Below the pieces are notes generated by a model that saw only the letters and a program-made list of their open reading frames with translations, did no database searches and was not told the DNA's origin. Positions 1 through 64,000 of a stretch of 64,000 nt of DNA are shown in pieces. Location: IMG/VR virus record IMGVR_UViG_3300008450_000020, positions 9,622 to 73,621 of that record; one strand, 5' to 3'. The DNA comes from a virus. Every line of letters starts with the position of its first letter. Positions within the stretch are counted from its first letter, which is position 1. The translations under genes and the position numbers were made by a program.

Positions 1-2548
1 TAGCCCAAGATGGAAAATAAATATCCAGAGCTGCACCAAGTTTGACAGTGTCATGTTTTATTTCAGGAAGTTCTTGCCATTGCATCGACTTGATTAATTC
101 CCTATTTACCCATTCCACTACTTCTACCTCATCAATAATCAAGAGGTAAATTGCATCATGAATTAGAGCCACTGGGAGCACTTTTTCTCTGTAAGGAGAG
201 TTGTGTACCTTCTTCATGAAATCATTCGCTGCACGGTTGTTTAGTAAGCCGTATGACTGTCCTAAAGCATTCCCTGCAGTACGTCCTTCTGCTGCTGCTG
301 CAAAAGGCATTTTCTTTGTATTAAACAAAACTTGTTTAAGCAAAGGAGTTCTTACACGCAAACCAAAAGCTACGGTTACATACCCATCTTTACTGGCTTG
401 TATTAGCTTGTCTTGAACGTATTGATCAGATACCTTATACAACTCATGGTAATTCTTTTCAATGGCTTTAGCTTTCTCTTCTGAGAAGCCAAGGTTATTC
501 ATTAAAGTAATGTAAGTACCTTGATAGGTAAGAGCAAAGGTAGGTGCTTTTGATTCTTGCCTTAGTTTAGGGTGAGTATCTTTAAGGGAGTTAACTGATA
601 CAGGATCAGTTACATCTACATGAAGCAATTCATCTCTAAAATAATAAGCAGCACGTAAGCAATGTCCGTCAAAACCTTGTTCATATACAGCTAACTTGTT
701 TGGGTCTTTGGTAGTTAAGGCAGAAATGTAATCCTCAAGAGAATTAAAATCTGCACCAACATATAACCAACCAGGTGGAGCTTGGAAACATGATTTGATT
801 AATTTACCAAATGTAGAACCACTAGGTAAATTTTGAAGATTCGGGCTACTACTACTAAGTCTTCCTGATACAGTCCCTCCTAAATTGAAGTTACCGAACA
901 GGAAAACATAAGGACTGCTACTTATCCCATCTTTGTTAATTGCATTTTCAAAAGCAGGAATAAATGTAGTAAGTATTTTATTGGTTTTGCCATAGTTGAT
1001 AATGGCACTAAGCAATTCCTTATCTTCTGGTTTGTCAGTATGATGAATCAACTTTTCTAAAGTATCTGCACCAGTAGCAGGCTGTTTCTTATCAGTGTAA
1101 TCAATGACAGGAAGTTTCAGAATGTCATAAAGTAGCTGCTGAAGTTGAGGCCCGCTATTAGGATTGAAAACAGAATCTTTAAAATGCTCTAAATTATGTT
1201 GCTTGGTTTTGAGTTTTGCATTTGCTTTCTGCATTAACGTATTCTGCAATAAAAAATTCATTGCCTTAATTACTGAAGAATTATTAATGGTATCTACATG
1301 TGCTTCTCTTTGAGCAGCTAAATCATTCCTTACATTTATTACTTGATCACGATTCATAGGCATACCAGTTAACTCAAGTTGAATGATGGTCCTTAGACTC
1401 GGTAACATGATTACTTGATAGATTTGTTCCTGTTGGTCTGCAATCATTATTGGTGTGTATTTGTCCTTCACATACCAAGTAGATAATGCATCTATCAAAT
1501 TGTATTCAAGTAATTCAGGAAGAGGAATTTTCCGAATATCCTTGATATCTGATTTAGCCCAATTACCGGCAAACTCATGTGCAAGATCTTTTAAGCCCAG
1601 CGTATTGCCGGCAGTAGAGTTAGTCGCAAGATAGCTAATGATTTTTGTATCATCAAAGTTATTATCTTTGGTGAATACATCCAGACCTTCTAACAAACCT
1701 TTTGTGTCATTCATCCCTAATAACATGTATAGAGAATAGATGAGTACTTTCACATCGTAGGGTGCATTATGCCAAGTAATCTTTCCAGTGTAAGTAGTAA
1801 AGAAATTACGTAACAAATCCCTTATACCAAAATTGGAATTTCTTCCAAGATACTCCCCGCCTACAACATTGTTGAATGCATAGGCATCACAGGAAAATGC
1901 AATACCATTGTGTTTATCCCACGCAAAAGAAATAGTTCCAATACCTGCTCCATGAAACAAGAGAGAGAATGTTTCTATATCACAGGTAAGTTCAGGATAC
2001 TGATGCAAGCTTCTTAAAGCGTGATCAATTTCATGATACGTTTGTGGGTAATAGGCTGAATGGATAATGTTACTTCCTAATACAACATGGCTTCCTGAAT
2101 AGGTATTTGAAAGTGCTTCCAAACCAAGGATTAATTTATCTTTCAAGCCAGGGTTATAAATTAGTGCTTGATAATTAATCCCCAGCACTACTTTCATATT
2201 TTCATACCCAGCTATTGCGCAAGGCAAGACATACCCATAATGAGGGTCTGCTTTAGTGCTCTTGGTTAATAGCTTAAAATAAGTAGAATCACAAACGTAT
2301 AAATACTCAGTGTGAATACTACTTAATGCAGGAAGCAATTCTTTCAAATATTCTTTGGCAAAGCTAACTGGGATTTTCCCATGTTCATCATAAGCCAGTG
2401 TGATGGCTACTACATCATTGGAAGATATTCCTCTCTGGTTTAATGGTTCAATGTAGTTGCTCAATAACTGTTGTTGATTAAAAGAAGATTCCTTTATCAA
2501 AACAGCTATTGGATATGTATTAGAGTTACCAAATGCAATATGCTTCAT
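1..2548 (-). CDS. DNA polymerase, family A (N4 gp39-like), truncated at window edge
   Basis: Not in ORF track because it is open at the edge. ATG at 2548 (MKHIAFGNSNTYPIAVLIK); exo I CDIETF, motif A GADFNSLED, motif B RQESKAPTFALTYQG, motif C LIHDAIY. Confidence 0.95.
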   Translation of the reverse strand, partial: MKHIAFGNSNTYPIAVLIKESSFNQQQLLSNYIEPLNQRGISSNDVVAITLAYDEHGKIPVSFAKEYLKELLPALSSIHTEYLYVCDSTYFKLLTKSTKADPHYGYVLPCAIAGYENMKVVLGINYQALIYNPGLKDKLILGLEALSNTYSGSHVVLGSNIIHSAYYPQTYHEIDHALRSLHQYPELTCDIETFSLLFHGAGIGTISFAWDKHNGIAFSCDAYAFNNVVGGEYLGRNSNFGIRDLLRNFFTTYTGKITWHNAPYDVKVLIYSLYMLLGMNDTKGLLEGLDVFTKDNNFDDTKIISYLATNSTAGNTLGLKDLAHEFAGNWAKSDIKDIRKIPLPELLEYNLIDALSTWYVKDKYTPIMIADQQEQIYQVIMLPSLRTIIQLELTGMPMNRDQVINVRNDLAAQREAHVDTINNSSVIKAMNFLLQNTLMQKANAKLKTKQHNLEHFKDSVFNPNSGPQLQQLLYDILKLPVIDYTDKKQPATGADTLEKLIHHTDKPEDKELLSAIINYGKTNKILTTFIPAFENAINKDGISSSPYVFLFGNFNLGGTVSGRLSSSSPNLQNLPSGSTFGKLIKSCFQAPPGWLYVGADFNSLEDYISALTTKDPNKLAVYEQGFDGHCLRAAYYFRDELLHVDVTDPVSVNSLKDTHPKLRQESKAPTFALTYQGTYITLMNNLGFSEEKAKAIEKNYHELYKVSDQYVQDKLIQASKDGYVTVAFGLRVRTPLLKQVLFNTKKMPFAAAAEGRTAGNALGQSYGLLNNRAANDFMKKVHNSPYREKVLPVALIHDAIYLLIIDEVEVVEWVNRELIKSMQWQELPEIKHDTVKLGAALDIYFPSWA

Positions 2549-2550
2549 AA

Positions 2551-3168
2551 CTATCCTATTAAAGCATTGAGGGAGAGTTTCATTGAAATGAGATCAAAGA
2601 AATGTTTCGAGCTATCTTGGAATGGTTTTACTTCTTCATTAGAGATTTCAGTTTGCTGTTTTTCAAGAAATCCAATATTTAATCCTGTTTTCCCAAAGTA
2701 AATGGAAGCTTGAATAATATTCTTATTCATGAAGCTTTCTAAAGAAGTTCCTGTAACCAGCTTAAGCCAGTCAGGAGGATAATTGGATTTGTTTTGTACA
2801 GAAGAAATAAAGCTGGATATTGCTTTATTATCTTTATCTGCTTGTGCGATAAAAGATAATAAGGAATCCATTTCACTCCTAAGTTCATCTCTCAACTCTG
2901 GAAAATGAATTCTGGTATGTACAGCCAAAGGGATATGCATAGAAGAGTGAGGGTAAACATTTCCTTTGTAACGAAAAGCAAGAATTAAAGGGGTTTCCCC
3001 TCCATTTTTAATAATTAAATCATCCATTCTTTTTATGATTAAATTATTTTTCTGAGGAAAAATATCATCCATAATTAAATTAAGAACAGTAGCAGTAAAG
3101 CGTTGCCGTTCTCTTCTTACCATTAGAGTATTCTCTAAATATTCACTACTTTCCTTGAGGCTTGTCAT
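2551..3168 (-). CDS. Hypothetical protein (N4 gp38 position, between helicase and DNAP)
   Basis: 205-aa ORF, coupled to the helicase stop; syntenic with N4-like phages. Confidence 0.7.
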   Translation of the reverse strand: MTSLKESSEYLENTLMVRRERQRFTATVLNLIMDDIFPQKNNLIIKRMDDLIIKNGGETPLILAFRYKGNVYPHSSMHIPLAVHTRIHFPELRDELRSEMDSLLSFIAQADKDNKAISSFISSVQNKSNYPPDWLKLVTGTSLESFMNKNIIQASIYFGKTGLNIGFLEKQQTEISNEEVKPFQDSSKHFFDLISMKLSLNALIG

Positions 3169-4427
3169 ACAAAATCTCCAGTGAAATAAACTTTATCAGT
3201 TGCACGAGAAGTACCTACATAGAGCATACGTGCTATCTGATTTCCCTGACTGCATTTACTGATGTCGTCAAGATCAATGAATACTTGCTTGTACGTAGAG
3301 CCTTGAGCTTTATTGATCGTACAAGCAAAGGCAGATCTTAAATCAATCCACTCACGATTGATAACCCCTAACCGTTGGATGTCATTGTTCTGTTGAAGTT
3401 GCTTTATTAAAGCCTTCTTTTCTGCCAAACTCGATGGCATAAAAGTTGTGGTGTCATTATTGAGTTCTACAGAATACCCTTGCAATCCATATTGGACTGC
3501 TGGAGTAATATTGGAGATGTAAACATCTTCGTCTGCTTTGAATCCCTTTTTGCCAGCCATACAGAATGCATTATTTACCGCATAATCACCTGGTTTGAAG
3601 TTAGGACAACCGGATATGTATTGTACAAGCCCTTGGTTATATTTAATGACAGTTTCATTTCTCCAAGCCAGAAATTTAGAATGGTTTGAATGCCATTCAG
3701 GTAACTGAACTGTAGCCAGTAAAGCATTATTGAAATCCCTTCTAGGAAGGTGAATAATACTTTCTCCATCTGGTTTAAATTGTGGAAATACGCCAGAGGA
3801 TACCGTCTCTCTAAAGAGTGTGGACAGCTCTAAAATAGCTCCAGTGTTTCTGACTACTTTAGTCAATTTTGCGGTAGTAAAACCTGCTAAAAACACTGGG
3901 CATACTGAAGACATCACAGGAGTCAATTGAGCTGGATCTCCCATAAAAACAATCTTACATCTGCGCACTGAGCCAAAGATAAGATTTAATAATTCTGAGT
4001 CGACATAGCTTGCTTCATCAATGAAAATGATTGCATTTTCAATTGGTTCTTTGAGTGCTGAAATCAAAGTAGTTTTGCCGGTTTTAAGATCCTTTATAGG
4101 ACGTATGGCAAGCAAACTATGGATGGTTCTAGTTTCCTGTTTACTGAGTCCATAAAGGGCTTGTGCAGCCTTATTTGTGGTTGCAGTAAGGTGTACTTCG
4201 TAATCTACAAAGGAAGGGTTAATTCCTCTGATTGCACGAAGTATTAAAGGAAGCTCGTTTAACAAGTGTTTAACTAAAGTTGACTTCCCTGTTCCACTAT
4301 AACCTTCAATTACAAATGCTGATTCTTTCGGATCAGTAATGAATTTAACAAACATGTTTGAAGCTGCTTGTTGATCATCGGTTAATTTGAATTGGGTAGT
4401 GTTATTAGTATTAATGAGGGAAGTCAT
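3165..4427 (-). CDS. SF1B (Dda/RecD-like) DNA helicase, N4 gp37-like
   Basis: GYSGTGKS, IDEAS, GDPAQL, TINKAQGST, LYVGTSRA motifs. Confidence 0.93.
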   Translation of the reverse strand: MTSLINTNNTTQFKLTDDQQAASNMFVKFITDPKESAFVIEGYSGTGKSTLVKHLLNELPLILRAIRGINPSFVDYEVHLTATTNKAAQALYGLSKQETRTIHSLLAIRPIKDLKTGKTTLISALKEPIENAIIFIDEASYVDSELLNLIFGSVRRCKIVFMGDPAQLTPVMSSVCPVFLAGFTTAKLTKVVRNTGAILELSTLFRETVSSGVFPQFKPDGESIIHLPRRDFNNALLATVQLPEWHSNHSKFLAWRNETVIKYNQGLVQYISGCPNFKPGDYAVNNAFCMAGKKGFKADEDVYISNITPAVQYGLQGYSVELNNDTTTFMPSSLAEKKALIKQLQQNNDIQRLGVINREWIDLRSAFACTINKAQGSTYKQVFIDLDDISKCSQGNQIARMLYVGTSRATDKVYFTGDFV

Positions 4428-4438
4428 TTTTGTTTACC

Positions 4439-5605
4439 TTAAATTTTGAAATGAATTACTTTTCCAAATGGAGCAGTAAATGTTGGGTTGTTATAAATCA
4501 ACCAGATGACTGGAACTTTTGTATGGACTTTCGGTGGAGAGAATTCTCCATCAGAAAAGATCAAACCAAATTCAGGTTTATTCTTTTCAATCCATTGGAT
4601 AACAGGAGTAATATTTGTACCTCCTCTTCCATGGAAATCCAGTCGACGTAACTCTTGTAATGAACGCACTTTAATGTCATCAAGAATTCTTGTATCAAAA
4701 GGCACCATACGTACTTCTTCTGGTTTTAATACTTTAAAGATTTTGGATACTTCAGAAATCATTACACTGACTTCATGATCTGAAGTTGATCCAGAAAGAT
4801 CGGGGAATACTGCAAAGTTTGGAATTGCTTCTGCAAACAAAGATGGTAAGAAGTGTCTTGGAAAGTGCCTACGATTTGGTTTTCTGAAACTGTAATCAGT
4901 CTTAGAAAATGCACTCAGAAACTTTTGTAAAATGCGATGCCAAGGTAATTTTGGATTGATCATACTATCCAATAATACACCTGCCATACCTGGGATATTT
5001 CCAGCTTCTTTACCTGCTTGTTGAGCAGTTTGTACTGCGCGCATTAAAGCTTCTTGAATCTGTTGTTTAACATGTGCTGGTGTAGTGGAGCTTCCGTCTG
5101 AAGGATTATTGCCATCAGAATTGCTATTACCTTGTCCTTCACCATCTTCTTCTCCATCACCGCCAGGATCACCTAGATCCATTTGATCTGGGTTGCTTGG
5201 GGAATCTTCAAGAAGATCATAAACTTCTTCTGCTGATTTACCAGCATACTTACGATCACAATATCCTCCCGGAGGGATTTCAAATCCACCATCAATAAGC
5301 ATGTTATTGATTACGTGATCACAAGCTTTGTTATAACGCTCTTTGTCCTTGGAGCCTCTTCTACCTGCATGATCGAAACCAACGTGTAATGCTTCGTGGG
5401 TTAATAAACCAATTTGCTGTGGTTGAGTAAGCTTTTGAAAGTAATCAGGATTTAGTTTAATTTCAATACCATTGGTTTTAGCAATAGGTGTTGAATCATC
5501 CCATGTTTGACGTAAGCCCATAACAAGGGTAGAAAAAAATACTGAATTACTCTTAGACATTAGAGCAATTTTTGCTTTACTCAAAGCCAGTACATGTGGT
5601 TCCAT
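4439..5605 (-). CDS. Metallopeptidase-like (HExxH) + vWA domain protein (DUF2201-type; N4 gp25-like)
   Basis: HEALHV...NKACDHVIN, acidic Gly-rich linker, MIDAS DLSGS, GRGGT, FSDGE. Confidence 0.88.
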   Translation of the reverse strand: MEPHVLALSKAKIALMSKSNSVFFSTLVMGLRQTWDDSTPIAKTNGIEIKLNPDYFQKLTQPQQIGLLTHEALHVGFDHAGRRGSKDKERYNKACDHVINNMLIDGGFEIPPGGYCDRKYAGKSAEEVYDLLEDSPSNPDQMDLGDPGGDGEEDGEGQGNSNSDGNNPSDGSSTTPAHVKQQIQEALMRAVQTAQQAGKEAGNIPGMAGVLLDSMINPKLPWHRILQKFLSAFSKTDYSFRKPNRRHFPRHFLPSLFAEAIPNFAVFPDLSGSTSDHEVSVMISEVSKIFKVLKPEEVRMVPFDTRILDDIKVRSLQELRRLDFHGRGGTNITPVIQWIEKNKPEFGLIFSDGEFSPPKVHTKVPVIWLIYNNPTFTAPFGKVIHFKI

Positions 5606-5621
5606 AAATACCTTTCAAAAT

Positions 5622-5654
5622 AAAATAGGAATAGAAATAGATCTCTATTCCTAT
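5622..5654 (-). terminator. Intrinsic terminator
   Basis: ATAGGAATAGA/TCTATTCCTAT 11-bp stem with A-run on the left (U-tract on minus strand). Confidence 0.65.
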
Positions 5655-5672
5655 ATCAGTTTGTTTGTTAAA

Positions 5673-6746
5673 TCAAAAGAATGCTTTGCCTTCTTTTACC
5701 AACCAGCTTTGTAATTCTGGAGCAGTAATCAAAGTCAAATCACGTTGCACTGCATTACGCAAAGTCACCACTTGGAACTCTGGTAAGAAGCGTGTAACGT
5801 ATTTTGCTATGTTACTGATGTTATCTTTGTCTGCTACTTGAGAGAGCATAGAAGAAACCAAGAACATAATTCCTGGGGATTGTGGTACAGGTACTGTATC
5901 TGGTGCTGTGATGATTGTCTTCAATGAAGGGATTTCATTTGCTAAACGCGTGTATCCAACGAATTCTGCTGCGATACCTTCACCGATAACACCGGCAAAT
6001 ACTGCAATCGCGTTAGCATCATTGACATCGAAACCAGTTTTCAAAATACGGTTTGTGAACTCCCATGTACGAGGACATGCGTAAGTACAATCAGTATGAT
6101 CTGGATCGAATGTGTACAGCTTGCTTGGGTTGTTACGCAAGTAAGCCATGATACGGAAATCATAGTTTGCTTTGTTTGCGTACTCTAACCAGTCATCTGT
6201 AGTGATGCTCAACTGAATATGAGCAAGACGAGATTGCAATGCCGTGCTCATCTCTTCAACGATAGCATTGTCAGTTGCCATGTTACCTGCACAGACTACT
6301 TTGACTTTGTCATGCAAATGGTATTGGCCTACCATACGATCCAAAGTCAGTTTGTATGATGCTGCTTGTACTGCACGAGATGCTGATGAGAACTCATCCA
6401 AGAACAGTAACCAACCTGAGTAACGTAATTCTTTGCCTTCTGCATCGCGCAAAGCTTGTCCATTGCTATCGAGTTTGATAGGCAATTCATCACCTTGGAT
6501 TGGGAATGTAGCCATAGGCACATATACAGCTTTTGAACCAGACATATTAGGAAAGCCTAATAAGTCTGTTGGATCGCACTGGGACAAGCGCAAATCGATA
6601 ACCTTGAGGTTGTACTCTTCTGCAATTGAGTGAATGATTGCAGACTTACCTGTACCTGGGCTACCTACCAACATTGGCACAAGATTTGCCAACATGTAAG
6701 TAATGATGTTTTTACGAGCTTGTGAAAGTGAGCATGTGATATTCAT
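5673..6746 (-). CDS. MoxR-like AAA+ ATPase (N4 gp24-like), partner of adjacent vWA protein
   Basis: GSPGTGKS, DLRLSQCDPTDLLGFP, LFLDEF, CAGN, ALQSR, CPRTWE. Confidence 0.9.
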   Translation of the reverse strand: MNITCSLSQARKNIITYMLANLVPMLVGSPGTGKSAIIHSIAEEYNLKVIDLRLSQCDPTDLLGFPNMSGSKAVYVPMATFPIQGDELPIKLDSNGQALRDAEGKELRYSGWLLFLDEFSSASRAVQAASYKLTLDRMVGQYHLHDKVKVVCAGNMATDNAIVEEMSTALQSRLAHIQLSITTDDWLEYANKANYDFRIMAYLRNNPSKLYTFDPDHTDCTYACPRTWEFTNRILKTGFDVNDANAIAVFAGVIGEGIAAEFVGYTRLANEIPSLKTIITAPDTVPVPQSPGIMFLVSSMLSQVADKDNISNIAKYVTRFLPEFQVVTLRNAVQRDLTLITAPELQSWLVKEGKAFF

Positions 6747-6773
6747 GGAAATTTTCCTTATTGAAAATGTAAG

Positions 6774-7295
6774 TTAATTTTTGGAAGTTAAAAACTTTTG
6801 TGCGGCAATAATGCCAGTGAGATCCGGGGTTGGAATAGCAGCTTCTAAGAGAGTCTTAGCATCTTTTTCTGCTTGAGCAAAAACTAAATCTCTTAATTTC
6901 ATTTTGATTCTATGAACGTATTCAGCTCTTAAAGATTTAGTGATTTCATCTAACTCTTTTTTAGTAAGTTTGGGAATTTCACATTGGTCTAACCAAGCTT
7001 CTATTGATTCTTTTTGAATCCGTTGTAAGTAATCCCCTGCAATAGAATTTCCAGATCTACCATTGCAATGATCCAATTTAAATTCATTGTGCCAATCTTT
7101 ATCAAAGCCCATGAGTTTAAGAAGAATTTCTTTCTTCTTTTTATCCATGTCATTGAATACCATATCCCGAATTTGTTCAGGAGTTTGTTTGGCTTTCCAC
7201 TGATTAACATAAATGTTAATCATAGAAATATATTCTTCCATTGGATTCAATGAAGGAATAATCTCTTCAGGATCTTCTTGAGTTTCTAATGGCAT
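6774..7295 (-). CDS. Hypothetical protein
   Basis: 173-aa ORF in an operon with the ClpX-like gene. Confidence 0.75.
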   Translation of the reverse strand: MPLETQEDPEEIIPSLNPMEEYISMINIYVNQWKAKQTPEQIRDMVFNDMDKKKKEILLKLMGFDKDWHNEFKLDHCNGRSGNSIAGDYLQRIQKESIEAWLDQCEIPKLTKKELDEITKSLRAEYVHRIKMKLRDLVFAQAEKDAKTLLEAAIPTPDLTGIIAAQKFLTSKN

Positions 7296-8092
7296 GATAA
7301 TTCCAGTGTTTTTTGAAAGGTAATTTTCTTGGCTTGTTTTTCACCAAGATTACCGTTAATGAAAAATTGGTGAATTAACGTATTAATCATACGAATACCA
7401 ATCGTATTTTTTTCAAAAGAGTCTGTGAGAATTTTCATGATTGGATTCACTACATCTGCTTTTTTGGTTTTTGGAAATAGCGTTAAATATGTCTGCAACA
7501 AAACACTGTTTATCAGAATATTCTTCAAGTCTGCAAGAGTTACTTTTTCTAGACCATAAACTAAACCAACACGCCCTAAAAATTCAGTTTTAACACCGAA
7601 TTCACGAAGACGATCGATATCAATGTTCTCTTCGCCATTGAATGCGCCGGCAAAGATGAATAAGACATTGTCTGTCTTGATATTGATGTATTTACCAAAA
7701 TCACCATAAACGGAGGCGGAGCCTTCTAATACTTTTAGGAATTCGTTTTGAACTCCGTTAGTAGTTTCATGGGCTAATGCGGAATTTGAATTTCCACTGA
7801 TGAATAACTTATCGAATTCATCAACGAAACAAATCACAGGTTGTCCACCAAGTTGAGTTAGTGGAGCTAATGCTTTTGATACGCTGTTACCAGCAGTACC
7901 TTCTTTTGTTAAGGCAGCAGCATTGACTTCAATAAAAGCCAACTTAAATTCTTCTGCCAAGGTTTGAATGATGTGGGATTTCCCACTACCACTTGGTCCA
8001 GTAATAATGAAGTGAGGACGGATCATCGCTTCACTTGATTCAAATATACTGAGGATTTTGCGAATGCTATTGACGGTTTGTTCTGAAGACAT
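7286..8092 (-). CDS. Truncated ClpX/HslU-like AAA+ ATPase
   Basis: GPSGSGKS, FVDEFDKL, GVQNEFLKVLEG, TDNVLFIFAGAF, EFLGRV; no N-terminal Zn domain. Confidence 0.85.
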   Translation of the reverse strand: MSSEQTVNSIRKILSIFESSEAMIRPHFIITGPSGSGKSHIIQTLAEEFKLAFIEVNAAALTKEGTAGNSVSKALAPLTQLGGQPVICFVDEFDKLFISGNSNSALAHETTNGVQNEFLKVLEGSASVYGDFGKYINIKTDNVLFIFAGAFNGEENIDIDRLREFGVKTEFLGRVGLVYGLEKVTLADLKNILINSVLLQTYLTLFPKTKKADVVNPIMKILTDSFEKNTIGIRMINTLIHQFFINGNLGEKQAKKITFQKTLELSCH

Positions 8093-8111
8093 GATAGCCT
8101 CTAAAAAGAAT

Positions 8112-8142
8112 AAAAAAAAGCTTCCTACTCATAATAGGAAGC
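8112..8142 (-). terminator. Intrinsic terminator
   Basis: GCTTCCTA/TAGGAAGC stem preceded by A8 on the + strand. Confidence 0.75.
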
Positions 8143-8160
8143 CATGTAAACCAGGAAGAA

Positions 8161-8571
8161 TTAGTTGAGTTTTTTCAATTCTGCAGCAATTTCTTCTTCA
8201 GACAAGCCAGCCAACTTTTCAGTTTGCTTCTGTGCCAGCAAATCAGTCAACTGACGTTTACGTTCAGCATTTTGTTGTGCATTCACTTTTGCAGCATTTT
8301 CTGATTGCTTATGTTCGATTACTGCTTTAACGATTTCCAGTTTGTTTTCCAGATCTTGTTTTGCAGGATTACGCGCAGAGTTAACAAAATCTTCTTCAGC
8401 AAATGCTTTGATAGCGCGATTGATTGTTTTCGCCAATGTGTTGAGGTCGTCACTGGAACGAGATTCTAAAGGCAAATGAAACAATTGTTCTACAGTCAAT
8501 TGACCAACCTTAGAATCGAAGCGATATTGTTTTACTGCAGCGATGAAAAATAATTGATTTATGTTTTCCAT
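8161..8571 (-). CDS. Conserved phage coiled-coil protein
   Basis: 136 aa; RF.S..GQLTVEQLFHLPL N-terminus and charged helical C-terminus; a family I recall usually sitting next to the 669-aa gene. Confidence 0.75.
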   Translation of the reverse strand: MENINQLFFIAAVKQYRFDSKVGQLTVEQLFHLPLESRSSDDLNTLAKTINRAIKAFAEEDFVNSARNPAKQDLENKLEIVKAVIEHKQSENAAKVNAQQNAERKRQLTDLLAQKQTEKLAGLSEEEIAAELKKLN

Positions 8572-8582
8572 GATTTTCTTTC

Positions 8583-10592
8583 TTAGAAAGTTACGTTGTA
8601 AATACCTTGAATTTCTTTTCCTGTAGCCCGGATAATTACTTTATCTGAGCGTGTGGAAGAGAAGCCTAAACCACTCAATTGATCTTGAGTAGGTTCGCAT
8701 TTGATCTTGCTACCCAAGATTTCAAATGTTTTACGATGTTGAGTTAATGCAGTGTTCAAGAATTCATTAAAGAATCCTCGAACAGGTTGATCATTCTTGC
8801 ATTTATCAATGAAGAAGAAATGATGCAAATTGCCTTTTGCTTCTTCGCTATCCCAGTGATTAGGAGAGAACATAATCGTATTTACTTTCGTAAATTGATT
8901 TGTAGAGATACCCCATTTATCTTGAGAGATGGATGAAGAAGTTAATCCTTTTGTTGGGATGAATTCAGTAACTACACCATTTTTTATTTTGAATGTAGCA
9001 ATTGATTGATTACCAGAAAAATCACCTTGTTTAGACAACGTATGTACTACACCGGCATTAACCAATTCAAACGAAAAGCCTTTGTTTTCATTGGAACGCT
9101 TGGAATACATATTGCTCCAGATAGAATATTCCCCATCTTTAGGGTTATCCCATGTGATATTTTCTACTGGCTCAGTAGTACGAGAACCTGGGCCATTGGC
9201 ATCAATGTCCAAGAAACCGCCATCTCTTCCACGAGAATTATGGAAGCAGATAATCTCACCTGAAGGTGTTTTTACATGTAAATCTTGGTCATCGATATTG
9301 AACCACGCCAGTGAACAACGTAAGGTAGCATTTGTTTTGCCTCCTTTAGCTTTCACACGAGTTTCAATTAATGAGTCAGTTACCCCACCTTCGTATGCCC
9401 AACCAAACTCATTTTTCCATTGGAAGAGAGGAGTGGCACCTACAGGATGTTGTGGAGCAGTCAAGGTTACAAAGTTACCTTGATGACGGTTTTCAACGTA
9501 CAGCTCGATTGAAGAAGCTTTAGGTAAGATGCTCACCATAAAGTCAGCAATCTTGATATCTTTGGCTTTAGTGATATCAACTGGTTTCTCTTTCATGTCA
9601 GCTAAAGCTAAGCCAAGCAAACCCTCTTTAAGCTGGTTTTGAACAGAGTTATCTACCCAGAGAACATTCTGAACACTGATGTCAGAAAGATTCGCCATAC
9701 GGCGCTCTAGGCTCTCTTCCAAACCTAGAGATTTGATTGTATCAACGGCTTGCTTTGCCATTGTCGGTGTGACCAATGATGTTGGATGCTTGTAATTTAC
9801 AGGATCAACTTTGACACCATAAGCACGTACAGCTACGTCCAAGTCCATACCATCAGATAGATCAACTGCTAATGTGCCGATCACTGTATTGCGGAAGCGT
9901 GCAGAAGGTTTATTGTAGTTTTCCCAAACAAACAAATCCTTGTTAGTTGCTTTGATGAATTCTTTTTTCAAACCAATGAATTCATCTACTGCGCGTTTGA
10001 ATTCTTCACCACGATAAAGAGGTTTGTTTTCTTTATCGTTAATCATGTCCATGATGTCAACTAAGACATCCAAAGTGATTTCTGTTAAACCACGTTTCAT
10101 GACTTGAACGATTGCATTAATACTGCCTGTTTCTTCACCTACTTTTTGTGTGTAAGCATGTGCAGGAACTACACCATGAAAGTGTTTCCAAGTCTTTACA
10201 GCACCGGACTCCAACAATTGTTTTGTTGATTCATTGCCATAAGTCTTTTCGTTAGAGAAGAATACTTTTTCAATTGGTTTAGATAAGACCAATTCATGTA
10301 AAGCTTTGGCAACTACATCATAAGGATATTCCAAACCAGGAACATCCCAGATTGTGCTCACAACACCATCTTTGATAGTAACTAAGTTGCCCAAGTTACG
10401 GATGAAGTTACTGCAGCAATTACAAGAATGCTCTGTACGAGTCAAGTAGATTGGATCAGTACCTTCAGGAAATGCTTTGAGATAAGCATCAAACAATTCA
10501 TTACGATCTGCTGTCACTTCATACAAAATGTTCTTTGCCATTGCAGAGTATTTAGTATGGATTGCTTTAGCAAAAGAGGAAAAATTAGACAT
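8583..10592 (-). CDS. Conserved phage protein with N-terminal HxCxCC motif and YfaP/DUF2135-like domain
   Basis: HSCNCC; LRCSLAW..DDQDLHV.TPSGE...GGFLDIDAN...PVENITW. Confidence 0.75.
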   Translation of the reverse strand: MSNFSSFAKAIHTKYSAMAKNILYEVTADRNELFDAYLKAFPEGTDPIYLTRTEHSCNCCSNFIRNLGNLVTIKDGVVSTIWDVPGLEYPYDVVAKALHELVLSKPIEKVFFSNEKTYGNESTKQLLESGAVKTWKHFHGVVPAHAYTQKVGEETGSINAIVQVMKRGLTEITLDVLVDIMDMINDKENKPLYRGEEFKRAVDEFIGLKKEFIKATNKDLFVWENYNKPSARFRNTVIGTLAVDLSDGMDLDVAVRAYGVKVDPVNYKHPTSLVTPTMAKQAVDTIKSLGLEESLERRMANLSDISVQNVLWVDNSVQNQLKEGLLGLALADMKEKPVDITKAKDIKIADFMVSILPKASSIELYVENRHQGNFVTLTAPQHPVGATPLFQWKNEFGWAYEGGVTDSLIETRVKAKGGKTNATLRCSLAWFNIDDQDLHVKTPSGEIICFHNSRGRDGGFLDIDANGPGSRTTEPVENITWDNPKDGEYSIWSNMYSKRSNENKGFSFELVNAGVVHTLSKQGDFSGNQSIATFKIKNGVVTEFIPTKGLTSSSISQDKWGISTNQFTKVNTIMFSPNHWDSEEAKGNLHHFFFIDKCKNDQPVRGFFNEFLNTALTQHRKTFEILGSKIKCEPTQDQLSGLGFSSTRSDKVIIRATGKEIQGIYNVTF

Positions 10593-10821
10593 GTTTATTT
10601 CTTTCGTTATTTAATTGGTTTAGAAGAGTGTTGTGATACATCATCAGGATGGATACCAATTCATTTTTGTCTGTAATTGGTAATTTAGATTCAGCAAGAG
10701 AAATAACTTCTTCCAGTGAATCCATTGAAGGAAAGAGACTCATTTGTACCGCACGGAGTAGCGGGTCAAGTTCTTTCTTTTCTGGGGTGCTTTTGTTGTT
10801 AGACAATTGTTCTTGGGTCAT
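10585..10821 (-). CDS. Small conserved N4-like hypothetical protein
   Basis: 78 aa; SLFPSMDSLEEV...LPIT..NEL.SILMMYHNTLL; overlaps both neighbours. Confidence 0.75.
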   Translation of the reverse strand: MTQEQLSNNKSTPEKKELDPLLRAVQMSLFPSMDSLEEVISLAESKLPITDKNELVSILMMYHNTLLNQLNNERNKHV

Positions 10822-11152
10822 GAATAGTTACCTTGTTATTTTTATCCAATAACAGAGGTAATTGCTGCGTATTTGCTATTGGTTTGTTTTTGTTAGTGGA
10901 AGTAAAATCTTCAAGTATTTTTTTGAGTTGATTGTAAGTAACTTGATGTTTTACCGTGAGTTGATAAATGGCATATTGCATACCTTGATAACGCTCTTGA
11001 TGAGTCGCTACACCGGCTTCGATAAGCACACGTTGGATTGTTCTAGATGAAGTGCTATAAGCTGCTGCAAGCTGTTTCATGTTCATCTGATGGCTTTGCC
11101 ATTGATAAACAATATTCTTCTTTTGGAGAGGGGTTAAAGATTTAACAGTCAT
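10799..11152 (-). CDS. HTH DNA-binding protein
   Basis: Likely start MTVKSLT at 11152 (GGAGG upstream); MKQLAAAYSTSSRTIQRVL HTH. Confidence 0.75.
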   Translation of the reverse strand: MTVKSLTPLQKKNIVYQWQSHQMNMKQLAAAYSTSSRTIQRVLIEAGVATHQERYQGMQYAIYQLTVKHQVTYNQLKKILEDFTSTNKNKPIANTQQLPLLLDKNNKVTIHDPRTIV

Positions 11153-11405
11153 CAGGATCTTCCTCCGGAGAGTGGGCGGGTTTGTTGATTGAATACAAAT
11201 GAGGGAATTGAGTGGCATTGCCAAAATGTCCTCTTTTTTTATCTAAAGAAACAATTACAGGCCCCTCACTACAATTCCACCAAACAGAATCGGTAATATT
11301 GACTACGCCATCTGCAATAAGTAACTCATCAGGATTTAATAGTAATGGGCCTATATCCTTGGTTTTGTGAATCAACTTTGCCTGTTCTGGTGTAAATATG
11401 ATCAT
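11142..11405 (-). CDS. Hypothetical protein
   Basis: 87-aa ORF with AAGGA upstream; overlaps the next start. Confidence 0.65.
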   Translation of the reverse strand: MIIFTPEQAKLIHKTKDIGPLLLNPDELLIADGVVNITDSVWWNCSEGPVIVSLDKKRGHFGNATQFPHLYSINKPAHSPEEDPDDC

Positions 11406-11499
11406 AAAAAGTCCTTACTATATAGTCTTTATATAGTCAAAAATTGAAAATTGGAGAGGTTAGAATATCGTACTTGTCAGTTTGACAAGTATAAAAGAA

Positions 11500-12360
11500 C
11501 TACTTAGAAGTATTTACTTGTGCTGGTGGTAGTGGTAAAGGCATCCAATGGCTTACATAACATGCCGAAGGCATTGATGAAAGATCAAACTTACCGTTGA
11601 TAAATCTAAACTCAGTAAATCTAGTGCCGTAAGATAAGTTACTTCTTGATTTCACAAAGACATCAACAAAACGGTCACCTTCTGGCAAACGATCTTCAAC
11701 GCTAATCCAACTCTCTTGCTTCACTGGCTCAATGAATGGCGGCTCAAAACCTGCATCAATCATCAATTTCTGAACATTCACAGGAATTGCTCGGAAGTCA
11801 TGCGCACAGTTTGGGCAAATAACGTGATCGTCGTTAGGCGTCTTGCTCACTGGCTCTTGTGTTTGAGCACTCAGTTTTCCCATGCGGCTCAACCACTCAT
11901 TATGCCTAGCAGTGTCTGAATCAGTTTGGGTATCTTGCTCTTGTGCTGGCGATGGGCAATCAGGCTTTGGCGCACCAAAATCATGCAGATCCCATGCTTG
12001 ACCGCAATCTGAGCAAGTATCTTTGCTTTTTTGTTTCACTGGTCGTTGAGCCTTGAAAACAGGATTCGGAATATCGCCAACTGCATGAGTTCCGCAATTC
12101 TTTGCTCCACACCCTTGGCACTGTGTTTCGTGTTCGCAAGTGCATATCACGCAACCGCATGGCTGATATTTAGCCATTTCGTTACCGTAACCAATATGGT
12201 TTGCTGATAGTGCAGCACCTTCTTTAAACCAAGAAAATGCTGTGCTAGTATCGTCATTAACATAACTTCCATCTTGGTGTGTAGAAAAATCATGACCAGT
12301 TATGCCGCGATCAAGATTTGAATATCGCGCTTCAAACAATTCTCTTATCTGTTCTTCCAT
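11500..12360 (-). CDS. Mosaic protein with Cys clusters and C-terminal DUF551-like domain
   Basis: Likely start MEEQIR; CGCVICTC, CSDC and CPNC motifs; WISVEDRLPE...VSHWMPLPLPP. Confidence 0.75.
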   Translation of the reverse strand: MEEQIRELFEARYSNLDRGITGHDFSTHQDGSYVNDDTSTAFSWFKEGAALSANHIGYGNEMAKYQPCGCVICTCEHETQCQGCGAKNCGTHAVGDIPNPVFKAQRPVKQKSKDTCSDCGQAWDLHDFGAPKPDCPSPAQEQDTQTDSDTARHNEWLSRMGKLSAQTQEPVSKTPNDDHVICPNCAHDFRAIPVNVQKLMIDAGFEPPFIEPVKQESWISVEDRLPEGDRFVDVFVKSRSNLSYGTRFTEFRFINGKFDLSSMPSACYVSHWMPLPLPPAQVNTSK

Positions 12361-12362
12361 GA

Positions 12363-12644
12363 TTATTCTCCAAAATATTGCCAAGCTATTGCATTACATT
12401 TTGCATGTACTGCACCTATGGTCATGCTTGTCTTGTGATTGTGATGTAAGTGAATTGGGTTGTTGAAGAAGCCAATTGGGAAGAGTGCCTTATTAATTGT
12501 AAAGTCAAAGTGTCTTGCCGGCCCGGATAACGGATGTCCACATTCAGAACACTTGCCTTCTTGTTCTTCAACGTATTGCTCACGTACAGCTTTACGCTGC
12601 TTAGTTGTGAGCTTGGTGTAATCAATTGGTAGAGTGAATTCCAT
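12363..12644 (-). CDS. HNH/endonuclease VII-like protein (N4 gp22-like)
   Basis: REQYVEEQEGKCSECG...HLHHNHKTSMTIGAVHAKCNA. Confidence 0.85.
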   Translation of the reverse strand: MEFTLPIDYTKLTTKQRKAVREQYVEEQEGKCSECGHPLSGPARHFDFTINKALFPIGFFNNPIHLHHNHKTSMTIGAVHAKCNAIAWQYFGE

Positions 12645-12852
12645 ATTTAACTTTCAGTTTAATCTTTGGTTTAGGATTTACCCAAACACGGGTAGTTGAA
12701 TGAATAGTTAAGCAGTGATTGTCATATAAGCGTTTGCAAATTATTGTGATTCGATTTTGTACAACAGAATTTCTGATGACTTTATATCGTTCACCATAAC
12801 GCAAAACAGTCACGTAACTCCCTACAGGTACTTTACCTAATCTAGTGAGCAT
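12622..12852 (-). CDS. Small basic hypothetical protein
   Basis: 76-aa ORF packed between neighbours. Confidence 0.65.
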   Translation of the reverse strand: MLTRLGKVPVGSYVTVLRYGERYKVIRNSVVQNRITIICKRLYDNHCLTIHSTTRVWVNPKPKIKLKVKYGIHSTN

Positions 12853-12854
12853 GA

Positions 12855-13205
12855 TTAACCTTTGGGAAGGGTATCTTCAAAAGACTCATGTTGTTCTCCT
12901 ATTGTTCTGATTTGATTACTGTTACTACAGTTCATCATATGTAAACGTAAGCCAATGTTGTTACCTCGTCCTAGTTGATGATCTAACCAACCAATACAGT
13001 GAGCATCGTCAGTTTCATGACAAGCCATAGCAGATAATGGTTTATTTAGATCAGGTAAAGATCCTGACTCAGCAATTGTGCTACTGAGATTAGCGTGTTT
13101 GGTTTCACAGTAACCGTTAGGAATGTCATGAGGATTTACCCCCACTTTCCAAGGACATTTTTTACACTGCACTGTGCGTTTGAGATTCCATGATTTAGTC
13201 GACAT
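12855..13205 (-). CDS. Cys/His-rich protein (DUF6283-like)
   Basis: Likely start MSTKSW; CKKCPW...MACHE...CIGWL..QL..GNNIGLRL. Confidence 0.7.
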   Translation of the reverse strand: MSTKSWNLKRTVQCKKCPWKVGVNPHDIPNGYCETKHANLSSTIAESGSLPDLNKPLSAMACHETDDAHCIGWLDHQLGRGNNIGLRLHMMNCSNSNQIRTIGEQHESFEDTLPKG

Positions 13206-13326
13206 ATAGATACATAGCTCCTGCAAAGATTACCCATCCTGAGTATTCGACTTTAAAGTAAACACCAATTAAACCAGTGATTACTAAAACTGTTGCACAG
13301 ATAGGTTTGATGATTTCTTTTCTCAT
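13195..13326 (-). CDS. 43-aa hydrophobic peptide
   Basis: Read manually: MRKEIIKPICATVLVITGLIGVYFKVEYSGWVIFAGAMYLYVD; fills the gap and is coupled to both neighbours. Confidence 0.55.
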   Translation of the reverse strand: MRKEIIKPICATVLVITGLIGVYFKVEYSGWVIFAGAMYLYVD

Positions 13327-13523
13327 TTCATACTCACTAAAAAAGGTGAATTGTGATAAGCCCAGTTGAGAATTCCATAAGCTGCAATAAGCAGGATAAA
13401 GACAGTGAGTAAATCCCCTTTCTTATTTCCTCCTAATACTGAGTTAACAAACAGCACGATTAAACCAATGAGAAAAAAGAATAGTCCTATGCAAACTAAA
13501 ACTAAGAAGTCAATGATTGCCAT
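13323..13523 (-). CDS. Small two-TM membrane protein
   Basis: 66 aa with two hydrophobic segments. Confidence 0.7.
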   Translation of the reverse strand: MAIIDFLVLVCIGLFFFLIGLIVLFVNSVLGGNKKGDLLTVFILLIAAYGILNWAYHNSPFLVSMK

Positions 13524-13525
13524 GA

Positions 13526-14062
13526 TTAATCCTTATGATCCATGAGTTTTACGTCGTTATTTCCATCTTTCCAGCCTTGCTCATAAGACTGTCTTTGGAG
13601 ATAAGCTACTGCAGAGCGTTCACTGAAGTAAGGTGAATTTGGGTTAGGTACTTCTAAACCAGCACTGATTGCCATATTATTGATACGATGCATCTCAGCT
13701 ACGTATTCTTGGTTTATAGAAGCAGCTTGCTCAAGTTCTTTAACCCTTGCTTCTTCCAGGGTTAACAATCGATGCCATGTTGAATTGGATTCTTGTAATA
13801 TCCTTTCAGCATCAAGAAGTTTTTGATCATAAGCTTTTACTAAGTCAGCTATCCGATTTACCTGTGATTGCGCGGTAGGCATCTCTCTCCACATTGCCAG
13901 AAATACTTTTCTCCATGTGTCCGGTGTACCTCTACGATATAGATCTTCAACAGCTTCTGCTGCTGCAATCATTTTATCTGTAACGATAGGCTCTTGATGG
14001 TTATTCATCTTTTTCCTCATAAAGTTTACGAGTCCATTCAATGGAAAATCCTGCGTAGTCAT
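13526..14062 (-). CDS. Hypothetical protein (coiled coil)
   Basis: 178-aa ORF; true start may be ~14008 (MNNHQEP). Confidence 0.65.
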   Translation of the reverse strand: MTTQDFPLNGLVNFMRKKMNNHQEPIVTDKMIAAAEAVEDLYRRGTPDTWRKVFLAMWREMPTAQSQVNRIADLVKAYDQKLLDAERILQESNSTWHRLLTLEEARVKELEQAASINQEYVAEMHRINNMAISAGLEVPNPNSPYFSERSAVAYLQRQSYEQGWKDGNNDVKLMDHKD

Positions 14063-14219
14063 AACAACGCAAAGTAAATTCAGGACTCAGAGTAGTAACT
14101 TTCTTGTTACGTATCCGAGATAAAACTGCCGGGTTTAGACAGGGCTTATTACAGAGATCTGAATCATTTCTCGGTTTCAGTTCTCGGTATAAAGCATTTA
14201 AAAGTGTGCGCATTGTCAT
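14001..14219 (-). CDS. Small XRE-like HTH protein (paralogue of 57670..57885)
   Basis: TLLNAL...RNDSDL....LNPAVLSRIR. Confidence 0.65.
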   Translation of the reverse strand: MTMRTLLNALYRELKPRNDSDLCNKPCLNPAVLSRIRNKKVTTLSPEFTLRCYDYAGFSIEWTRKLYEEKDE

Positions 14220-14257
14220 GATTAGGGTCTTTATTTTTTACATCTAATTATCTTAGA

Positions 14258-14294
14258 AAGAAAAAATAAAGCCTCTAATTAAAGAGGCTTTATT
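14258..14294 (-). terminator. Intrinsic terminator
   Basis: AATAAAGCCTCT-AATTAA-AGAGGCTTTATT with A-run on the left. Confidence 0.8.
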
Positions 14295-14320
14295 GTGTTT
14301 TATAAAGTCAAGTGACTTTA

Positions 14321-14836
14321 TTATTTTGCGTTGTTACGCGCATTGAATGCATCTACCAAATGTAACAAAGTAGAAATAGAATGCATTGCTGTTGTTTCTT
14401 CTGTGGTAGCTTCATTAGCATCACGCATAAATACTTCACCACCGATTTGGTGGATTTCAATCAGATTTTTGCAATCTACCGGTGTGAGGTTGTTGAGTGC
14501 TGGATGTATATCTGTCGCTCTTGCAGGCAAGAATTTTTCCAAACTATCTAAAGTAGATGTGAGTTCTGCTTTATGTTCTTGGCATTCACCACAACAATCT
14601 TTTTCTTGCGCTTCATCTGGAATGGTTTCGCCAGATTCAAATTGTTTTATCGCAGCAGCAATTGCAGCTTCAATGCCACCGGCTTTTTGTACATCTTCAT
14701 CTGAAAGTATGATGGATTGCACTTTAGCGCCAGAATTGTTAATTTGAGATTTAAGGAATTTTTTGAAAAGAGCTTCAGTTAAAGCTGCTTTAGCTAATTC
14801 TTCTTTAGTTGGCTCTGTATTTTTTGAGTTTGACAT
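14321..14836 (-). CDS. Hypothetical acidic protein with CCxxC motif
   Basis: 171 aa, AGGA RBS, flanked by terminators. Confidence 0.75.
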   Translation of the reverse strand: MSNSKNTEPTKEELAKAALTEALFKKFLKSQINNSGAKVQSIILSDEDVQKAGGIEAAIAAAIKQFESGETIPDEAQEKDCCGECQEHKAELTSTLDSLEKFLPARATDIHPALNNLTPVDCKNLIEIHQIGGEVFMRDANEATTEETTAMHSISTLLHLVDAFNARNNAK

Positions 14837-14863
14837 ACAATTTCCTATAGGATTGTGAGGAAT

Positions 14864-14899
14864 AAAAAAAAATGAGACACCTCAATTAAGAGATGTCTC
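14864..14899 (-). terminator. Intrinsic terminator after RNAP II subunit B
   Basis: GAGACACCTC-AATTAA-GAGATGTCTC preceded by A9. Confidence 0.75.
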
Positions 14900-14919
14900 G
14901 GCACTACTACTTCAAAATA

Positions 14920-14934
14920 GGGGCAGGATGCCCC
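14920..14934. promoter_or_regulatory. GGGCA-GGA-TGCCC hairpin element, copy 1
   Basis: Identical 13-mer also present at 57078-57090; both copies are intergenic. Confidence 0.5.
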
Positions 14935-14950
14935 ATGAAAGTTAATTGAA

Positions 14951-16201
14951 TTATGTTAAAGCATAATTAGACTTAAGAATCAAACTAGATAAGTTGTTTG
15001 ATTTCTTGGTGTAAGTTCCTTTGACACCATGAATCTGACTGAGGATATCTGAGAGTATTTCACTATCAGCTAATTCAGCAAAGATTTCAATGTAATGCTT
15101 ACGTAACTGTTCCATATATTTAGGAGAACATTTATATTCATCATGAATAGTAATAATCTCAAATGGAGCATGTTCATTCATACTCATACAGATCTCACGT
15201 AACTTAATCAACAATGAAGTAGGAATTGCTTTTGCATCTTCATAAGTCAAATAAGGAATCATTGTGATGTCTGTCATCTTGCTGCGTTCATACTGCTCCA
15301 AGTAGTAAGCCAACTTAGGAGAAGGTGTGCGGCCATGATAGCTAGTTGCGTATGTATTGCGATAATTAATCTCTGCATTAAGGATACTCAGTGCATTAAT
15401 TAATTCATTTGGTTTGTAGTTACAACGACGGTGCATTGAACGTAAGATGTAAGCATCAATAGAGTGAATCACATTAGCTGCATTACTTAAACCAGATTTA
15501 GTACCTTCATTCTCATAATAATAATAAGTGAAAGTAGCATGATCCAATTCATCAACTTCAATACGAGCTTCCTTTTTCTGCATTACTTTTACACGCGCAT
15601 AGAAGCCATCAGGAAGTGTCCATGCATGTACTTTAGCATTTGCTTGCCATGAACTCAAAAGCTCTTGGAGAAGCTCCCATGCACCCGGAGCTACAATATT
15701 TGCAGCTTGATAGAATGCATTCAATTCAGGGGTATCTTCACCGAAGACTTCTTTAGGTACAAGATTTGAACCATAGAATGAAGTCATCATAGCGCGCTTA
15801 GCATTATCTCTTGAAATATCAACTGATAAGCCTTGTTGAATAAGGATATTATTCATGGCTTGGGTTAATGAGGAATACGCATCTGCACGTACATCAGGAT
15901 CAACTAAACCAGTTGCAGTAGCGCCGGCTATACAGCCTGTTATGGCACTCATGATTTGGATACCTGAGCATACTGAGTCTAGTCCTACAAGGTGCCCTGT
16001 AGGTTTTCCTGATTGAACCTGACGGATAGCTAAAACAGCTTTTTTGTACAGAGGTACTGTTTCTGCTTGAGCCGATAAAGCTTCAAGATTTTTGATGTTA
16101 TCTGTAGCCCATTGAATACGTTCTTCAAATGTGACTTTATCTAAACCAAAGTGATTGGCTAAGTCGATGAGCATGTATTGAAATGGTGTATAAGATTTCA
16201 T
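14951..16201 (-). CDS. RNA polymerase II subunit B (N4 gp16-like)
   Basis: T7-like motifs A (LDSVCSGIQ), B (RDNAKRAMMTSFYGS) and C (IHDEY); ANVIHSIDA. Confidence 0.95.
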   Translation of the reverse strand: MKSYTPFQYMLIDLANHFGLDKVTFEERIQWATDNIKNLEALSAQAETVPLYKKAVLAIRQVQSGKPTGHLVGLDSVCSGIQIMSAITGCIAGATATGLVDPDVRADAYSSLTQAMNNILIQQGLSVDISRDNAKRAMMTSFYGSNLVPKEVFGEDTPELNAFYQAANIVAPGAWELLQELLSSWQANAKVHAWTLPDGFYARVKVMQKKEARIEVDELDHATFTYYYYENEGTKSGLSNAANVIHSIDAYILRSMHRRCNYKPNELINALSILNAEINYRNTYATSYHGRTPSPKLAYYLEQYERSKMTDITMIPYLTYEDAKAIPTSLLIKLREICMSMNEHAPFEIITIHDEYKCSPKYMEQLRKHYIEIFAELADSEILSDILSQIHGVKGTYTKKSNNLSSLILKSNYALT

Positions 16202-16251
16202 GGAAATGTTCCTATTAGATTGAGGGTAACTAAAAGAGATTTATTTAATGA

Positions 16252-16512
16252 TTAATTGCCTATTAAGGCAATGAGTGCTTGAACTTGTGAAGGTAATTGT
16301 TCTAGTTGAGCAGTTTCCCAATTTGAACCCCCATTAGACATAGGGACGTACACATAGTAAATATGTTGTTCTCCGTCTCTATCTAAATATTGCCAGATAG
16401 AACCGTGTTCACGTTCATTAATATCTTCATGTACATCGTAATAAAGTATTTTTAATGTATCCGGAAATATCAATCTACCTAATAAATTTGGTTTTCTATG
16501 AAGGGTTGGCAT
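16252..16512 (-). CDS. Array member 11 (C-terminal P-x-x-h-K-A-h-h-x-L motif family)
   Basis: Ends WETAQLEQLPSQVQALIALIGN; clear paralogue of 16521..16778. Confidence 0.8.
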   Translation of the reverse strand: MPTLHRKPNLLGRLIFPDTLKILYYDVHEDINEREHGSIWQYLDRDGEQHIYYVYVPMSNGGSNWETAQLEQLPSQVQALIALIGN

Positions 16513-16520
16513 GTACTTTC

Positions 16521-16778
16521 CTATTCTATTAGAGAAATTAAAGCTTTAATCTCAGGAGGAATATCTGTATAAGAGATGTCTCTCCATGACTCGATTATCT
16601 CTACAGAATGACAAATAAGGTGCAAACTATCCCCATATTGATGTCCTCTGATGTAAGTCCAAATATCCCCTATCTGTTTATCATGAATGTTTTCCCCGCT
16701 ATCAAAGAATAAAACTTCTTTGGTTGAGGGTCTTACAGTGAATCCTACTGTTTTAGGAGTTGGGTTTGTTGTAGGCAT
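16521..16778 (-). CDS. Array member 10
   Basis: Ends WRDISYTDIPPEIKALISLIE. Confidence 0.8.
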   Translation of the reverse strand: MPTTNPTPKTVGFTVRPSTKEVLFFDSGENIHDKQIGDIWTYIRGHQYGDSLHLICHSVEIIESWRDISYTDIPPEIKALISLIE

Positions 16779-16787
16779 AAAGTTCCT

Positions 16788-17060
16788 TTATTTAATTAAG
16801 GTAAATGCAGCAAGTACATGAGAAGGAACTTCTGACTTATTGCGCAATAACCATCGAAAAGTTTTTGCAGAATTATTTGGAGTATGGAAATGATTCAATA
16901 CTGCTTTATAAAAATACTCTTCTGTATTGGTGTGAACTCCGCATAACCATTCATGTTCTGATGAAGGAGATCTTGTATAAAAATATTCATTTTTATCCTT
17001 ATGATCTACAACACATGCATTGGTTACAGAATCTACGATAATTATTTTTTCAAGGGTCAT
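16788..17060 (-). CDS. Array member 9
   Basis: Ends WLLRNKSEVPSHVLAAFTLIK. Confidence 0.8.
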   Translation of the reverse strand: MTLEKIIIVDSVTNACVVDHKDKNEYFYTRSPSSEHEWLCGVHTNTEEYFYKAVLNHFHTPNNSAKTFRWLLRNKSEVPSHVLAAFTLIK

Positions 17061-17062
17061 AG

Positions 17063-17443
17063 TTATTCCTGTTGTATATCTAATTTAATGCCTAGTAAAT
17101 TCAATAAAGATATATGTATATCAGGGATGTCTTTTGTTTCACGAATATACGTGTACATACGTCCAAAGGCATTAGCAATAGCATTAGTTTTGATAGCGAA
17201 TCCTGAAGGAGAAATAAATAAAGTATCAGGAGGGTATAAAATAGATACGTCAATACACTCATTAGGATTCATCACCGCGTTATACATGTGAACACCGTGC
17301 CCAATCATAGGTAATTGATCGGGTTCTATCACAATGATGAATTTAGTGTCTCCCCCAATTGGATTATCAAGACTTGGGATAACATCTAAAATAATTAAGT
17401 TTTCCTTGAATTCTTCAAGAAATTTGACAGGTGTTTCTAACAT
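17063..17443 (-). CDS. Array member 8
   Basis: Likely start MLETPVKF (AAGGA RBS); ends KDIPDIHISLLNLLGIKLD; paralogue of 17710 and 18065 genes. Confidence 0.8.
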   Translation of the reverse strand: MLETPVKFLEEFKENLIILDVIPSLDNPIGGDTKFIIVIEPDQLPMIGHGVHMYNAVMNPNECIDVSILYPPDTLFISPSGFAIKTNAIANAFGRMYTYIRETKDIPDIHISLLNLLGIKLDIQQE

Positions 17444-17453
17444 AATTTTCCTT

Positions 17454-17735
17454 TTATAAATCAAGAAGTTTAATGATATTTTTGATGTTGTCTGGAACAT
17501 GTAATGCTTGTACGTGTGACCATCTGTAAATGTAAGTAACCTCTGCATTCTTACCTAAAGAAGATATTCGTTTACTTGGGTAATAAGCTCTGCACCCTAC
17601 ATCAACATCAAACAACCATTGATCTTTATTGGTTGCTCTTGGTGTTCTAGATTCATTGATTAATGTAACTGCCATATTCTCATCGATGATTACAAATCGA
17701 GTGTCTTTATTATTCAAGATCAAGCTCCAATCCAA
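17454..17735 (-). CDS. Array member 7
   Basis: Ends WSHVQALHVPDNIKNIIKLLDL; start uncertain. Confidence 0.75.
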   Translation of the reverse strand: MDWSLILNNKDTRFVIIDENMAVTLINESRTPRATNKDQWLFDVDVGCRAYYPSKRISSLGKNAEVTYIYRWSHVQALHVPDNIKNIIKLLDL

Positions 17736-18081
17736 GTAAGGAAATCATTGCTCTGTTTTCTGCAGAAACATATTCAAAATAATCTGCTTGAGTCCAGATC
17801 TCTGTCCAATGTTCTTCTGTTTCTTTATACACACGCATAACAAAACCATATCCATTAATGAATACAGTGTCTTCTGGAAATAAGATAGAGATATCAATAT
17901 ACTTATTTTGACTGGGGTTAAATAAAGCGTCATACATCGATTCAGAATTACTGAATCTAACTGGTTCATTTGGCTCAAATACCATAAAGAAAAATTCACC
18001 TATTTCAGAACACTTAAGAAGTAAGTCTTCTTTAAAGTATTCAAGCGTTCTATAAATTTTACGGTCAGTCATTTTCATCAC
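17710..18081 (-). CDS. Array member 6
   Basis: FKEDLLL..VFEPNEP..MYDALFNP..DISILFPEDTVF; ends YVSAENRAMISLLGLELD. Confidence 0.8.
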   Translation of the reverse strand: MMKMTDRKIYRTLEYFKEDLLLKCSEIGEFFFMVFEPNEPVRFSNSESMYDALFNPSQNKYIDISILFPEDTVFINGYGFVMRVYKETEEHWTEIWTQADYFEYVSAENRAMISLLGLELDLE

Positions 18082-18424
18082 TCCGTTGAAATGATATGTT
18101 TAATAAAGACAAGGTTGCTTTAATTTGAGGAGGTAACTCCTTTAGCTTTTTAAGTGCTCTCCATTCACCACAAACAACCTTCATTGCATAAGGGAATCTA
18201 CTATCTACTCCACTAAAGAAATATGTACCACTTGGGTAACGAATACTCATGTCATAAGTAGGATCATCATTACCAAATATTGCGTAATATTGTTCTTCAG
18301 TATTACCAAATACAGGGGGTTTATTTGGTTCAAAGACGATTAAAAAATGCTGAGATCTCTCATCTGGAAATTGAATAAGTAAATCTCTCTTAAAGTGATT
18401 AAAACAGTTATACGTAAATTTCAT
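18065..18424 (-). CDS. Array member 5
   Basis: FKRDLLI..IVFEPNKP..DMSIRYPSGTYF; WRALKKLKELPPQIKATLSLLNI. Confidence 0.8.
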   Translation of the reverse strand: MKFTYNCFNHFKRDLLIQFPDERSQHFLIVFEPNKPPVFGNTEEQYYAIFGNDDPTYDMSIRYPSGTYFFSGVDSRFPYAMKVVCGEWRALKKLKELPPQIKATLSLLNISFQRSDEND

Positions 18425-18441
18425 AATCTTCCTTATGTGAG

Positions 18442-18708
18442 TTATTTAAGCAAAGCAAGTAATGCTTTGTATTCAGGGTTGATATACCTGTCTGGTAATA
18501 CTTGAGTTCGTGAATTAGATTTCACACCAATCCAGCTATTATTTCTGAAGCAGAAATATAAATCACCGGCTTGAATAGGCGAGTAACTTCCTCTTGCTAC
18601 TCCATAAAGCAAATAGGGTTCTCTTCCATTACAAGGAATAATTAGCTTTTTGAATTTAGGATCTAATGGAGGAGAATTTTCATATTCTCCATTGTCAATA
18701 ATTACCAT
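18442..18708 (-). CDS. Array member 4
   Basis: Ends YINPEYKALLALLK. Confidence 0.8.
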   Translation of the reverse strand: MVIIDNGEYENSPPLDPKFKKLIIPCNGREPYLLYGVARGSYSPIQAGDLYFCFRNNSWIGVKSNSRTQVLPDRYINPEYKALLALLK

Positions 18709-18986
18709 ACGGTCCCCTCTATAAAATTTAATGGGTGTTCTGGAAGACCCCCCACATACAAAGTTAAAAATGCTTTTATATGTTCAGGGAATTCTTTAAC
18801 AGGATTCTCTATGAAGTAATAAAATACATCTCCATCGGAATACCAAATAGTATAAAAAGGTTTTTTATCGTCACCAAAACTATCCCATTCAGTACTAATA
18901 GGTTTATTTAGTGTGGTCATACCACAAGGAATGGTCATCATTTTAGTGAGATCATCTGTTATACGTATTTTACGAATGTTTTGCAT
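18702..18986 (-). CDS. Array member 3
   Basis: KEFPEHIKAFLTLYVG near the C-terminus. Confidence 0.8.
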   Translation of the reverse strand: MQNIRKIRITDDLTKMMTIPCGMTTLNKPISTEWDSFGDDKKPFYTIWYSDGDVFYYFIENPVKEFPEHIKAFLTLYVGGLPEHPLNFIEGTVW

Positions 18987-18995
18987 GTAGTATCC

Positions 18996-19307
18996 TTAAG
19001 GAAAATATGAAGATAGTTCATTAAATTGTGCAGTAGTTATTGCACCTATTAAGAATAAATAATTTTTGAAGATTTCAGGAACTTCTTTGGGAGATATAAC
19101 GCTTCTTTTAGAAGTGAAATTACTTAAAGTAATTCTTTCATTCTCTTTGAAGGCATAATAAATAATCCCTGCACTTGTGTAACCAACAGTAAGATTTTCT
19201 ATAGCTCTATAATCTCTTGTACCTGACCCATGCACAAGGATTTCAAACCTATCTTCAAGCACTCCCTTATCTATTTGCTGTGGTACATAAACATAAAATT
19301 TAAACAT
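18996..19307 (-). CDS. Array member 2
   Basis: KFYVYVPQQ...GIIYYAF...PKEVPEIFKNYLFLIG; paralogue of 19311..19619. Confidence 0.8.
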   Translation of the reverse strand: MFKFYVYVPQQIDKGVLEDRFEILVHGSGTRDYRAIENLTVGYTSAGIIYYAFKENERITLSNFTSKRSVISPKEVPEIFKNYLFLIGAITTAQFNELSSYFP

Positions 19308-19310
19308 ACA

Positions 19311-19619
19311 TTATCCTTCAATATTTCTAACACGTTTATTAATGTAATCAAGATCCTCTTTGTTTAACTCCCCTAGTAACAATAAATAGTTTATGAAAAC
19401 TTCTGGGAAATACTTAGGAAGCAAAGTCTTTCTATTAGCAGAAAATGAGTATTCACCAGCAGGTGTAGAATTGAGAAAACAATAATAATCAATACCTTCT
19501 GCAACTAATTCATTTGTGACTTGATAAAGAGATTTTGGGTCATTCATGTCGAGTGAGTAATCAATAGTAAAATAGTGTTCTTGGCTTGGTATGTAAACGT
19601 AATACTTAAGATTGCTCAT
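19311..19619 (-). CDS. Array member 1
   Basis: KYYVYIPSQ...GIDYYCF...PKYFPEVFINYLLLLG; start overlaps the RNAP subunit A stop. Confidence 0.8.
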   Translation of the reverse strand: MSNLKYYVYIPSQEHYFTIDYSLDMNDPKSLYQVTNELVAEGIDYYCFLNSTPAGEYSFSANRKTLLPKYFPEVFINYLLLLGELNKEDLDYINKRVRNIEG

Positions 19620-20545
19620 ATAAATACTCCATCAATGTATTCTTCCTTATGCAATTCAATCATTGCTTTCTTGAATGCAGTCCCTTGTGGATTAATGTGA
19701 TAGCCTTGAGAGTAAATTCTTCCTCTCTTATCTACCTTGTGAGTTAAATGAAATTGGTTATCTTGTTCTGCAATGAGGCTGTAGAAGCGATAACTAATCT
19801 CTTTGTGTTTCTTCCATTGGTTTCGTTTATCTGGAGTATCCAAAGTAAATGTAGGATCTTCAGATACCTTACAAAGGAACTCTGTACATAACTTCAATTT
19901 CACTTGGTTCATCGTATTGAGAACATCAATACAGATATCCCCATTGTGATGATTGTGGGGGCCTAGGATCAATGAATCATCATGAGTGAGATAACCACTC
20001 GAATAATTATTGATGAGCTGTCTAGGCTCACAAACCATGGGTGGAAGATATTGTGTATTTTCGATGAAACCTACAAGTTCTTCTGAGATAGGGATTCTTG
20101 AGACAATAACCAAGGAAGCATACTTATTCATTTTAAGAATATCGAATGCATCTGTGGAACATAGAACTGCTACTAGCTCTGCAACAGTTTTAATACTGTC
20201 TGCCTTGTCACTGAATTTGAGTCTTCCTGCCAACTCACCAGTGATACTGGTAAACAGCTCAGGTGTTTGGCAATAAGAAATACCAACATAAATATCAATC
20301 ACAAGCTCTCTAATATTCAAGGGTTTCAATTGCGCTACACGAGCATTCTTTGATTTGTATGAATAAGTCTTACTCATATAATCTTTGATTGCTTGTACAC
20401 CTTCATCAATCTTACCAATCATAAATGTATTACTAAGAATCTCTTTTCTAATTTTCTGGTCAATATGCTTTCTGTTATAACGAAGTTCAGTCCATTCTTG
20501 ACGGACGACATTGAGCATTGGCTCATAGGAAGTATCCTGATCCAT
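19616..20545 (-). CDS. RNA polymerase II subunit A (N4 gp15-like)
   Basis: YLPPMVCEP, SGYLT..DSLILG, THKVDKRGRIYSQGYHINPQG (DxxGR motif). Confidence 0.93.
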   Translation of the reverse strand: MDQDTSYEPMLNVVRQEWTELRYNRKHIDQKIRKEILSNTFMIGKIDEGVQAIKDYMSKTYSYKSKNARVAQLKPLNIRELVIDIYVGISYCQTPELFTSITGELAGRLKFSDKADSIKTVAELVAVLCSTDAFDILKMNKYASLVIVSRIPISEELVGFIENTQYLPPMVCEPRQLINNYSSGYLTHDDSLILGPHNHHNGDICIDVLNTMNQVKLKLCTEFLCKVSEDPTFTLDTPDKRNQWKKHKEISYRFYSLIAEQDNQFHLTHKVDKRGRIYSQGYHINPQGTAFKKAMIELHKEEYIDGVFI

Positions 20546-20575
20546 ATTAATAAAATCCTTGATTATCTTACTGAG

Positions 20576-20615
20576 AAAAAAAGAGTTACTTACCCTTGGA
20601 TAACCAAAGGTAAGT
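20576..20615 (-). terminator. Intrinsic terminator
   Basis: ACTTACCCTTGG-ATAA-CCAAAGGTAAGT with A-run on the left. Confidence 0.6.
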
Positions 20616-20624
20616 TATTTGAGT

Positions 20625-20912
20625 TTAAATTTGAGACTTTAATTCTTTGATGACTGCATCACGTTCTTCGATTGTGATTTGCCTTGCTATATGATATTTC
20701 ATATAAGCTATGTAAGCTATATCGATTAATGTACTAATACGTTCATGATTGGGTGAGCCACTCAATAAACGCATGTGTAAAAGTTCATCATCAATATTTT
20801 TATTGATTACAAATTCATCTGAACCTTCACACATGGACAGGTATTTCCAGTTCAACTGATTCATAAGATTAATTGCAATATCAAAGTTGTTTTTAACTGT
20901 TGGCTTATTCAT
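20625..20912 (-). CDS. Early hypothetical protein
   Basis: 95 aa, AGGA RBS, directly downstream of a vRNAP-type promoter. Confidence 0.75.
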   Translation of the reverse strand: MNKPTVKNNFDIAINLMNQLNWKYLSMCEGSDEFVINKNIDDELLHMRLLSGSPNHERISTLIDIAYIAYMKYHIARQITIEERDAVIKELKSQI

Positions 20913-20954
20913 CTGGTTTCCTATCTAATTAAATGAGTTATTGAACCCAGTCAT

Positions 20955-20976
20955 CCTAGCGCACGGAGTACGCTAG
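20955..20976 (-). promoter_or_regulatory. vRNAP hairpin promoter (template = + strand)
   Basis: CTAGCGCAC-GGA-GTACGCTAG; C-GGA-G loop as in N4 P2; C at +1 (20955), 11 nt from the loop centre. Confidence 0.7.
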
Positions 20977-20991
20977 TGAAGATTGATCAAC

Positions 20992-21507
20992 TTATGGTGT
21001 AAAGGTATAACAGGTGAACCGATCATTCAGTATCTTTTCAAGCACCGGTTTGACGACAGTCCACTCTAACTCACCAGCACCACAGCCCGGCCTAGGCAGG
21101 ATTACATTATTCCAACCAAAGGCATCAGTAAGCTTTACCAATTGTTCAGCAGACTGCTTGATAATTTTAAGTTCTGCTTTAGCATGAAAGCCTGGTACAG
21201 TTTCACCAATGGCATAACTATTTTGGACATGGCTTACAATATTATTCCCTTGGTTTACTGTATAAATAGGTTTAACAGGAAATGCAATCAATTGAATATT
21301 GTTGTATTCCATAATGATCTGAGTGACATTACCATTCTTCAACATGAGCTTACCTAGTGTGTTATGTATGTCTGGGATAGCACGAGCTATACTCAATGCA
21401 ATACCTCTACCCATAACTGCAGTACCCTTGCTAGTAACAAATCCATTTGTTGTGACACATAAAGCATCACAATCAACATGCAACATATTTCCAAATGCTT
21501 CTTTCAT
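20992..21507 (-). CDS. Macro domain (ADP-ribose binding/hydrolase-like) protein
   Basis: Likely start MKEAFGNML (GGAG RBS); DALCVTTNG...VMGRGIA, FPVK, LPRPGCGAGELEW. Confidence 0.85.
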   Translation of the reverse strand: MKEAFGNMLHVDCDALCVTTNGFVTSKGTAVMGRGIALSIARAIPDIHNTLGKLMLKNGNVTQIIMEYNNIQLIAFPVKPIYTVNQGNNIVSHVQNSYAIGETVPGFHAKAELKIIKQSAEQLVKLTDAFGWNNVILPRPGCGAGELEWTVVKPVLEKILNDRFTCYTFTP

Positions 21508-21533
21508 TTTTAACTCCTGTTTATCTTTAATAA

Positions 21534-21572
21534 GAAAAATAAAGCTCATCATCCAATAAGGATAATGAGCTT
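21534..21572 (-). terminator. Intrinsic terminator after gp2-like gene
   Basis: AAGCTCATCATCC/GGATAATGAGCTT stem with A-run on the left. Confidence 0.7.
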
Positions 21573-21580
21573 CTTTGAGA

Positions 21581-21865
21581 TTACAGACCGAAGCCTGGGA
21601 GAGCAAACTCTGCCGGAGCAGAATTGACTGCCGTGTATTCCAAGATCAACGCAGAGAGCAAGATCGCTACGTTATTCTCGTCTGCGTCTAGCCACTCACG
21701 TAAGTGTTTCTGATCTATGTTGGAATCTTTTAAACCGATTGCACCCAACTTTTTACGACTACCATCCTTCTTTGGGATGTAGAAATTCAAATAACCGGTT
21801 GGGTTATCTTTTACTGCATTTGCATTGTTACCAGAATCAGATTGATTGTCTTTGTTAAAGGCCAT
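21581..21865 (-). CDS. N4 gp2/Drc-like ssDNA-binding RNAP II coactivator
   Basis: MAFNK...GYLNFYIPKKDGSRKKLGAIGLKDS signature; early position. Confidence 0.85.
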   Translation of the reverse strand: MAFNKDNQSDSGNNANAVKDNPTGYLNFYIPKKDGSRKKLGAIGLKDSNIDQKHLREWLDADENNVAILLSALILEYTAVNSAPAEFALPGFGL

Positions 21866-21916
21866 GATAAAACTCCATTGAAATAATTAAAGGGAAAAGG
21901 GATATATTAGAAATCC

Positions 21917-21932
21917 CCAATTAGGCGAAGCC
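21917..21932 (-). promoter_or_regulatory. vRNAP hairpin promoter
   Basis: C-CAATTA-GGC-GAA-GCC; +1 C at 21917, 11 nt from the loop centre. Confidence 0.75.
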
Positions 21933-21973
21933 ATAACAGCAACGCCTCAACAACACGGGAACGCAGTGACCTA

Positions 21974-22189
21974 CTAGCTTAAGATAAACAAATAAGACAG
22001 TAGCCACACCACAAAGCTAATGATTGCAGCAGTAACCATAATTAAACCCACTCGTACATATAACTGGTTTGGATTAAGGATGAAGTATCGCTTACGGTAT
22101 GCCTGTTCAGCAAACCACTCAGCTACAAAGTAACCAACCAATATTGGTATGGCTACCAATAGTCCAACAAGAGCATGATAGATATGCAT
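21974..22189 (-). CDS. Early two-TM membrane protein
   Basis: 71 aa with two hydrophobic segments. Confidence 0.7.
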   Translation of the reverse strand: MHIYHALVGLLVAIPILVGYFVAEWFAEQAYRKRYFILNPNQLYVRVGLIMVTAAIISFVVWLLSYLFILS

Positions 22190-22196
22190 ATATCAC

Positions 22197-22427
22197 CTAT
22201 ATAAAGTAAAACACTGTTGATCCAATAACCCATACAACTACTATTAAGAAGTTATGTATTGGGAAGTTCTTTAATATATATGCACAACAATGAACAATCT
22301 TCTGTGCATGAGATAATTCAGTATTCTGATCTAGTTTAAGAATATGGTTATCTACAGCCCGTTTAAAAGCAATGATCATCCATATACTAATGAAGATCAT
22401 TACAGCTAAATAGATTACTATTTTCAT
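22197..22427 (-). CDS. Early two-TM membrane protein
   Basis: 76 aa, GGAG RBS, two hydrophobic segments. Confidence 0.7.
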   Translation of the reverse strand: MKIVIYLAVMIFISIWMIIAFKRAVDNHILKLDQNTELSHAQKIVHCCAYILKNFPIHNFLIVVVWVIGSTVFYFI

Positions 22428-22451
22428 TTGAATCTCCTAGGGTAACTACGA

Positions 22452-22658
22452 TTAAAAGAAAGCTTGAATAAAATATTCTGTGCCTTCAGAGAAATAGATA
22501 CTCTTGATACCCTTACCCAGTAAGGTAGCAGCACCAATAATTGCTGAACTACGGTCATGTACGCTCCATGTAATATGACTAGCGGAAAATTGCATTACTT
22601 CTTTGGCTTCATCTTCGAGAAGCACACACACGTTTATTGAACTGGTATTCATATTCAT
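22452..22658 (-). CDS. Early hypothetical protein
   Basis: 68 aa, coupled to the upstream gene. Confidence 0.65.
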   Translation of the reverse strand: MNMNTSSINVCVLLEDEAKEVMQFSASHITWSVHDRSSAIIGAATLLGKGIKSIYFSEGTEYFIQAFF

Positions 22659-23017
22659 TCTGTGAATCCTTTAATAGCTTCAGAGTACATAGTGATTTGA
22701 TCCTCAAGCATCTGCAACACCAAAGGATTAGTTGTCGTAGGTTTGAGATTCATTACATGCTCCAATTCACCTGTAAAGAATTGAATAGCATCCTTTTGAC
22801 GTTTGATTAGCAAGAACACATCATAGAATTTCTCAAGAGGGAAACAGGCATCAAACTGTTCTTTATCTTGAGAATTTGTAATAGAAGATCTCCATAACAG
22901 GAGTTGCTTCATAGTGATACCGATACCAAACACACTAGAGTGCAAGAATTTAGATTCGCTCCTCATAGTTTGCTTCATAAATTGATCATCATTCCACATA
23001 ACTGTATATATATTCAT
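22655..23017 (-). CDS. Early hypothetical protein
   Basis: 120 aa, AAGGAG RBS. Confidence 0.75.
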   Translation of the reverse strand: MNIYTVMWNDDQFMKQTMRSESKFLHSSVFGIGITMKQLLLWRSSITNSQDKEQFDACFPLEKFYDVFLLIKRQKDAIQFFTGELEHVMNLKPTTTNPLVLQMLEDQITMYSEAIKGFTE

Positions 23018-23231
23018 TTTAATAACTCCTTAAGGTCGAGCATAGTTAATAGAAGTATTGAGATGAACTCAATAAACTTCTACAAGGGATAGGTATAACA
23101 AGAGGATAGTTTGAGGAAGTACTAAAGAAGTACTAGTAAACTACTTAGAAGGAAGCAGTATTCACAGGAATATATAGATTCATTAGTAAAGTACTAACAG
23201 AATTATATATCGGGAATATATCGGAATGCTT

Positions 23232-23247
23232 CATGTTAAGCGAAGCT
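23232..23247 (-). promoter_or_regulatory. vRNAP hairpin promoter
   Basis: C-ATGTTA-AGC-GAA-GCT; +1 C at 23232. Confidence 0.75.
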
Positions 23248-23687
23248 AGTGAAGGAGGAAAGTAAAGAAGTATTGAGAAGAGAGAGATAATGAATGAGAG
23301 TAGTAAATGTAAACTAAAACTATGAACTAGTACTCATATTTAACTATCTTCTACAACCTTATTATATAAATTCTCTTATATATAAATTCTCTTATTAAGA
23401 TCTATTATCTTATATAGATATATTAATATATTTCAGGGTTTATGGTCTTTAAGAAAGAATAAATAATTATATAAGAGCATTCTACATAATCATTTATAAG
23501 AAAGAAGACTGAACAATACAGAACTTTACAATTAAAGGCAAATAGATTTTTCCTATTGAATGGAATTAGGCGATAGATTTTAACTATCACGAGTGAAGGA
23601 TTGATAAATTAATCTTACCTCTATGATTTCTATCTTGGATTTTTGTGTGAAGTTTGTGTGGGTTTGATCTTGATGTTTGTGTGAAGT

Positions 23688-23730
23688 AAAAGGTAAACCA
23701 TACCCGATATTCTGGATATGGTTTAAACCT
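23688..23730 (-). terminator. Terminator after first early gene
   Basis: AGGTAAACCATA...TATGGTTTAAACCT imperfect stem with A-run on the left. Confidence 0.6.
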
Positions 23731-23733
23731 GAT

Positions 23734-24051
23734 TTAAGCTACCTTCTTGGCTCTTGGCTTACGAGTAGCTGGTTTGGTACTAGGTAATGCAGGAACAGGC
23801 TTAGAACGTACTATAACTGGTTTGCTGGCTTCATAATGAGCACGAGCCTTATCAAGTTTCTCTTGTGATGCGAGGATACGTTCTTGTAAGTCATGTTGAT
23901 TGAGCTGCTGCTTGAACTCTTGCTCTGCCTTGAGAGAGACTGATGCTGCTTCTAAACCAAGGGCTGCATTGTTAGCTGAACGACCTACTGACTCCAAGGT
24001 AGAGAACCAGATAGTGATCATATTGAAGAACTGTTTAAACATTGCGAACAT
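23734..24051 (-). CDS. First early gene (N4 gp1-like position)
   Basis: 105 aa, AAGGAG RBS, amphipathic N-terminus and basic tail; directly downstream of two vRNAP promoters. Confidence 0.75.
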   Translation of the reverse strand: MFAMFKQFFNMITIWFSTLESVGRSANNAALGLEAASVSLKAEQEFKQQLNQHDLQERILASQEKLDKARAHYEASKPVIVRSKPVPALPSTKPATRKPRAKKVA

Positions 24052-24103
24052 GGTGATACTCCTTAAGGGTAAATGAATGAAGGTGCATGAGATCTACACA
24101 CAC

Positions 24104-24119
24104 CAAGTTATGCGAAGCA
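24104..24119 (-). promoter_or_regulatory. vRNAP hairpin promoter
   Basis: C-AAGTTA-TGC-GAA-GCA, very similar to N4 P1; +1 C at 24104. Confidence 0.8.
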
Positions 24120-24152
24120 CAGGACAGAGAACTGTGAGGTACGGTAAGACAC

Positions 24153-24168
24153 CAGATTAAGCGAAGCT
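24153..24168 (-). promoter_or_regulatory. vRNAP hairpin promoter
   Basis: C-AGATTA-AGC-GAA-GCT; +1 C at 24153. Confidence 0.75.
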
Positions 24169-24274
24169 CATGAGAGGTGGGGTAGGTAGGTAGGAAAACG
24201 TAAATAAACAAAAGGTAGGGGGGGATATTTGGAAATTTGAATGGGTGAAGGTAAGTCCTACCTCTATACCCAGA

Positions 24275-24348
24275 TTATAAAAATTACTAAAATCCAAAGT
24301 TGCTTTTTAGTAACTAACCGATTGCCCATTTTATAAAAATTACTAAAA
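24275..24348. repeat. 18-bp direct repeat pair with inverted half-site at the presumed genome terminus
   Basis: TTATAAAAATTACTAAAA at 24275-24292 and 24331-24348; TTTTAGTAA at 24305-24313. Confidence 0.75.
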
Positions 24349-24497
24349 GTTTTCTTGCAAAAATTATAATAATTTCCCTAAACCTTTGTTTATCTAAAAG
24401 ATAACACTACATACCTCTATTCAATTCCTCTTGTTTACTTGGTTTGGTTTACCATATACTCCCTATAAATTAACTTAACTTAGTCAGGAGAAGAATC

Positions 24498-25319
24498 ATG
24501 TCACTATTCAATCAAGAAGATAAACCAAGCCAAGAAGATAATGATGATAAGGATCAAGGGAGTCTTGTTGGTAAAATGTCTAGTAATCCTGTTAAGGTAG
24601 AAGAGGATTATAGTGGGCATCCTATGGCTATGACTGTGGAACAGTTTAGGCACGCATTACCGGATAAGATTAAGAAGTCTGTGAATCAGGAGTTGATTGA
24701 TCAGATTAATAAAACTCTAAGTGACCCGGATATGTATGAAGCTTACCGGGATAACCTGTTAAGTTATACAAGGGTAATGGCAGATGGAAGATTTAAGGTA
24801 GATGGTTACATTGCTGCAGTTAAGTATGTAAGCCATAAGCTGATGGGGTGTACTAACATTGATGCGTACATTAAAACCTTTCCGGATAAGTATGCAAGGT
24901 TTGTAGCGCAAGGTGTTGAGGCTAAAGATATAGCTAGTTATGTGACTGCGTACAATAAGAGTAAGTTAGTGAACCTTATTTATGAACAGACTCTTATTCC
25001 TAGTTATGTATTGAATCAAGATCTTTATCAGAAGGCTTTGAACCAACAAGCTTACTTAATGCTTCATGCTAAGAGTGAAAAGGTACAGAGTGACGCAGCT
25101 AATAGTTTACTAGTGCAGTTGAAGATGCCGGAGATTAAGAAGGTTGAATTGGATATTGGTATTAAGGAAGACAGTTCAATTAGTAAGTTAAGACAGGCTA
25201 CTTTAGAGTTGGCTAGACAGCAGAGACTTATGATTGAAGCTGGGGTTGCTACAGTGTTACAGACCGCACATAGCAAGATCATTAATGATGTTGAAGATGT
25301 AGAGGTTCATGGTGAGTAA
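24498..25319 (+). CDS. N4 gp69-like protein (terminase small subunit candidate)
   Basis: YRDNLLSY..VMADGRFK..YI.AVKYVSHKLMG...SEKVQSDAANSLL; upstream of terL. Confidence 0.8.
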   Translation: MSLFNQEDKPSQEDNDDKDQGSLVGKMSSNPVKVEEDYSGHPMAMTVEQFRHALPDKIKKSVNQELIDQINKTLSDPDMYEAYRDNLLSYTRVMADGRFKVDGYIAAVKYVSHKLMGCTNIDAYIKTFPDKYARFVAQGVEAKDIASYVTAYNKSKLVNLIYEQTLIPSYVLNQDLYQKALNQQAYLMLHAKSEKVQSDAANSLLVQLKMPEIKKVELDIGIKEDSSISKLRQATLELARQQRLMIEAGVATVLQTAHSKIINDVEDVEVHGE

Positions 25320-25563
25320 TTTAAGAAATAAAGTACTTGATTCAATAGTTACTATTGAGTGTACTTATCCTGATGGGAGTATTAGAAAACATACTGATAC
25401 TGCTTTTATTATTCGGCATAGATTTACTCTTAAACAGAATAATATACGCCCAACAGATATAGTTTTTTATATTGATAACCCAGATGTAATTGAATACTTT
25501 GGTACAGTCTTTGAGATGTCAATACATCCTTTTTATCACGGTAAAGTTACTTACATATATTAA
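25309..25563 (+). CDS. Hypothetical protein
   Basis: 84 aa with GAGG RBS, inserted between the gp69-like gene and terL. Confidence 0.65.
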   Translation: MVSNLRNKVLDSIVTIECTYPDGSIRKHTDTAFIIRHRFTLKQNNIRPTDIVFYIDNPDVIEYFGTVFEMSIHPFYHGKVTYIY

Positions 25564-25872
25564 GTGAAAAATGCTATGAATAAACTATTTGAGTATTTTA
25601 GTAGGTGGTATAAGAAAGTCTTTAATATCGACCTAATAGAGAAATATGAAAGACGCATCCATAGTCTTGAGCAACATAATAAATATCTTGTGAGAAAGAA
25701 TACGTTGTTATTAGAAATGTCTTTGGTAGAGCAATTAGAAAGCCCAACAGAAACTAATATTTCTATAAGGCAGGTTGCTGAAGAATCTGATGTAAGCGGT
25801 AATAGGCAATCTGAAGTATTTGAAATGTCTGATGAAGATTTTATGAAAGTTAAAAATGGATTACGTATCTGA
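25564..25872 (+). CDS. Hypothetical protein with C-terminal scaffold-like MSDEDF motif
   Basis: Coiled coil + linker + VFEMSDEDFMKV; overlaps the terL start. Confidence 0.65.
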   Translation: MKNAMNKLFEYFSRWYKKVFNIDLIEKYERRIHSLEQHNKYLVRKNTLLLEMSLVEQLESPTETNISIRQVAEESDVSGNRQSEVFEMSDEDFMKVKNGLRI

Positions 25873-27472
25873 CCCAGTAGGACAAGCACTTGCACCTTGG
25901 AAGGTAGAAGATTATTTGAATAATCTTTCTTATGCTGAGGATGCGAGTTATGTACCAAGTGATTTTGCTTTGGAGTTTGTGAGCTTTATTAAGCTGGTGA
26001 ACGGGGGGAAGGGGGAGGAGAACAAGACACCGGTAGTTCACTACCGGATGTTGGATACCTTGACGAATAGGGGAGAGAGGATCATTAACCTATGTCATCG
26101 GGGTATTGCGAAGACTACGGTGATGGGTGAGTACTTGTTTTTATACATTGCTACCTATGGTGAGATTCCTGGTTTCGGTAGGATTGATTTGGCTATTTAC
26201 GTTTCTGACTCTATTGAGAACGGGGTTAAGAACATGAGAAAGAATTTGGAATTCCGTTGGGAGAATTCTGAATTTTTAAAAGAGTACATACCGAAGATTC
26301 ACTTTACAGATATCCGGTGGGAGTTTGTGAATGCTGATGGTAAGGTATTTATTGTGAAGGGATATGGTGCTAAGACTGGTGTGCGTGGAGCTAAAGAGTT
26401 AGGTATCCGTCCTCAATTAGCTGTGCTTGATGATTTGATTAGTGATGAAGATGCGCGCTCTGCTACTGTGATTAGTGCAGTAGAGGATACGGTGTATAAG
26501 GCAGTTGATTATGCTTTGCATCCAACAAAGAACTTAATCATTTGGAGTGGTACTCCATTTAATGCTAAAGATCCTTTGTATAAAGCAGTTGAGAGTGGTG
26601 CATGGAGAGTTAATGTATTTCCGGTGTGTGAAGCATTTCCATGTTCAAGGGAAGATTTTAGGGGGAGTTGGGAGGATCGATTCACGTATGACTACGTGAA
26701 GAATAAGTATGACAAGGCTGTGCTTGGTGGGAAGGTTGAGACGTTCAATCAAGAATTGATGTTGAGGATTATGAGTGAAGAAGATCGATTAATCCAAGAT
26801 GGGGATATTGCTTGGTACAAGGTTGATAATGTAATCAAGAACAAAGGTAAGTTTAATTTCTATATTACGACTGACTTTGCTACGAGTGAAAAACAGAAGG
26901 CTGACTTTTCTGTGATCAGTGTATGGGCTTACAATAATAATGGGGATTGGTTCTGGGTGGATGGGATTTGTAAGCGACAGCTTATGGATAAGAATGTGGA
27001 TGATTTGTTTAGATTATCCCAGATGTATAAACCCCAATCTGTGGGGATAGAAGTATCTGGGCAACAGGGAGGGTTTGTTACTTGGATTCAGAATCAGATG
27101 ATGGATAGGAATATTTACTTTAATCTGGCTTCAGAGAATAATACTAATAATCCCGGTATCCGCCCTAATACGAATAAGCTTGTACGGTTCAATACTGTAG
27201 TTCCTTGGTTTAAGGCACGTAAGATGTATTTCCCTATAGAACGGAAGAATGATCCTACAATGCAGGAATGTCTTAATGAACTTAGTTTGGTGTCTCCTTC
27301 AGGTTTTCGTAGTAAACATGACGACTTTATTGATACTATATCTATGTTGGCTTCATTAACCCCATGGAAACCTTCAGAAGAAACTGTGTTTGCTAGTTCC
27401 GATGGAAATGATATGTGGGAAATGCAAACAGATAAAAGTTCTTTTGATAGAATCTCTTCCTATATTGTTTAA
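25856..27472 (+). CDS. terL: Terminase large subunit (N4 gp68-like)
   Basis: HRGIAKTT, RPQLAVLDDL, WSGTPF, TTDFA, HDDFID. Confidence 0.95.
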   Translation: MDYVSDPVGQALAPWKVEDYLNNLSYAEDASYVPSDFALEFVSFIKLVNGGKGEENKTPVVHYRMLDTLTNRGERIINLCHRGIAKTTVMGEYLFLYIATYGEIPGFGRIDLAIYVSDSIENGVKNMRKNLEFRWENSEFLKEYIPKIHFTDIRWEFVNADGKVFIVKGYGAKTGVRGAKELGIRPQLAVLDDLISDEDARSATVISAVEDTVYKAVDYALHPTKNLIIWSGTPFNAKDPLYKAVESGAWRVNVFPVCEAFPCSREDFRGSWEDRFTYDYVKNKYDKAVLGGKVETFNQELMLRIMSEEDRLIQDGDIAWYKVDNVIKNKGKFNFYITTDFATSEKQKADFSVISVWAYNNNGDWFWVDGICKRQLMDKNVDDLFRLSQMYKPQSVGIEVSGQQGGFVTWIQNQMMDRNIYFNLASENNTNNPGIRPNTNKLVRFNTVVPWFKARKMYFPIERKNDPTMQECLNELSLVSPSGFRSKHDDFIDTISMLASLTPWKPSEETVFASSDGNDMWEMQTDKSSFDRISSYIV

Positions 27473-27480
27473 GGTTTATT

Positions 27481-28203
27481 ATGAAACTCTCTGAAATCTT
27501 TACCCAGCTATCTTATGGTGAGTTATCTCAAGTAAGTATTGGTGGTGGTAGTGTTGGTCAAATTGATGATAGTAATTATGAGCAAATACTCGCGCATATT
27601 AATCTTGGTTTGACAGCATTGTATAAACGCTTTCCTTTGAAAGAGAACAGCTTTAAGTTATTGATCCAAGAGGGTAAGATTACTTATCCTTTACAAAGTA
27701 AATATTCTATAAGCAATACGGCTTCTACTGAGTTGGTTAAGTACATTGAAGATACCGGTAATCCTTTCTTAGATGACATTCTTAAGATTGAACGTGTGTA
27801 CACTGATTATGGTTATGAGCTTGGTTTGAATGATTTAGAAGATCCTGACTCAGTAAGAACTCCTAGCGCAAATGTATTACTTGTTCCTACAAGTTTAAGT
27901 TCTACACTTACTGATGGTAAAATTGAAGTAGTTTACCGCGCTAATCATCCAATTATTAAAATTGGTATGTCGCCATTTAATCCTGAAATGATTGAATTGG
28001 AATTACCATACACTCATTTAGAACCTTTATTGTTGTTTGTAGCCAGTCGAGTACATAACCCCATAGGCATGACTAATGAGTTTAATTCTGGTAATAACTA
28101 TGCAAGCAAGTATGAATTATCTTGCCAACAGTTAGAGATGGTTAACTTACGTGTAGATCAGGGAAGTCAAATTAATCGTTTGAAGCAAAACGGTTGGGTA
28201 TAA
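27481..28203 (+). CDS. Virion head-tail adaptor (N4 gp67-like)
   Basis: MKLSEIF.QLSYGELS...INLGLT.LYKRF.LKE...YRANHP...NGWV. Confidence 0.85.
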   Translation: MKLSEIFTQLSYGELSQVSIGGGSVGQIDDSNYEQILAHINLGLTALYKRFPLKENSFKLLIQEGKITYPLQSKYSISNTASTELVKYIEDTGNPFLDDILKIERVYTDYGYELGLNDLEDPDSVRTPSANVLLVPTSLSSTLTDGKIEVVYRANHPIIKIGMSPFNPEMIELELPYTHLEPLLLFVASRVHNPIGMTNEFNSGNNYASKYELSCQQLEMVNLRVDQGSQINRLKQNGWV

Positions 28204-28227
28204 AGATATTTTATTATAGGCAAATCT

Positions 28228-30420
28228 ATGAACATACTAGAACAGACTCAATCAGAAATGGCTGAAAACGAAGAGAAAGCTTTGACGAATTGGAAGAAAC
28301 AACCTTCCATTCGTGAGCTTAAAGAAAACCTCAGTGAAGCTAAGCCTTCCCATGATGCACATAAAACGAAGGTAAATGCTTGGTTGGATAACTTGAATGT
28401 TACTGGCTCAGCGAAGTTAAAAACAGAAGCTGGTCAAGAAGGTAGAAATTCTACGATAGTTCCTAAGCTTATTCGTAAGCAAGCTGAATGGAGATACGCT
28501 GCATTATCAGAACCTTTCTTGAGTACCAGGGATGTGTTTAATGTGTATCCAGTAACCTGGGAAGATAAAGAAGCTGCTATTCAAAACCAGTATGTACTGA
28601 ACAACCAATTTAATACGCAATTGGATAAGGTCAATTTGATTGATACTTACGTTCGTGCAGCAGTAGATGAAGGTACAGTCATCACTCGTGTAGGTTGGGC
28701 ATTTGAAGAAGAAGAACAAGAGAAGTCTTACCCAATTGTTCAGTTCGTAGAAGATCCTTCATTGGGGCCATTGCATGAACAACTTATGCAAATGCAACAA
28801 GAATCCCCAAGCCAATATGATACTGATGTTCCGGAAGAGTTAAAGCAAGCTCACCAGATGTCTATGCAAATGGGAGTTCCTATTGCTGCTATTGTCACTG
28901 GTTCAGAGGTACGAAAAGAAATGGTCACAACAAAGAATATCCCTACTGTTGAAGTCTGTGATATTCGTAATGTGATTATTGATCCTACTTGTAATGGGGA
29001 TATTGATAAAGCCAGTTTTGTTATTTACAGCTTTGAGAGTTCTAAAGCCGAGTTAACTAAGGACGGTAAGTACAAGAATCTTGATAAAATTCAAGTAACG
29101 AATAATAGTCCTTTATCTGTACCAGATCATGCTATCAGTGGCTCAGTAAATAATTTTACTTTTAATGATGAGCCTCGTAAGAAGTTTGTGGTTTATGAGT
29201 ATTGGGGATATTGGGATATTGATGGCAGTGGTACAGTAAAACCAATCGTAGCTTCTTGGGTTGGTGATACGATTATTCGTATGGAAGAAAACCCATACCC
29301 TGATAAGAAAATCCCTTTTGTCTTGGTTCAGTACTTACCAGTCCGTAAGTCAATTTATGGTGAGCCAGATGGTGCATTGCTTGAAGATAATCAGAAGATT
29401 ATTGGAGCAGTTACACGAGGGATGATTGATATCATGGGCAAATCTGCTAATGGTCAAACAGGTATGCGTAAAGACATGCTTGATATAACCAATCGTAGAA
29501 AGTTTGATCGTGGTTTGGATTATGAATTTAATCCTTCTGTTGATCCTAGAGCCGGTGTACACATGCACACTTATCCTGAGATTCCTCAGTCTGCGCAGTT
29601 CATGCTGAACTTACAGAATATGGAAGCAGAATCTTTGACTGGGGTTAAGAGCTTTAGCCAGGGGGTATCAGGAGCAAGTTTAGGGGAAGTAGCTGCCGGT
29701 ATCCGAGGAGCTTTGGATGCAGCATCTAAACGTGAGTTAGGTATCTTGCGTAGATTGAGTGCCGGCATGACTAAGATCGGTAGAAAGATCATGAGCATGA
29801 ATGCACAGTTCTTATCTGAGACTGAAGTAGTTAGAATTACCAATGAGCAGTTTGTAAAAGTTCGTAGAGAAGATTTAGCTGGTAATTTTGATCTTGAATT
29901 ATCTATTTCTACTGCAGAAGAAGATAACAATAAAGCGCAAGAATTAGCATTTATGTTGCAAACCATGGGGAATACACTTCCACAAGAGATGTCACAGATG
30001 CTATTATCCGACATCGCAAAACTGCGTAAGATGCCAGATCTTGCAGAGAAGATTGAGAACTATAAACCACAGCCAGATCCTTTAATGCAGAAGAAAGCTG
30101 AATTAGAGATACAATTATTGGAAGCGCAGATAGCTTCTGAGATGGCTAAGGCTCAAAGTTTAGGTGCAGGAGCAGGATTGGCAAGCGCAAAAGCACAAAC
30201 AGAGGGGGTTAAACAAGGAAATATTCAATCTGATACAGATCAGAAGAATCTTGACTTTGTTGAACAAGAATCTGGAACCAAACAAGCAAGGGATTTAGAG
30301 AAATCTGGAGAACAAGCTCGTAGTCAGGCTCAGTTAAAAGTTTTGGACATGGAAATGAATCGAGAAAAACAGAAATTTGACTTGATTAAGACTTATGTTC
30401 AGAAAAAAGTAACTGAATAA
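28228..30420 (+). CDS. Portal protein (N4 gp59-like)
   Basis: LTNWKKQPS, PKLIRKQAEWRYAALSEPFL, YEYWGYWDIDG, C-terminal coiled coil. Confidence 0.95.
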   Translation: MNILEQTQSEMAENEEKALTNWKKQPSIRELKENLSEAKPSHDAHKTKVNAWLDNLNVTGSAKLKTEAGQEGRNSTIVPKLIRKQAEWRYAALSEPFLSTRDVFNVYPVTWEDKEAAIQNQYVLNNQFNTQLDKVNLIDTYVRAAVDEGTVITRVGWAFEEEEQEKSYPIVQFVEDPSLGPLHEQLMQMQQESPSQYDTDVPEELKQAHQMSMQMGVPIAAIVTGSEVRKEMVTTKNIPTVEVCDIRNVIIDPTCNGDIDKASFVIYSFESSKAELTKDGKYKNLDKIQVTNNSPLSVPDHAISGSVNNFTFNDEPRKKFVVYEYWGYWDIDGSGTVKPIVASWVGDTIIRMEENPYPDKKIPFVLVQYLPVRKSIYGEPDGALLEDNQKIIGAVTRGMIDIMGKSANGQTGMRKDMLDITNRRKFDRGLDYEFNPSVDPRAGVHMHTYPEIPQSAQFMLNLQNMEAESLTGVKSFSQGVSGASLGEVAAGIRGALDAASKRELGILRRLSAGMTKIGRKIMSMNAQFLSETEVVRITNEQFVKVRREDLAGNFDLELSISTAEEDNNKAQELAFMLQTMGNTLPQEMSQMLLSDIAKLRKMPDLAEKIENYKPQPDPLMQKKAELEIQLLEAQIASEMAKAQSLGAGAGLASAKAQTEGVKQGNIQSDTDQKNLDFVEQESGTKQARDLEKSGEQARSQAQLKVLDMEMNREKQKFDLIKTYVQKKVTE

Positions 30421-30430
30421 TGTATAGTGA

Positions 30431-30450
30431 AGGGGCATTCGCCCCTTTCT
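30431..30450 (+). terminator. Hairpin/terminator after portal
   Basis: AGGGGC-ATTC-GCCCCT followed by TTCT. Confidence 0.5.
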
Positions 30451-30483
30451 ATTAACTTTTTGAAAGCAATGGTAGATAAATTT

Positions 30484-30819
30484 ATGAATACAGACCTCCA
30501 ACAATTAGAACAAGGCTTAGAGAACGCTAAGAAATTAGTGGATCTAGGCAATGCTCTTGACCGTCTCAAAGCGAATAAAGATTTTCAGCTTTTGATTACT
30601 AATGGATACTTGAAAGATGAAGCAGTTCGTCTTGTACATCTCAAAGCAGACCCAAATATGCAAACCCCTGAACGTCAAGCAAGTGTAATTCGGGATATCG
30701 ATTCTATCGGTGCTTTGACAAGTTATTTAAACTTGGTTTACCTGAATGCAGACCGGGCATTACGTCAAATCGACGTGGATAGTGTCACACGGGATGAAAT
30801 TTTATCGGAGGGTAACTAA
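30484..30819 (+). CDS. N4 gp58-like protein
   Basis: ALDRLKANKDFQLLI.NGYLKDEAVRLVHLKADP; likely start at 30484. Confidence 0.8.
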   Translation: MNTDLQQLEQGLENAKKLVDLGNALDRLKANKDFQLLITNGYLKDEAVRLVHLKADPNMQTPERQASVIRDIDSIGALTSYLNLVYLNADRALRQIDVDSVTRDEILSEGN

Positions 30820-32024
30820 TGAAAGACGGAACCACTCCAGATTTTTTGAATATGTCTGATGAAGACATAATGAATTTTGATCCTTCTAAAATTCCTACAA
30901 CACCTGAAACCATTACAGATAATTCTACTGGCTCAGACGAAGTAATTACTGATTCTACTAACAATGTAGACCCAGATGACTTGCCTAATGATGCTGCACC
31001 AGAGGTTGAAGGCACAGACAATACTTCTGACGATGCTGATGATAAAGATGACGACAAAAGTGGTGATGCTACTGTCGTTACTCCAGTTACTGCTCCAACT
31101 GAGACAAAACAAAATGAGCAAACAAGTCAAGAAACAAAAAATCCAAAGGTTCCGGATAATTCCCCAGTTGATCCAAAAGTCGAAGCCAATAAAACTAAGG
31201 ATATTGACTATAAAGCAGTTTGTGATAAACTCTTTACGCCATTCAAAGCAAATGGGAAAGAGATTGCAGTATCTAATGTGGATGATGCAATTTCTCTTAT
31301 GCAGATGGGAGCCAATTACAATAAAAGGATGGCTGCGTTAAAGCCTAATCTTAAATTGTTAAAGCTCTTAGAGAATAATGATCTCTTGGATGAAAACAAA
31401 ATTAGTTTCTTGATTGATCTGGATAAAAAGAACCCAGAAGCAATTAAAAAGTTAATGCAAGATAGTAAGATAGATCCTATGGATTTATCTGGCAGTACAA
31501 ATGAATACGTTCCACAAAAACGTGAAGTCAGTGACAGTCAGGTTGAGTTTGATAATGTAATAGGTGAGATCGAAGACTCTCCAACATTTAACAAAACAAT
31601 TGATGTTGTGGTTAAGCAGTGGGACAGTACAAGCAAGCGTATTATTGGGGATCATCCTCATATCTTGAAAACTATAGACAGCCACATGCAAAGTGGAATC
31701 TATGACATGATCATGAAGGAAGTTGACTCTGAGCGTACATTTGGTCGTTTGAAGGGTTTAAGTGACATTGAAGCTTATCGGCAAGTTGGAGATGCTATTG
31801 ATGCTCGTGGTGGTTTTAACTCCTTAGCGCAAAAGGAGAACTCCATTATTGAGACTAAAGTAATATCCCCGAAACCAAAAGTAGAAGATGATCCTAAGCT
31901 AAAAGAACAGAAGAGAGCTGCAAGCTCAAGTAAGCCAAGCGTTACCCAAGGTAAACCGGATTTCAATCCGTTAGCTTTGTCTGATGAAGAGTTTGCTAAA
32001 TTAGGTAATCCCAAATTTTTGTAA
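30819..32024 (+). CDS. Capsid scaffolding protein (N4 gp57-like; often mis-annotated as tape measure)
   Basis: Acidic disordered N-terminus, PFKANGKE...LMQMGANY.KRM..LKP, terminal LSDEEF; immediately upstream of MCP. Confidence 0.85.
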   Translation: MKDGTTPDFLNMSDEDIMNFDPSKIPTTPETITDNSTGSDEVITDSTNNVDPDDLPNDAAPEVEGTDNTSDDADDKDDDKSGDATVVTPVTAPTETKQNEQTSQETKNPKVPDNSPVDPKVEANKTKDIDYKAVCDKLFTPFKANGKEIAVSNVDDAISLMQMGANYNKRMAALKPNLKLLKLLENNDLLDENKISFLIDLDKKNPEAIKKLMQDSKIDPMDLSGSTNEYVPQKREVSDSQVEFDNVIGEIEDSPTFNKTIDVVVKQWDSTSKRIIGDHPHILKTIDSHMQSGIYDMIMKEVDSERTFGRLKGLSDIEAYRQVGDAIDARGGFNSLAQKENSIIETKVISPKPKVEDDPKLKEQKRAASSSKPSVTQGKPDFNPLALSDEEFAKLGNPKFL

Positions 32025-32045
32025 CAAAACTAAAAGGTAAATATC

Positions 32046-33464
32046 ATGCAATTTAATAACCCAAAAGGCGGTACTCCTTCCAGTGTTGGTAATCAACTGG
32101 TCAATGAGTTCTATCAAAAGCAAGCCCTGATTGAAGCGCGTAAGGAACAGTACTTTACTCAGTTGGCAGACGTGACTTCCATGCCTAAGAACATGGGTAA
32201 GAAAATCGTTCGTTATCACTACATCCCAATGTTGGATGATGCTAACTTGAATGATCAAGGTATCGATGCTGCTGGTGTCGTAATCTTGAGTACTCAGCGT
32301 TACATCACATATCCAGCTTTGACTTTTGCTGTTGCCAATGCAGGTAAAGCTGCTGCGGTTGCTGCAATCAACGATAACATCGATGCGAATGGTTCTGCTG
32401 CAGTGATTGCTTCTGCTGGTGCAGATGGTTCTGGTGGTTCTGGTTTGGCTACTATCACTTTGACGAAACGAGTCATCAAGTACGCTACTGCTGCTAAGGC
32501 TGCTGTAGTTGAAGCTTTGAGCTTGGGTACAGTTACACAGGTTGGTTCTGGTAATTTGTATGGTTCGTCTAAAGACGTTGGTGCTATCTCCGGTAAGTTG
32601 CCATTGTTGTCTGAAACTGGTGGTCGTGTTAACCGTGTTGGTTTCAAGCGTAAAGAACTTGAAGGTACTTTTGAGAAGTTTGGTTTCTTCGATGAGTACA
32701 CACAAGCCTCCATGGACTTCGATTCTGATGCAGATTTGATGATGCACATTAACCGTGAAATGATTAACGGTGCTAATGAAATCACTGAAGATGCTTTGCA
32801 AATCGATTTGTTGAACTCTGCTGGTGTCATTAAGTATGCTGGTGACGCAACTACCAATGCAGAAATCGGCAGTGCTGATTTGGTTTCTTATGGTGACTTG
32901 ATGCGCTTGAGTATTGACTTGGATAACAACCGTACTCCAAAGCATACCAAGATTATCACTGGTACTCGTCTGGTCGACACTAAAGTTTTGCCTGCATGTC
33001 GTGTTGCTTATATTGGTTCTGAATTGCTTCCTACATTCAAAGCCATGGTAGATTTACACAACAACCCAGCATTTATCCCAGTTGAGAAATATGCTTCTGG
33101 CGGTACATTGTTGGTAGGTGAAGCAGGTTCAGTGGATAACTTCCGTTTGGTAGTTGTTCCTGAAATGATGAAATGGGCTGGTGCCGGTGCAACTACTACC
33201 GATGCAATCAACTACGATACAGGTTCACGTTATGATGTGTTCCCAATCTTGGTTGTTGGTGATGAATCCTTTACTACTATTGGTTTCCAAACTGATGGTA
33301 AAACAGTGAAGTTTGATATCACTCATAAAGCACCGGGTAAGGAAACTGCAGATCGTACTGATCCATACGGTGAAACTGGCTTCATGAGTATCAAGTGGTT
33401 CTACGGTTTCATGGTATTGCGTCCAGAACGTATTGCTTTGATCAAAACTGTAGCGCGCATGTAA
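32046..33464 (+). CDS. Major capsid protein (N4 gp56-like) with ~86-aa insertion
   Basis: NDQGIDAAG...[41 protein letters not shown]. Confidence 0.95.
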
Positions 33465-33482
33465 TTAGTAATTAAGTAGTAC

Positions 33483-33510
33483 GGGGGGAAGAGAAATCTT
33501 CCCTTCTTTC
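33483..33510 (+). terminator. Terminator after MCP
   Basis: GGGAAGA-GAAA-TCTTCCC followed by T-rich tract. Confidence 0.75.
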
Positions 33511-33534
33511 AATCTAATGTAATATTTTGAGGAA

Positions 33535-34116
33535 ATGAAAATGAATGAACTGAACGATGATACGGATTTGCCAATGGTAGATGAATTGACTGCACTGAAG
33601 ACACGCGCAGATCAATTGGGTATTACATACCATCCGTCTATTGGTGTAGAGAAGTTGCGTGAAAAAGTAACTGCAGCTTTGTCAGGAACAAAAGAAAAAG
33701 AAGATACTGCAGAAGCTCCCGTAAGTACTCCTGCTGTTGAGACAGAATCAGAACGTCGTTATCGTAAGCGGCAAGAAGCCAATGAACTGATACGTGTGAA
33801 TATCACTTGTATGAACCCAGCTAAGAAAGAATGGGAAGGGGAAATTATCACTGCAGGTAATTCTCTTGTTGGATCGTTTAAAAAATACATCCCTTTCAAT
33901 ACTGTCGATGGTTGGCACGTACCGCGCATTATCTTGAATCAGTTACGTGATCGTCAGTGTCAGATCTTTTATACACACAAAGATCCTGTATCAGGGCAAT
34001 CAACCCGTAAAGGTAAGTTGATTAAAGAATTCGGTATTGAAGTACTTCCTAACCTTGCAGGACAAGAATTACAAGACTTGGCACAGCGTCAAGCATTAGC
34101 AGGTACAGTAGCTTAA
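33535..34116 (+). CDS. N4 gp55-like protein
   Basis: LKTRADQLGI.YHPSIGVEKLREKV; LIRVNITCMNPAKKEWEGEI. Confidence 0.85.
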   Translation: MKMNELNDDTDLPMVDELTALKTRADQLGITYHPSIGVEKLREKVTAALSGTKEKEDTAEAPVSTPAVETESERRYRKRQEANELIRVNITCMNPAKKEWEGEIITAGNSLVGSFKKYIPFNTVDGWHVPRIILNQLRDRQCQIFYTHKDPVSGQSTRKGKLIKEFGIEVLPNLAGQELQDLAQRQALAGTVA

Positions 34117-34137
34117 TTTAATAAACCAGGATAAGCC

Positions 34138-35697
34138 ATGACAGCAATAACAATAGATCAGCTAACGGAAGGTAGCCTTACTGGGGATGGTATTTTTGAT
34201 GCTCTTATGCGAGCAAATAAAGTACACCTAGATGAGCAGTTTTCCCAAAACAGAATTAGAGGGCCTGAGTACGCTTCGGTTTATCTTGGTTCATTAAATG
34301 CAGTAATGGGTGCTTCTATTCAACTTTTGCTTCAAAAGCAAAGGACAGATTTAGAAGCACAGTTACTCGCCCAACAGATTTTATTGACTCAAGTAGAAGT
34401 ACAAAAAGCTAATGCAGAGCTTGCGATCATCACTGCAAACTTGCCTAAAGTGACTGCTGAGATTGCTCAGTTAAATGCACAGACAGCATTGACTGCGCAA
34501 CAAAAGTTGAACTTAGAAGACGAGCTTTTAACTGCTACAAAACAGCGTGAAAAGATTGATCAAGATATCTTGAGTGCTGCTGCACAAGTATTACAAATTA
34601 CGGCTCAAAAGGATTTAGTAGTACAACAAAAAGCTAATTTAGTAGATGAACTCTTAACTACAGCAAAACAACGCTTAGTTATGGATACAGAGATTGATGT
34701 TAAAGAGCGTCAGATTATTGTTACTGAAGCTCAATCTGCTAAAGATTTATTAGTTAAAGCAGCTCAGATCATTAGCATGGGCAAAGAGGATTTGGTTAAA
34801 GATGCTCAAGCTTTAATGATCGGTCAACAAAGAGCTAATTTAGTTGATGAGTTATTGACCTCAACAAAACAGCGTTTAAAAATAGATCAAGAAATCTTGA
34901 ATCTGTCTGCTGAAGAAGATCATAAGATTGCTCAAACTTCTTTAGTTACTCAACAAGAATTAAATCTTGAAGATGATTTGTTGACTGCAGCTAAACAACG
35001 TCTAAAGTTAGATCAAGATATTGCTACTGCAACTGCTCAAGCAGCTTTGGTTACGCAACAGAAGCTGAATTTGATTGATGAGTTGCTGACTACTGCAGCT
35101 CAACGAACCAAGTTGGCTCAAGAGACAGAAAACTTAGTAGCACAAGAAGCTCACACAGTTTCTCAAACTGCTATGGTTACTCAGCAGAAGTTAAACCTTG
35201 AAGATGAATTATTAACTGCACTTGCTCAACGTAGTAAGATTGATCAAGAAGTCGTTAATCTGGCTACACAGAAGTTGCAGACAGAGGCACAAACTTTGTT
35301 GGTAACTCAACAGAAAGCAAATGCTATCTTGGAAGGTACTGTACTGGTCGCTCAAGAATGTAAGTTACGTGCTGAGTTTGAATTGTTGAATAGTAATACT
35401 CTCAAATCAAATGCAGAAACTACCTTGCTTACTCAGAAGACTGCTACAGAGCGCGCTCAAGTGATTCAAACAGGTGTTGATGAAAACAGTGTAATTGGTC
35501 GTCAGAAGAATTTGTTCTTAGCTCAATCGGATGGTTTTAAACGAGATGCAGAACAGAAGGCAGCTAAGATCATGGTAGATGCTTGGAGTATTCGCAGAAC
35601 AACGGATAGCCAAGAAGAAGCCAATACGTTGAATAAGCTCGATAATACTAGTATCGGTACTTTTGTAACTAAACTGGCTGCTGGTGTTGGGGCTTAG
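34138..35697 (+). CDS. N4 gp54-like tail-tube protein with expanded heptad repeats
   Basis: G.GIFDALM...[13 protein letters not shown]-terminus and [24 protein letters not shown]-terminus; six QQKLNLxDELLT repeats. Confidence 0.85.
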
Positions 35698-35726
35698 TTG
35701 GATTAACCGAGTAAGCATGTAATAAT

Positions 35727-35754
35727 AAAAAGAGGAGCAATGCTCCTCTTTTTT
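35727..35754 (+). terminator. Intrinsic terminator
   Basis: AAAAAGAGGAGCA-A-TGCTCCTCTTTTTT. Confidence 0.8.
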
Positions 35755-35768
35755 GTATAGGAAATACC

Positions 35769-38030
35769 ATGTCAATATTAAAGAGCTTATTAGGTGGAAT
35801 TAATTTTCTTACTGGTAGAACTAAAATTACTGTCAGCACTACTGTATCTCGTGCAATCTCTGATGAGATGCTTCCTGATTCTAAAATGAAGGGAATGCTA
35901 AATGCTTTGATGAAGGATGAAAGTGTTGTTGATAATATTCTAGAAAATTCTGTCCAATCTATTGGTTTACGGACTGAGCGTATGCATCGCTATGCTCAGA
36001 ATGATTATGCTTATGGCTTGCCGTCAGGAAGCTTCTTCAGCGCGTCTGCAGGTAACGATGAACTAGAAAGTGTGCTTATAGGCTTAGACGGCCCTACAGC
36101 CCATTTAGAGTACTTTAAAGTATGTCCTGCAAATTCCCTTCATATAGGATGGATGGAGATTGTGAGTAGGTATAACTATAACCAAGCCACAAATGAATTA
36201 CCTGGTTTGAGTGCTATAAAGCTTTCGCCGGTTTATCTAGTAGACATGGTTGTTCATGTGCCGGCAACTCTATGGGAAACCTTGGATAAGACTGTTGTAG
36301 AGCAGTGGGGGGATTCTCCTAAGAGTGGGTACACCCCTAAAAGACCATTATTTCAAGCTACTAATTCCATAAGTAATTACACCCCTTTCGTAGTCGATCC
36401 TGCAATCACTGAGGATTTTATTAAAGTAACTTACGCTTGGGTTACAACAAGCACTGCGGGAGGGATAACTACTAAAACTCATCATGAGGAAAGTGTAAAT
36501 ATTCCTTTGACAGATTATGTAAGCACGTCTGCTTATTATCATGTGAAATACAGTGTAGGCTCAGTTATTAAGTATTGGATGTATGAAGTAGGTTCTGGAG
36601 TACATCCTACATTGGATGATGCTTTAACCCCTGATCAAAACACTGCAGGAACATTTTTTCCTATTTTTCATTTTAGGGATAAAGGAGTTTCTCTACTTAC
36701 TAACTCATTAAGTGATGAGTATAAATCTTCTGTACGTGCAGCTAGGGTGCTTGGTTTAGATTTTGGAACAATCGCAGAAGAGATTGATAAGAATCCTGAT
36801 ATATCTCAAGTTGAACAAGCCATGATGATGTTTGCTGTACCAGCAAATACTGATAACGAAATTGAGATTAATTATTTATTTGATTTCTTTGAGAATGTTT
36901 ATTATGCCAATGGGATAACTACAACCCATGAAACTGTAAATGGTATTTTAGAGAAGCTTCTTAAAAATCCAATTAAAGGATTACAGTCTATTGTTATCGA
37001 AGACAAGTTATTCAGAATGACTTTGCAATATGACGATATCTTTAAAAGGAATAAAGCTGGGAGTATTGGAGCAATTGGTAAATGTACTTCAGACGTATTA
37101 TCTTTACTTGCACCGATAACTTACACAGATCCTTTAGGGACAGTAATCACGGAGAATTTGCCTGCTACTAAACATATTTATAGAAAACAGATAACTGATA
37201 CTGTTTATACAGAGCTGGTTATTACCAATTTGAAGATGACCTATTTTATCTATAATGGTTATAACGTAACTGCAGGAGAAAATGAAGATATTCTTTTAAT
37301 TCCTATCGATTATTCAATTACAGAAGATTATGATTTAAGTACTAAAGAAACTTTGTATGCGCGATCTTTGCACTATGTTTTTAATAGCAAAAATATTTTA
37401 CATATCAAATGGTATCAAACTGGGGTATTTAAAATATTTGTCATTATTGTGGCAATCGTAATTACTATTTTAAGTAAAGGAGCTACTTGGCAAGCATTGG
37501 TTGCAGCTATTGCTGCGGGAGAAGTTGTTACAGTTCTTTTGATCATTTTAGAAATAGTACTTACACAAATTGCAGTAAATTTAGTATTCAAATTATTTGT
37601 AAAAGTATTTGGAATTAAGTTGGCTTTTTTAGTTGCCATCATTGCCGCAATTGCTGGGGTAGTTAACGTAATTGATTCTGGTTCTTTGGCTAACGCTCCA
37701 TGGGCAACTGAACTTTTACAGATTTCATCTGGGTTATCTGCAGCAGGAAGTAAGAAGATTCAAGAAGGTATTGAAGATCTATTAAAGGACTTCAATGATT
37801 TATCCAATTATATGAAAGAGCAAACCAAGTTATTAGATGATGCTAATGATTTGTTAAACCAGAATGTAAAACTAGATCCTTTTATTATTCTTGGAGAAAA
37901 GCCAAATGACTTTTATAATAGGACTGTACACTCTGGTAATGTAGGAATTCTTGGTATAGATGCAATTAGCATGTATGTAGATAGTTCTTTAAGATTACCT
38001 CAAATAAGCGATTCAATTTCTCAGGAGTAA
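35769..38030 (+). CDS. N4 gp53-like virion protein with C-terminal TM segments
   Basis: YAYGLPSG, KWYQTGVFK followed by hydrophobic helices, GEKPNDFYNRTVHSGN. Confidence 0.85.
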   Translation: MSILKSLLGGINFLTGRTKITVSTTVSRAISDEMLPDSKMKGMLNALMKDESVVDNILENSVQSIGLRTERMHRYAQNDYAYGLPSGSFFSASAGNDELESVLIGLDGPTAHLEYFKVCPANSLHIGWMEIVSRYNYNQATNELPGLSAIKLSPVYLVDMVVHVPATLWETLDKTVVEQWGDSPKSGYTPKRPLFQATNSISNYTPFVVDPAITEDFIKVTYAWVTTSTAGGITTKTHHEESVNIPLTDYVSTSAYYHVKYSVGSVIKYWMYEVGSGVHPTLDDALTPDQNTAGTFFPIFHFRDKGVSLLTNSLSDEYKSSVRAARVLGLDFGTIAEEIDKNPDISQVEQAMMMFAVPANTDNEIEINYLFDFFENVYYANGITTTHETVNGILEKLLKNPIKGLQSIVIEDKLFRMTLQYDDIFKRNKAGSIGAIGKCTSDVLSLLAPITYTDPLGTVITENLPATKHIYRKQITDTVYTELVITNLKMTYFIYNGYNVTAGENEDILLIPIDYSITEDYDLSTKETLYARSLHYVFNSKNILHIKWYQTGVFKIFVIIVAIVITILSKGATWQALVAAIAAGEVVTVLLIILEIVLTQIAVNLVFKLFVKVFGIKLAFLVAIIAAIAGVVNVIDSGSLANAPWATELLQISSGLSAAGSKKIQEGIEDLLKDFNDLSNYMKEQTKLLDDANDLLNQNVKLDPFIILGEKPNDFYNRTVHSGNVGILGIDAISMYVDSSLRLPQISDSISQE

Positions 38031-38033
38031 ATC

Positions 38034-38504
38034 ATGACAACATGGAATAATGGACAATTTTCAAATGGACCCGCTGCATACGGTTCTATGGTGAATTATG
38101 GTATGGGTAATATGAGTTCTTTCTTAGGGAATTCTCCTGAAAGCTACATAAATCCTAAAGCAGATTTTGCGCCTTTTAATTTTAATATGGGGAGTATTCC
38201 AAATGTTAAAACAGCAAATTCTCCTAGTTTTTTAGATGGGATGATTGGCTCTAAAGATGCACCTGGTTGGGGAGGTTTAGCTTTGAATGCTGCACAAGGT
38301 TTAGGTAATATGTGGATGGGTTATAAAGGGTTAAAGAATGCCCAAGATACTCTTAAAGAGAACCGTAGACAGTTTGATTTAAATTGGGGTGCTCAAGCTA
38401 AGACTACTAATGCTCAACTTGCTGGACAACATTCTGCACGCTTAGCTGCAGGTGGGGTTAATTACAGTAGCTTGAATGATTACATGAAAAAATACGGGAT
38501 CTAA
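38034..38504 (+). CDS. Ejection protein (N4 gp52-like)
   Basis: Gly/Asn-rich, Cys-free; GWGGLAL..AQGLG.MWMG...QFDLNW.AQ.KTTN.QL. Confidence 0.8.
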   Translation: MTTWNNGQFSNGPAAYGSMVNYGMGNMSSFLGNSPESYINPKADFAPFNFNMGSIPNVKTANSPSFLDGMIGSKDAPGWGGLALNAAQGLGNMWMGYKGLKNAQDTLKENRRQFDLNWGAQAKTTNAQLAGQHSARLAAGGVNYSSLNDYMKKYGI

Positions 38505-38506
38505 TT

Positions 38507-39859
38507 ATGGGACAGCCTATTACATGGAGAACAATCATGGGACCTTCACCTGCTGAAGCTACCCGTGGTTTAGAACTTGCCCAACGAAGCATTAATGCTG
38601 GTTTTGGGAATTTTACTAACGCTTTTAACCAAGCAGAGGATCGTAATACAACGATTCTCAATACAGAGAAAGCTGCTAATTTACTTGGTTTAAAGAATGC
38701 TTTAAAAGAAAAATACACTACTCCGGAAGCGTATCAACAAGCAGTAGCTTCAGGTGAGATAGGTAGAATGGTTGGTCAGTATGGTAATCAAATTAACGGA
38801 GAAGCTGCTGCACAGTTTACAGATGGGCGCTTAAAAGAACTGCGCACAGGTGTATTAGATAATATCAATTACACTGATAAAACTACAGAAGCTGCTCAAC
38901 GACCTGTTGTAGAGTCTTTGTATGCACGCTTATATGCTGGGGATAAAACTGCTATAGCAGATGCACAAAAGCTAGGCATACGTAATTTAAGTAAGCTTGC
39001 AGAAACCAACTACAACATAGGAAATAATGCTTTTGACCAAAGTATTAAAGGGGCAAACTTAGGTATTAATGCTGCTGAACTGGGAATGAAGCAACAGACT
39101 TTACCACATCAAATAAATCAGATGAAGGCTAGTGCTGCAGCAGCCAATGCCGGTGTAAAGCTGTCTAGAGATATCTTCAATATGAATAAGGCAGATAAAG
39201 AAGCTGACAACATAAGACAGGTAGCTGAATTTTTATCTGGAGATTCTTCTTCTGGTAGTAGTGGTAGTGCTGGAAAATCTGGAGCCAGCAAAGGTAAATT
39301 ATCAGACAACAACATGTTTAATTCAGGTACTCTAGATACTGAAGAAGGACGAAGGAATTTGATTAAAGGAATTGAGGCTCGTAAATTACCTCCTAATGTT
39401 GCTCAAGATATTCTCGATCAAGATTGGACAGAATTAACCGGACCGGATGGGAAAAAGTCTAAACAACCAATTCCAGTTTCGTTGATTCTTTCTAAATTGG
39501 ATAATACTTCTGAACTAGGTAGTGGTAGTTTTTGGAGTACTAGAGGGGATAGCGCACGTTCTTTAGTTAAAAACATGTTTAAAGGAGATACCCAAGTAAA
39601 TAGAATTGAGCGTGATCAGTTAATGGCTGATTACACAGAATACCTTAAAGCTACTTCAGGTAAAAATGGAACAGGGGTGTCTGAAACACGTAACTTGGAT
39701 GCTTTACGCGCTGCTATGGGGTATTCAATATCCGGTAAAAACACAAAAGATGTAACTCCTGAAGATATGATGTTGCTTAAATTTTTAGATAAGTTAAAAG
39801 AAAGTAAAACTCCATTACCTGCTGGTATCCCCCCAAATATTCCGGAATACCAACAATAA
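38507..39859 (+). CDS. Ejection protein (N4 gp51-like)
   Basis: MGQPITWRTI N-terminus, Cys-free, directly upstream of vRNAP. Confidence 0.8.
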   Translation: MGQPITWRTIMGPSPAEATRGLELAQRSINAGFGNFTNAFNQAEDRNTTILNTEKAANLLGLKNALKEKYTTPEAYQQAVASGEIGRMVGQYGNQINGEAAAQFTDGRLKELRTGVLDNINYTDKTTEAAQRPVVESLYARLYAGDKTAIADAQKLGIRNLSKLAETNYNIGNNAFDQSIKGANLGINAAELGMKQQTLPHQINQMKASAAAANAGVKLSRDIFNMNKADKEADNIRQVAEFLSGDSSSGSSGSAGKSGASKGKLSDNNMFNSGTLDTEEGRRNLIKGIEARKLPPNVAQDILDQDWTELTGPDGKKSKQPIPVSLILSKLDNTSELGSGSFWSTRGDSARSLVKNMFKGDTQVNRIERDQLMADYTEYLKATSGKNGTGVSETRNLDALRAAMGYSISGKNTKDVTPEDMMLLKFLDKLKESKTPLPAGIPPNIPEYQQ

Positions 39860-39876
39860 GTAGTACAACAAAACAG

Positions 39877-39906
39877 AATAGGGGCTTAGGCCCCTATTTT
39901 TATTTT
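39877..39906 (+). terminator. Intrinsic terminator
   Basis: AATAGGGGC-TTAG-GCCCCTATT followed by T-tract. Confidence 0.8.
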
Positions 39907-39967
39907 GAGACATCTAAAAGGTAATCTGATAAAGTAACAACCTATTAAATCTTACCGGAAAAATACT

Positions 39968-42900
39968 ATGGATATTTCTCGTTTAGGCCAATTAATGACC
40001 CTTCAAGACTCTTTCAATAAAACTCAAAGAGAGAAAACGAGAGGTAAATTAGGGCAGCTAGATGAAGCAAGTGCAACTAAGCTAGCGGCATTACAGTACA
40101 CCATCGATAAAAATAATGAAGAAGTGTCTGCATATAAGAATACATGGGCAGCCGGTGTACAAGGTGCTTTAGGATTAGAACAAAAGAGATCTGGTGCTTT
40201 ATATCAAGCGATTAACTTGCCAGCTACAGCACTGTATGCATTATCTGACAAGGGTATTGGTAATGCTGTAACCAGCACAATGCAATCTGGAGATGTAATT
40301 AGCCCTGCTGAACGTGATGCTTACAATCGTGAATTAGCAGGTAAAGCTACCCCTGAAGATACTGCTTTATTGAATTCTTCTGACAAAATAGCATTAGGAG
40401 GTATGATTGACCATGTCACTAAAATGCCTATTCATCAGCCTATCTCAGGCACTGTTAGAGATAAAATCAAAATTGATTTAGGGGTAAAAGAGTCATCTAA
40501 AAAAGTTACAGACTTTTTTGATATTAAATCTATTCGTGATACTGCAGACCAAGAGGCATTCAGAGCAGGCATTACTGAAAATTTTGATCTCGGTTGGGAT
40601 AAAGTTAAAAAAGGGTTTAGTCAAGATTCCAAAGCATCTACTTGGGAAAAAACTAAAGATATTTTTTCTGGTTTAGATCAGATTGTTTCAGATGTTGGGT
40701 CAAGTGCTGCTAACAATAAGATGGGTATTGTAAGTTACGCAGCGGAAAACTTACACAACCTATTTCTACCTGCAGGTATTAATGTTGCTTCCAATGCTGG
40801 GTATGCAAACAGAGAATACAGAGATGCTTACTTAGATAAATTGAAAACTACAGGGCAATTACCTAATGCCTCTGAACAAGCAGGTATGGTGGGTAATGCT
40901 GCTTTAGCCTTTGGCGTTGAATACATGGGTGATCATGTATTACGTAAGTTATCTGGTTTAGGTGGGAAAAAGATTATCAATTCAATTGATGAAATCGTTC
41001 CTGCTACTGCTATACAAAAAGCTTTACGTGTTACTGGGGCTACTACAGGAAGTATGGCTTCTGAAGCAGGTACAGAAGGCTATCAAACTTACCTTGAGGA
41101 AAAGATCAAAGGTAAAGAAGCCTCTGCAAAACAGATCTTTGAAGGCGCTGTAATTGGCGCATTCTCTTCTGGTGGTATGACTGCGCCTACAAGTATTGCA
41201 AGTAACTTTTTAGGCAAGTCTCCGGAACAACAATTAGAAGACCAATTCAAAGCCAATAAAGCAATGGATATTGAGACTGCTGTTCAGGCTAAAGATGTTT
41301 CTGCATTCATAGATCCAGCTTCTCCTAAATACGCTCCTGATACTGCTATGGTGGCATTGAGTGCATTGGTTCAATCTGCTGATATTACCCCAGAAGAGAA
41401 AGCTTCTTTTGTAGAACAAAGTAATGCCATTGCACAACAGATAGAAGATCAGAAAGTAGAGGTAGGTGCTAAGTTAAGTGGTGTTGGTATGACACCAGAA
41501 CAAGTACAGGAAGCTGAAGCTAATATTCAAGATTACACTGCTGCACTTGCAACAATACCTGAAACTGAGACTCAGTTAATTCAGGATATTAATAATCAAA
41601 TTCAAGTAGAAACATTGAAGCTTGAGGCAGCATCATATTCTCAAGAACAGATAGATTCTTTGAATACAGAAGCTAAAGCATTGTCTCGTATTAGTGAAGA
41701 AGTATCTTCTGCTAAAGCACAGATATCTTCTATAGCAGCTCCAATTGATACTGAGATCAATGTTGATGAAGCAATCAGTAATATTTCAACTGAACCAGCA
41801 AACGTATCCAAAGTAATTAACTTGTCTATGGCAAGTAGAGAAGCTTTATCTGATATGCAGGTAAGTCAATTAGAGCAGCTTGCAAATGACACTACATCTC
41901 CAATGACAGAAGGTGAGCGCACTTATTTTAAAGTGATGGCTACTACTCGTGCTTTAGAAAACTCACTAAAGACAGCTAATCAAGTTAGTGAAGAAGTGCT
42001 TTATGGTAGCAAACCAAAAGCAAAGACTTACTTTAAAGGTACTACACAATATCGTGAAGAGATTGCTAATGCATTGAAGACTGGTAGCCCAGAACTCGCT
42101 ACTAAGCTTATTGGTTCATTAGAGACATTTGCTAAAGACCATGCTGAGAAAGCGCGTGTGTATGCTAAGGCGATGTCACGAGGTCAAGAGCAAGGTGCTA
42201 ATGTATCCATTACTCGTTACAACGGTAATTGGAAAATTGTACCTAATGGATACAAGCTTGAAGGTAAACAGAAAGCAGAAGCTTTGGTTGCAGCTAGTCC
42301 TAAGTTTCAAGAGAAGATCGCGCAAGAAAGTAATCTGATCAATAGTACATTAGGTGAGATGAAAGCTTTGGTCGGTGCTTATAGTAATCCTGGTTCAGTA
42401 AGTGTTGCCCCAGTTACTGAGACTGCCTCTGTTGTACCTACTCAAAGTATTGAACAAACTCCTTTAACAGGGAATACAGAAGTTATTCCAGAAGTTTTAT
42501 TTCAAGATCAACTAGCGCAGCAAGAACAACAAGATGTACAACCTACTTTAGAAGGAATTCAAAATGAGTCTCAAGCCATTGAAGCCAAGCAAACAGAAGC
42601 GCAAGGACAAGAATCAAAACAAACTACCGAAGGTAGTAATGTAAACCCAAGTTCAGAGATTTCTCTTGCAACCCAAGATAATCCTTCTGAAGCAATACAA
42701 GACGGATCAAACATTCAAGAACCAAGCGTATCTGAGGGTGTCTCTACAGGCACGCCTACAGAAGCCCCAAACGAGGCTACAGAGACTTCTTTGCCTACAG
42801 ACGGTAAGTTATCCTACTTAGTTCCGGAAAGCTCTCTGGGAGCTTTAGGAGTGTCCCAAAGCCAAGGTAATAAAGCAGGTTCTGTACGTCCTTTGGTTGT

Positions 42901-45900
42901 GGTTAAAGATTTCCTGTCTAAATGGCTAGGAGGTGAGATTGACCCTGCTCAGTATTTGACAGAAGGAGCTTCCCAAAACATCACAGAAGCGCAGCAGAAT
43001 ACTTTGAATAGTGTTCGTACATTGCTTCCTAATTGGGTATCTGCAGTTGTCGATAACTTCCGTTACAACGAAAAAGCAAAGAATAATTTTGATGATTACA
43101 CACAATTCTTTATTGATGAGAGCGGTGTATCTGAAGAGAACTTTGCTACTGCAATCGCATTTGCAGCTTACAGCTTTGTGAATATGCAGGCTAATCGTCC
43201 TTTAGTAAATAAACGTGAAACAGTCATTGAATTGTTTAAAGGTGAAATTGGTGTACTTACTCCAAAAGGAGAGAAGCTATTAAACACATTGACTAATACT
43301 AAAGCAGAAGCAATTGATGCTATTGGTTCATTGGCTTATCGTGCATTAGGTTTAAAGATTACTGAAGATACACCAAGCAATGTAGAGCCAATGATTAAAA
43401 GCGCATTAGGCGTACATGGTTTACTCTTGCTTGAGCGTAAAGGAATTGTTGAACGTATCAATTTGAAGCGTAAGACAATTGAATCTGCTTTTGATCGTTC
43501 TGTTTTGAGCGCAAGAGTTCCTACAGATAAGCAAGTGTATGACAAGGAATCGGTAGTTGAATTTGTTCGTATGGTTTCTGTTTTAGATGACAAGAAACAA
43601 AAGACAATCACATCTATCGCTAAGTCGATTAAAGATAATAATGTTGAGAGCCGTGACATTGTTAATCGTTTATTTGGTGCTGAGAAACTAGGTGCAGTTG
43701 CATCTACTAAGCCGTATAAATATACTCAAGTAACTGCTAAACGACGTACATTAGGTATTCCTAATTCTCAACGTAAAGTGATTGAAGCTAATCATCAAAT
43801 AGGTAGATATGTAAATCCAACGATGTTAGAAGCTATCAATGTATTCGGTAAAGAAGCTATTTTGCGTATGGCAGGATTTAAAGATATCGTTATTGATCGC
43901 GTACAAGCCATGGCTCGTGATAGTGTCATTGCTCAAAACGAAAATCTTGAATTGCAGTTGTCTCGGTTTATGGCGGCTAAGGATTTAGCTTTTAATCCTA
44001 ATGCTGAATCAGATCAAGATACTTACAGCAATCCTTTATATGTGGCTCAAGAAGTATTAGGCAATCAACGTGCCGGTTACTCTACGCTTGATCTAAATCA
44101 ACAGACTTCAAAGATTGCTCGTGCTTCCCTATATCATAAAGAATGGGAATCTACAGTTGATATGAATGATATGGATCAATTCTTTATTGCTGTAGCAAAC
44201 GGAATTGGCATCAAGATTGATAATCAAAACAATGCTAAAACCATTGTTATATTAAAAGAAAAATTGACTAAAGATCGTCAATTGGCTTCAACAGTTACTT
44301 TATTACGTCAAGGGTTCTTTGAAGGTAAGCCTGTATTTGATCAAACCGGAAACGTAGAAACTGTAGTTCAGCAAGTAGCTAAAGAAGGAATCATGTCTCT
44401 TCCTTACTTATTAGCATTGGCTCAGTATGGGTACGCAAAGCAAACAGGACAAACATCATTCAAGGTTAATTTCCCTGTAGGTAGTGATGCTAAGAATAGT
44501 GGCCCAGCTCTCACCAATTTTTTCCTTGGTGCTGCTGATTATGACCGTCTTAACAAAACTGGATTCTACAGCACAGAACAAGGACAAGCAGATCACTTTT
44601 CTCAGTACCGTGAGCAACCAGATAGTATGGATTTGTATGAAGATTTATTCTCTAAAGTAATTTCTACTATGTGGGGCATGGCTTACAGTGCTAAACACCC
44701 ATGGTTTAACAAAGCTGACTTGCAGAACATGCTAGTGATCACCGGTGAATTTAAAGATCGTAAAACAGGTAAGGTAACTAGCAAAGGACGTAACTATGCT
44801 AAGACTCCTACTACTGGTTTTAACTTTGGTTCCTCAGTACAGAAAGCTGTACAAGGTATGTATGAATACTTTTTAGAAGACATCTCTAAGACGATAGAAG
44901 ATATCGTTAAAGGGGATAATAAAGATGTCTCTTTAAAGAATTATTTAGCTGCTTTGAACAAGGCAATTGTGTTTGGTAATAACAATCCTTTAGCGGAATA
45001 TAAAGCTTCATTATTAGATTTGAATATGGATGAAGATGCTGCTTTGGATTTGGTATTAACCGATGATCAGTTAGCTGCTTTACAGTATGCGTTTATCCAG
45101 ATGATAGGTAATCCTGCTACCTCTGCTATGTATGCTTACTATAAGACTTTCTTGGGGCGTAGAAACAAGTTAAGTGCAACTATCAATTCTACTTTTGTTA
45201 TTTATGATGAAGCCCGTAAAGCATTACATGTAGCTAAGCTTAAAGAATTGGTCGACGCAGGAACTATTCCTAAAAAAACCTACTTGAATAAAGCCGGTGA
45301 AATTGTAGTGACTGAAGAACCTATGTTTGATTTGTCAGCAAATCAAATGAAGGAAATCGACAATACTCTGAAAGATTTGTTTCCTGCGGTGCATTCCTAC
45401 ATGAGCGCTCTGGAAAACAACCCAGATGCAAAAGTGTCTTTAGTGAAAAATGATAAAGCCCGTGAAAAGAGTTCTCCTTACAAAGCCAAGGTACAGACTA
45501 AATACACGTTAACAAATGCACAGTATAAAGATTCTAAGCAATTGATTACAGATAGTTATGTTCCTAGCTTACAAGCACCTGGGGCAGGAGGCACACCTTA
45601 CATCATTCACTCAAGTGAATCTTCAATCATGCATTTTGCACTGGCTCAGGTAGATGGTGCTTTAGGTGTCCATGATGAAGGTAACTCTGGTCTGAAAGAT
45701 GCAGTAAAAATGTCACAATCTTTGAACCAAGGAGCAGCAGATGTATTGCTTAAGTATTCTCCATTAGGACAAACCGAAGCACTCTTAAATAACTCATTAT
45801 TTAATTTTGCTAAGTTGATCCATGAAGGAAAGATCCCTAAAGAAACAGCAGATGCTGTGAATAAAGGATTGGCAGAAATAGCACAACGATTGAATAAAGA

Positions 45901-48900
45901 TGCTCCTATTACTTCTGGTTTCTCTGCAATGACCCAAGTGACTTTTAATAATACTTGGGATGGGGAATACCAACGTCTGAGTGTTTTAAAGGAGCTTAAG
46001 AGCGTAGATCATTATCCATTAGAGGGTGGACAATATGAAGTACCACAAGCTAATCGTGATTATGCAAAAGCAAAAATAGATCAACTTAAGAAACGTACTA
46101 AACTTTCTGGACGTACTAAAGAAGTAAACAGATACTTAAACGATCTGACTAAAGAATCACAAAAAACATTAGTAACTACAGAACAGTTGAAGACAAAGAT
46201 GTGGGAAATTATTCGTGCATTTAAAAGCGGAGAAGTTACACAGCAAGAATATGAAATTGCTAGGGAAGCTTTGATTAATCAAAATTCTGGTTTTGAAAAT
46301 GTGCTTAATGAAGACATGGCGCAAGGTATTAAAGATCTGAATGACTTCATTAATCAAGATGTTGAGCTTGCTCGTGCAGTGGCTATTGCATTTAATCAAG
46401 AAGAAATTTCAGGTAAATTATCTATTCCTACAAAGGAGGATACCGGCACATCTCCTGTAAAGCAGGATCAGGAATTGGTTGACTTTTTAGAAGCAAACAA
46501 GGAAACAACCACAACTGAAGTGAAAGCAAAGTTAAAAGAAATTCTCTCCAAGAAAAAAGGAAATGAATTTTTATTAGCTCTGTTAGATAAGCTGACTGCA
46601 AATGTAAAGGTGATTTATGCAGAACCAGGAACTCCGGTATTAGAGAATCCTTTGGTTCCTTCTCGTGGATGGTTTATCACTAAGCATAATCAAGAAGCTA
46701 TTTATATTACTTCTGCTGATCAAAAACACTCTGGCATTACTGCAGAGGTATTGGTACATGAAATGCTTCATGCAAATCTTGCTTATTTAATCCAAACAAC
46801 CAAAGCACAGCAAATCAAAAATCCAAACTACACAAGTTTGACTCTTGATTTGATTAAGGATCTAGAAGCTTTATTTGAGCAAGCAAAGCAACAAGAAACT
46901 TTTGAAGTATTTGCTAATGAAGTAAACAGCTTAGATGAGTTCATTTCTTATGGTTTAACGAATCAAGAATTTATTGATGCTGTAATGTCTAACGTAACTT
47001 TTGAAAGCACACAGAAAGACAATGCATTAGTTAAGCAAACTTTAGTACAAAAATTCATCGATACACTGGTGAAAATATTCTTTAGAAAATCTGATGCAAC
47101 AGCTAATGCAGGCATGACTACGCTCATTACTAATGTATCTGGTTTGCTTCAAATAGTTGCTGATGTAAATGAAGAGTCTGCAGAAGATATCAATCTTTCT
47201 ATGGCTGCTAAGCAACGCAGAAAAATCTACAATTACACTACTTTGGATATCTTCTCTGCTTTGGAGAATTTTGGTAATACAAAGGTTTCTAGTGCGTTCC
47301 AAGTACGGATGAATAATGTTCTTTCTTCTATCGTAGGAAAAGTGCTTACTCCTTCTGGATCATTAGGTGAATCTTTAATGAAGAATCAACCTATTGGTCC
47401 AGTGAATGTATGGATGCGTGCTTTGAATACCGGTAAAGCTGCATTAGCTTATGAAGCACACAAAGCAACATTCCCAGTTTCACACCAAGAATTATTTGTT
47501 ATGGAACAGGTAGAAGCTGCTTTTGAGGAAGCATCTAAAGTACAAGCAAACGATGGCAGCATTGTTATGCGTGAACTTGAGTACGTATATAACCGGGCTG
47601 AAGGTTTATTGAAAGTTGAAGATTTCTTAGAAGATCAAGTAAATCCTACTGCTCAAGATAAAGCACGCGCACGGGAGTACTATGACTTTTTATTCAAACT
47701 TACTCCAGATGCTAATGGTGTATCCCATCACTTGAGTAGATTTGCTGCTGCTGTATTAGGTAATGAGAAGATCAATTCTGTATTGGATATCCGTGGTGAT
47801 TTACAAGATCAGGATACTTATGGTCTAACTTTTGCTGAAAAGATCCAACGTCTTTTTGAACGTGCATTAAGTATGTTCACTGGTTTGATCACGAAGTCAA
47901 AACGTGATGATCCTTTGAATGTTCGTGTAGAAGCCTTGGTTTCTCGCTTAGTAGATATCGAGGCTAAGCGTAAATCATCCTTGTTACATCAAAATAAGAT
48001 TGAAGCTACTTTAGGCATCCCAGATGACCTCGCACAGAAAGGTGCAATGGGAATCAAGGAAGCATTAAACAAACTCTCTAAAACATCTATGATCACAAAT
48101 AGTAAGTTTGCTGCTATCCGTGCTTCAGGGCAGTTTGCAGAGCTATTGGCGAATGATCGTGTAAAGAATGCTGTGGACGGTTTAACGGTGATTAGAGATC
48201 AATTGGTAGATGGTAAGCATGGATTTATCATGCAGCTTGTCGACACGGTTAAAGGCCCTGCAAATTGGGCGCAAGCACTGTTGCGGCATAACAAGCATCT
48301 TCAGAACTTAAAAGTAACAATGAAGAACCAAACAGCAAAGAATGTACTGAGCAGTTTTGTTAATGAAGGGAAAGATTTAACAGACAACGATAAGGCTACT
48401 ATTACTCAAGTATTTTTGCGTACCGGTGCTCATCATTTATTTGATAAATTTGGCATTTCCGGAATCTATGAATTACTCACAGATTCTACAAAATTGAATA
48501 ATGAAATCTCTGCTTTAGAAACTTTATTAAATCAATTTGATTTGCCTGGGACTAAATACAAAACCAGTGAGTATTACAAGATGCAAGCTAGTTCTTTGGC
48601 TTCCTATAAACTTACAGGAGTAAATACTTTGAGTGGTGGTTTGTTATTGAATGCACATAACATTGCTTTCAAAGCTGGGTCACCAATTCAAGGCGTAACA
48701 ACTGCGCAAGCTGATCAAGCAATTCCTATGTTGGAATCCTTGATTACTTTGTATGGCTTACGTATGTCAACTGAGAAAGCAGATGCTGCGCGTATCCTTA
48801 AAACTGAAATGGATCGTAATGGTTTGAATGGTGTAGAGGTTGTATTGCTTTACCATAAAAAATTCGATAAGGACTCTCGTGAAACTTTGTTCAAGAATAA

Positions 48901-50755
48901 TCCTTATTCAATGATTCATGGTTATGTGCCGGATATTCTAAATCCTAATACAACACACGCAGAAGCGATTGTAGGTAGCCCACAAGCACAGATGCTACGT
49001 GACATGGGTTACGAACAGAAAGATATGGTAGGTGCTGATAAAACAGATCCTGAACAAGCCAAGAAAGCTATGTTTGTATTGCGCGATGGTGCTCCATTAC
49101 CATGGGTTACTACATCAACAGATCTTGCTGATAACCATAGTAAAGGACATACATTATTCAATGGTTTCACAAACACAAATCATTCTATAGGTATGAATAA
49201 TGCCGCTGAGTTAGCACGTATTAACAAACTTAAAGAAAGAGATATTGTATTGATGCATCAAGGCATCTTTGTTAATAAGAAGCCAGATGAATCTTTTATG
49301 GTTCCAATCGTTAATTCCAAAGGTCAATTTGCTGACTGGAGATATGTGATGAACGATAAAACACGTAATGATGTTTTAGAACGTGATAATCGTATGGAAG
49401 AAATATTAGGTGTAATGGCTGCTGAATTGTTTAGTAAGGTAAATGTCAAAGGACAAAACACTAATGTAGTTAACGCACTCAAAGAAGATTACGATAATTA
49501 CTTTACCAAGATTCCATCATCATTCTTACGTATTTCTGCTACAAGTTCTGATCCAGAATTGAGAGAAATTTGGGCATTGCTTCCTGATGCTATGAAGCAA
49601 GATGCTATAAAGACTTTTGGTGGTAGAGAGTTAATGATTCGTAATGAATTACTTACTCCTATATTTGGATACCGTAAGAAGTCATTGAGTACTTTATTCA
49701 ATAAAGAACAAAAGAAAGCACATGAATTAGCAATCACAATTACTGTTGAAAAGATCTTGTATTTGTATGCTCGCACTAAGTTGGGTAAATCTATGCTTGC
49801 TGCAGAAGAGTACACAAAACAAGCTGCAATTAAAGTCCGTAGAGCAGAAAATATCTGGAAGACTTTAGTTGATATTACCAAGGATATTATTGTTATTCGT
49901 ACTGGTTTTGTTTTGTTAGATAACGTGAAGAGTAATATTTCTCAATTGATGATTAAAGGAATTCCTGTATCTAGTATTGCTAAATACCATCATGTTGCTT
50001 CTGTTAGTTTACGTAATTGGGAAGAAGACACAGAGCGATTGAATTTGTTAAAAACAAATTTAGCTGCTGGGTACACTCAGGGTAAGAACGCTGAAATGCA
50101 GAGAGAGATAATTAAATTAGAGAATTCACTTGCTCGTAATCCAATTAAAGATTTGATCGATGGGGGCTTGATGCCAGCTATCGTTGAAGATGTAGGATTG
50201 GAAGAAGACAAGTATTCTCAGAAAACTCTGTTTGCTAAGAAGGCAGAGCCTTATGTCAGTAAAGTTCCTGTAGGTATTCGTAATGCTGTAAAGGTAGTTA
50301 CGATGTCTCGCGGTACTACAATACATAATGCAATGACTACTGCTACTCGATATTCTGATTTCTTGGCTCGATACACTATGTATCAAGAGTTGGTAAGTCG
50401 TAAGACAAATCCAATGACCAAGGAAGAAGCGATTCAAGAAGCTAGTGAATCTTTTGTGAACTATGACTTACCTATGCCGGCATATTTGCAGTATACAGAC
50501 GATATGGGGATCACAATGTTTACTAAATATTTCTTACAGATTCAAAGGGTGTTGTTTAAGATGAGTAAAGAAAACCCAGGTAGAGTTTTACTGGCTTATT
50601 CTTTAGGAGAGTATTTCAATTCTTCTGGAGTAGTTACTCAAGCATCAGTATTCAATCACATGTTTAATAATCCGTTTAACACTGGGCCATTACAATTACC
50701 TGGTGCTGTGGATGAGATTGCTACTGTAGCTGCTGCAACTTCAATAGTTAAATAA
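39968..50755 (+). CDS. Virion-encapsidated RNA polymerase (N4 gp50-like)
   Basis: 3595 aa, no Cys seen; motif A GSDAKNSGP, motif B RNYAKTPTTGFNFG, motif C VHDEG; zincin-like HEMLH; C-terminal YSDFLARY..FVNYD. Confidence 0.95.
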   Translation: MDISRLGQLMTLQDSFNKTQREKTRGKLGQLDEASATKLAALQYTIDKNNEEVSAYKNTWAAGVQGALGLEQKRSGALYQAINLPATALYALSDKGIGNAVTSTMQSGDVISPAERDAYNRELAGKATPEDTALLNSSDKIALGGMIDHVTKMPIHQPISGTVRDKIKIDLGVKESSKKVTDFFDIKSIRDTADQEAFRAGITENFDLGWDKVKKGFSQDSKASTWEKTKDIFSGLDQIVSDVGSSAANNKMGIVSYAAENLHNLFLPAGINVASNAGYANREYRDAYLDKLKTTGQLPNASEQAGMVGNAALAFGVEYMGDHVLRKLSGLGGKKIINSIDEIVPATAIQKALRVTGATTGSMASEAGTEGYQTYLEEKIKGKEASAKQIFEGAVIGAFSSGGMTAPTSIASNFLGKSPEQQLEDQFKANKAMDIETAVQAKDVSAFIDPASPKYAPDTAMVALSALVQSADITPEEKASFVEQSNAIAQQIEDQKVEVGAKLSGVGMTPEQVQEAEANIQDYTAALATIPETETQLIQDINNQIQVETLKLEAASYSQEQIDSLNTEAKALSRISEEVSSAKAQISSIAAPIDTEINVDEAISNISTEPANVSKVINLSMASREALSDMQVSQLEQLANDTTSPMTEGERTYFKVMATTRALENSLKTANQVSEEVLYGSKPKAKTYFKGTTQYREEIANALKTGSPELATKLIGSLETFAKDHAEKARVYAKAMSRGQEQGANVSITRYNGNWKIVPNGYKLEGKQKAEALVAASPKFQEKIAQESNLINSTLGEMKALVGAYSNPGSVSVAPVTETASVVPTQSIEQTPLTGNTEVIPEVLFQDQLAQQEQQDVQPTLEGIQNESQAIEAKQTEAQGQESKQTTEGSNVNPSSEISLATQDNPSEAIQDGSNIQEPSVSEGVSTGTPTEAPNEATETSLPTDGKLSYLVPESSLGALGVSQSQGNKAGSVRPLVVVKDFLSKWLGGEIDPAQYLTEGASQNITEAQQNTLNSVRTLLPNWVSAVVDNFRYNEKAKNNFDDYTQFFIDESGVSEENFATAIAFAAYSFVNMQANRPLVNKRETVIELFKGEIGVLTPKGEKLLNTLTNTKAEAIDAIGSLAYRALGLKITEDTPSNVEPMIKSALGVHGLLLLERKGIVERINLKRKTIESAFDRSVLSARVPTDKQVYDKESVVEFVRMVSVLDDKKQKTITSIAKSIKDNNVESRDIVNRLFGAEKLGAVASTKPYKYTQVTAKRRTLGIPNSQRKVIEANHQIGRYVNPTMLEAINVFGKEAILRMAGFKDIVIDRVQAMARDSVIAQNENLELQLSRFMAAKDLAFNPNAESDQDTYSNPLYVAQEVLGNQRAGYSTLDLNQQTSKIARASLYHKEWESTVDMNDMDQFFIAVANGIGIKIDNQNNAKTIVILKEKLTKDRQLASTVTLLRQGFFEGKPVFDQTGNVETVVQQVAKEGIMSLPYLLALAQYGYAKQTGQTSFKVNFPVGSDAKNSGPALTNFFLGAADYDRLNKTGFYSTEQGQADHFSQYREQPDSMDLYEDLFSKVISTMWGMAYSAKHPWFNKADLQNMLVITGEFKDRKTGKVTSKGRNYAKTPTTGFNFGSSVQKAVQGMYEYFLEDISKTIEDIVKGDNKDVSLKNYLAALNKAIVFGNNNPLAEYKASLLDLNMDEDAALDLVLTDDQLAALQYAFIQMIGNPATSAMYAYYKTFLGRRNKLSATINSTFVIYDEARKALHVAKLKELVDAGTIPKKTYLNKAGEIVVTEEPMFDLSANQMKEIDNTLKDLFPAVHSYMSALENNPDAKVSLVKNDKAREKSSPYKAKVQTKYTLTNAQYKDSKQLITDSYVPSLQAPGAGGTPYIIHSSESSIMHFALAQVDGALGVHDEGNSGLKDAVKMSQSLNQGAADVLLKYSPLGQTEALLNNSLFNFAKLIHEGKIPKETADAVNKGLAEIAQRLNKDAPITSGFSAMTQVTFNNTWDGEYQRLSVLKELKSVDHYPLEGGQYEVPQANRDYAKAKIDQLKKRTKLSGRTKEVNRYLNDLTKESQKTLVTTEQLKTKMWEIIRAFKSGEVTQQEYEIAREALINQNSGFENVLNEDMAQGIKDLNDFINQDVELARAVAIAFNQEEISGKLSIPTKEDTGTSPVKQDQELVDFLEANKETTTTEVKAKLKEILSKKKGNEFLLALLDKLTANVKVIYAEPGTPVLENPLVPSRGWFITKHNQEAIYITSADQKHSGITAEVLVHEMLHANLAYLIQTTKAQQIKNPNYTSLTLDLIKDLEALFEQAKQQETFEVFANEVNSLDEFISYGLTNQEFIDAVMSNVTFESTQKDNALVKQTLVQKFIDTLVKIFFRKSDATANAGMTTLITNVSGLLQIVADVNEESAEDINLSMAAKQRRKIYNYTTLDIFSALENFGNTKVSSAFQVRMNNVLSSIVGKVLTPSGSLGESLMKNQPIGPVNVWMRALNTGKAALAYEAHKATFPVSHQELFVMEQVEAAFEEASKVQANDGSIVMRELEYVYNRAEGLLKVEDFLEDQVNPTAQDKARAREYYDFLFKLTPDANGVSHHLSRFAAAVLGNEKINSVLDIRGDLQDQDTYGLTFAEKIQRLFERALSMFTGLITKSKRDDPLNVRVEALVSRLVDIEAKRKSSLLHQNKIEATLGIPDDLAQKGAMGIKEALNKLSKTSMITNSKFAAIRASGQFAELLANDRVKNAVDGLTVIRDQLVDGKHGFIMQLVDTVKGPANWAQALLRHNKHLQNLKVTMKNQTAKNVLSSFVNEGKDLTDNDKATITQVFLRTGAHHLFDKFGISGIYELLTDSTKLNNEISALETLLNQFDLPGTKYKTSEYYKMQASSLASYKLTGVNTLSGGLLLNAHNIAFKAGSPIQGVTTAQADQAIPMLESLITLYGLRMSTEKADAARILKTEMDRNGLNGVEVVLLYHKKFDKDSRETLFKNNPYSMIHGYVPDILNPNTTHAEAIVGSPQAQMLRDMGYEQKDMVGADKTDPEQAKKAMFVLRDGAPLPWVTTSTDLADNHSKGHTLFNGFTNTNHSIGMNNAAELARINKLKERDIVLMHQGIFVNKKPDESFMVPIVNSKGQFADWRYVMNDKTRNDVLERDNRMEEILGVMAAELFSKVNVKGQNTNVVNALKEDYDNYFTKIPSSFLRISATSSDPELREIWALLPDAMKQDAIKTFGGRELMIRNELLTPIFGYRKKSLSTLFNKEQKKAHELAITITVEKILYLYARTKLGKSMLAAEEYTKQAAIKVRRAENIWKTLVDITKDIIVIRTGFVLLDNVKSNISQLMIKGIPVSSIAKYHHVASVSLRNWEEDTERLNLLKTNLAAGYTQGKNAEMQREIIKLENSLARNPIKDLIDGGLMPAIVEDVGLEEDKYSQKTLFAKKAEPYVSKVPVGIRNAVKVVTMSRGTTIHNAMTTATRYSDFLARYTMYQELVSRKTNPMTKEEAIQEASESFVNYDLPMPAYLQYTDDMGITMFTKYFLQIQRVLFKMSKENPGRVLLAYSLGEYFNSSGVVTQASVFNHMFNNPFNTGPLQLPGAVDEIATVAAATSIVK

Positions 50756-50793
50756 AAGAAAAAAGGCTTACTCGGTAATCTGAGTAAGCCTTT
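50755..50793. terminator. Bidirectional terminator between convergent late and middle units
   Basis: AAAGGCTTACTC-GGTAATCT-GAGTAAGCCTTT. Confidence 0.8.
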
Positions 50794-50801
50794 AATCAAC
50801 A

Positions 50802-50981
50802 TCAGTGTCGACTTTCTATTGCTTCTTTAATGAGACAAGCAACTAGCCACACTACAAAAGCTACTATTGCAAGTCCCGCTAAAATCATTCCAATAGATGC
50901 AATGAACATCATTGCACCGACAATGAATGTGATTACTAAAATCGCAGCTATTGTATAGCCAATGTTTTTTAGTAACCCCAT
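50802..50981 (-). CDS. 59-aa membrane protein
   Basis: Read manually: MGLLKNIGYTIAAILVITFIVGAMMFIASIGMILAGLAIVAFVVWLVACLIKEAIESRH. Confidence 0.7.
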   Translation of the reverse strand: MGLLKNIGYTIAAILVITFIVGAMMFIASIGMILAGLAIVAFVVWLVACLIKEAIESRH

Positions 50982-50986
50982 AATGA

Positions 50987-51298
50987 TTAAGAGAACAAGC
51001 TAGGAGTGCTTGGGGCTGTAGTACTGTAGCCTGGATCTGTTTCAGGTTCAGGTTCAGCTACTGCAGGTGTTTCAGTGACCAAAGGCAATTCCGCTTGGAC
51101 TGCTTGAACAACTGGAGTAGCTTCTACTACAGTCTTTTGGGCAAAATCTTCAATTGAAATATCTGCAGTCAATCCACCGTTTTTACGTCCTGCTGTAAAA
51201 TCGATTTTTACTTCTTTCCCTACCAAGCTAATTCCTTGGTTTGAGATGAAAGAACGGATTGCTGATTCAATCTCAGCTTGTTTGATTTGTACTTGCAT
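50987..51298 (-). CDS. Conserved N4-like hypothetical protein
   Basis: MQVQIKQAEIE.AI..FI..QGI.L....IDFTAGRK..GLTADI.I; ends PSLFS. Confidence 0.75.
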   Translation of the reverse strand: MQVQIKQAEIESAIRSFISNQGISLVGKEVKIDFTAGRKNGGLTADISIEDFAQKTVVEATPVVQAVQAELPLVTETPAVAEPEPETDPGYSTTAPSTPSLFS

Positions 51299-51309
51299 GG
51301 TATTACCTT

Positions 51310-51903
51310 TCAATTTAAAAGAGACAGCAATTGTTTAAAAGCATTTGTTTCTAAACCGGCATATATTGCAGCAGTTGCATCAGCTTGATGTTCTACTTTC
51401 CCGTCAACTGGGATAAGTACACCACCACGTTTTTGCATAGTCCAAGGAGCTTCAGGATGTTTCTCTATTGCCCATTTGATCATCTGTGCTTTAGTAGCTG
51501 TTTTAGAGCCTACAGACGCTTTTTTAACTTCGATAGGGGTAACTTCAAAGAATGGAATTCCAGTAGCTCTGAGTGCTCCTAAAATCCCTACACAGATCCC
51601 ATACGAAGCCATGGCTCTTGCCGATTGACTTCCTACAGGAACTTCAACAAATATTGCCTGTGCATCTTTGGAGAACTTAAATACATCTTCTGCTAATTGC
51701 TTTGCACATTCTAAATCGTTACTGTTATTTCTAACTTGTTTGCCTTCTAATTCTGAAGGACAAATAGTACCGACTTCTTGAATGACAAGTTTATCAATAG
51801 AAGGTGTATAGACTCCTTTGCTCATACCCCAATTGCGCAAAGAAGGATCAAATCCAACTACTCGGATTTGTTTAGGCTGGGTCGTTAGAAACGGATTTGA
51901 CAT
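51310..51903 (-). CDS. RuvC-like Holliday junction resolvase
   Basis: VVGFDPSLRNWG, FVEVPVGSQSARAM, EHQADA. Confidence 0.85.
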   Translation of the reverse strand: MSNPFLTTQPKQIRVVGFDPSLRNWGMSKGVYTPSIDKLVIQEVGTICPSELEGKQVRNNSNDLECAKQLAEDVFKFSKDAQAIFVEVPVGSQSARAMASYGICVGILGALRATGIPFFEVTPIEVKKASVGSKTATKAQMIKWAIEKHPEAPWTMQKRGGVLIPVDGKVEHQADATAAIYAGLETNAFKQLLSLLN

Positions 51904-52288
51904 CTTCTGCCTCCACCGTTACTGGCAACTCTTCTGGAAACTTTGAAGGTTCAAAACCAGTAGAGAAAGGTAATTTACCAATCTCAGTAATTGCGATTGC
52001 TAAACCAAATTGGAAACCTTTTTTAAGATCTCCTTCCATTACGTAATCTTCAGTTGCTTGTCCATCATCTGAGATTACTTTCATGGATACCCCATCTGGG
52101 ATAGTGCTTAAATGGTTAAGCAGATCAACTTTATCTTTCAACCAAACTGCCATTAAATCCGCTAATTGTGCTGGATCAGTTACTTCTACATAACCAGTTT
52201 CAGGAGAAATTTCTGAAACTATATCTTGTGTAGTAACTTCAACAGCAGCCATTAATGGAGAAGTCAGTTCTGTTTTATTATTTTCCAT
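51872..52288 (-). CDS. N4 gp46-like hypothetical protein
   Basis: L.HL..IPDG...KGFQFGL.IA..EIGKLPF; follows SSB. Confidence 0.7.
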   Translation of the reverse strand: MENNKTELTSPLMAAVEVTTQDIVSEISPETGYVEVTDPAQLADLMAVWLKDKVDLLNHLSTIPDGVSMKVISDDGQATEDYVMEGDLKKGFQFGLAIAITEIGKLPFSTGFEPSKFPEELPVTVEAEDVKSVSNDPA

Positions 52289-52301
52289 ATTTACTTTCGG
52301 T

Positions 52302-52337
52302 AAAAAAATAAGGATACCTCCTTGTGAGAGGTATCCT
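52302..52337 (-). terminator. Terminator after SSB
   Basis: AGGATACCTC/GAGGTATCCT stem with A-run on the left. Confidence 0.8.
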
Positions 52338-52351
52338 ATGAGTGGAACTAA

Positions 52352-53092
52352 TTAAGAGAAGAGACTTTGTTTTGGTTTTGCCATACCACTTGCAGGAGAT
52401 GGAGCACCAGCAACACCATTACCTTTTGGAGCTTTGCCAGATTTGTCTTTAGTTTTACCTGTCCACTTGTCTGACCAAGTTTTGTGAAATTCAGCATCAG
52501 TTGCTTTTGCACGAATCTCAGCAGTAGTCATGTTATCTGAAGCGCGGAAGAACTTTTCAATCTCATTAACTTCACGAGTTTCGCCGGTAGCTTCATAAAC
52601 ATTTGTTGCTTCATTTTTCTTGGTTTTGTCTTCAATCTGCTTGATGAGAGCAAATGTGATTTCTTTACCAAGCAATTCAACAAGAACCATTGTTTTGGTA
52701 GGAACTTCTGCTTTAGCTGCGGAAGAGTAAATATTGATTACTTTCTCTTCTTCTTCTACATCAGAAATTTCTTTACCAACAGTAAGCAAGGCTAAACTGT
52801 TTGCCATAACAAAGCCAGGTAAGTATTGCTTATTACCGTCTTTGTCCAAGAAGAAATTATTTCCTCCTTTTGCTGTACCGCCCGTCATCCAGAATGTTTG
52901 ACGAACTTCTTTGTCATCAGAAGTTTTCAAATCCAATACCAAACCAAGAGCACCAGATGTTGCTTTGTTCAAGTAAGCCATTTCGATCTTACCTGTATAA
53001 ACACCAGATTCCAATGCTGCACGGCTTGAGCCAATGGAATCTTTTTCATCTGCGATACTGGTATCTGTTTTTAGGTTTTTTAATAGTGACAT
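52352..53092 (-). CDS. ssb: Single-stranded DNA-binding protein / late transcription activator (N4 gp45-like)
   Basis: AY...SGALG, KDGNKQYLPGF, GETREVNEIEKFF, C-terminal SLFS. Confidence 0.88.
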   Translation of the reverse strand: MSLLKNLKTDTSIADEKDSIGSSRAALESGVYTGKIEMAYLNKATSGALGLVLDLKTSDDKEVRQTFWMTGGTAKGGNNFFLDKDGNKQYLPGFVMANSLALLTVGKEISDVEEEEKVINIYSSAAKAEVPTKTMVLVELLGKEITFALIKQIEDKTKKNEATNVYEATGETREVNEIEKFFRASDNMTTAEIRAKATDAEFHKTWSDKWTGKTKDKSGKAPKGNGVAGAPSPASGMAKPKQSLFS

Positions 53093-53132
53093 GTTTCTCT
53101 TTCAGTTGTTGTTTGGGATTTAGATTATAAGA

Positions 53133-53885
53133 CTAATTGTAGTACTCAACCAGCCTATCCAGTACGTTCTGCATATTATTATCAATGAAGGTTTCCTTCG
53201 TATCAAATATACCCAGTGGACCTCGTAAACGCTCGTTTACAGTGTCCTTTGTGTTCTTGGTTTGGAATACATATTTAAAACCAAGAGCTTCCTCTTCAGG
53301 AGTAATGTTCAGTAAAGCAGAACCGTATTCCTTCAAGGTTTTTAATGGTACTTTTTTAGAAGCCAGTACTAATGAAAAATAAGCTTCAACACCATTATTC
53401 TTCAATGCGCCTTTGATAGGTACTTTAGTTTCAACTATCATTTCAGACTCATTATGTGAATCCAATGTATGTGCAATAAAGATCACATTCTTGGTAGAAC
53501 GTGCTGAATACTGTTGCAACAGATTCTTGAAGTATTGTGCAAAGTCTGCCCAAGCTTGCATACCGTTTGCTGATTTATTTACATAAACCGATTCAAACAT
53601 ATCCATCAAGAAAGTTAAACTATCTACGATGATTGTATGTATTCCTTCTTGGGTTTCTGCATGATCAAATGCTTCAAAAACCTGATATGGATCAGTGATA
53701 ACAAATTCCTTAAACTTGCTCCGGAAGGGAAGCTTCTTCCCTGCCTCACAATTCAAGTACATTACCCCTTCTGGGTTTTTGATCCCCATCAATGATGCTG
53801 ATTTACCTGTAGAGGATTTCCCCACAAGTAAAACCATATTGTCATTGATAGGTGTAGGTGCTGCTGTTGCCATTGGATTCTCCAA
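53133..53885 (-). CDS. AAA/Sak4-like NTPase (N4 gp44-like)
   Basis: GKSSTGKSASL, YLNCEAGKKLPF, IIVDSLTFLMDMFES. Confidence 0.88.
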   Translation of the reverse strand: MENPMATAAPTPINDNMVLLVGKSSTGKSASLMGIKNPEGVMYLNCEAGKKLPFRSKFKEFVITDPYQVFEAFDHAETQEGIHTIIVDSLTFLMDMFESVYVNKSANGMQAWADFAQYFKNLLQQYSARSTKNVIFIAHTLDSHNESEMIVETKVPIKGALKNNGVEAYFSLVLASKKVPLKTLKEYGSALLNITPEEEALGFKYVFQTKNTKDTVNERLRGPLGIFDTKETFIDNNMQNVLDRLVEYYN

Positions 53886-53893
53886 AAGAAATG

Positions 53894-56053
53894 TTAATGT
53901 TTACTGGCTAAAGATTTCATTACGGATACCATAATGGTACTCATAATTTCTGCTTCATCCAGCTTATCTGGAATTTTATCGTTAAGATCAATTACTCTGG
54001 ATCGGATGTTTTCAAAATCGAATCCACCGTCTAACAGAATCATTGCATAACGTAAGAGCATGTTGTTTCTATTCCCGTCACCAATGTTAGTGATGACCCA
54101 ACGCTCAAGTTTGTCCAGTGACTGTTGAGAGTCAATAGCTTGTTTACGTTCTTCATTTTTACTGGTTTTAGGAATGAAAGGTAATGCGTCCAATAACTCA
54201 CCATCGTTGTATTCATAGTGACCTTCACAGGTTAGCCATTTACGAGCACGTTGGTTCACTGCAGTGTCTACATCAAATGGAAGCCACTCACAAATGTTAT
54301 TCATAAACTCTTTGTAGTCTTTTGCATCCATTGCTAATTCATAATTCAATGGAAGGATTAGACGGAATCTATGCTCTTCATCAGAGTGTCGTTTTGTGGT
54401 GTACAAGAGGTACTTATATTTTTTGAGAAGTAATTGAACAGTAGAGATGTTTACCCCACCATCAATATCAATCACAGCAAGGTTAAAACCTTGAATGCAA
54501 TTTTCTTCTGAACGATGCCCAAGACCTTTATTACCGTTTATCAAATGATGGTTGACCCAATGTAAATCAGGAGCATTCACCAAAATGTGTAATTTTTCAA
54601 AAGGAGGATTTTCGTTTACATAATTATCGGCAATGTCACCGCTGTAAGAAAGAACCATTTTATTGATATCAGTTTCTTTTAGAGTTTCACCGCGAATGAA
54701 TTCAATACCATCTGCAAAAGATTTCTTGATGATGATATTGTTCTTGTACCCATAAGCAATTGCAAGGCTCATCATTTCTGCTTTGTTACCTGCTGCTCCT
54801 CTGTAGAAAGGCAAATCTTCCACAAGATCGGCTTGGGTAATATCAGACTTAACTGTTGCAATATACTTGGCTAATTTAACGTAATTACGATCCCTCGTAA
54901 GTAAACGATTAAATGCTTCACCAGATTCTTCTGCTAACTTAATTGCATTGTATAAATGCTGTTCAGTCAGTTCAGGAGAATTATCCACAAATGCATAAGC
55001 ACCCGCTAATTTCAGAGCTTTGAAATACCGATGAGATATTTCAGCTTTCTTTATTTCTTCATGTTCTGGAAGGCTTGCAGCAATTGCCTCGCATTGAAGA
55101 CGGTACTCAATTAAAGCCATGCTGGTATCTTTTGACATGATAAGCTTCTTATCAATGTTAATGATATCTGCAAGTCTTTCTAAACGTCCTGCTACCTGCT
55201 CTAAGTAAATATTGCTCTGTTTGTTAGACAGGGCATCATAGACTTCTTGAGCGGATTGCACAGTTTGTTTTTGTTGAGCACGGATGTACCCAAAGAAGCA
55301 TCTCCGACCATAGCCAGTTTCTAGCATGGAATAGAGCTCCTCTTCAGTCTTACTACCATTGAGAAGTTTGGAAGGTGTACCAAACATAAGCATGTTCGTT
55401 GGGGTTCTCCCCACGATTTCTTCATTGCGAATACTTTCCGAAGTATTCTTAATTAGCTTTTGTTTGATGTTACCAATATCGTAAAGCTCTAAGAACGTAT
55501 TGAGTACGTCAATATTGCCAACAAGATTGGAACCAATCTCATCAATTTGAAGATTCATTGAGCCGGCATTGGCCATCAGAAGCTTATGCCGCATCTGCTT
55601 AACTGCTGCCGGCGTACCTGAATCAAAGCTGAACATGAACGTACCTGCTTGCTCATATTCTTTCTGTACACGTATCAATTCTTCATCTGGATCAGTCTGC
55701 TTTTTATTAGCTCTTTTAACTGCTAACTTAGGCAAATTCTGTTCTGCAAGAATTGGTAAAGTTTCTTCTAAAAACCGTTCACGGAATAAGTTGATTACAC
55801 TATTTTCCATGATGTTTGTAGAGAAACCCTTACCTGTTCCTGAAGGACTCAGATTGAGCGCATACATATTAACCGGGATGTCTCCACGATCATGTGTTTC
55901 TATTGTGGTACGCATCATGGAAGCTACTACACTAAAGTAATAACCTACAAGTACTCGAAAGAATAATGGATTTTCATTCTGTGTTTTACTACAGAGAATC
56001 TCCACTATTTTTTCTGAGGTTGGATGATGTACCATTTGATCTACTGGAATCAT
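53894..56053 (-). CDS. DNA primase (N4 gp43/Dns-like)
   Basis: SPSGTGKGFS, DEIGSNL, DIDGG, YTTKRH..RFR, PriCT-like GNRNNML. Confidence 0.9.
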   Translation of the reverse strand: MIPVDQMVHHPTSEKIVEILCSKTQNENPLFFRVLVGYYFSVVASMMRTTIETHDRGDIPVNMYALNLSPSGTGKGFSTNIMENSVINLFRERFLEETLPILAEQNLPKLAVKRANKKQTDPDEELIRVQKEYEQAGTFMFSFDSGTPAAVKQMRHKLLMANAGSMNLQIDEIGSNLVGNIDVLNTFLELYDIGNIKQKLIKNTSESIRNEEIVGRTPTNMLMFGTPSKLLNGSKTEEELYSMLETGYGRRCFFGYIRAQQKQTVQSAQEVYDALSNKQSNIYLEQVAGRLERLADIINIDKKLIMSKDTSMALIEYRLQCEAIAASLPEHEEIKKAEISHRYFKALKLAGAYAFVDNSPELTEQHLYNAIKLAEESGEAFNRLLTRDRNYVKLAKYIATVKSDITQADLVEDLPFYRGAAGNKAEMMSLAIAYGYKNNIIIKKSFADGIEFIRGETLKETDINKMVLSYSGDIADNYVNENPPFEKLHILVNAPDLHWVNHHLINGNKGLGHRSEENCIQGFNLAVIDIDGGVNISTVQLLLKKYKYLLYTTKRHSDEEHRFRLILPLNYELAMDAKDYKEFMNNICEWLPFDVDTAVNQRARKWLTCEGHYEYNDGELLDALPFIPKTSKNEERKQAIDSQQSLDKLERWVITNIGDGNRNNMLLRYAMILLDGGFDFENIRSRVIDLNDKIPDKLDEAEIMSTIMVSVMKSLASKH

Positions 56054-57054
56054 TTATTCTCCCAAAGAGTTAACTCGCCTCTTTCAATTAATAAATCCTT
56101 TTGACTGCACATATTAAAAGCTGGGCAGTAAAGGCACGCTTGTACGTTACCTGGAACTTCTTTGATATAGCCAATGTACTTGTCTTCAGCTAGTCTTACT
56201 TGGGCTGATTGAAGATCATCAAAGTTCTTAGTACTTCTTCCACCGGTTTTAGCTTTTTGTGGATCTTTGTAATACTTGTACACTGGAGCAGATCTCCAAA
56301 GATCTTCATCAGTGCAATGTGGTAACTGATCTTCAGGAGCATTCCAAAATTTATCTAATATAGATAAGCGACTTCTTATATAATTTTCTGTCTCTTGCGG
56401 AGACATCAAATTGAAGTTCTGAGTATGGAATGCTTTTTGAGGATAGTCAGGATCTTGTTTAGCTTTTGCTCTTGACCAATCAGTGAACAGATAATGGATT
56501 TGCATCCGATCCTCTGTAATCATTTCTGGGTCAAGCCAACGGTAAATACTGCCTTGTAAAGAATACTTAGCGTTATTCAACTGGTTCACGTAAGTAAAAC
56601 AAGATGTGGATTTATAGTCCTGAACTACTCCTTGACCTACAAAATCAAATTTACCGGTAACGGTCCACTTGCCCAAAGATTTGGATAAGCGTTGTTCCAT
56701 GTAAATTGGAATATCATCAGGGGTTAAATCTTCTTTTTTTGGGTTTATTTTGACACGGTTAATAACCTTGTCTGGATAGCCTAACGCCTTCATTGCATTC
56801 GCATAGTTAAATACCCATGCTCGTTCAATTCCGTCGTGTATGGCTGCTCCTACACGATTCTTAACCATATCAGCAAGATTTACTGCAGAGTCTGTAATTG
56901 GAACCCTTGCAGCAAGTATTACTTGCCTTACTGGTTTAATTAAAGATGTTGCAGAAATCGTGTTAGGGTCAGAATTATAGTCATAATTATCTGAAGCAAA
57001 AAATACACCTAATGCTAATGGAACTTCAGACACGTTAGTAAATCGTTTAACCAT
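56050..57054 (-). CDS. PD-(D/E)XK / Cas4-like exonuclease (N4 gp42-like)
   Basis: ISATSL, G.AIH, E.R, GKFDF..DYKSTS, LQGSIY, C...CLYCPAFNMC. Confidence 0.85.
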   Translation of the reverse strand: MVKRFTNVSEVPLALGVFFASDNYDYNSDPNTISATSLIKPVRQVILAARVPITDSAVNLADMVKNRVGAAIHDGIERAWVFNYANAMKALGYPDKVINRVKINPKKEDLTPDDIPIYMEQRLSKSLGKWTVTGKFDFVGQGVVQDYKSTSCFTYVNQLNNAKYSLQGSIYRWLDPEMITEDRMQIHYLFTDWSRAKAKQDPDYPQKAFHTQNFNLMSPQETENYIRSRLSILDKFWNAPEDQLPHCTDEDLWRSAPVYKYYKDPQKAKTGGRSTKNFDDLQSAQVRLAEDKYIGYIKEVPGNVQACLYCPAFNMCSQKDLLIERGELTLWENK

Positions 57055-57077
57055 AATATTCCTTATTTTTCACAGAA

Positions 57078-57090
57078 GGGCAGGATGCCC
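57078..57090. promoter_or_regulatory. GGGCA-GGA-TGCCC hairpin element, copy 2
   Basis: Identical to 14921-14933; upstream of the replication operon. Confidence 0.5.
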
Positions 57091-57102
57091 AGTTGGTGTG
57101 TT

Positions 57103-57438
57103 TTATGAGTAGAGTTCAAGCCAACGAGTTAATGTATCTCGCGCTTCACGAATATCATCAGCCTGAGATTTCTTACCAGTTCTCACTCCAGATAAAAGTA
57201 ATTTCTTACTTGCATGTTGTAGTGCTCCGGAAGGATCTTGAACATTAAACATTTTGTGTACTGCATAGACATCTATCTCTGTTAAGCCTTCAGTAGATTT
57301 GTAATACTTAGGGTATAACTCAGCAATAGATAACTTAGGGGCAGTTGGTATTTTTGGCTTAGCACATGAATGACACAATGATTGAGGAGACGTTGTGTGA
57401 TTAAGGCAGTCTTTAGTAATACATTTCCATTCAACCAT
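57103..57438 (-). CDS. Zn-finger + DUF3310/SaV-like protein
   Basis: Likely start MVEWKC; CxxxxC...CxxC; IDVY.V..MF.V.D....QHA.KKLL..GVR.G.K....DIREA. Confidence 0.65.
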   Translation of the reverse strand: MVEWKCITKDCLNHTTSPQSLCHSCAKPKIPTAPKLSIAELYPKYYKSTEGLTEIDVYAVHKMFNVQDPSGALQHASKKLLLSGVRTGKKSQADDIREARDTLTRWLELYS

Positions 57439-57670
57439 TTGAATTTTCCTTAGGTGCGTAATACCCACTCATGCGTTTTTTTACTGATTCAGGTACTTTT
57501 AAAAAGTGATACCAAGCTTCAAAGAATTCCCAACTACGAGAATTCCAAATTACTTGAACTACCACACCACCTTTACTTAATGCCCATACTTTTTGACCAT
57601 TTTGAGGAGGGTTAATAAGGGCATCTTGCATTTCTGCTGTATGCACCGTAGGACGATCTATCTCAGCCAT
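57431..57670 (-). CDS. Hypothetical protein (DUF551-like pattern)
   Basis: PPQNGQKVWALSKGG...W...FEAW. Confidence 0.7.
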   Translation of the reverse strand: MAEIDRPTVHTAEMQDALINPPQNGQKVWALSKGGVVVQVIWNSRSWEFFEAWYHFLKVPESVKKRMSGYYAPKENSNG

Positions 57671-57885
57671 TAGTTATGCTCCTGTTCAATTAGTCGTCTG
57701 ATCTCTTTAACAGGAATACCTGTTTGTTCATGCACTTTTAAAATGAATACTGCACCAATATTTACTTCACCACTGCGCACTCTTGAAATAGAGCTAGGGT
57801 ACATGTTTAAACTAATGGCAAGATTCTTATCATTCTTGGCCCCATATCGTTTAAATAAGGTGTTAATTAGGGTGATCGCTGTCAT
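57670..57885 (-). CDS. Small XRE-like HTH protein
   Basis: TLINTL...KNDKNLA.SL...PSSISRVRSG..NIGA..ILKVHE.TGIPVKEIRRL. Confidence 0.75.
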   Translation of the reverse strand: MTAITLINTLFKRYGAKNDKNLAISLNMYPSSISRVRSGEVNIGAVFILKVHEQTGIPVKEIRRLIEQEHN

Positions 57886-57903
57886 AGTGGGTAGCCTTTC
57901 TCG

Positions 57904-57909
57904 TATAAT
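57904..57909 (+). promoter_or_regulatory. Possible sigma70-type late promoter -10 for the tail module
   Basis: TATAAT ~55 bp upstream of 57965; no good -35 (N4 late promoters are SSB-activated). Confidence 0.35.
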
Positions 57910-57964
57910 ACTTTCATGTTTTTCCTTTCAGGTTAAAATCAATTACAAAAATTAGAGGTAAATA

Positions 57965-60900
57965 ATGACAACTTGTGTTGATAATGTTTGCGGTCTAGGC
58001 GGGTTTAATAACCCTAAACCAGGCGACCCAGATAATAATTCTGTATTAACTGCTACCCCTGCTTATGGAGGTATTGATCTTAACTGGTCGTTTCCTTCTA
58101 CTAATCCATGGGCTGTTGCGCATACTCGCGTATATCGCGCAATAAGCAATGATGTAATGAGCTCTCAATTAATAAAAGTAATTGGGGGTAATTTCTATTA
58201 TGATCCGGTTCCTCCTAATGTTCTCTATTACTACTGGATTGAGTTTGTATCTGTCAATGGTACTTATGGTTCATTGATTGGCCCTGCTTCATCTACTGCA
58301 ATGAGTACTATTGAAAAAACGATAGAGGATCTTACAGGAAGAATTGATGCGGGGGTACTAGCCCAAAGTCTTAAAGGTGAAATAAATAAAATTGTTTTAT
58401 TGGATTCCACTATTACTGATGAAATACAAAATCGTTTAGATGATCAAGCTGCTCTTGGTAATTTAATTACTTTAAGTGATGGTACATTAGTAAATGCTTT
58501 AACTATTCTTGAAACAGAAACACAAGCAAGGATTACCAGCGAAGGTGCCATAGTCAACTCTATGAATTTAATGGCTGCTGGGTTTGAAGATTCTCTTGCC
58601 GGAGTAGTAGAAGAAGTAAATATTTTAGTGGGGCCTGATTCGGCTTTAGCAGAAAAAGTACTTACTACTGAAGCTGAGGTATTTGGTAATGTTACTACAG
58701 GACAAGTAGGGCTTTCTTCTAAGGTAATTACTTTGGATGGTAAAGTTGTTTCTATTGGTTCTCTGTACACAGTCAAATTAAATACCAATGGTTTGATTGG
58801 TGGTTTTGGTACGTATAACGATGGCACAACAGTACAAGCAGGCTTTGATGTCGACTCGTTTTGGGTTGGTAGAACATCTGCAAATATGCGCAAACCATTT
58901 ATCATTGATAGCGGTGTTGTGTATATTGATGAAGCTGCGATTAATAAATTAACCTTCTCTAAATTACGTGATGAATCTGGTTCATTTATTGTTGCCAACG
59001 GAAAAGTTAAAGCTAACTACTTAGACACAAATGGTTTGATCATTCGTGATGCAAATGGTGTACCTATCTTTGGTTCAGGCACTCCCTTAACCTTAGATTT
59101 TATTACTGGTTTAGGTTCTTTTGCTACTAGAAATAGTTTAGGGTTTACTGATCTTATTGGAAGTAAGCCAGCTATTGATGCAACTAATGGTGCTCCTGCT
59201 GGAACATTTGTAAATGGGGTAGCTGTCGCTACACTTACTTCTAATGCTGCAAATGGTCTAAGTGCTTTCACTGGAACTGTCAAATATCGCACCGGAGGTG
59301 CTCCTACAAATGCGCCTGTGGCTACTGGAATTACAATCACCAATAACACTAACGGTACTTGTAATATCCGTTTAGATTGGGCTGCATACACTCAAGGCAC
59401 AAACCAAGCTGATTTTATTATTCTGGCTTGGACAAAGGATTCTTCAGCACCTGGGTTAGCAGACTCTACGATCTTATTTAATGTTACATCCGGTGCTTCA
59501 TATTATGTATTTGAAGGCGTGAATCCTGCTGACACATATAGCTTTGGTATTGCTGCAGGACGTAGAACTGAATTAGGTTTAGAGATTACTTCTTTACATA
59601 CTCCTACTACTGCTCCTGATTGGAGAGGAGTGACCGGAGGTACACCTAATTTCACTGCAAATATTGATGGCGTATCTGCCGCAGTTCTTAAAGCAGGTAT
59701 TGAAAATTTCAATAATCGAAATGACCGTAATGCTGCGGGTATTTCTTTACCTTCTGTAGCAGGTAATGGTACTGCTGTGGATCACATAGCAAACACAGAT
59801 GGTAGTGTTGATTTAAGTTTTGAATGGGGGTGGTCAGGTAATAATGCAGATATTGATGGTTGGATTATCTATGTACATTCTGCAGCTTCAAGCACTTCTT
59901 TCTATTCATTTGGCACATCTGTAGCTACAGAAACTTTGTACTATACTGCACCAGAAAAAAGAGCATTTTTATTATTGGGTGTAGCGGCAAATAAATACTA
60001 TACCTTCGGTATTGAAGCTTATCGTGTTGTGGATAAAGATATCAATGCTTCAGGGATTATTCGTAGTGGGGTTATTACAGGTAGTTTAAGTGGAGAGAAT
60101 CCATATCAACCTAGTTCTACTGTAGCTTTTGCTGGGGATATTACTGGAACAATTAATAGTATTAATGCTTCTACTGTAATCTCAAATGCTTCTAATGGTA
60201 ATGTAGCTTTTGCAGGAACAGATAAATTTCGTACTGCTGCTGCTCCTAGTAATGTTCCTGTAATAGGAACCATAACGCAATCGCAAACTTCTGATGGAAA
60301 TATTGTTGTAGAAGTTCCTTACACATATTCACAAGGTACTTTGCCTGCAGATAAGCTTTATGTTTACTACCGAGAAGGTGGAGGTACTGTAACATCCGCT
60401 GATACAGCAATGGCTACTAATCCTGTATCTGGTTCAATGGAATTTACATTGAAACCTCAGACCACATATTCATTTGGTGTGCAAGCAGTTCGTACAGTTG
60501 ATAGTGGCCCTATAGGAACTACTATTACTTCTTCTGCAAATATCACAACTACAGAAGCTTTATTTAATGGCTCAGTTGCGGGTAAAGCTGCGTCTCTTAT
60601 TGTGAGTGCTGTGAATAACTTCAATACAGCTAACGATAGAAATGCTACTGCTGTATTAGCCCCTACATTAAACAACTCTGGTAACTGTGTCGACCATACT
60701 CTTCAAACAGATGGTAGTGCCAATATTAGTTTTGAGTGGAATTGGTCTGGTACTGAAGGAGATATTGACGGTTTCCAAGTATTTGTATTTCAATCTAGTA
60801 CTTTCAGTTCTTCGTATAACTTCGGTACAGATGATAATGCAGAGACTGTATATGAAGTTCCTGCTGTTAAAAGGGCTTTCATTATTTATGGTACTCCTGC

Positions 60901-61762
60901 GAATAATTACTATACCTTTGGTGTACGTGCTTATCGTAAAGTAGATAAGGATATTGCACCTGCAGGTATCATTGCCAGTACCTTAGTTAAAGCTACTTAC
61001 ACAGATGAGAATCCCTATCGTCCTTCTGCTAGTGTAGCTTTCGTAGGTAATGTAACTGGAACCGTAAACAACATTCCTGCAAACCAAGTAAATGTATGGA
61101 GTAGTATTTCAGGGACAGGTAAACCTGTTGATGGTGCTGATGTAACTGCAAACAACACTGCTGCAGACTTTGTGGGTCGTGGTGTTCTCGCTAGACAGGA
61201 TGCGGTATTTCTTGGTTCAACAGTTAAGTTTGCTAACGGAGATGTAATTGGTTTAGGGGATCTAGTTACAAGATTATCTAAAATCGGTTCCGGAAACATT
61301 AGTACATTTGTTGATGGATTAGCTATTACAGATGCTTATATAGGTAATGCTGCAATTAAAACCGCTAAAATTGATGATCTAGCGGTAAATACCCTTAAAA
61401 TAGGTACTAATGCAGTTACTATACCTAATGCACAATCCTGGCCGGGAACTACAGAGGGTACTGGGGCTAATATTACTGTAGCTACTCTAGCCATCACCTT
61501 GGATTACCCAGGTACTGTTTATGTAGCCTGTGGGGGGTATATTAGTTATGGTTCAGGGTGGAGAACGGTGACTACTTCGTTGTATATCAATGGTACAGGT
61601 GTAGCTAGTGGGGGTGGTGCAGAAGGGTGGACAAACGCAGCTCTGTCTGGGGCATTAGAGGATCAGCCTGCAGGTACATATACTGCTACATTAGTATTTA
61701 ATGGTGCTGCCGGTAGTCGGATACATAATCCTTCTTTATATATTGTAGGAACAAAAAAATGA
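57965..61762 (+). CDS. Tail fibre/tip protein (FN3-like + DUF1983-like, internal duplication)
   Basis: N-terminal FN3-like (YYYWIEFVSVNG), DUF1983-like YTVKL..NG.IGGFG..KPFII..G.VYIDEA.I, duplicated beta-sandwich pairs. Confidence 0.85.
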   Translation: MTTCVDNVCGLGGFNNPKPGDPDNNSVLTATPAYGGIDLNWSFPSTNPWAVAHTRVYRAISNDVMSSQLIKVIGGNFYYDPVPPNVLYYYWIEFVSVNGTYGSLIGPASSTAMSTIEKTIEDLTGRIDAGVLAQSLKGEINKIVLLDSTITDEIQNRLDDQAALGNLITLSDGTLVNALTILETETQARITSEGAIVNSMNLMAAGFEDSLAGVVEEVNILVGPDSALAEKVLTTEAEVFGNVTTGQVGLSSKVITLDGKVVSIGSLYTVKLNTNGLIGGFGTYNDGTTVQAGFDVDSFWVGRTSANMRKPFIIDSGVVYIDEAAINKLTFSKLRDESGSFIVANGKVKANYLDTNGLIIRDANGVPIFGSGTPLTLDFITGLGSFATRNSLGFTDLIGSKPAIDATNGAPAGTFVNGVAVATLTSNAANGLSAFTGTVKYRTGGAPTNAPVATGITITNNTNGTCNIRLDWAAYTQGTNQADFIILAWTKDSSAPGLADSTILFNVTSGASYYVFEGVNPADTYSFGIAAGRRTELGLEITSLHTPTTAPDWRGVTGGTPNFTANIDGVSAAVLKAGIENFNNRNDRNAAGISLPSVAGNGTAVDHIANTDGSVDLSFEWGWSGNNADIDGWIIYVHSAASSTSFYSFGTSVATETLYYTAPEKRAFLLLGVAANKYYTFGIEAYRVVDKDINASGIIRSGVITGSLSGENPYQPSSTVAFAGDITGTINSINASTVISNASNGNVAFAGTDKFRTAAAPSNVPVIGTITQSQTSDGNIVVEVPYTYSQGTLPADKLYVYYREGGGTVTSADTAMATNPVSGSMEFTLKPQTTYSFGVQAVRTVDSGPIGTTITSSANITTTEALFNGSVAGKAASLIVSAVNNFNTANDRNATAVLAPTLNNSGNCVDHTLQTDGSANISFEWNWSGTEGDIDGFQVFVFQSSTFSSSYNFGTDDNAETVYEVPAVKRAFIIYGTPANNYYTFGVRAYRKVDKDIAPAGIIASTLVKATYTDENPYRPSASVAFVGNVTGTVNNIPANQVNVWSSISGTGKPVDGADVTANNTAADFVGRGVLARQDAVFLGSTVKFANGDVIGLGDLVTRLSKIGSGNISTFVDGLAITDAYIGNAAIKTAKIDDLAVNTLKIGTNAVTIPNAQSWPGTTEGTGANITVATLAITLDYPGTVYVACGGYISYGSGWRTVTTSLYINGTGVASGGGAEGWTNAALSGALEDQPAGTYTATLVFNGAAGSRIHNPSLYIVGTKK

Positions 61763-62130
61763 TTAATTATTCTATTGTAGAAGGAGATTATTTAATCTCT
61801 TTTGGTACAGTTGCTTTTGAGGTAGATTTACCTAAAGTCTCTGGGAATCAATCTATTTTATTAAACGAGTTACATAAACCTACTTTCGGTAATAAATCAG
61901 GTGAGCGTTGGAATATTAAAACTAATCGGTGGGAAGATGTTCGTACAGTTAAAGAAAAAGATGCTGCTAAAGAATTTGAGACACAAGCTGCACGTTATGC
62001 AGAATATCCCCCATTAGCTGACTTTGCTGATGCAATGTACTGGCAAAGTAAGGGGGATAATTCTAAGCTGACTGCTTATTTCAGTAAAATAGATACAGTT
62101 AAGCAAAAACATCCTAAACCAAAGAATTAA
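61759..62130 (+). CDS. Tail fibre assembly/chaperone-like protein
   Basis: RYAEYPPLADFADAMYW...IDTVKQKHPKP (XkdW-like tail-associated pattern). Confidence 0.7.
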   Translation: MINYSIVEGDYLISFGTVAFEVDLPKVSGNQSILLNELHKPTFGNKSGERWNIKTNRWEDVRTVKEKDAAKEFETQAARYAEYPPLADFADAMYWQSKGDNSKLTAYFSKIDTVKQKHPKPKN

Positions 62131-62169
62131 TGAGATAATTCTTTTCAATTTTATTACAGGAGTCTAGTA

Positions 62170-64000
62170 ATGACTACTACTGTCAACGTAACAATTAAAG
62201 CTATCGATCAGTTTAATAATCCAATTTCTAATGCAGAGATTTTTATTAAATTGAATCGTTTAGAAGTCGTAGCCGACTCTGGGTATATGTTCCCTGAACG
62301 CATAGGCGTAGTTGCAAATAATTTAGGTGTGGCTGTAGTAGCTCTTGTACCTAATTTCTTTGGTTCAACTGAGAGCCAGTATGAGTTTCATATTAAAAAT
62401 CCTGCTACAGGCAATATTCAAAAGATTGTGGCAACGATCCCTAATAATGATTGTGAGCTGCATACCGTAGCTGAGTTGCCTGCATACGAAGGTAAGACAG
62501 ATGGACAGCTTGCTATTGAAGAAGCTGTTGCTGCTGTAGCTCCTGCTATTGAAGCTAAGTTACTGGCTCAAGCTGCTGCCGAAGAAGCTCAAGGGTATGC
62601 CGAGATAGCCTCATCTGTTGCTGGTTTTAATATCACAATCGGTAGTGTTACTGAAGGGGATGTCGCAGCTACAGTAACAGGCACTTTACCTAATAAGGTA
62701 TTAAATCTGGTTTTGCCTAGAGGTGTTCAAGGGGTGCAGGGTATTCAAGGTATTCAGGGCACTCAAGGCATACAAGGGATTAAAGGTGATACAGGAAACC
62801 AAGGCATCCAAGGTATTCAAGGGGAAGACGGTATTCAGGGTGCCCAAGGTATCCAAGGTATTAAAGGGGATATTGGAAATACTGGAGCTCAAGGTCAGCA
62901 AGGGATTAGTGCGTACCAAGTAGCAGTAAATGCTGGTTACGTTGGTACGGAGTCTGCTTGGATATTATCTCTCAAAGGTGAAACGGGAAATACTGGGATA
63001 CAAGGTATTCAAGGTATCAAGGGTGACACTGGCGATACAGGAATTCAAGGTAATCAAGGCATACAGGGAATTCAAGGGATTCAGGGCATACAAGGTATTC
63101 CCGGAACCAATGGAACTGATGGAACCAGTTTTACTGTTGATGCTACTGGTACACTTGCTAATAAATCTGCCTATGATTCTGAAGCAGCGGGCTTCTCTTA
63201 CTTAGCTACTGATACAGGTAATCTTTATATTCGTCAAGGAGGCTCTGGTTGGTCTGCTCCTATTCCTTTTGGTAAAGGCGAAACTGGTGAACAAGGTATT
63301 CCAGGTATCAACGGTACTAATGGAATTAATGGCATAAATGGTACTGATGGCGTAGATGGCAGTAATGGTTTAAGTGCTTATCAAATAGCTGTCAATGGAG
63401 GTTACTCAGGCAATGAAGCAGCTTGGATACTTTCTTTGAAAGGGGTCAAAGGTGACACAGGGGATATCGGTTTAACAGGTAACACAGGTGCTGCAGGGGT
63501 AGATGGGGATGATGGCTTATCTGCATACCAGATCGCAGTCAATAGCGGTTTCTCTGGTAATCAATCTCAATGGCTTGCTTCTCTTGTAGGTGCTGCAGGA
63601 GCTAACGGTATTGATGGTACAAATGGAGTAGATGGGGCTGCAGGTACAACCCTGTGGTCAGGTATTACCGATAAACCTGTATTTGCTGCTGTAGCTACTT
63701 CTGGTTCAAAAGCTGATGTTGGTTTAGGTAATGTTGACAATACTTCAGATGCAAATAAGCCAGTAAGTACTGCTCAAGCTACTGCAGATGCTCTGGTAGC
63801 TTCTAATGCTGCAAGTGATGCTACGACTAAAGCAAATACAGCTCAAGCTAATGCTATTGCTGCAAGTACTCCTATTGCTCACGTAGGATCAGGAGGCTCT
63901 GCTCATGCAAATGTGGTGGCTTCCGGTGCTGCAGGTTTTATGACTGGTGTAGATAAGGCTAAACTTGATGGTGTGGCTTCTGGTGCAAATAACTACACCC
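62170..64000 (+). CDS. Collagen-like tail fibre protein, truncated at window edge
   Basis: Not in ORF track because it is open at the edge. ATG 62170 (GGAG RBS), MTTTVNVTIKA...; G-I-Q repeats, three SAYQ(V/I)AVN.G..G....W..SL spacers, VGLGNVDNTSDANKPVSTAQ. Confidence 0.9.
   Translation, partial: MTTTVNVTIKAIDQFNNPISNAEIFIKLNRLEVVADSGYMFPERIGVVANNLGVAVVALVPNFFGSTESQYEFHIKNPATGNIQKIVATIPNNDCELHTVAELPAYEGKTDGQLAIEEAVAAVAPAIEAKLLAQAAAEEAQGYAEIASSVAGFNITIGSVTEGDVAATVTGTLPNKVLNLVLPRGVQGVQGIQGIQGTQGIQGIKGDTGNQGIQGIQGEDGIQGAQGIQGIKGDIGNTGAQGQQGISAYQVAVNAGYVGTESAWILSLKGETGNTGIQGIQGIKGDTGDTGIQGNQGIQGIQGIQGIQGIPGTNGTDGTSFTVDATGTLANKSAYDSEAAGFSYLATDTGNLYIRQGGSGWSAPIPFGKGETGEQGIPGINGTNGINGINGTDGVDGSNGLSAYQIAVNGGYSGNEAAWILSLKGVKGDTGDIGLTGNTGAAGVDGDDGLSAYQIAVNSGFSGNQSQWLASLVGAAGANGIDGTNGVDGAAGTTLWSGITDKPVFAAVATSGSKADVGLGNVDNTSDANKPVSTAQATADALVASNAASDATTKANTAQANAIAASTPIAHVGSGGSAHANVVASGAAGFMTGVDKAKLDGVASGANNYT
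62722..63650 (+). repeat. Gly-X-Y coding repeats (GGTATTCAA-like)
   Basis: Several tracts of 9-bp imperfect repeats encoding GIQ/GTN/GIN. Confidence 0.85.

Follow-up and report, generated by a model that had tools for sequence, protein, structure and literature searches.

In the 64,000-nucleotide stretch of viral DNA analysed here (the window), positions 16252-19619 were filled by eleven minus-strand ORFs of 85-126 aa, m1 to m11, lying between homologues of N4 gp15 and gp16, the genes of the two RNA polymerase II (RNAP II) subunits. The ORF listing and BLASTP searches with the flanking genes confirmed a preliminary description in which eleven tightly packed ORFs take up the whole gap between RNAP subunits A and B. 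The small-subunit gene (N4 gp15/RNAP1 homologue; 19616..20545, minus strand) is the first of the operon, and its product was 35% identical to N4 RNAP1 (BLASTP, E 1e-33) and alignable with 46 relatives (alignment A5). The large-subunit gene (N4 gp16 homologue; 14951..16201, minus strand) is the last, with a product 33% identical to N4 gp16 (BLASTP, E 5e-70) that matched the Pfam family RNA_pol (PF00940, E 3.5e-16). In N4 itself only 47 bp separate the two RNAP II genes. The array genes overlap or sit no more than 17 nt apart, and m11, the nearest to the small-subunit gene, overlaps that gene by 4 nt. A consensus scan identified a candidate terminator-like hairpin with a 12-bp stem just upstream of the small-subunit gene (20588..20615, minus strand), two more just downstream of the large-subunit gene (14874..14934, minus strand), where the transcription unit probably ends, and no terminator-like site on the minus strand within the array. 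Because these hairpins lie at both ends with none between them, the array is likely to be co-transcribed with the RNAP II genes, in agreement with its earlier placement in the early operon with RNAP II.

Read from the small-subunit side, the array begins with the paralogues m11 (19311..19619; 102 aa), in which FPEVFINYLLLL is followed by a 20-residue tail, and m10 (18996..19307; 103 aa), in which VPEIFKNYLFLI is followed by a 16-residue tail. m9 (18702..18986; 94 aa), recognised by its motif and by a tail profile, carries FPEHIKAFLTLY ahead of a 17-residue tail, and m8 (18442..18708; 88 aa; INPEYKALLALL), characterised by motif, alignment A7 and AlphaFold2, has the layout nearest to the family archetype described below. 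m7 (18065..18424; 119 aa; LPPQIKATLSLL; motif, BLASTP and AlphaFold2) forms a subfamily with m6 (17710..18081; VSAENRAMISLL) and m4 (17063..17443; 126 aa; IPDIHISLLNLL), both assigned by motif and BLASTP. m6 was listed as 123 aa and is probably 122, with an ATG one codon in and GGAG ahead of it; m4 starts at an ATG, and a longer reading of 161 aa would run into the next gene. m5 (17454..17735; 93 aa; VPDNIKNIIKLL; motif) shares 26 nt with the end of m6, and its start is uncertain since TTG is the sole start codon available and no ribosome site is visible. m3 (16788..17060; 90 aa; VPSHVLAAFTLI) was assigned by motif and tail profile, as were, with BLASTP in addition, the paralogues m2 (16521..16778; 85 aa; IPPEIKALISLI) and m1 (16252..16512; 86 aa; LPSQVQALIALI), the latter being the array gene nearest the large subunit. 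An ATG with an upstream AGGA/GGAG-type ribosome site was present in nine of the eleven genes.

BLASTP supported the earlier proposal of one divergent family and resolved nested subfamilies within it: m1/m2, m4/m6/m7 and m10/m11 matched internally at E 1e-12 to 1e-14 (m1/m2, 2.8e-12; m10/m11, 1.2e-12; m4/m6, 9e-14). A database search with m6 returned only m6 itself. A twelfth copy of the family lies in the same genome, ~18 kb from the polymerase genes. DNA-level repeats are gone from the array (the longest was 32 nt at 72%), so the duplications must be old. Contigs 80-95% identical to this region, from three other freshwater studies, spanned parts of m1 to m8; in these related strains, 116 other letters stand in for the last 126 nt of m1.

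We then considered the C-terminal motif, which the preliminary description had quoted as a 12-residue sequence for each protein. Every quoted sequence was found exactly, 1-20 residues ahead of the stop, and the Trp said to lie often ~8-10 aa upstream was present 8-9 residues before the motif in six of the eleven (m1, m2, m3, m5, m6, m7). The pattern consists of an acidic residue, V/I/L, P, any residue, E, a hydrophobic residue and K/R, then a helix rich in Leu, and falls in the last ~25 residues before the stop. When a 12-residue profile was built with whole subfamilies held out and scored against 478 window ORFs, m1, m2, m5, m7 and m9 outscored all non-array ORFs and m8 was marginal, while m3, m4, m6, m10 and m11 were missed. 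A profile of the array's eleven motifs, run on 13,291 ORFs from 85 sequences, matched 13 coding-strand and no opposite-strand ORFs outside the phage's own genome at ≥6 bits, and in all 13 no more than 25 residues separated the motif from the stop. Conversely, a 28-residue profile made from 56 windows of other phages only and run on the 570 ORFs of this genome scored just six at ≥4 bits; all six were array members, among them m9 (12.3 bits, the best in the genome), m2 (12.2 bits) and m1. An iterated family tail profile detected five array members at 13-19 bits (including m2 at 19.4 and m3 at 14.1), was weak for m4, m8, m10 (6.7 bits) and m11, and did not detect m6. The motif therefore surpasses chance, as shown by a profile from other phages that ranks six array genes at the top of the genome.

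The family extends well beyond this phage. In a census of 79 Schitoviridae loci around the two polymerase genes, the intervening gap ranged from 0 to 3898 bp and made up 5% of the DNA examined, yet it held 68 of the 108 motif ORFs flanking the polymerase genes. By region, 68 motif ORFs lay in the gap (47.4 kb), 34 upstream (393 kb), six downstream (447 kb) and one within a polymerase gene, so that such ORFs are ~16-fold denser in the gap than in the upstream early region and ~100-fold denser than downstream. Clustering of the 109 ORFs gave 86 groups at 90% identity and 68 groups at 50%. The search for arrays at this locus with a tail profile, which the preliminary description had proposed, thus found members in 29 of 79 gaps (40 of 79 loci when the whole locus was counted), with at least 12 motif ORFs in the 3.9-kb gap of locus L029. 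The slot also houses unrelated ORFs. Five close relatives with 56-62% identical polymerase and adjacent subunit genes (L011, L012, L015, L018, L023) had no member in the locus, and the first 14 kb of N4 yielded none that was convincing, which together suggest that the family is dispensable.

A whole-database search returned 490 representative clusters at E ≤1e-3, 92 of them at ≤1e-10. Among the 150 clusters listed, 149 were 65-109 aa long and most aligned end to end; nearly all were metagenomic stand-alone proteins with neither a name nor a Pfam family. The array is therefore not peculiar to one phage, being the large end of a Schitoviridae-wide pattern. The proteins are mostly acidic: pI was below 6.2 in eight of the twelve copies in this genome, and the 149 representatives had a median pI of 5.4 (106 below 6, 12 above 8), for which reason we prefer a protein binder over a DNA binder.

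The preliminary description had proposed a variable head joined to a conserved docking tail. In support of this, statistical recognition across subfamilies was limited to the C-terminal ~25 residues; against it, the family archetype, a metagenomic alignment of ~72 aa (A8), was conserved from end to end (F 99%, Y 93%, G 90%, Y 92%, W 100%, P 99%, L 95%), with a tail of three consecutive Leu (95%, 76% and 69%) and conserved Lys/Glu/Arg. The MAFFT alignment A7 placed the N-terminal strand, the Trp (≥90%) and the Pro (≥90%) in columns shared with the array's own members. AlphaFold2 models of m7 and m8 were mediocre overall (mean pLDDT 63-65). The m8 model predicted strands at residues 3-5, 8-10, 23-26, 29-33, 50-55, 58-63 and 68-71 and a helix at 78-87, with pLDDT of 76-87 over residues 50-88 and below 50 at residues 18-47. 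The m7 model (mean pLDDT 64.5, pTM 0.59) placed the motif in a helix at residues 99-107, preceded by three strands, at pLDDT 77-80. In both, the motif helix directly followed three strands in the best-predicted part, and an Atlas model of a 78-aa family member had pTM 0.77 and pLDDT 0.81. This suggests one small beta-rich domain with the motif as its last predicted helix, rather than a separate docking tail. It comes close to the arrangement that the preliminary description had set against its own proposal, a helix buried in a shared fold, although burial is a deduction from these models.

With hhalign, the array alignment matched five of six other subfamily alignments at 51-89% probability (E 2.7e-6 to 1.6e-4), against ≤0.2% in all 12 reversed-profile controls; single subfamilies against A8 gave 0.5-56%, and A1 against A8 gave 67% over 26 columns. 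Full-length profiles made no link between the array genes and the wider family: jackhmmer searches from the array members reached only their own subfamilies, those from other phages' members did not reach the array genes, and the A8 full-length profile had no significant match in this genome, where m2 was the best array member, in second place, at E 0.64. Of 112 motif ORFs from other phages, a profile of the archetype's N-terminal part recognised 24, detected 13 weakly and missed 75; none of five array members tested was recognised. A common N-terminal head is thus argued from alignment A7 and by eye.

We found no functional description of such an array. The closest counterparts are ORF19, ORF20 and ORF21 of the Pseudomonas phage Ab09 (Litunavirus), 66-94 aa long, which occupy the same slot between the RNAP II genes and end in the same motif, e.g. 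IPKELQALLTIY and LPADLRAMLVIW; there are three copies there against eleven here, with no pairwise or profile similarity beyond the tail. They fall in PHROGs 8597, 14277 and 8144, all annotated "unknown function", which means that no library treats them as one family; none of these PHROGs was matched at E ≤1 by the ten array members scanned (m1 to m10). Of the 71 phage records with ORF21 relatives, 69 were Pseudomonas. The archetype resembles the array members in tail motif, genome position and acidic character and, as judged from alignment A7, probably in the Trp and the N-terminal hydrophobic strand and turn; it is shorter and conserved throughout, whereas the array members, at 85-126 aa, carry insertions and in some cases post-motif tails. 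Tandem runs of uncharacterised genes of ~60-130 aa on the early/middle strand also occur in LUZ7 (gp87-gp115, an array of small ORFans described in PMC9163698) and, from sequence records, in the Acinetobacter phages Presley, At2 and nACB1. Those arrays are placed differently, at the right end of the genome or downstream of the large-subunit gene, and their tail patterns differ; ten of ten ORFs of At2 and nACB1 had no PHROG, A1 profile scores were weak, and no homology to the family was established. As an observation by eye only, apparently unrelated ORFs in the slot (L075, L057) and the Presley array have hydrophobic LLG/LI-type tails.

We weighed several other explanations. That the ORFs are not genes, or are decaying remnants, is scarcely credible: m5 does lack a canonical start, but eleven consecutive frames lie on the operon strand, ten with ribosome sites, family profiles match the coding strand only, the region is kept in related strains and 490 representative clusters exist elsewhere. 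The predicted hairpin, three strands and terminal helix recall Sso7d- or chromo-like small proteins that would coat or compact DNA early in infection, and the family consensus has what we take to be a resemblance to archaeal 7-kDa DNA-binding proteins. The mostly acidic character (median pI 5.4) makes this very improbable, as do the A8 searches, in which no Pfam family was matched by more than one of 54 members and no hit to a solved chain had an E below 1. Accessory factors of RNAP II, binding the heterodimeric polymerase and tuning its assembly, promoter choice or timing, would explain coding between the two polymerase genes, and the density in the gap, the 4-nt overlap with the small-subunit gene and a block free of internal terminator-like sites all fit. 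N4-type RNAP II also needs small cofactors, N4 gp2 and LUZ7 Drc (PMC7145618). These two resemble the array proteins in being small early products of N4-like phages with genes close to those of RNAP II; Drc, which binds RNAP II, is basic (pI 9.16, PMC7145618) and single-copy, whereas the array family is mostly acidic, multi-copy and often absent. We nevertheless consider such a role unlikely, since 39 of 79 loci have no member within ~7 kb, some with adjacent subunit genes, N4 has no convincing one in its first 14 kb, copy number varies between 0 and at least 12, which does not resemble a stoichiometric subunit, 34 copies are found on the upstream side of the polymerase genes with the phage's own twelfth ~18 kb off, and unrelated ORFs occupy the same gap.

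The remaining alternative is the adaptor repertoire of the preliminary description, in which variable heads bind different targets and the amphipathic tail docks on one common partner (RNAP II, the phage AAA+/vWA pair, a protease or fellow members). It draws on the confinement of cross-subfamily recognition to the last ~25 residues, on the three Leu with Lys/Glu/Arg, which would present more hydrophobic surface than the face of a sheet-packed helix needs, and on the LLG/LI-type tails of other slot ORFs noted by eye. The comparison made there with F-box and SOCS-box families holds for the many paralogues and the short shared element with a divergent rest; in those families, though, the box is a separate module for the common partner, whereas in the array proteins the common stretch looks like the final helix of a single small domain. 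Since the archetype is one ~72-aa domain conserved throughout and compact in its model (pTM 0.77), the helix is contiguous with three strands at top model confidence, and members share the N-terminal strand, Trp and Pro in A7, we regard this proposal too as improbable. Phages of very different hosts have the family, yet half of the related loci are without a member, so a common phage-encoded partner would often do without them. A helix within the shared fold weakens the docking idea, while three consecutive Leu leave room for an extra interface. There is accordingly a small chance that the helix does double duty, completing the fold and also offering a common docking surface through which interchangeable small factors plug into one conserved machine, likeliest the split RNAP II; that machine would then be retargeted or protected across hosts, with copy number, from 0 to at least 12, tracking targets or defences.

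Taken overall, the best reading, to which we give about even odds, is that the array encodes a diversified repertoire of early, dispensable protein binders. Family membership and local expansion we hold with considerable confidence: the eleven genes and the twelfth copy are old, strongly diverged tandem duplicates of one small-protein family, widespread in Schitoviridae with a preference for the slot between the split RNAP II genes, and the largest arrays seen are those of this phage and one metagenomic relative. The protein-binder mechanism is more tentative. From the models and alignment, each protein would be one compact, mostly acidic, beta-rich domain that opens with an N-terminal hairpin, runs through a variable middle into three strands and closes with a C-terminal helix. 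The motif common to all members would be that helix, conserved because it holds the fold together while the surface around it varies. Transcribed together with RNAP II during the first minutes of infection, the genes may supply small binders or inhibitors directed against host proteins, serving takeover or counter-defence, and copies would be rapidly gained, lost and duplicated because they are dispensable accessories in a permissive early-operon slot. The ~16-fold enrichment beside the polymerase genes could instead point to a functional link with RNAP II.

The large N4-like family counts among its members Pseudomonas and Acinetobacter phages investigated for use in therapy, and to our knowledge the early genes of N4-like phages mostly lack an assigned function. 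The array is an exceptionally large local expansion of a slot-linked, unnamed family that is shared by many related phages. Scattered orphan genes are united in one family of at least 490 sequence clusters, whose fixed home between the polymerase genes and copy number of 0 to at least 12 make it a concrete, testable target. If the tail docks on RNAP II, it would add an unknown control layer to a well-studied transcription scheme. Genes that are early, dispensable, fast-evolving and repeatedly duplicated bear the usual signature of host takeover or counter-defence, and the family is therefore a reasonable place to seek new inhibitors of bacterial proteins.

The phage genome to which the window belongs comprises 73,621 bases with terminal repeats. 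Both RNAP II subunit genes lie on its minus strand: a homologue of N4 gp15, the small subunit, at 19616-20545 (35% identity, E 1e-33), and a homologue of N4 gp16, the large subunit, at 14951-16201 (33% identity, E 5e-70; Pfam RNA_pol, E 3.5e-16). These genes are separated by 3.4 kb, compared to 47 bp in N4, and the gap is fully occupied by eleven minus-strand ORFs of 85-126 aa (m1-m11, 16252-19619, m1 being nearest the large subunit) that overlap or are spaced by at most 17 nt. Ten of the eleven begin with ATG and have an AGGA/GGAG-type site upstream, while m5 has only a TTG start. A consensus scan placed terminator-like hairpins directly upstream of the small-subunit gene and directly downstream of the large-subunit gene and detected no terminator-like site on the minus strand inside the array. 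Because the hairpins flank the block and none falls within the array on its strand, we infer from this arrangement that the small subunit, the eleven genes and the large subunit form one transcription unit.

All-against-all BLASTP grouped the array into the subfamilies m1/m2, m4/m6/m7 and m10/m11 (E 1e-12 to 1e-14), leaving m3, m5, m8 and m9 as singletons. No DNA-level repeats are left within the array, which indicates that the duplications are old and rules out a recent gene accordion. An assembly artefact was also ruled out, since related strains sampled in other studies keep the region. Contigs from other freshwater studies match parts of m1 to m8 at 80-95% identity, in a comparison that draws on contigs only and in which uncovered stretches carry no meaning. 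Contigs from two of these studies align on both sides of window 16250-16375, but in place of the final 126 nt of m1, motif included, they have 116 unrelated letters. The sequence thus changes fast even among strains, both in overall identity and by the swapped end of m1.

The preliminary description of eleven packed ORFs sharing a C-terminal motif between the RNAP II genes was borne out, and all of the 12-residue motifs that it quoted were found, ending 1-20 residues before the stop codon. The tryptophan said to lie often upstream is present 8-9 residues before the motif in six of the eleven members. Three profile tests place the motif above chance. When 12-residue profiles were built with whole subfamilies left out and run on the 478 ORFs of the window, the held-out m1, m2, m5, m7 and m9 outranked all non-array ORFs, m8 was marginal, and m3, m4, m6, m10 and m11 were missed. 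In a set of 13,291 ORFs from the phage itself, four named phages and 80 IMG/VR loci, the profile of the array's own motifs matched 13 coding-strand ORFs outside the phage at 6 bits or more and none on the opposite strand; in all 13 the motif lay within 25 residues of the stop. Conversely, a 28-residue tail profile trained exclusively on 56 windows from other phages scored six of this genome's 570 ORFs at 4 bits or above, and each of the six was an array member.

We examined the same gap in other Schitoviridae. In the closest named phages (nACB1, At2 and Presley, all of Acinetobacter) the polymerase genes are separated by one or two small ORFs, and the Pseudomonas Litunavirus Ab09 has three there, two of which end in motifs closely matching those of the array. 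A search of IMG/VR with five aligned large subunits yielded 80 loci (a single large-subunit query had retrieved none), and both subunit genes were identified in 79 of them, with gaps of 0 to 3898 bp. By eye, gap ORFs of many loci show the same tail. After three rounds, the tail profile scored 112 coding-strand ORFs elsewhere and five in this genome at 8 bits or more, against one ORF on the opposite strand. In the 79 loci the tail ORFs were distributed as 68 in the gap (47.4 kb), 34 upstream (393 kb), six downstream (447 kb) and one inside a polymerase gene; 29 loci had a tail ORF in the gap and 40 had one anywhere. Clustering these 109 ORFs gave 86 groups at 90% identity and 68 at 50%, spread over 34 distinct locus sets, so that duplicate contigs do not account for the count. 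The number of copies per locus ranged from 0 to at least 12. One metagenomic relative (L029:3103-7001) has a 3.9-kb gap in which 12 motif ORFs reach at least 8 bits and about 19 can be seen by eye, several with near-identical tails (FPxEFRMALLLLG), and its array equals or exceeds that of m1-m11 in size. The m1-m11 array is therefore the large end of a Schitoviridae-wide pattern.

A profile built from 39 family sequences and run against 1.84 billion representatives matched 490 proteins with an E of 1e-3 or below, 92 of them with 1e-10 or below. Among the 150 listed of these 490, 149 were 65-109 aa long, and the majority were matched end to end; all ten matches that were looked up were metagenomic and carried no name. 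One representative in this search (P0011, 109 aa) had two matched stretches, with the domain twice in tandem. For two of these ten (P0023 and P0006), tblastn over 50,697 phage records was negative, and no Pfam family covers these small proteins. PHROGs assigns each of the three Litunavirus gap genes to a different family, all of unknown function, and has no match for the other genes tested. Together these results very probably define a new small-protein family, widespread and as yet unnamed, which has a fixed place in the genome and is expanded to eleven copies here.

The minus strand of the genome carries a twelfth member (84 aa, motif IPPQIIAAKKLL) at positions 7216-7470, about 2.2 kb before the window start and about 18 kb from the array, where it adjoins a 430-aa gene. 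The full array-alignment profile was too weak even for this copy (E 0.13). In other searches, Pfam and PHROGs gave nothing usable for 10 of the 11 array members, tblastn of m7 found no hit at an E of 1 or better in the 50,697 phage records, a word-based protein search with m6 returned only itself, and blastn of the 5.7-kb block matched 58 records in the polymerase parts only. jackhmmer did not bridge the subfamilies in either direction, and a profile of the ~72-aa metagenomic archetype had no significant hmmsearch match in this genome. The N-terminal archetype profile clearly recognised 24 of the 112 tail-bearing ORFs of other phages, weakly recognised 13 and missed 75; it recognised none of the five own members tested. 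In hhalign, by contrast with its reversed-profile controls (12 of 12 at 0.2% or below), five of six comparisons of the array alignment with other subfamily alignments reached 51-89% probability (E 2.7e-6 to 1.6e-4) over 20-40 C-terminal columns. The tail-profile tests, hhalign, the identical genomic slot and the similar protein size together place the array genes in the wider family. The notion of a shared tail with unrecognisable heads is thus correct as sequence statistics, with tail profiles succeeding where full-length methods fail.

Whether the tail is a separate unit is another matter. Conservation of the archetype extends through all of its ~72 residues (Phe 99%, Tyr 93%, Gly 90%, Tyr 92%, Trp 100%, followed by Pro 86%, Asp 83%, Val 89%, Pro 99% and Leu 95%), and in the family alignment m8, m2, m1, m5, m3 and m9 occupy the common N-terminal strand, Trp and Pro columns. 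Inspected by eye, almost all ORFs with the tail begin with an aromatic/hydrophobic strand followed by a Gly/Asp/Asn/Pro turn. AlphaFold2 modelled m8 as two N-terminal strands, a poorly predicted middle, three strands and a helix at 78-87 (pLDDT 76-87 for the three strands and helix; mean 63.1), and m7 as an extra N-terminal helix, three strands and a helix at 99-107 (pLDDT 77-80; mean 64.5). The Atlas model of a 78-aa archetype member had a pTM of 0.77, and its look-alike search returned nothing named. Weak fold-search matches, among them Pseudomonas N4-like small ORFs, chromodomains and chemokines, were treated as common three-strand-plus-helix arrangements. Consensus, alignment and models favour one domain in which the motif helix would be buried. 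An added dimer or partner interface on the helix is possible, as the three conserved leucines in a row would extend beyond a single face of the helix.

Other genes also occupy this region. A 2.3-kb gap in one locus (L075:2889-5174) holds nine Cys-rich ORFs of ~80-95 aa (CxxC-type) with hydrophobic LLG/LLK tails, apparently a distinct family of small proteins at this position. Two loci (L068:6068-6730 and L072:6298-6960) have a ~220-aa gap ORF that by eye resembles a homing-endonuclease-type protein, and in nACB1 an annotated HNH homing endonuclease (L001:5880-6461) adjoins the large-subunit gene; the surroundings of the split polymerase genes seem to be an insertion hot spot. Downstream of the large subunit, Presley (L004:3592-6499), At2 (L002:1556-6431) and nACB1 (L001:1910-5880) have arrays of at least eight ORFs of ~85-130 aa, each array with its own common C-terminal pattern; the Presley tails resemble the LLGI ending of m4/m6, a likeness that does not imply homology. 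Upstream, a 94-aa minus-strand ORF (window 21581-21865) without a Pfam match has, by eye, a 'Y-L/V-N-x-Y-h-P...DG' stretch that recurs in small ORFs preceding the RNAP II genes of nACB1, At2, Presley and Ab09. This ORF may encode a conserved early protein, possibly the analogue of the RNAP II cofactor.

Of known genes, the uncharacterised ORFs between the Litunavirus polymerase genes come closest to the array. The Presley, At2 and nACB1 downstream arrays and the LUZ7 ORFan arrays (PMC9163698) are looser likenesses. The RNAP II cofactors N4 gp2 and LUZ7 Drc are also small early proteins, although Drc is basic and single-copy (PMC7145618), unlike this mostly acidic, multi-copy family. In the abstracts and matched passages covered, including those of PMC7145618, PMC9163698, PMC3715699 and PMC7650795, we found no mention of genes between the RNAP II subunit genes.

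The strong enrichment of family genes beside polymerase genes could reflect a role linked to RNAP II, or a conserved tail docking variable heads onto a common partner as the preliminary description proposed. The family is dispensable on an evolutionary scale: in close relatives the subunit genes adjoin each other with no copy in ~15 kb, and no convincing copy turned up in the first 14 kb of N4. Since the gap also houses small ORFs of other kinds, along with larger ORFs at certain loci, it behaves as a permissive slot for insertions within the early operon. We consider an RNAP II-linked role unlikely. The docking-tail model is similarly improbable; its sequence pattern stands, but a single domain is favoured over a separate tail. 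A complex prediction of both RNAP II subunits with m2 gave no answer (score 0.00) and counts neither for nor against binding. A DNA-coating role is disfavoured because the proteins are mostly acidic (pI below 6.2 in 8 of the 12 own copies; median 5.4 over 149 representatives among those listed). Growth-inhibition screens of Pseudomonas phage ORFans exist. Overall, the initial interpretation was supported in part. The acidic character, dispensability, shifting copy number, fast sequence change and permissive slot together fit our tentative prediction that the array products would be diversified small early protein binders serving in host takeover or counter-defence.
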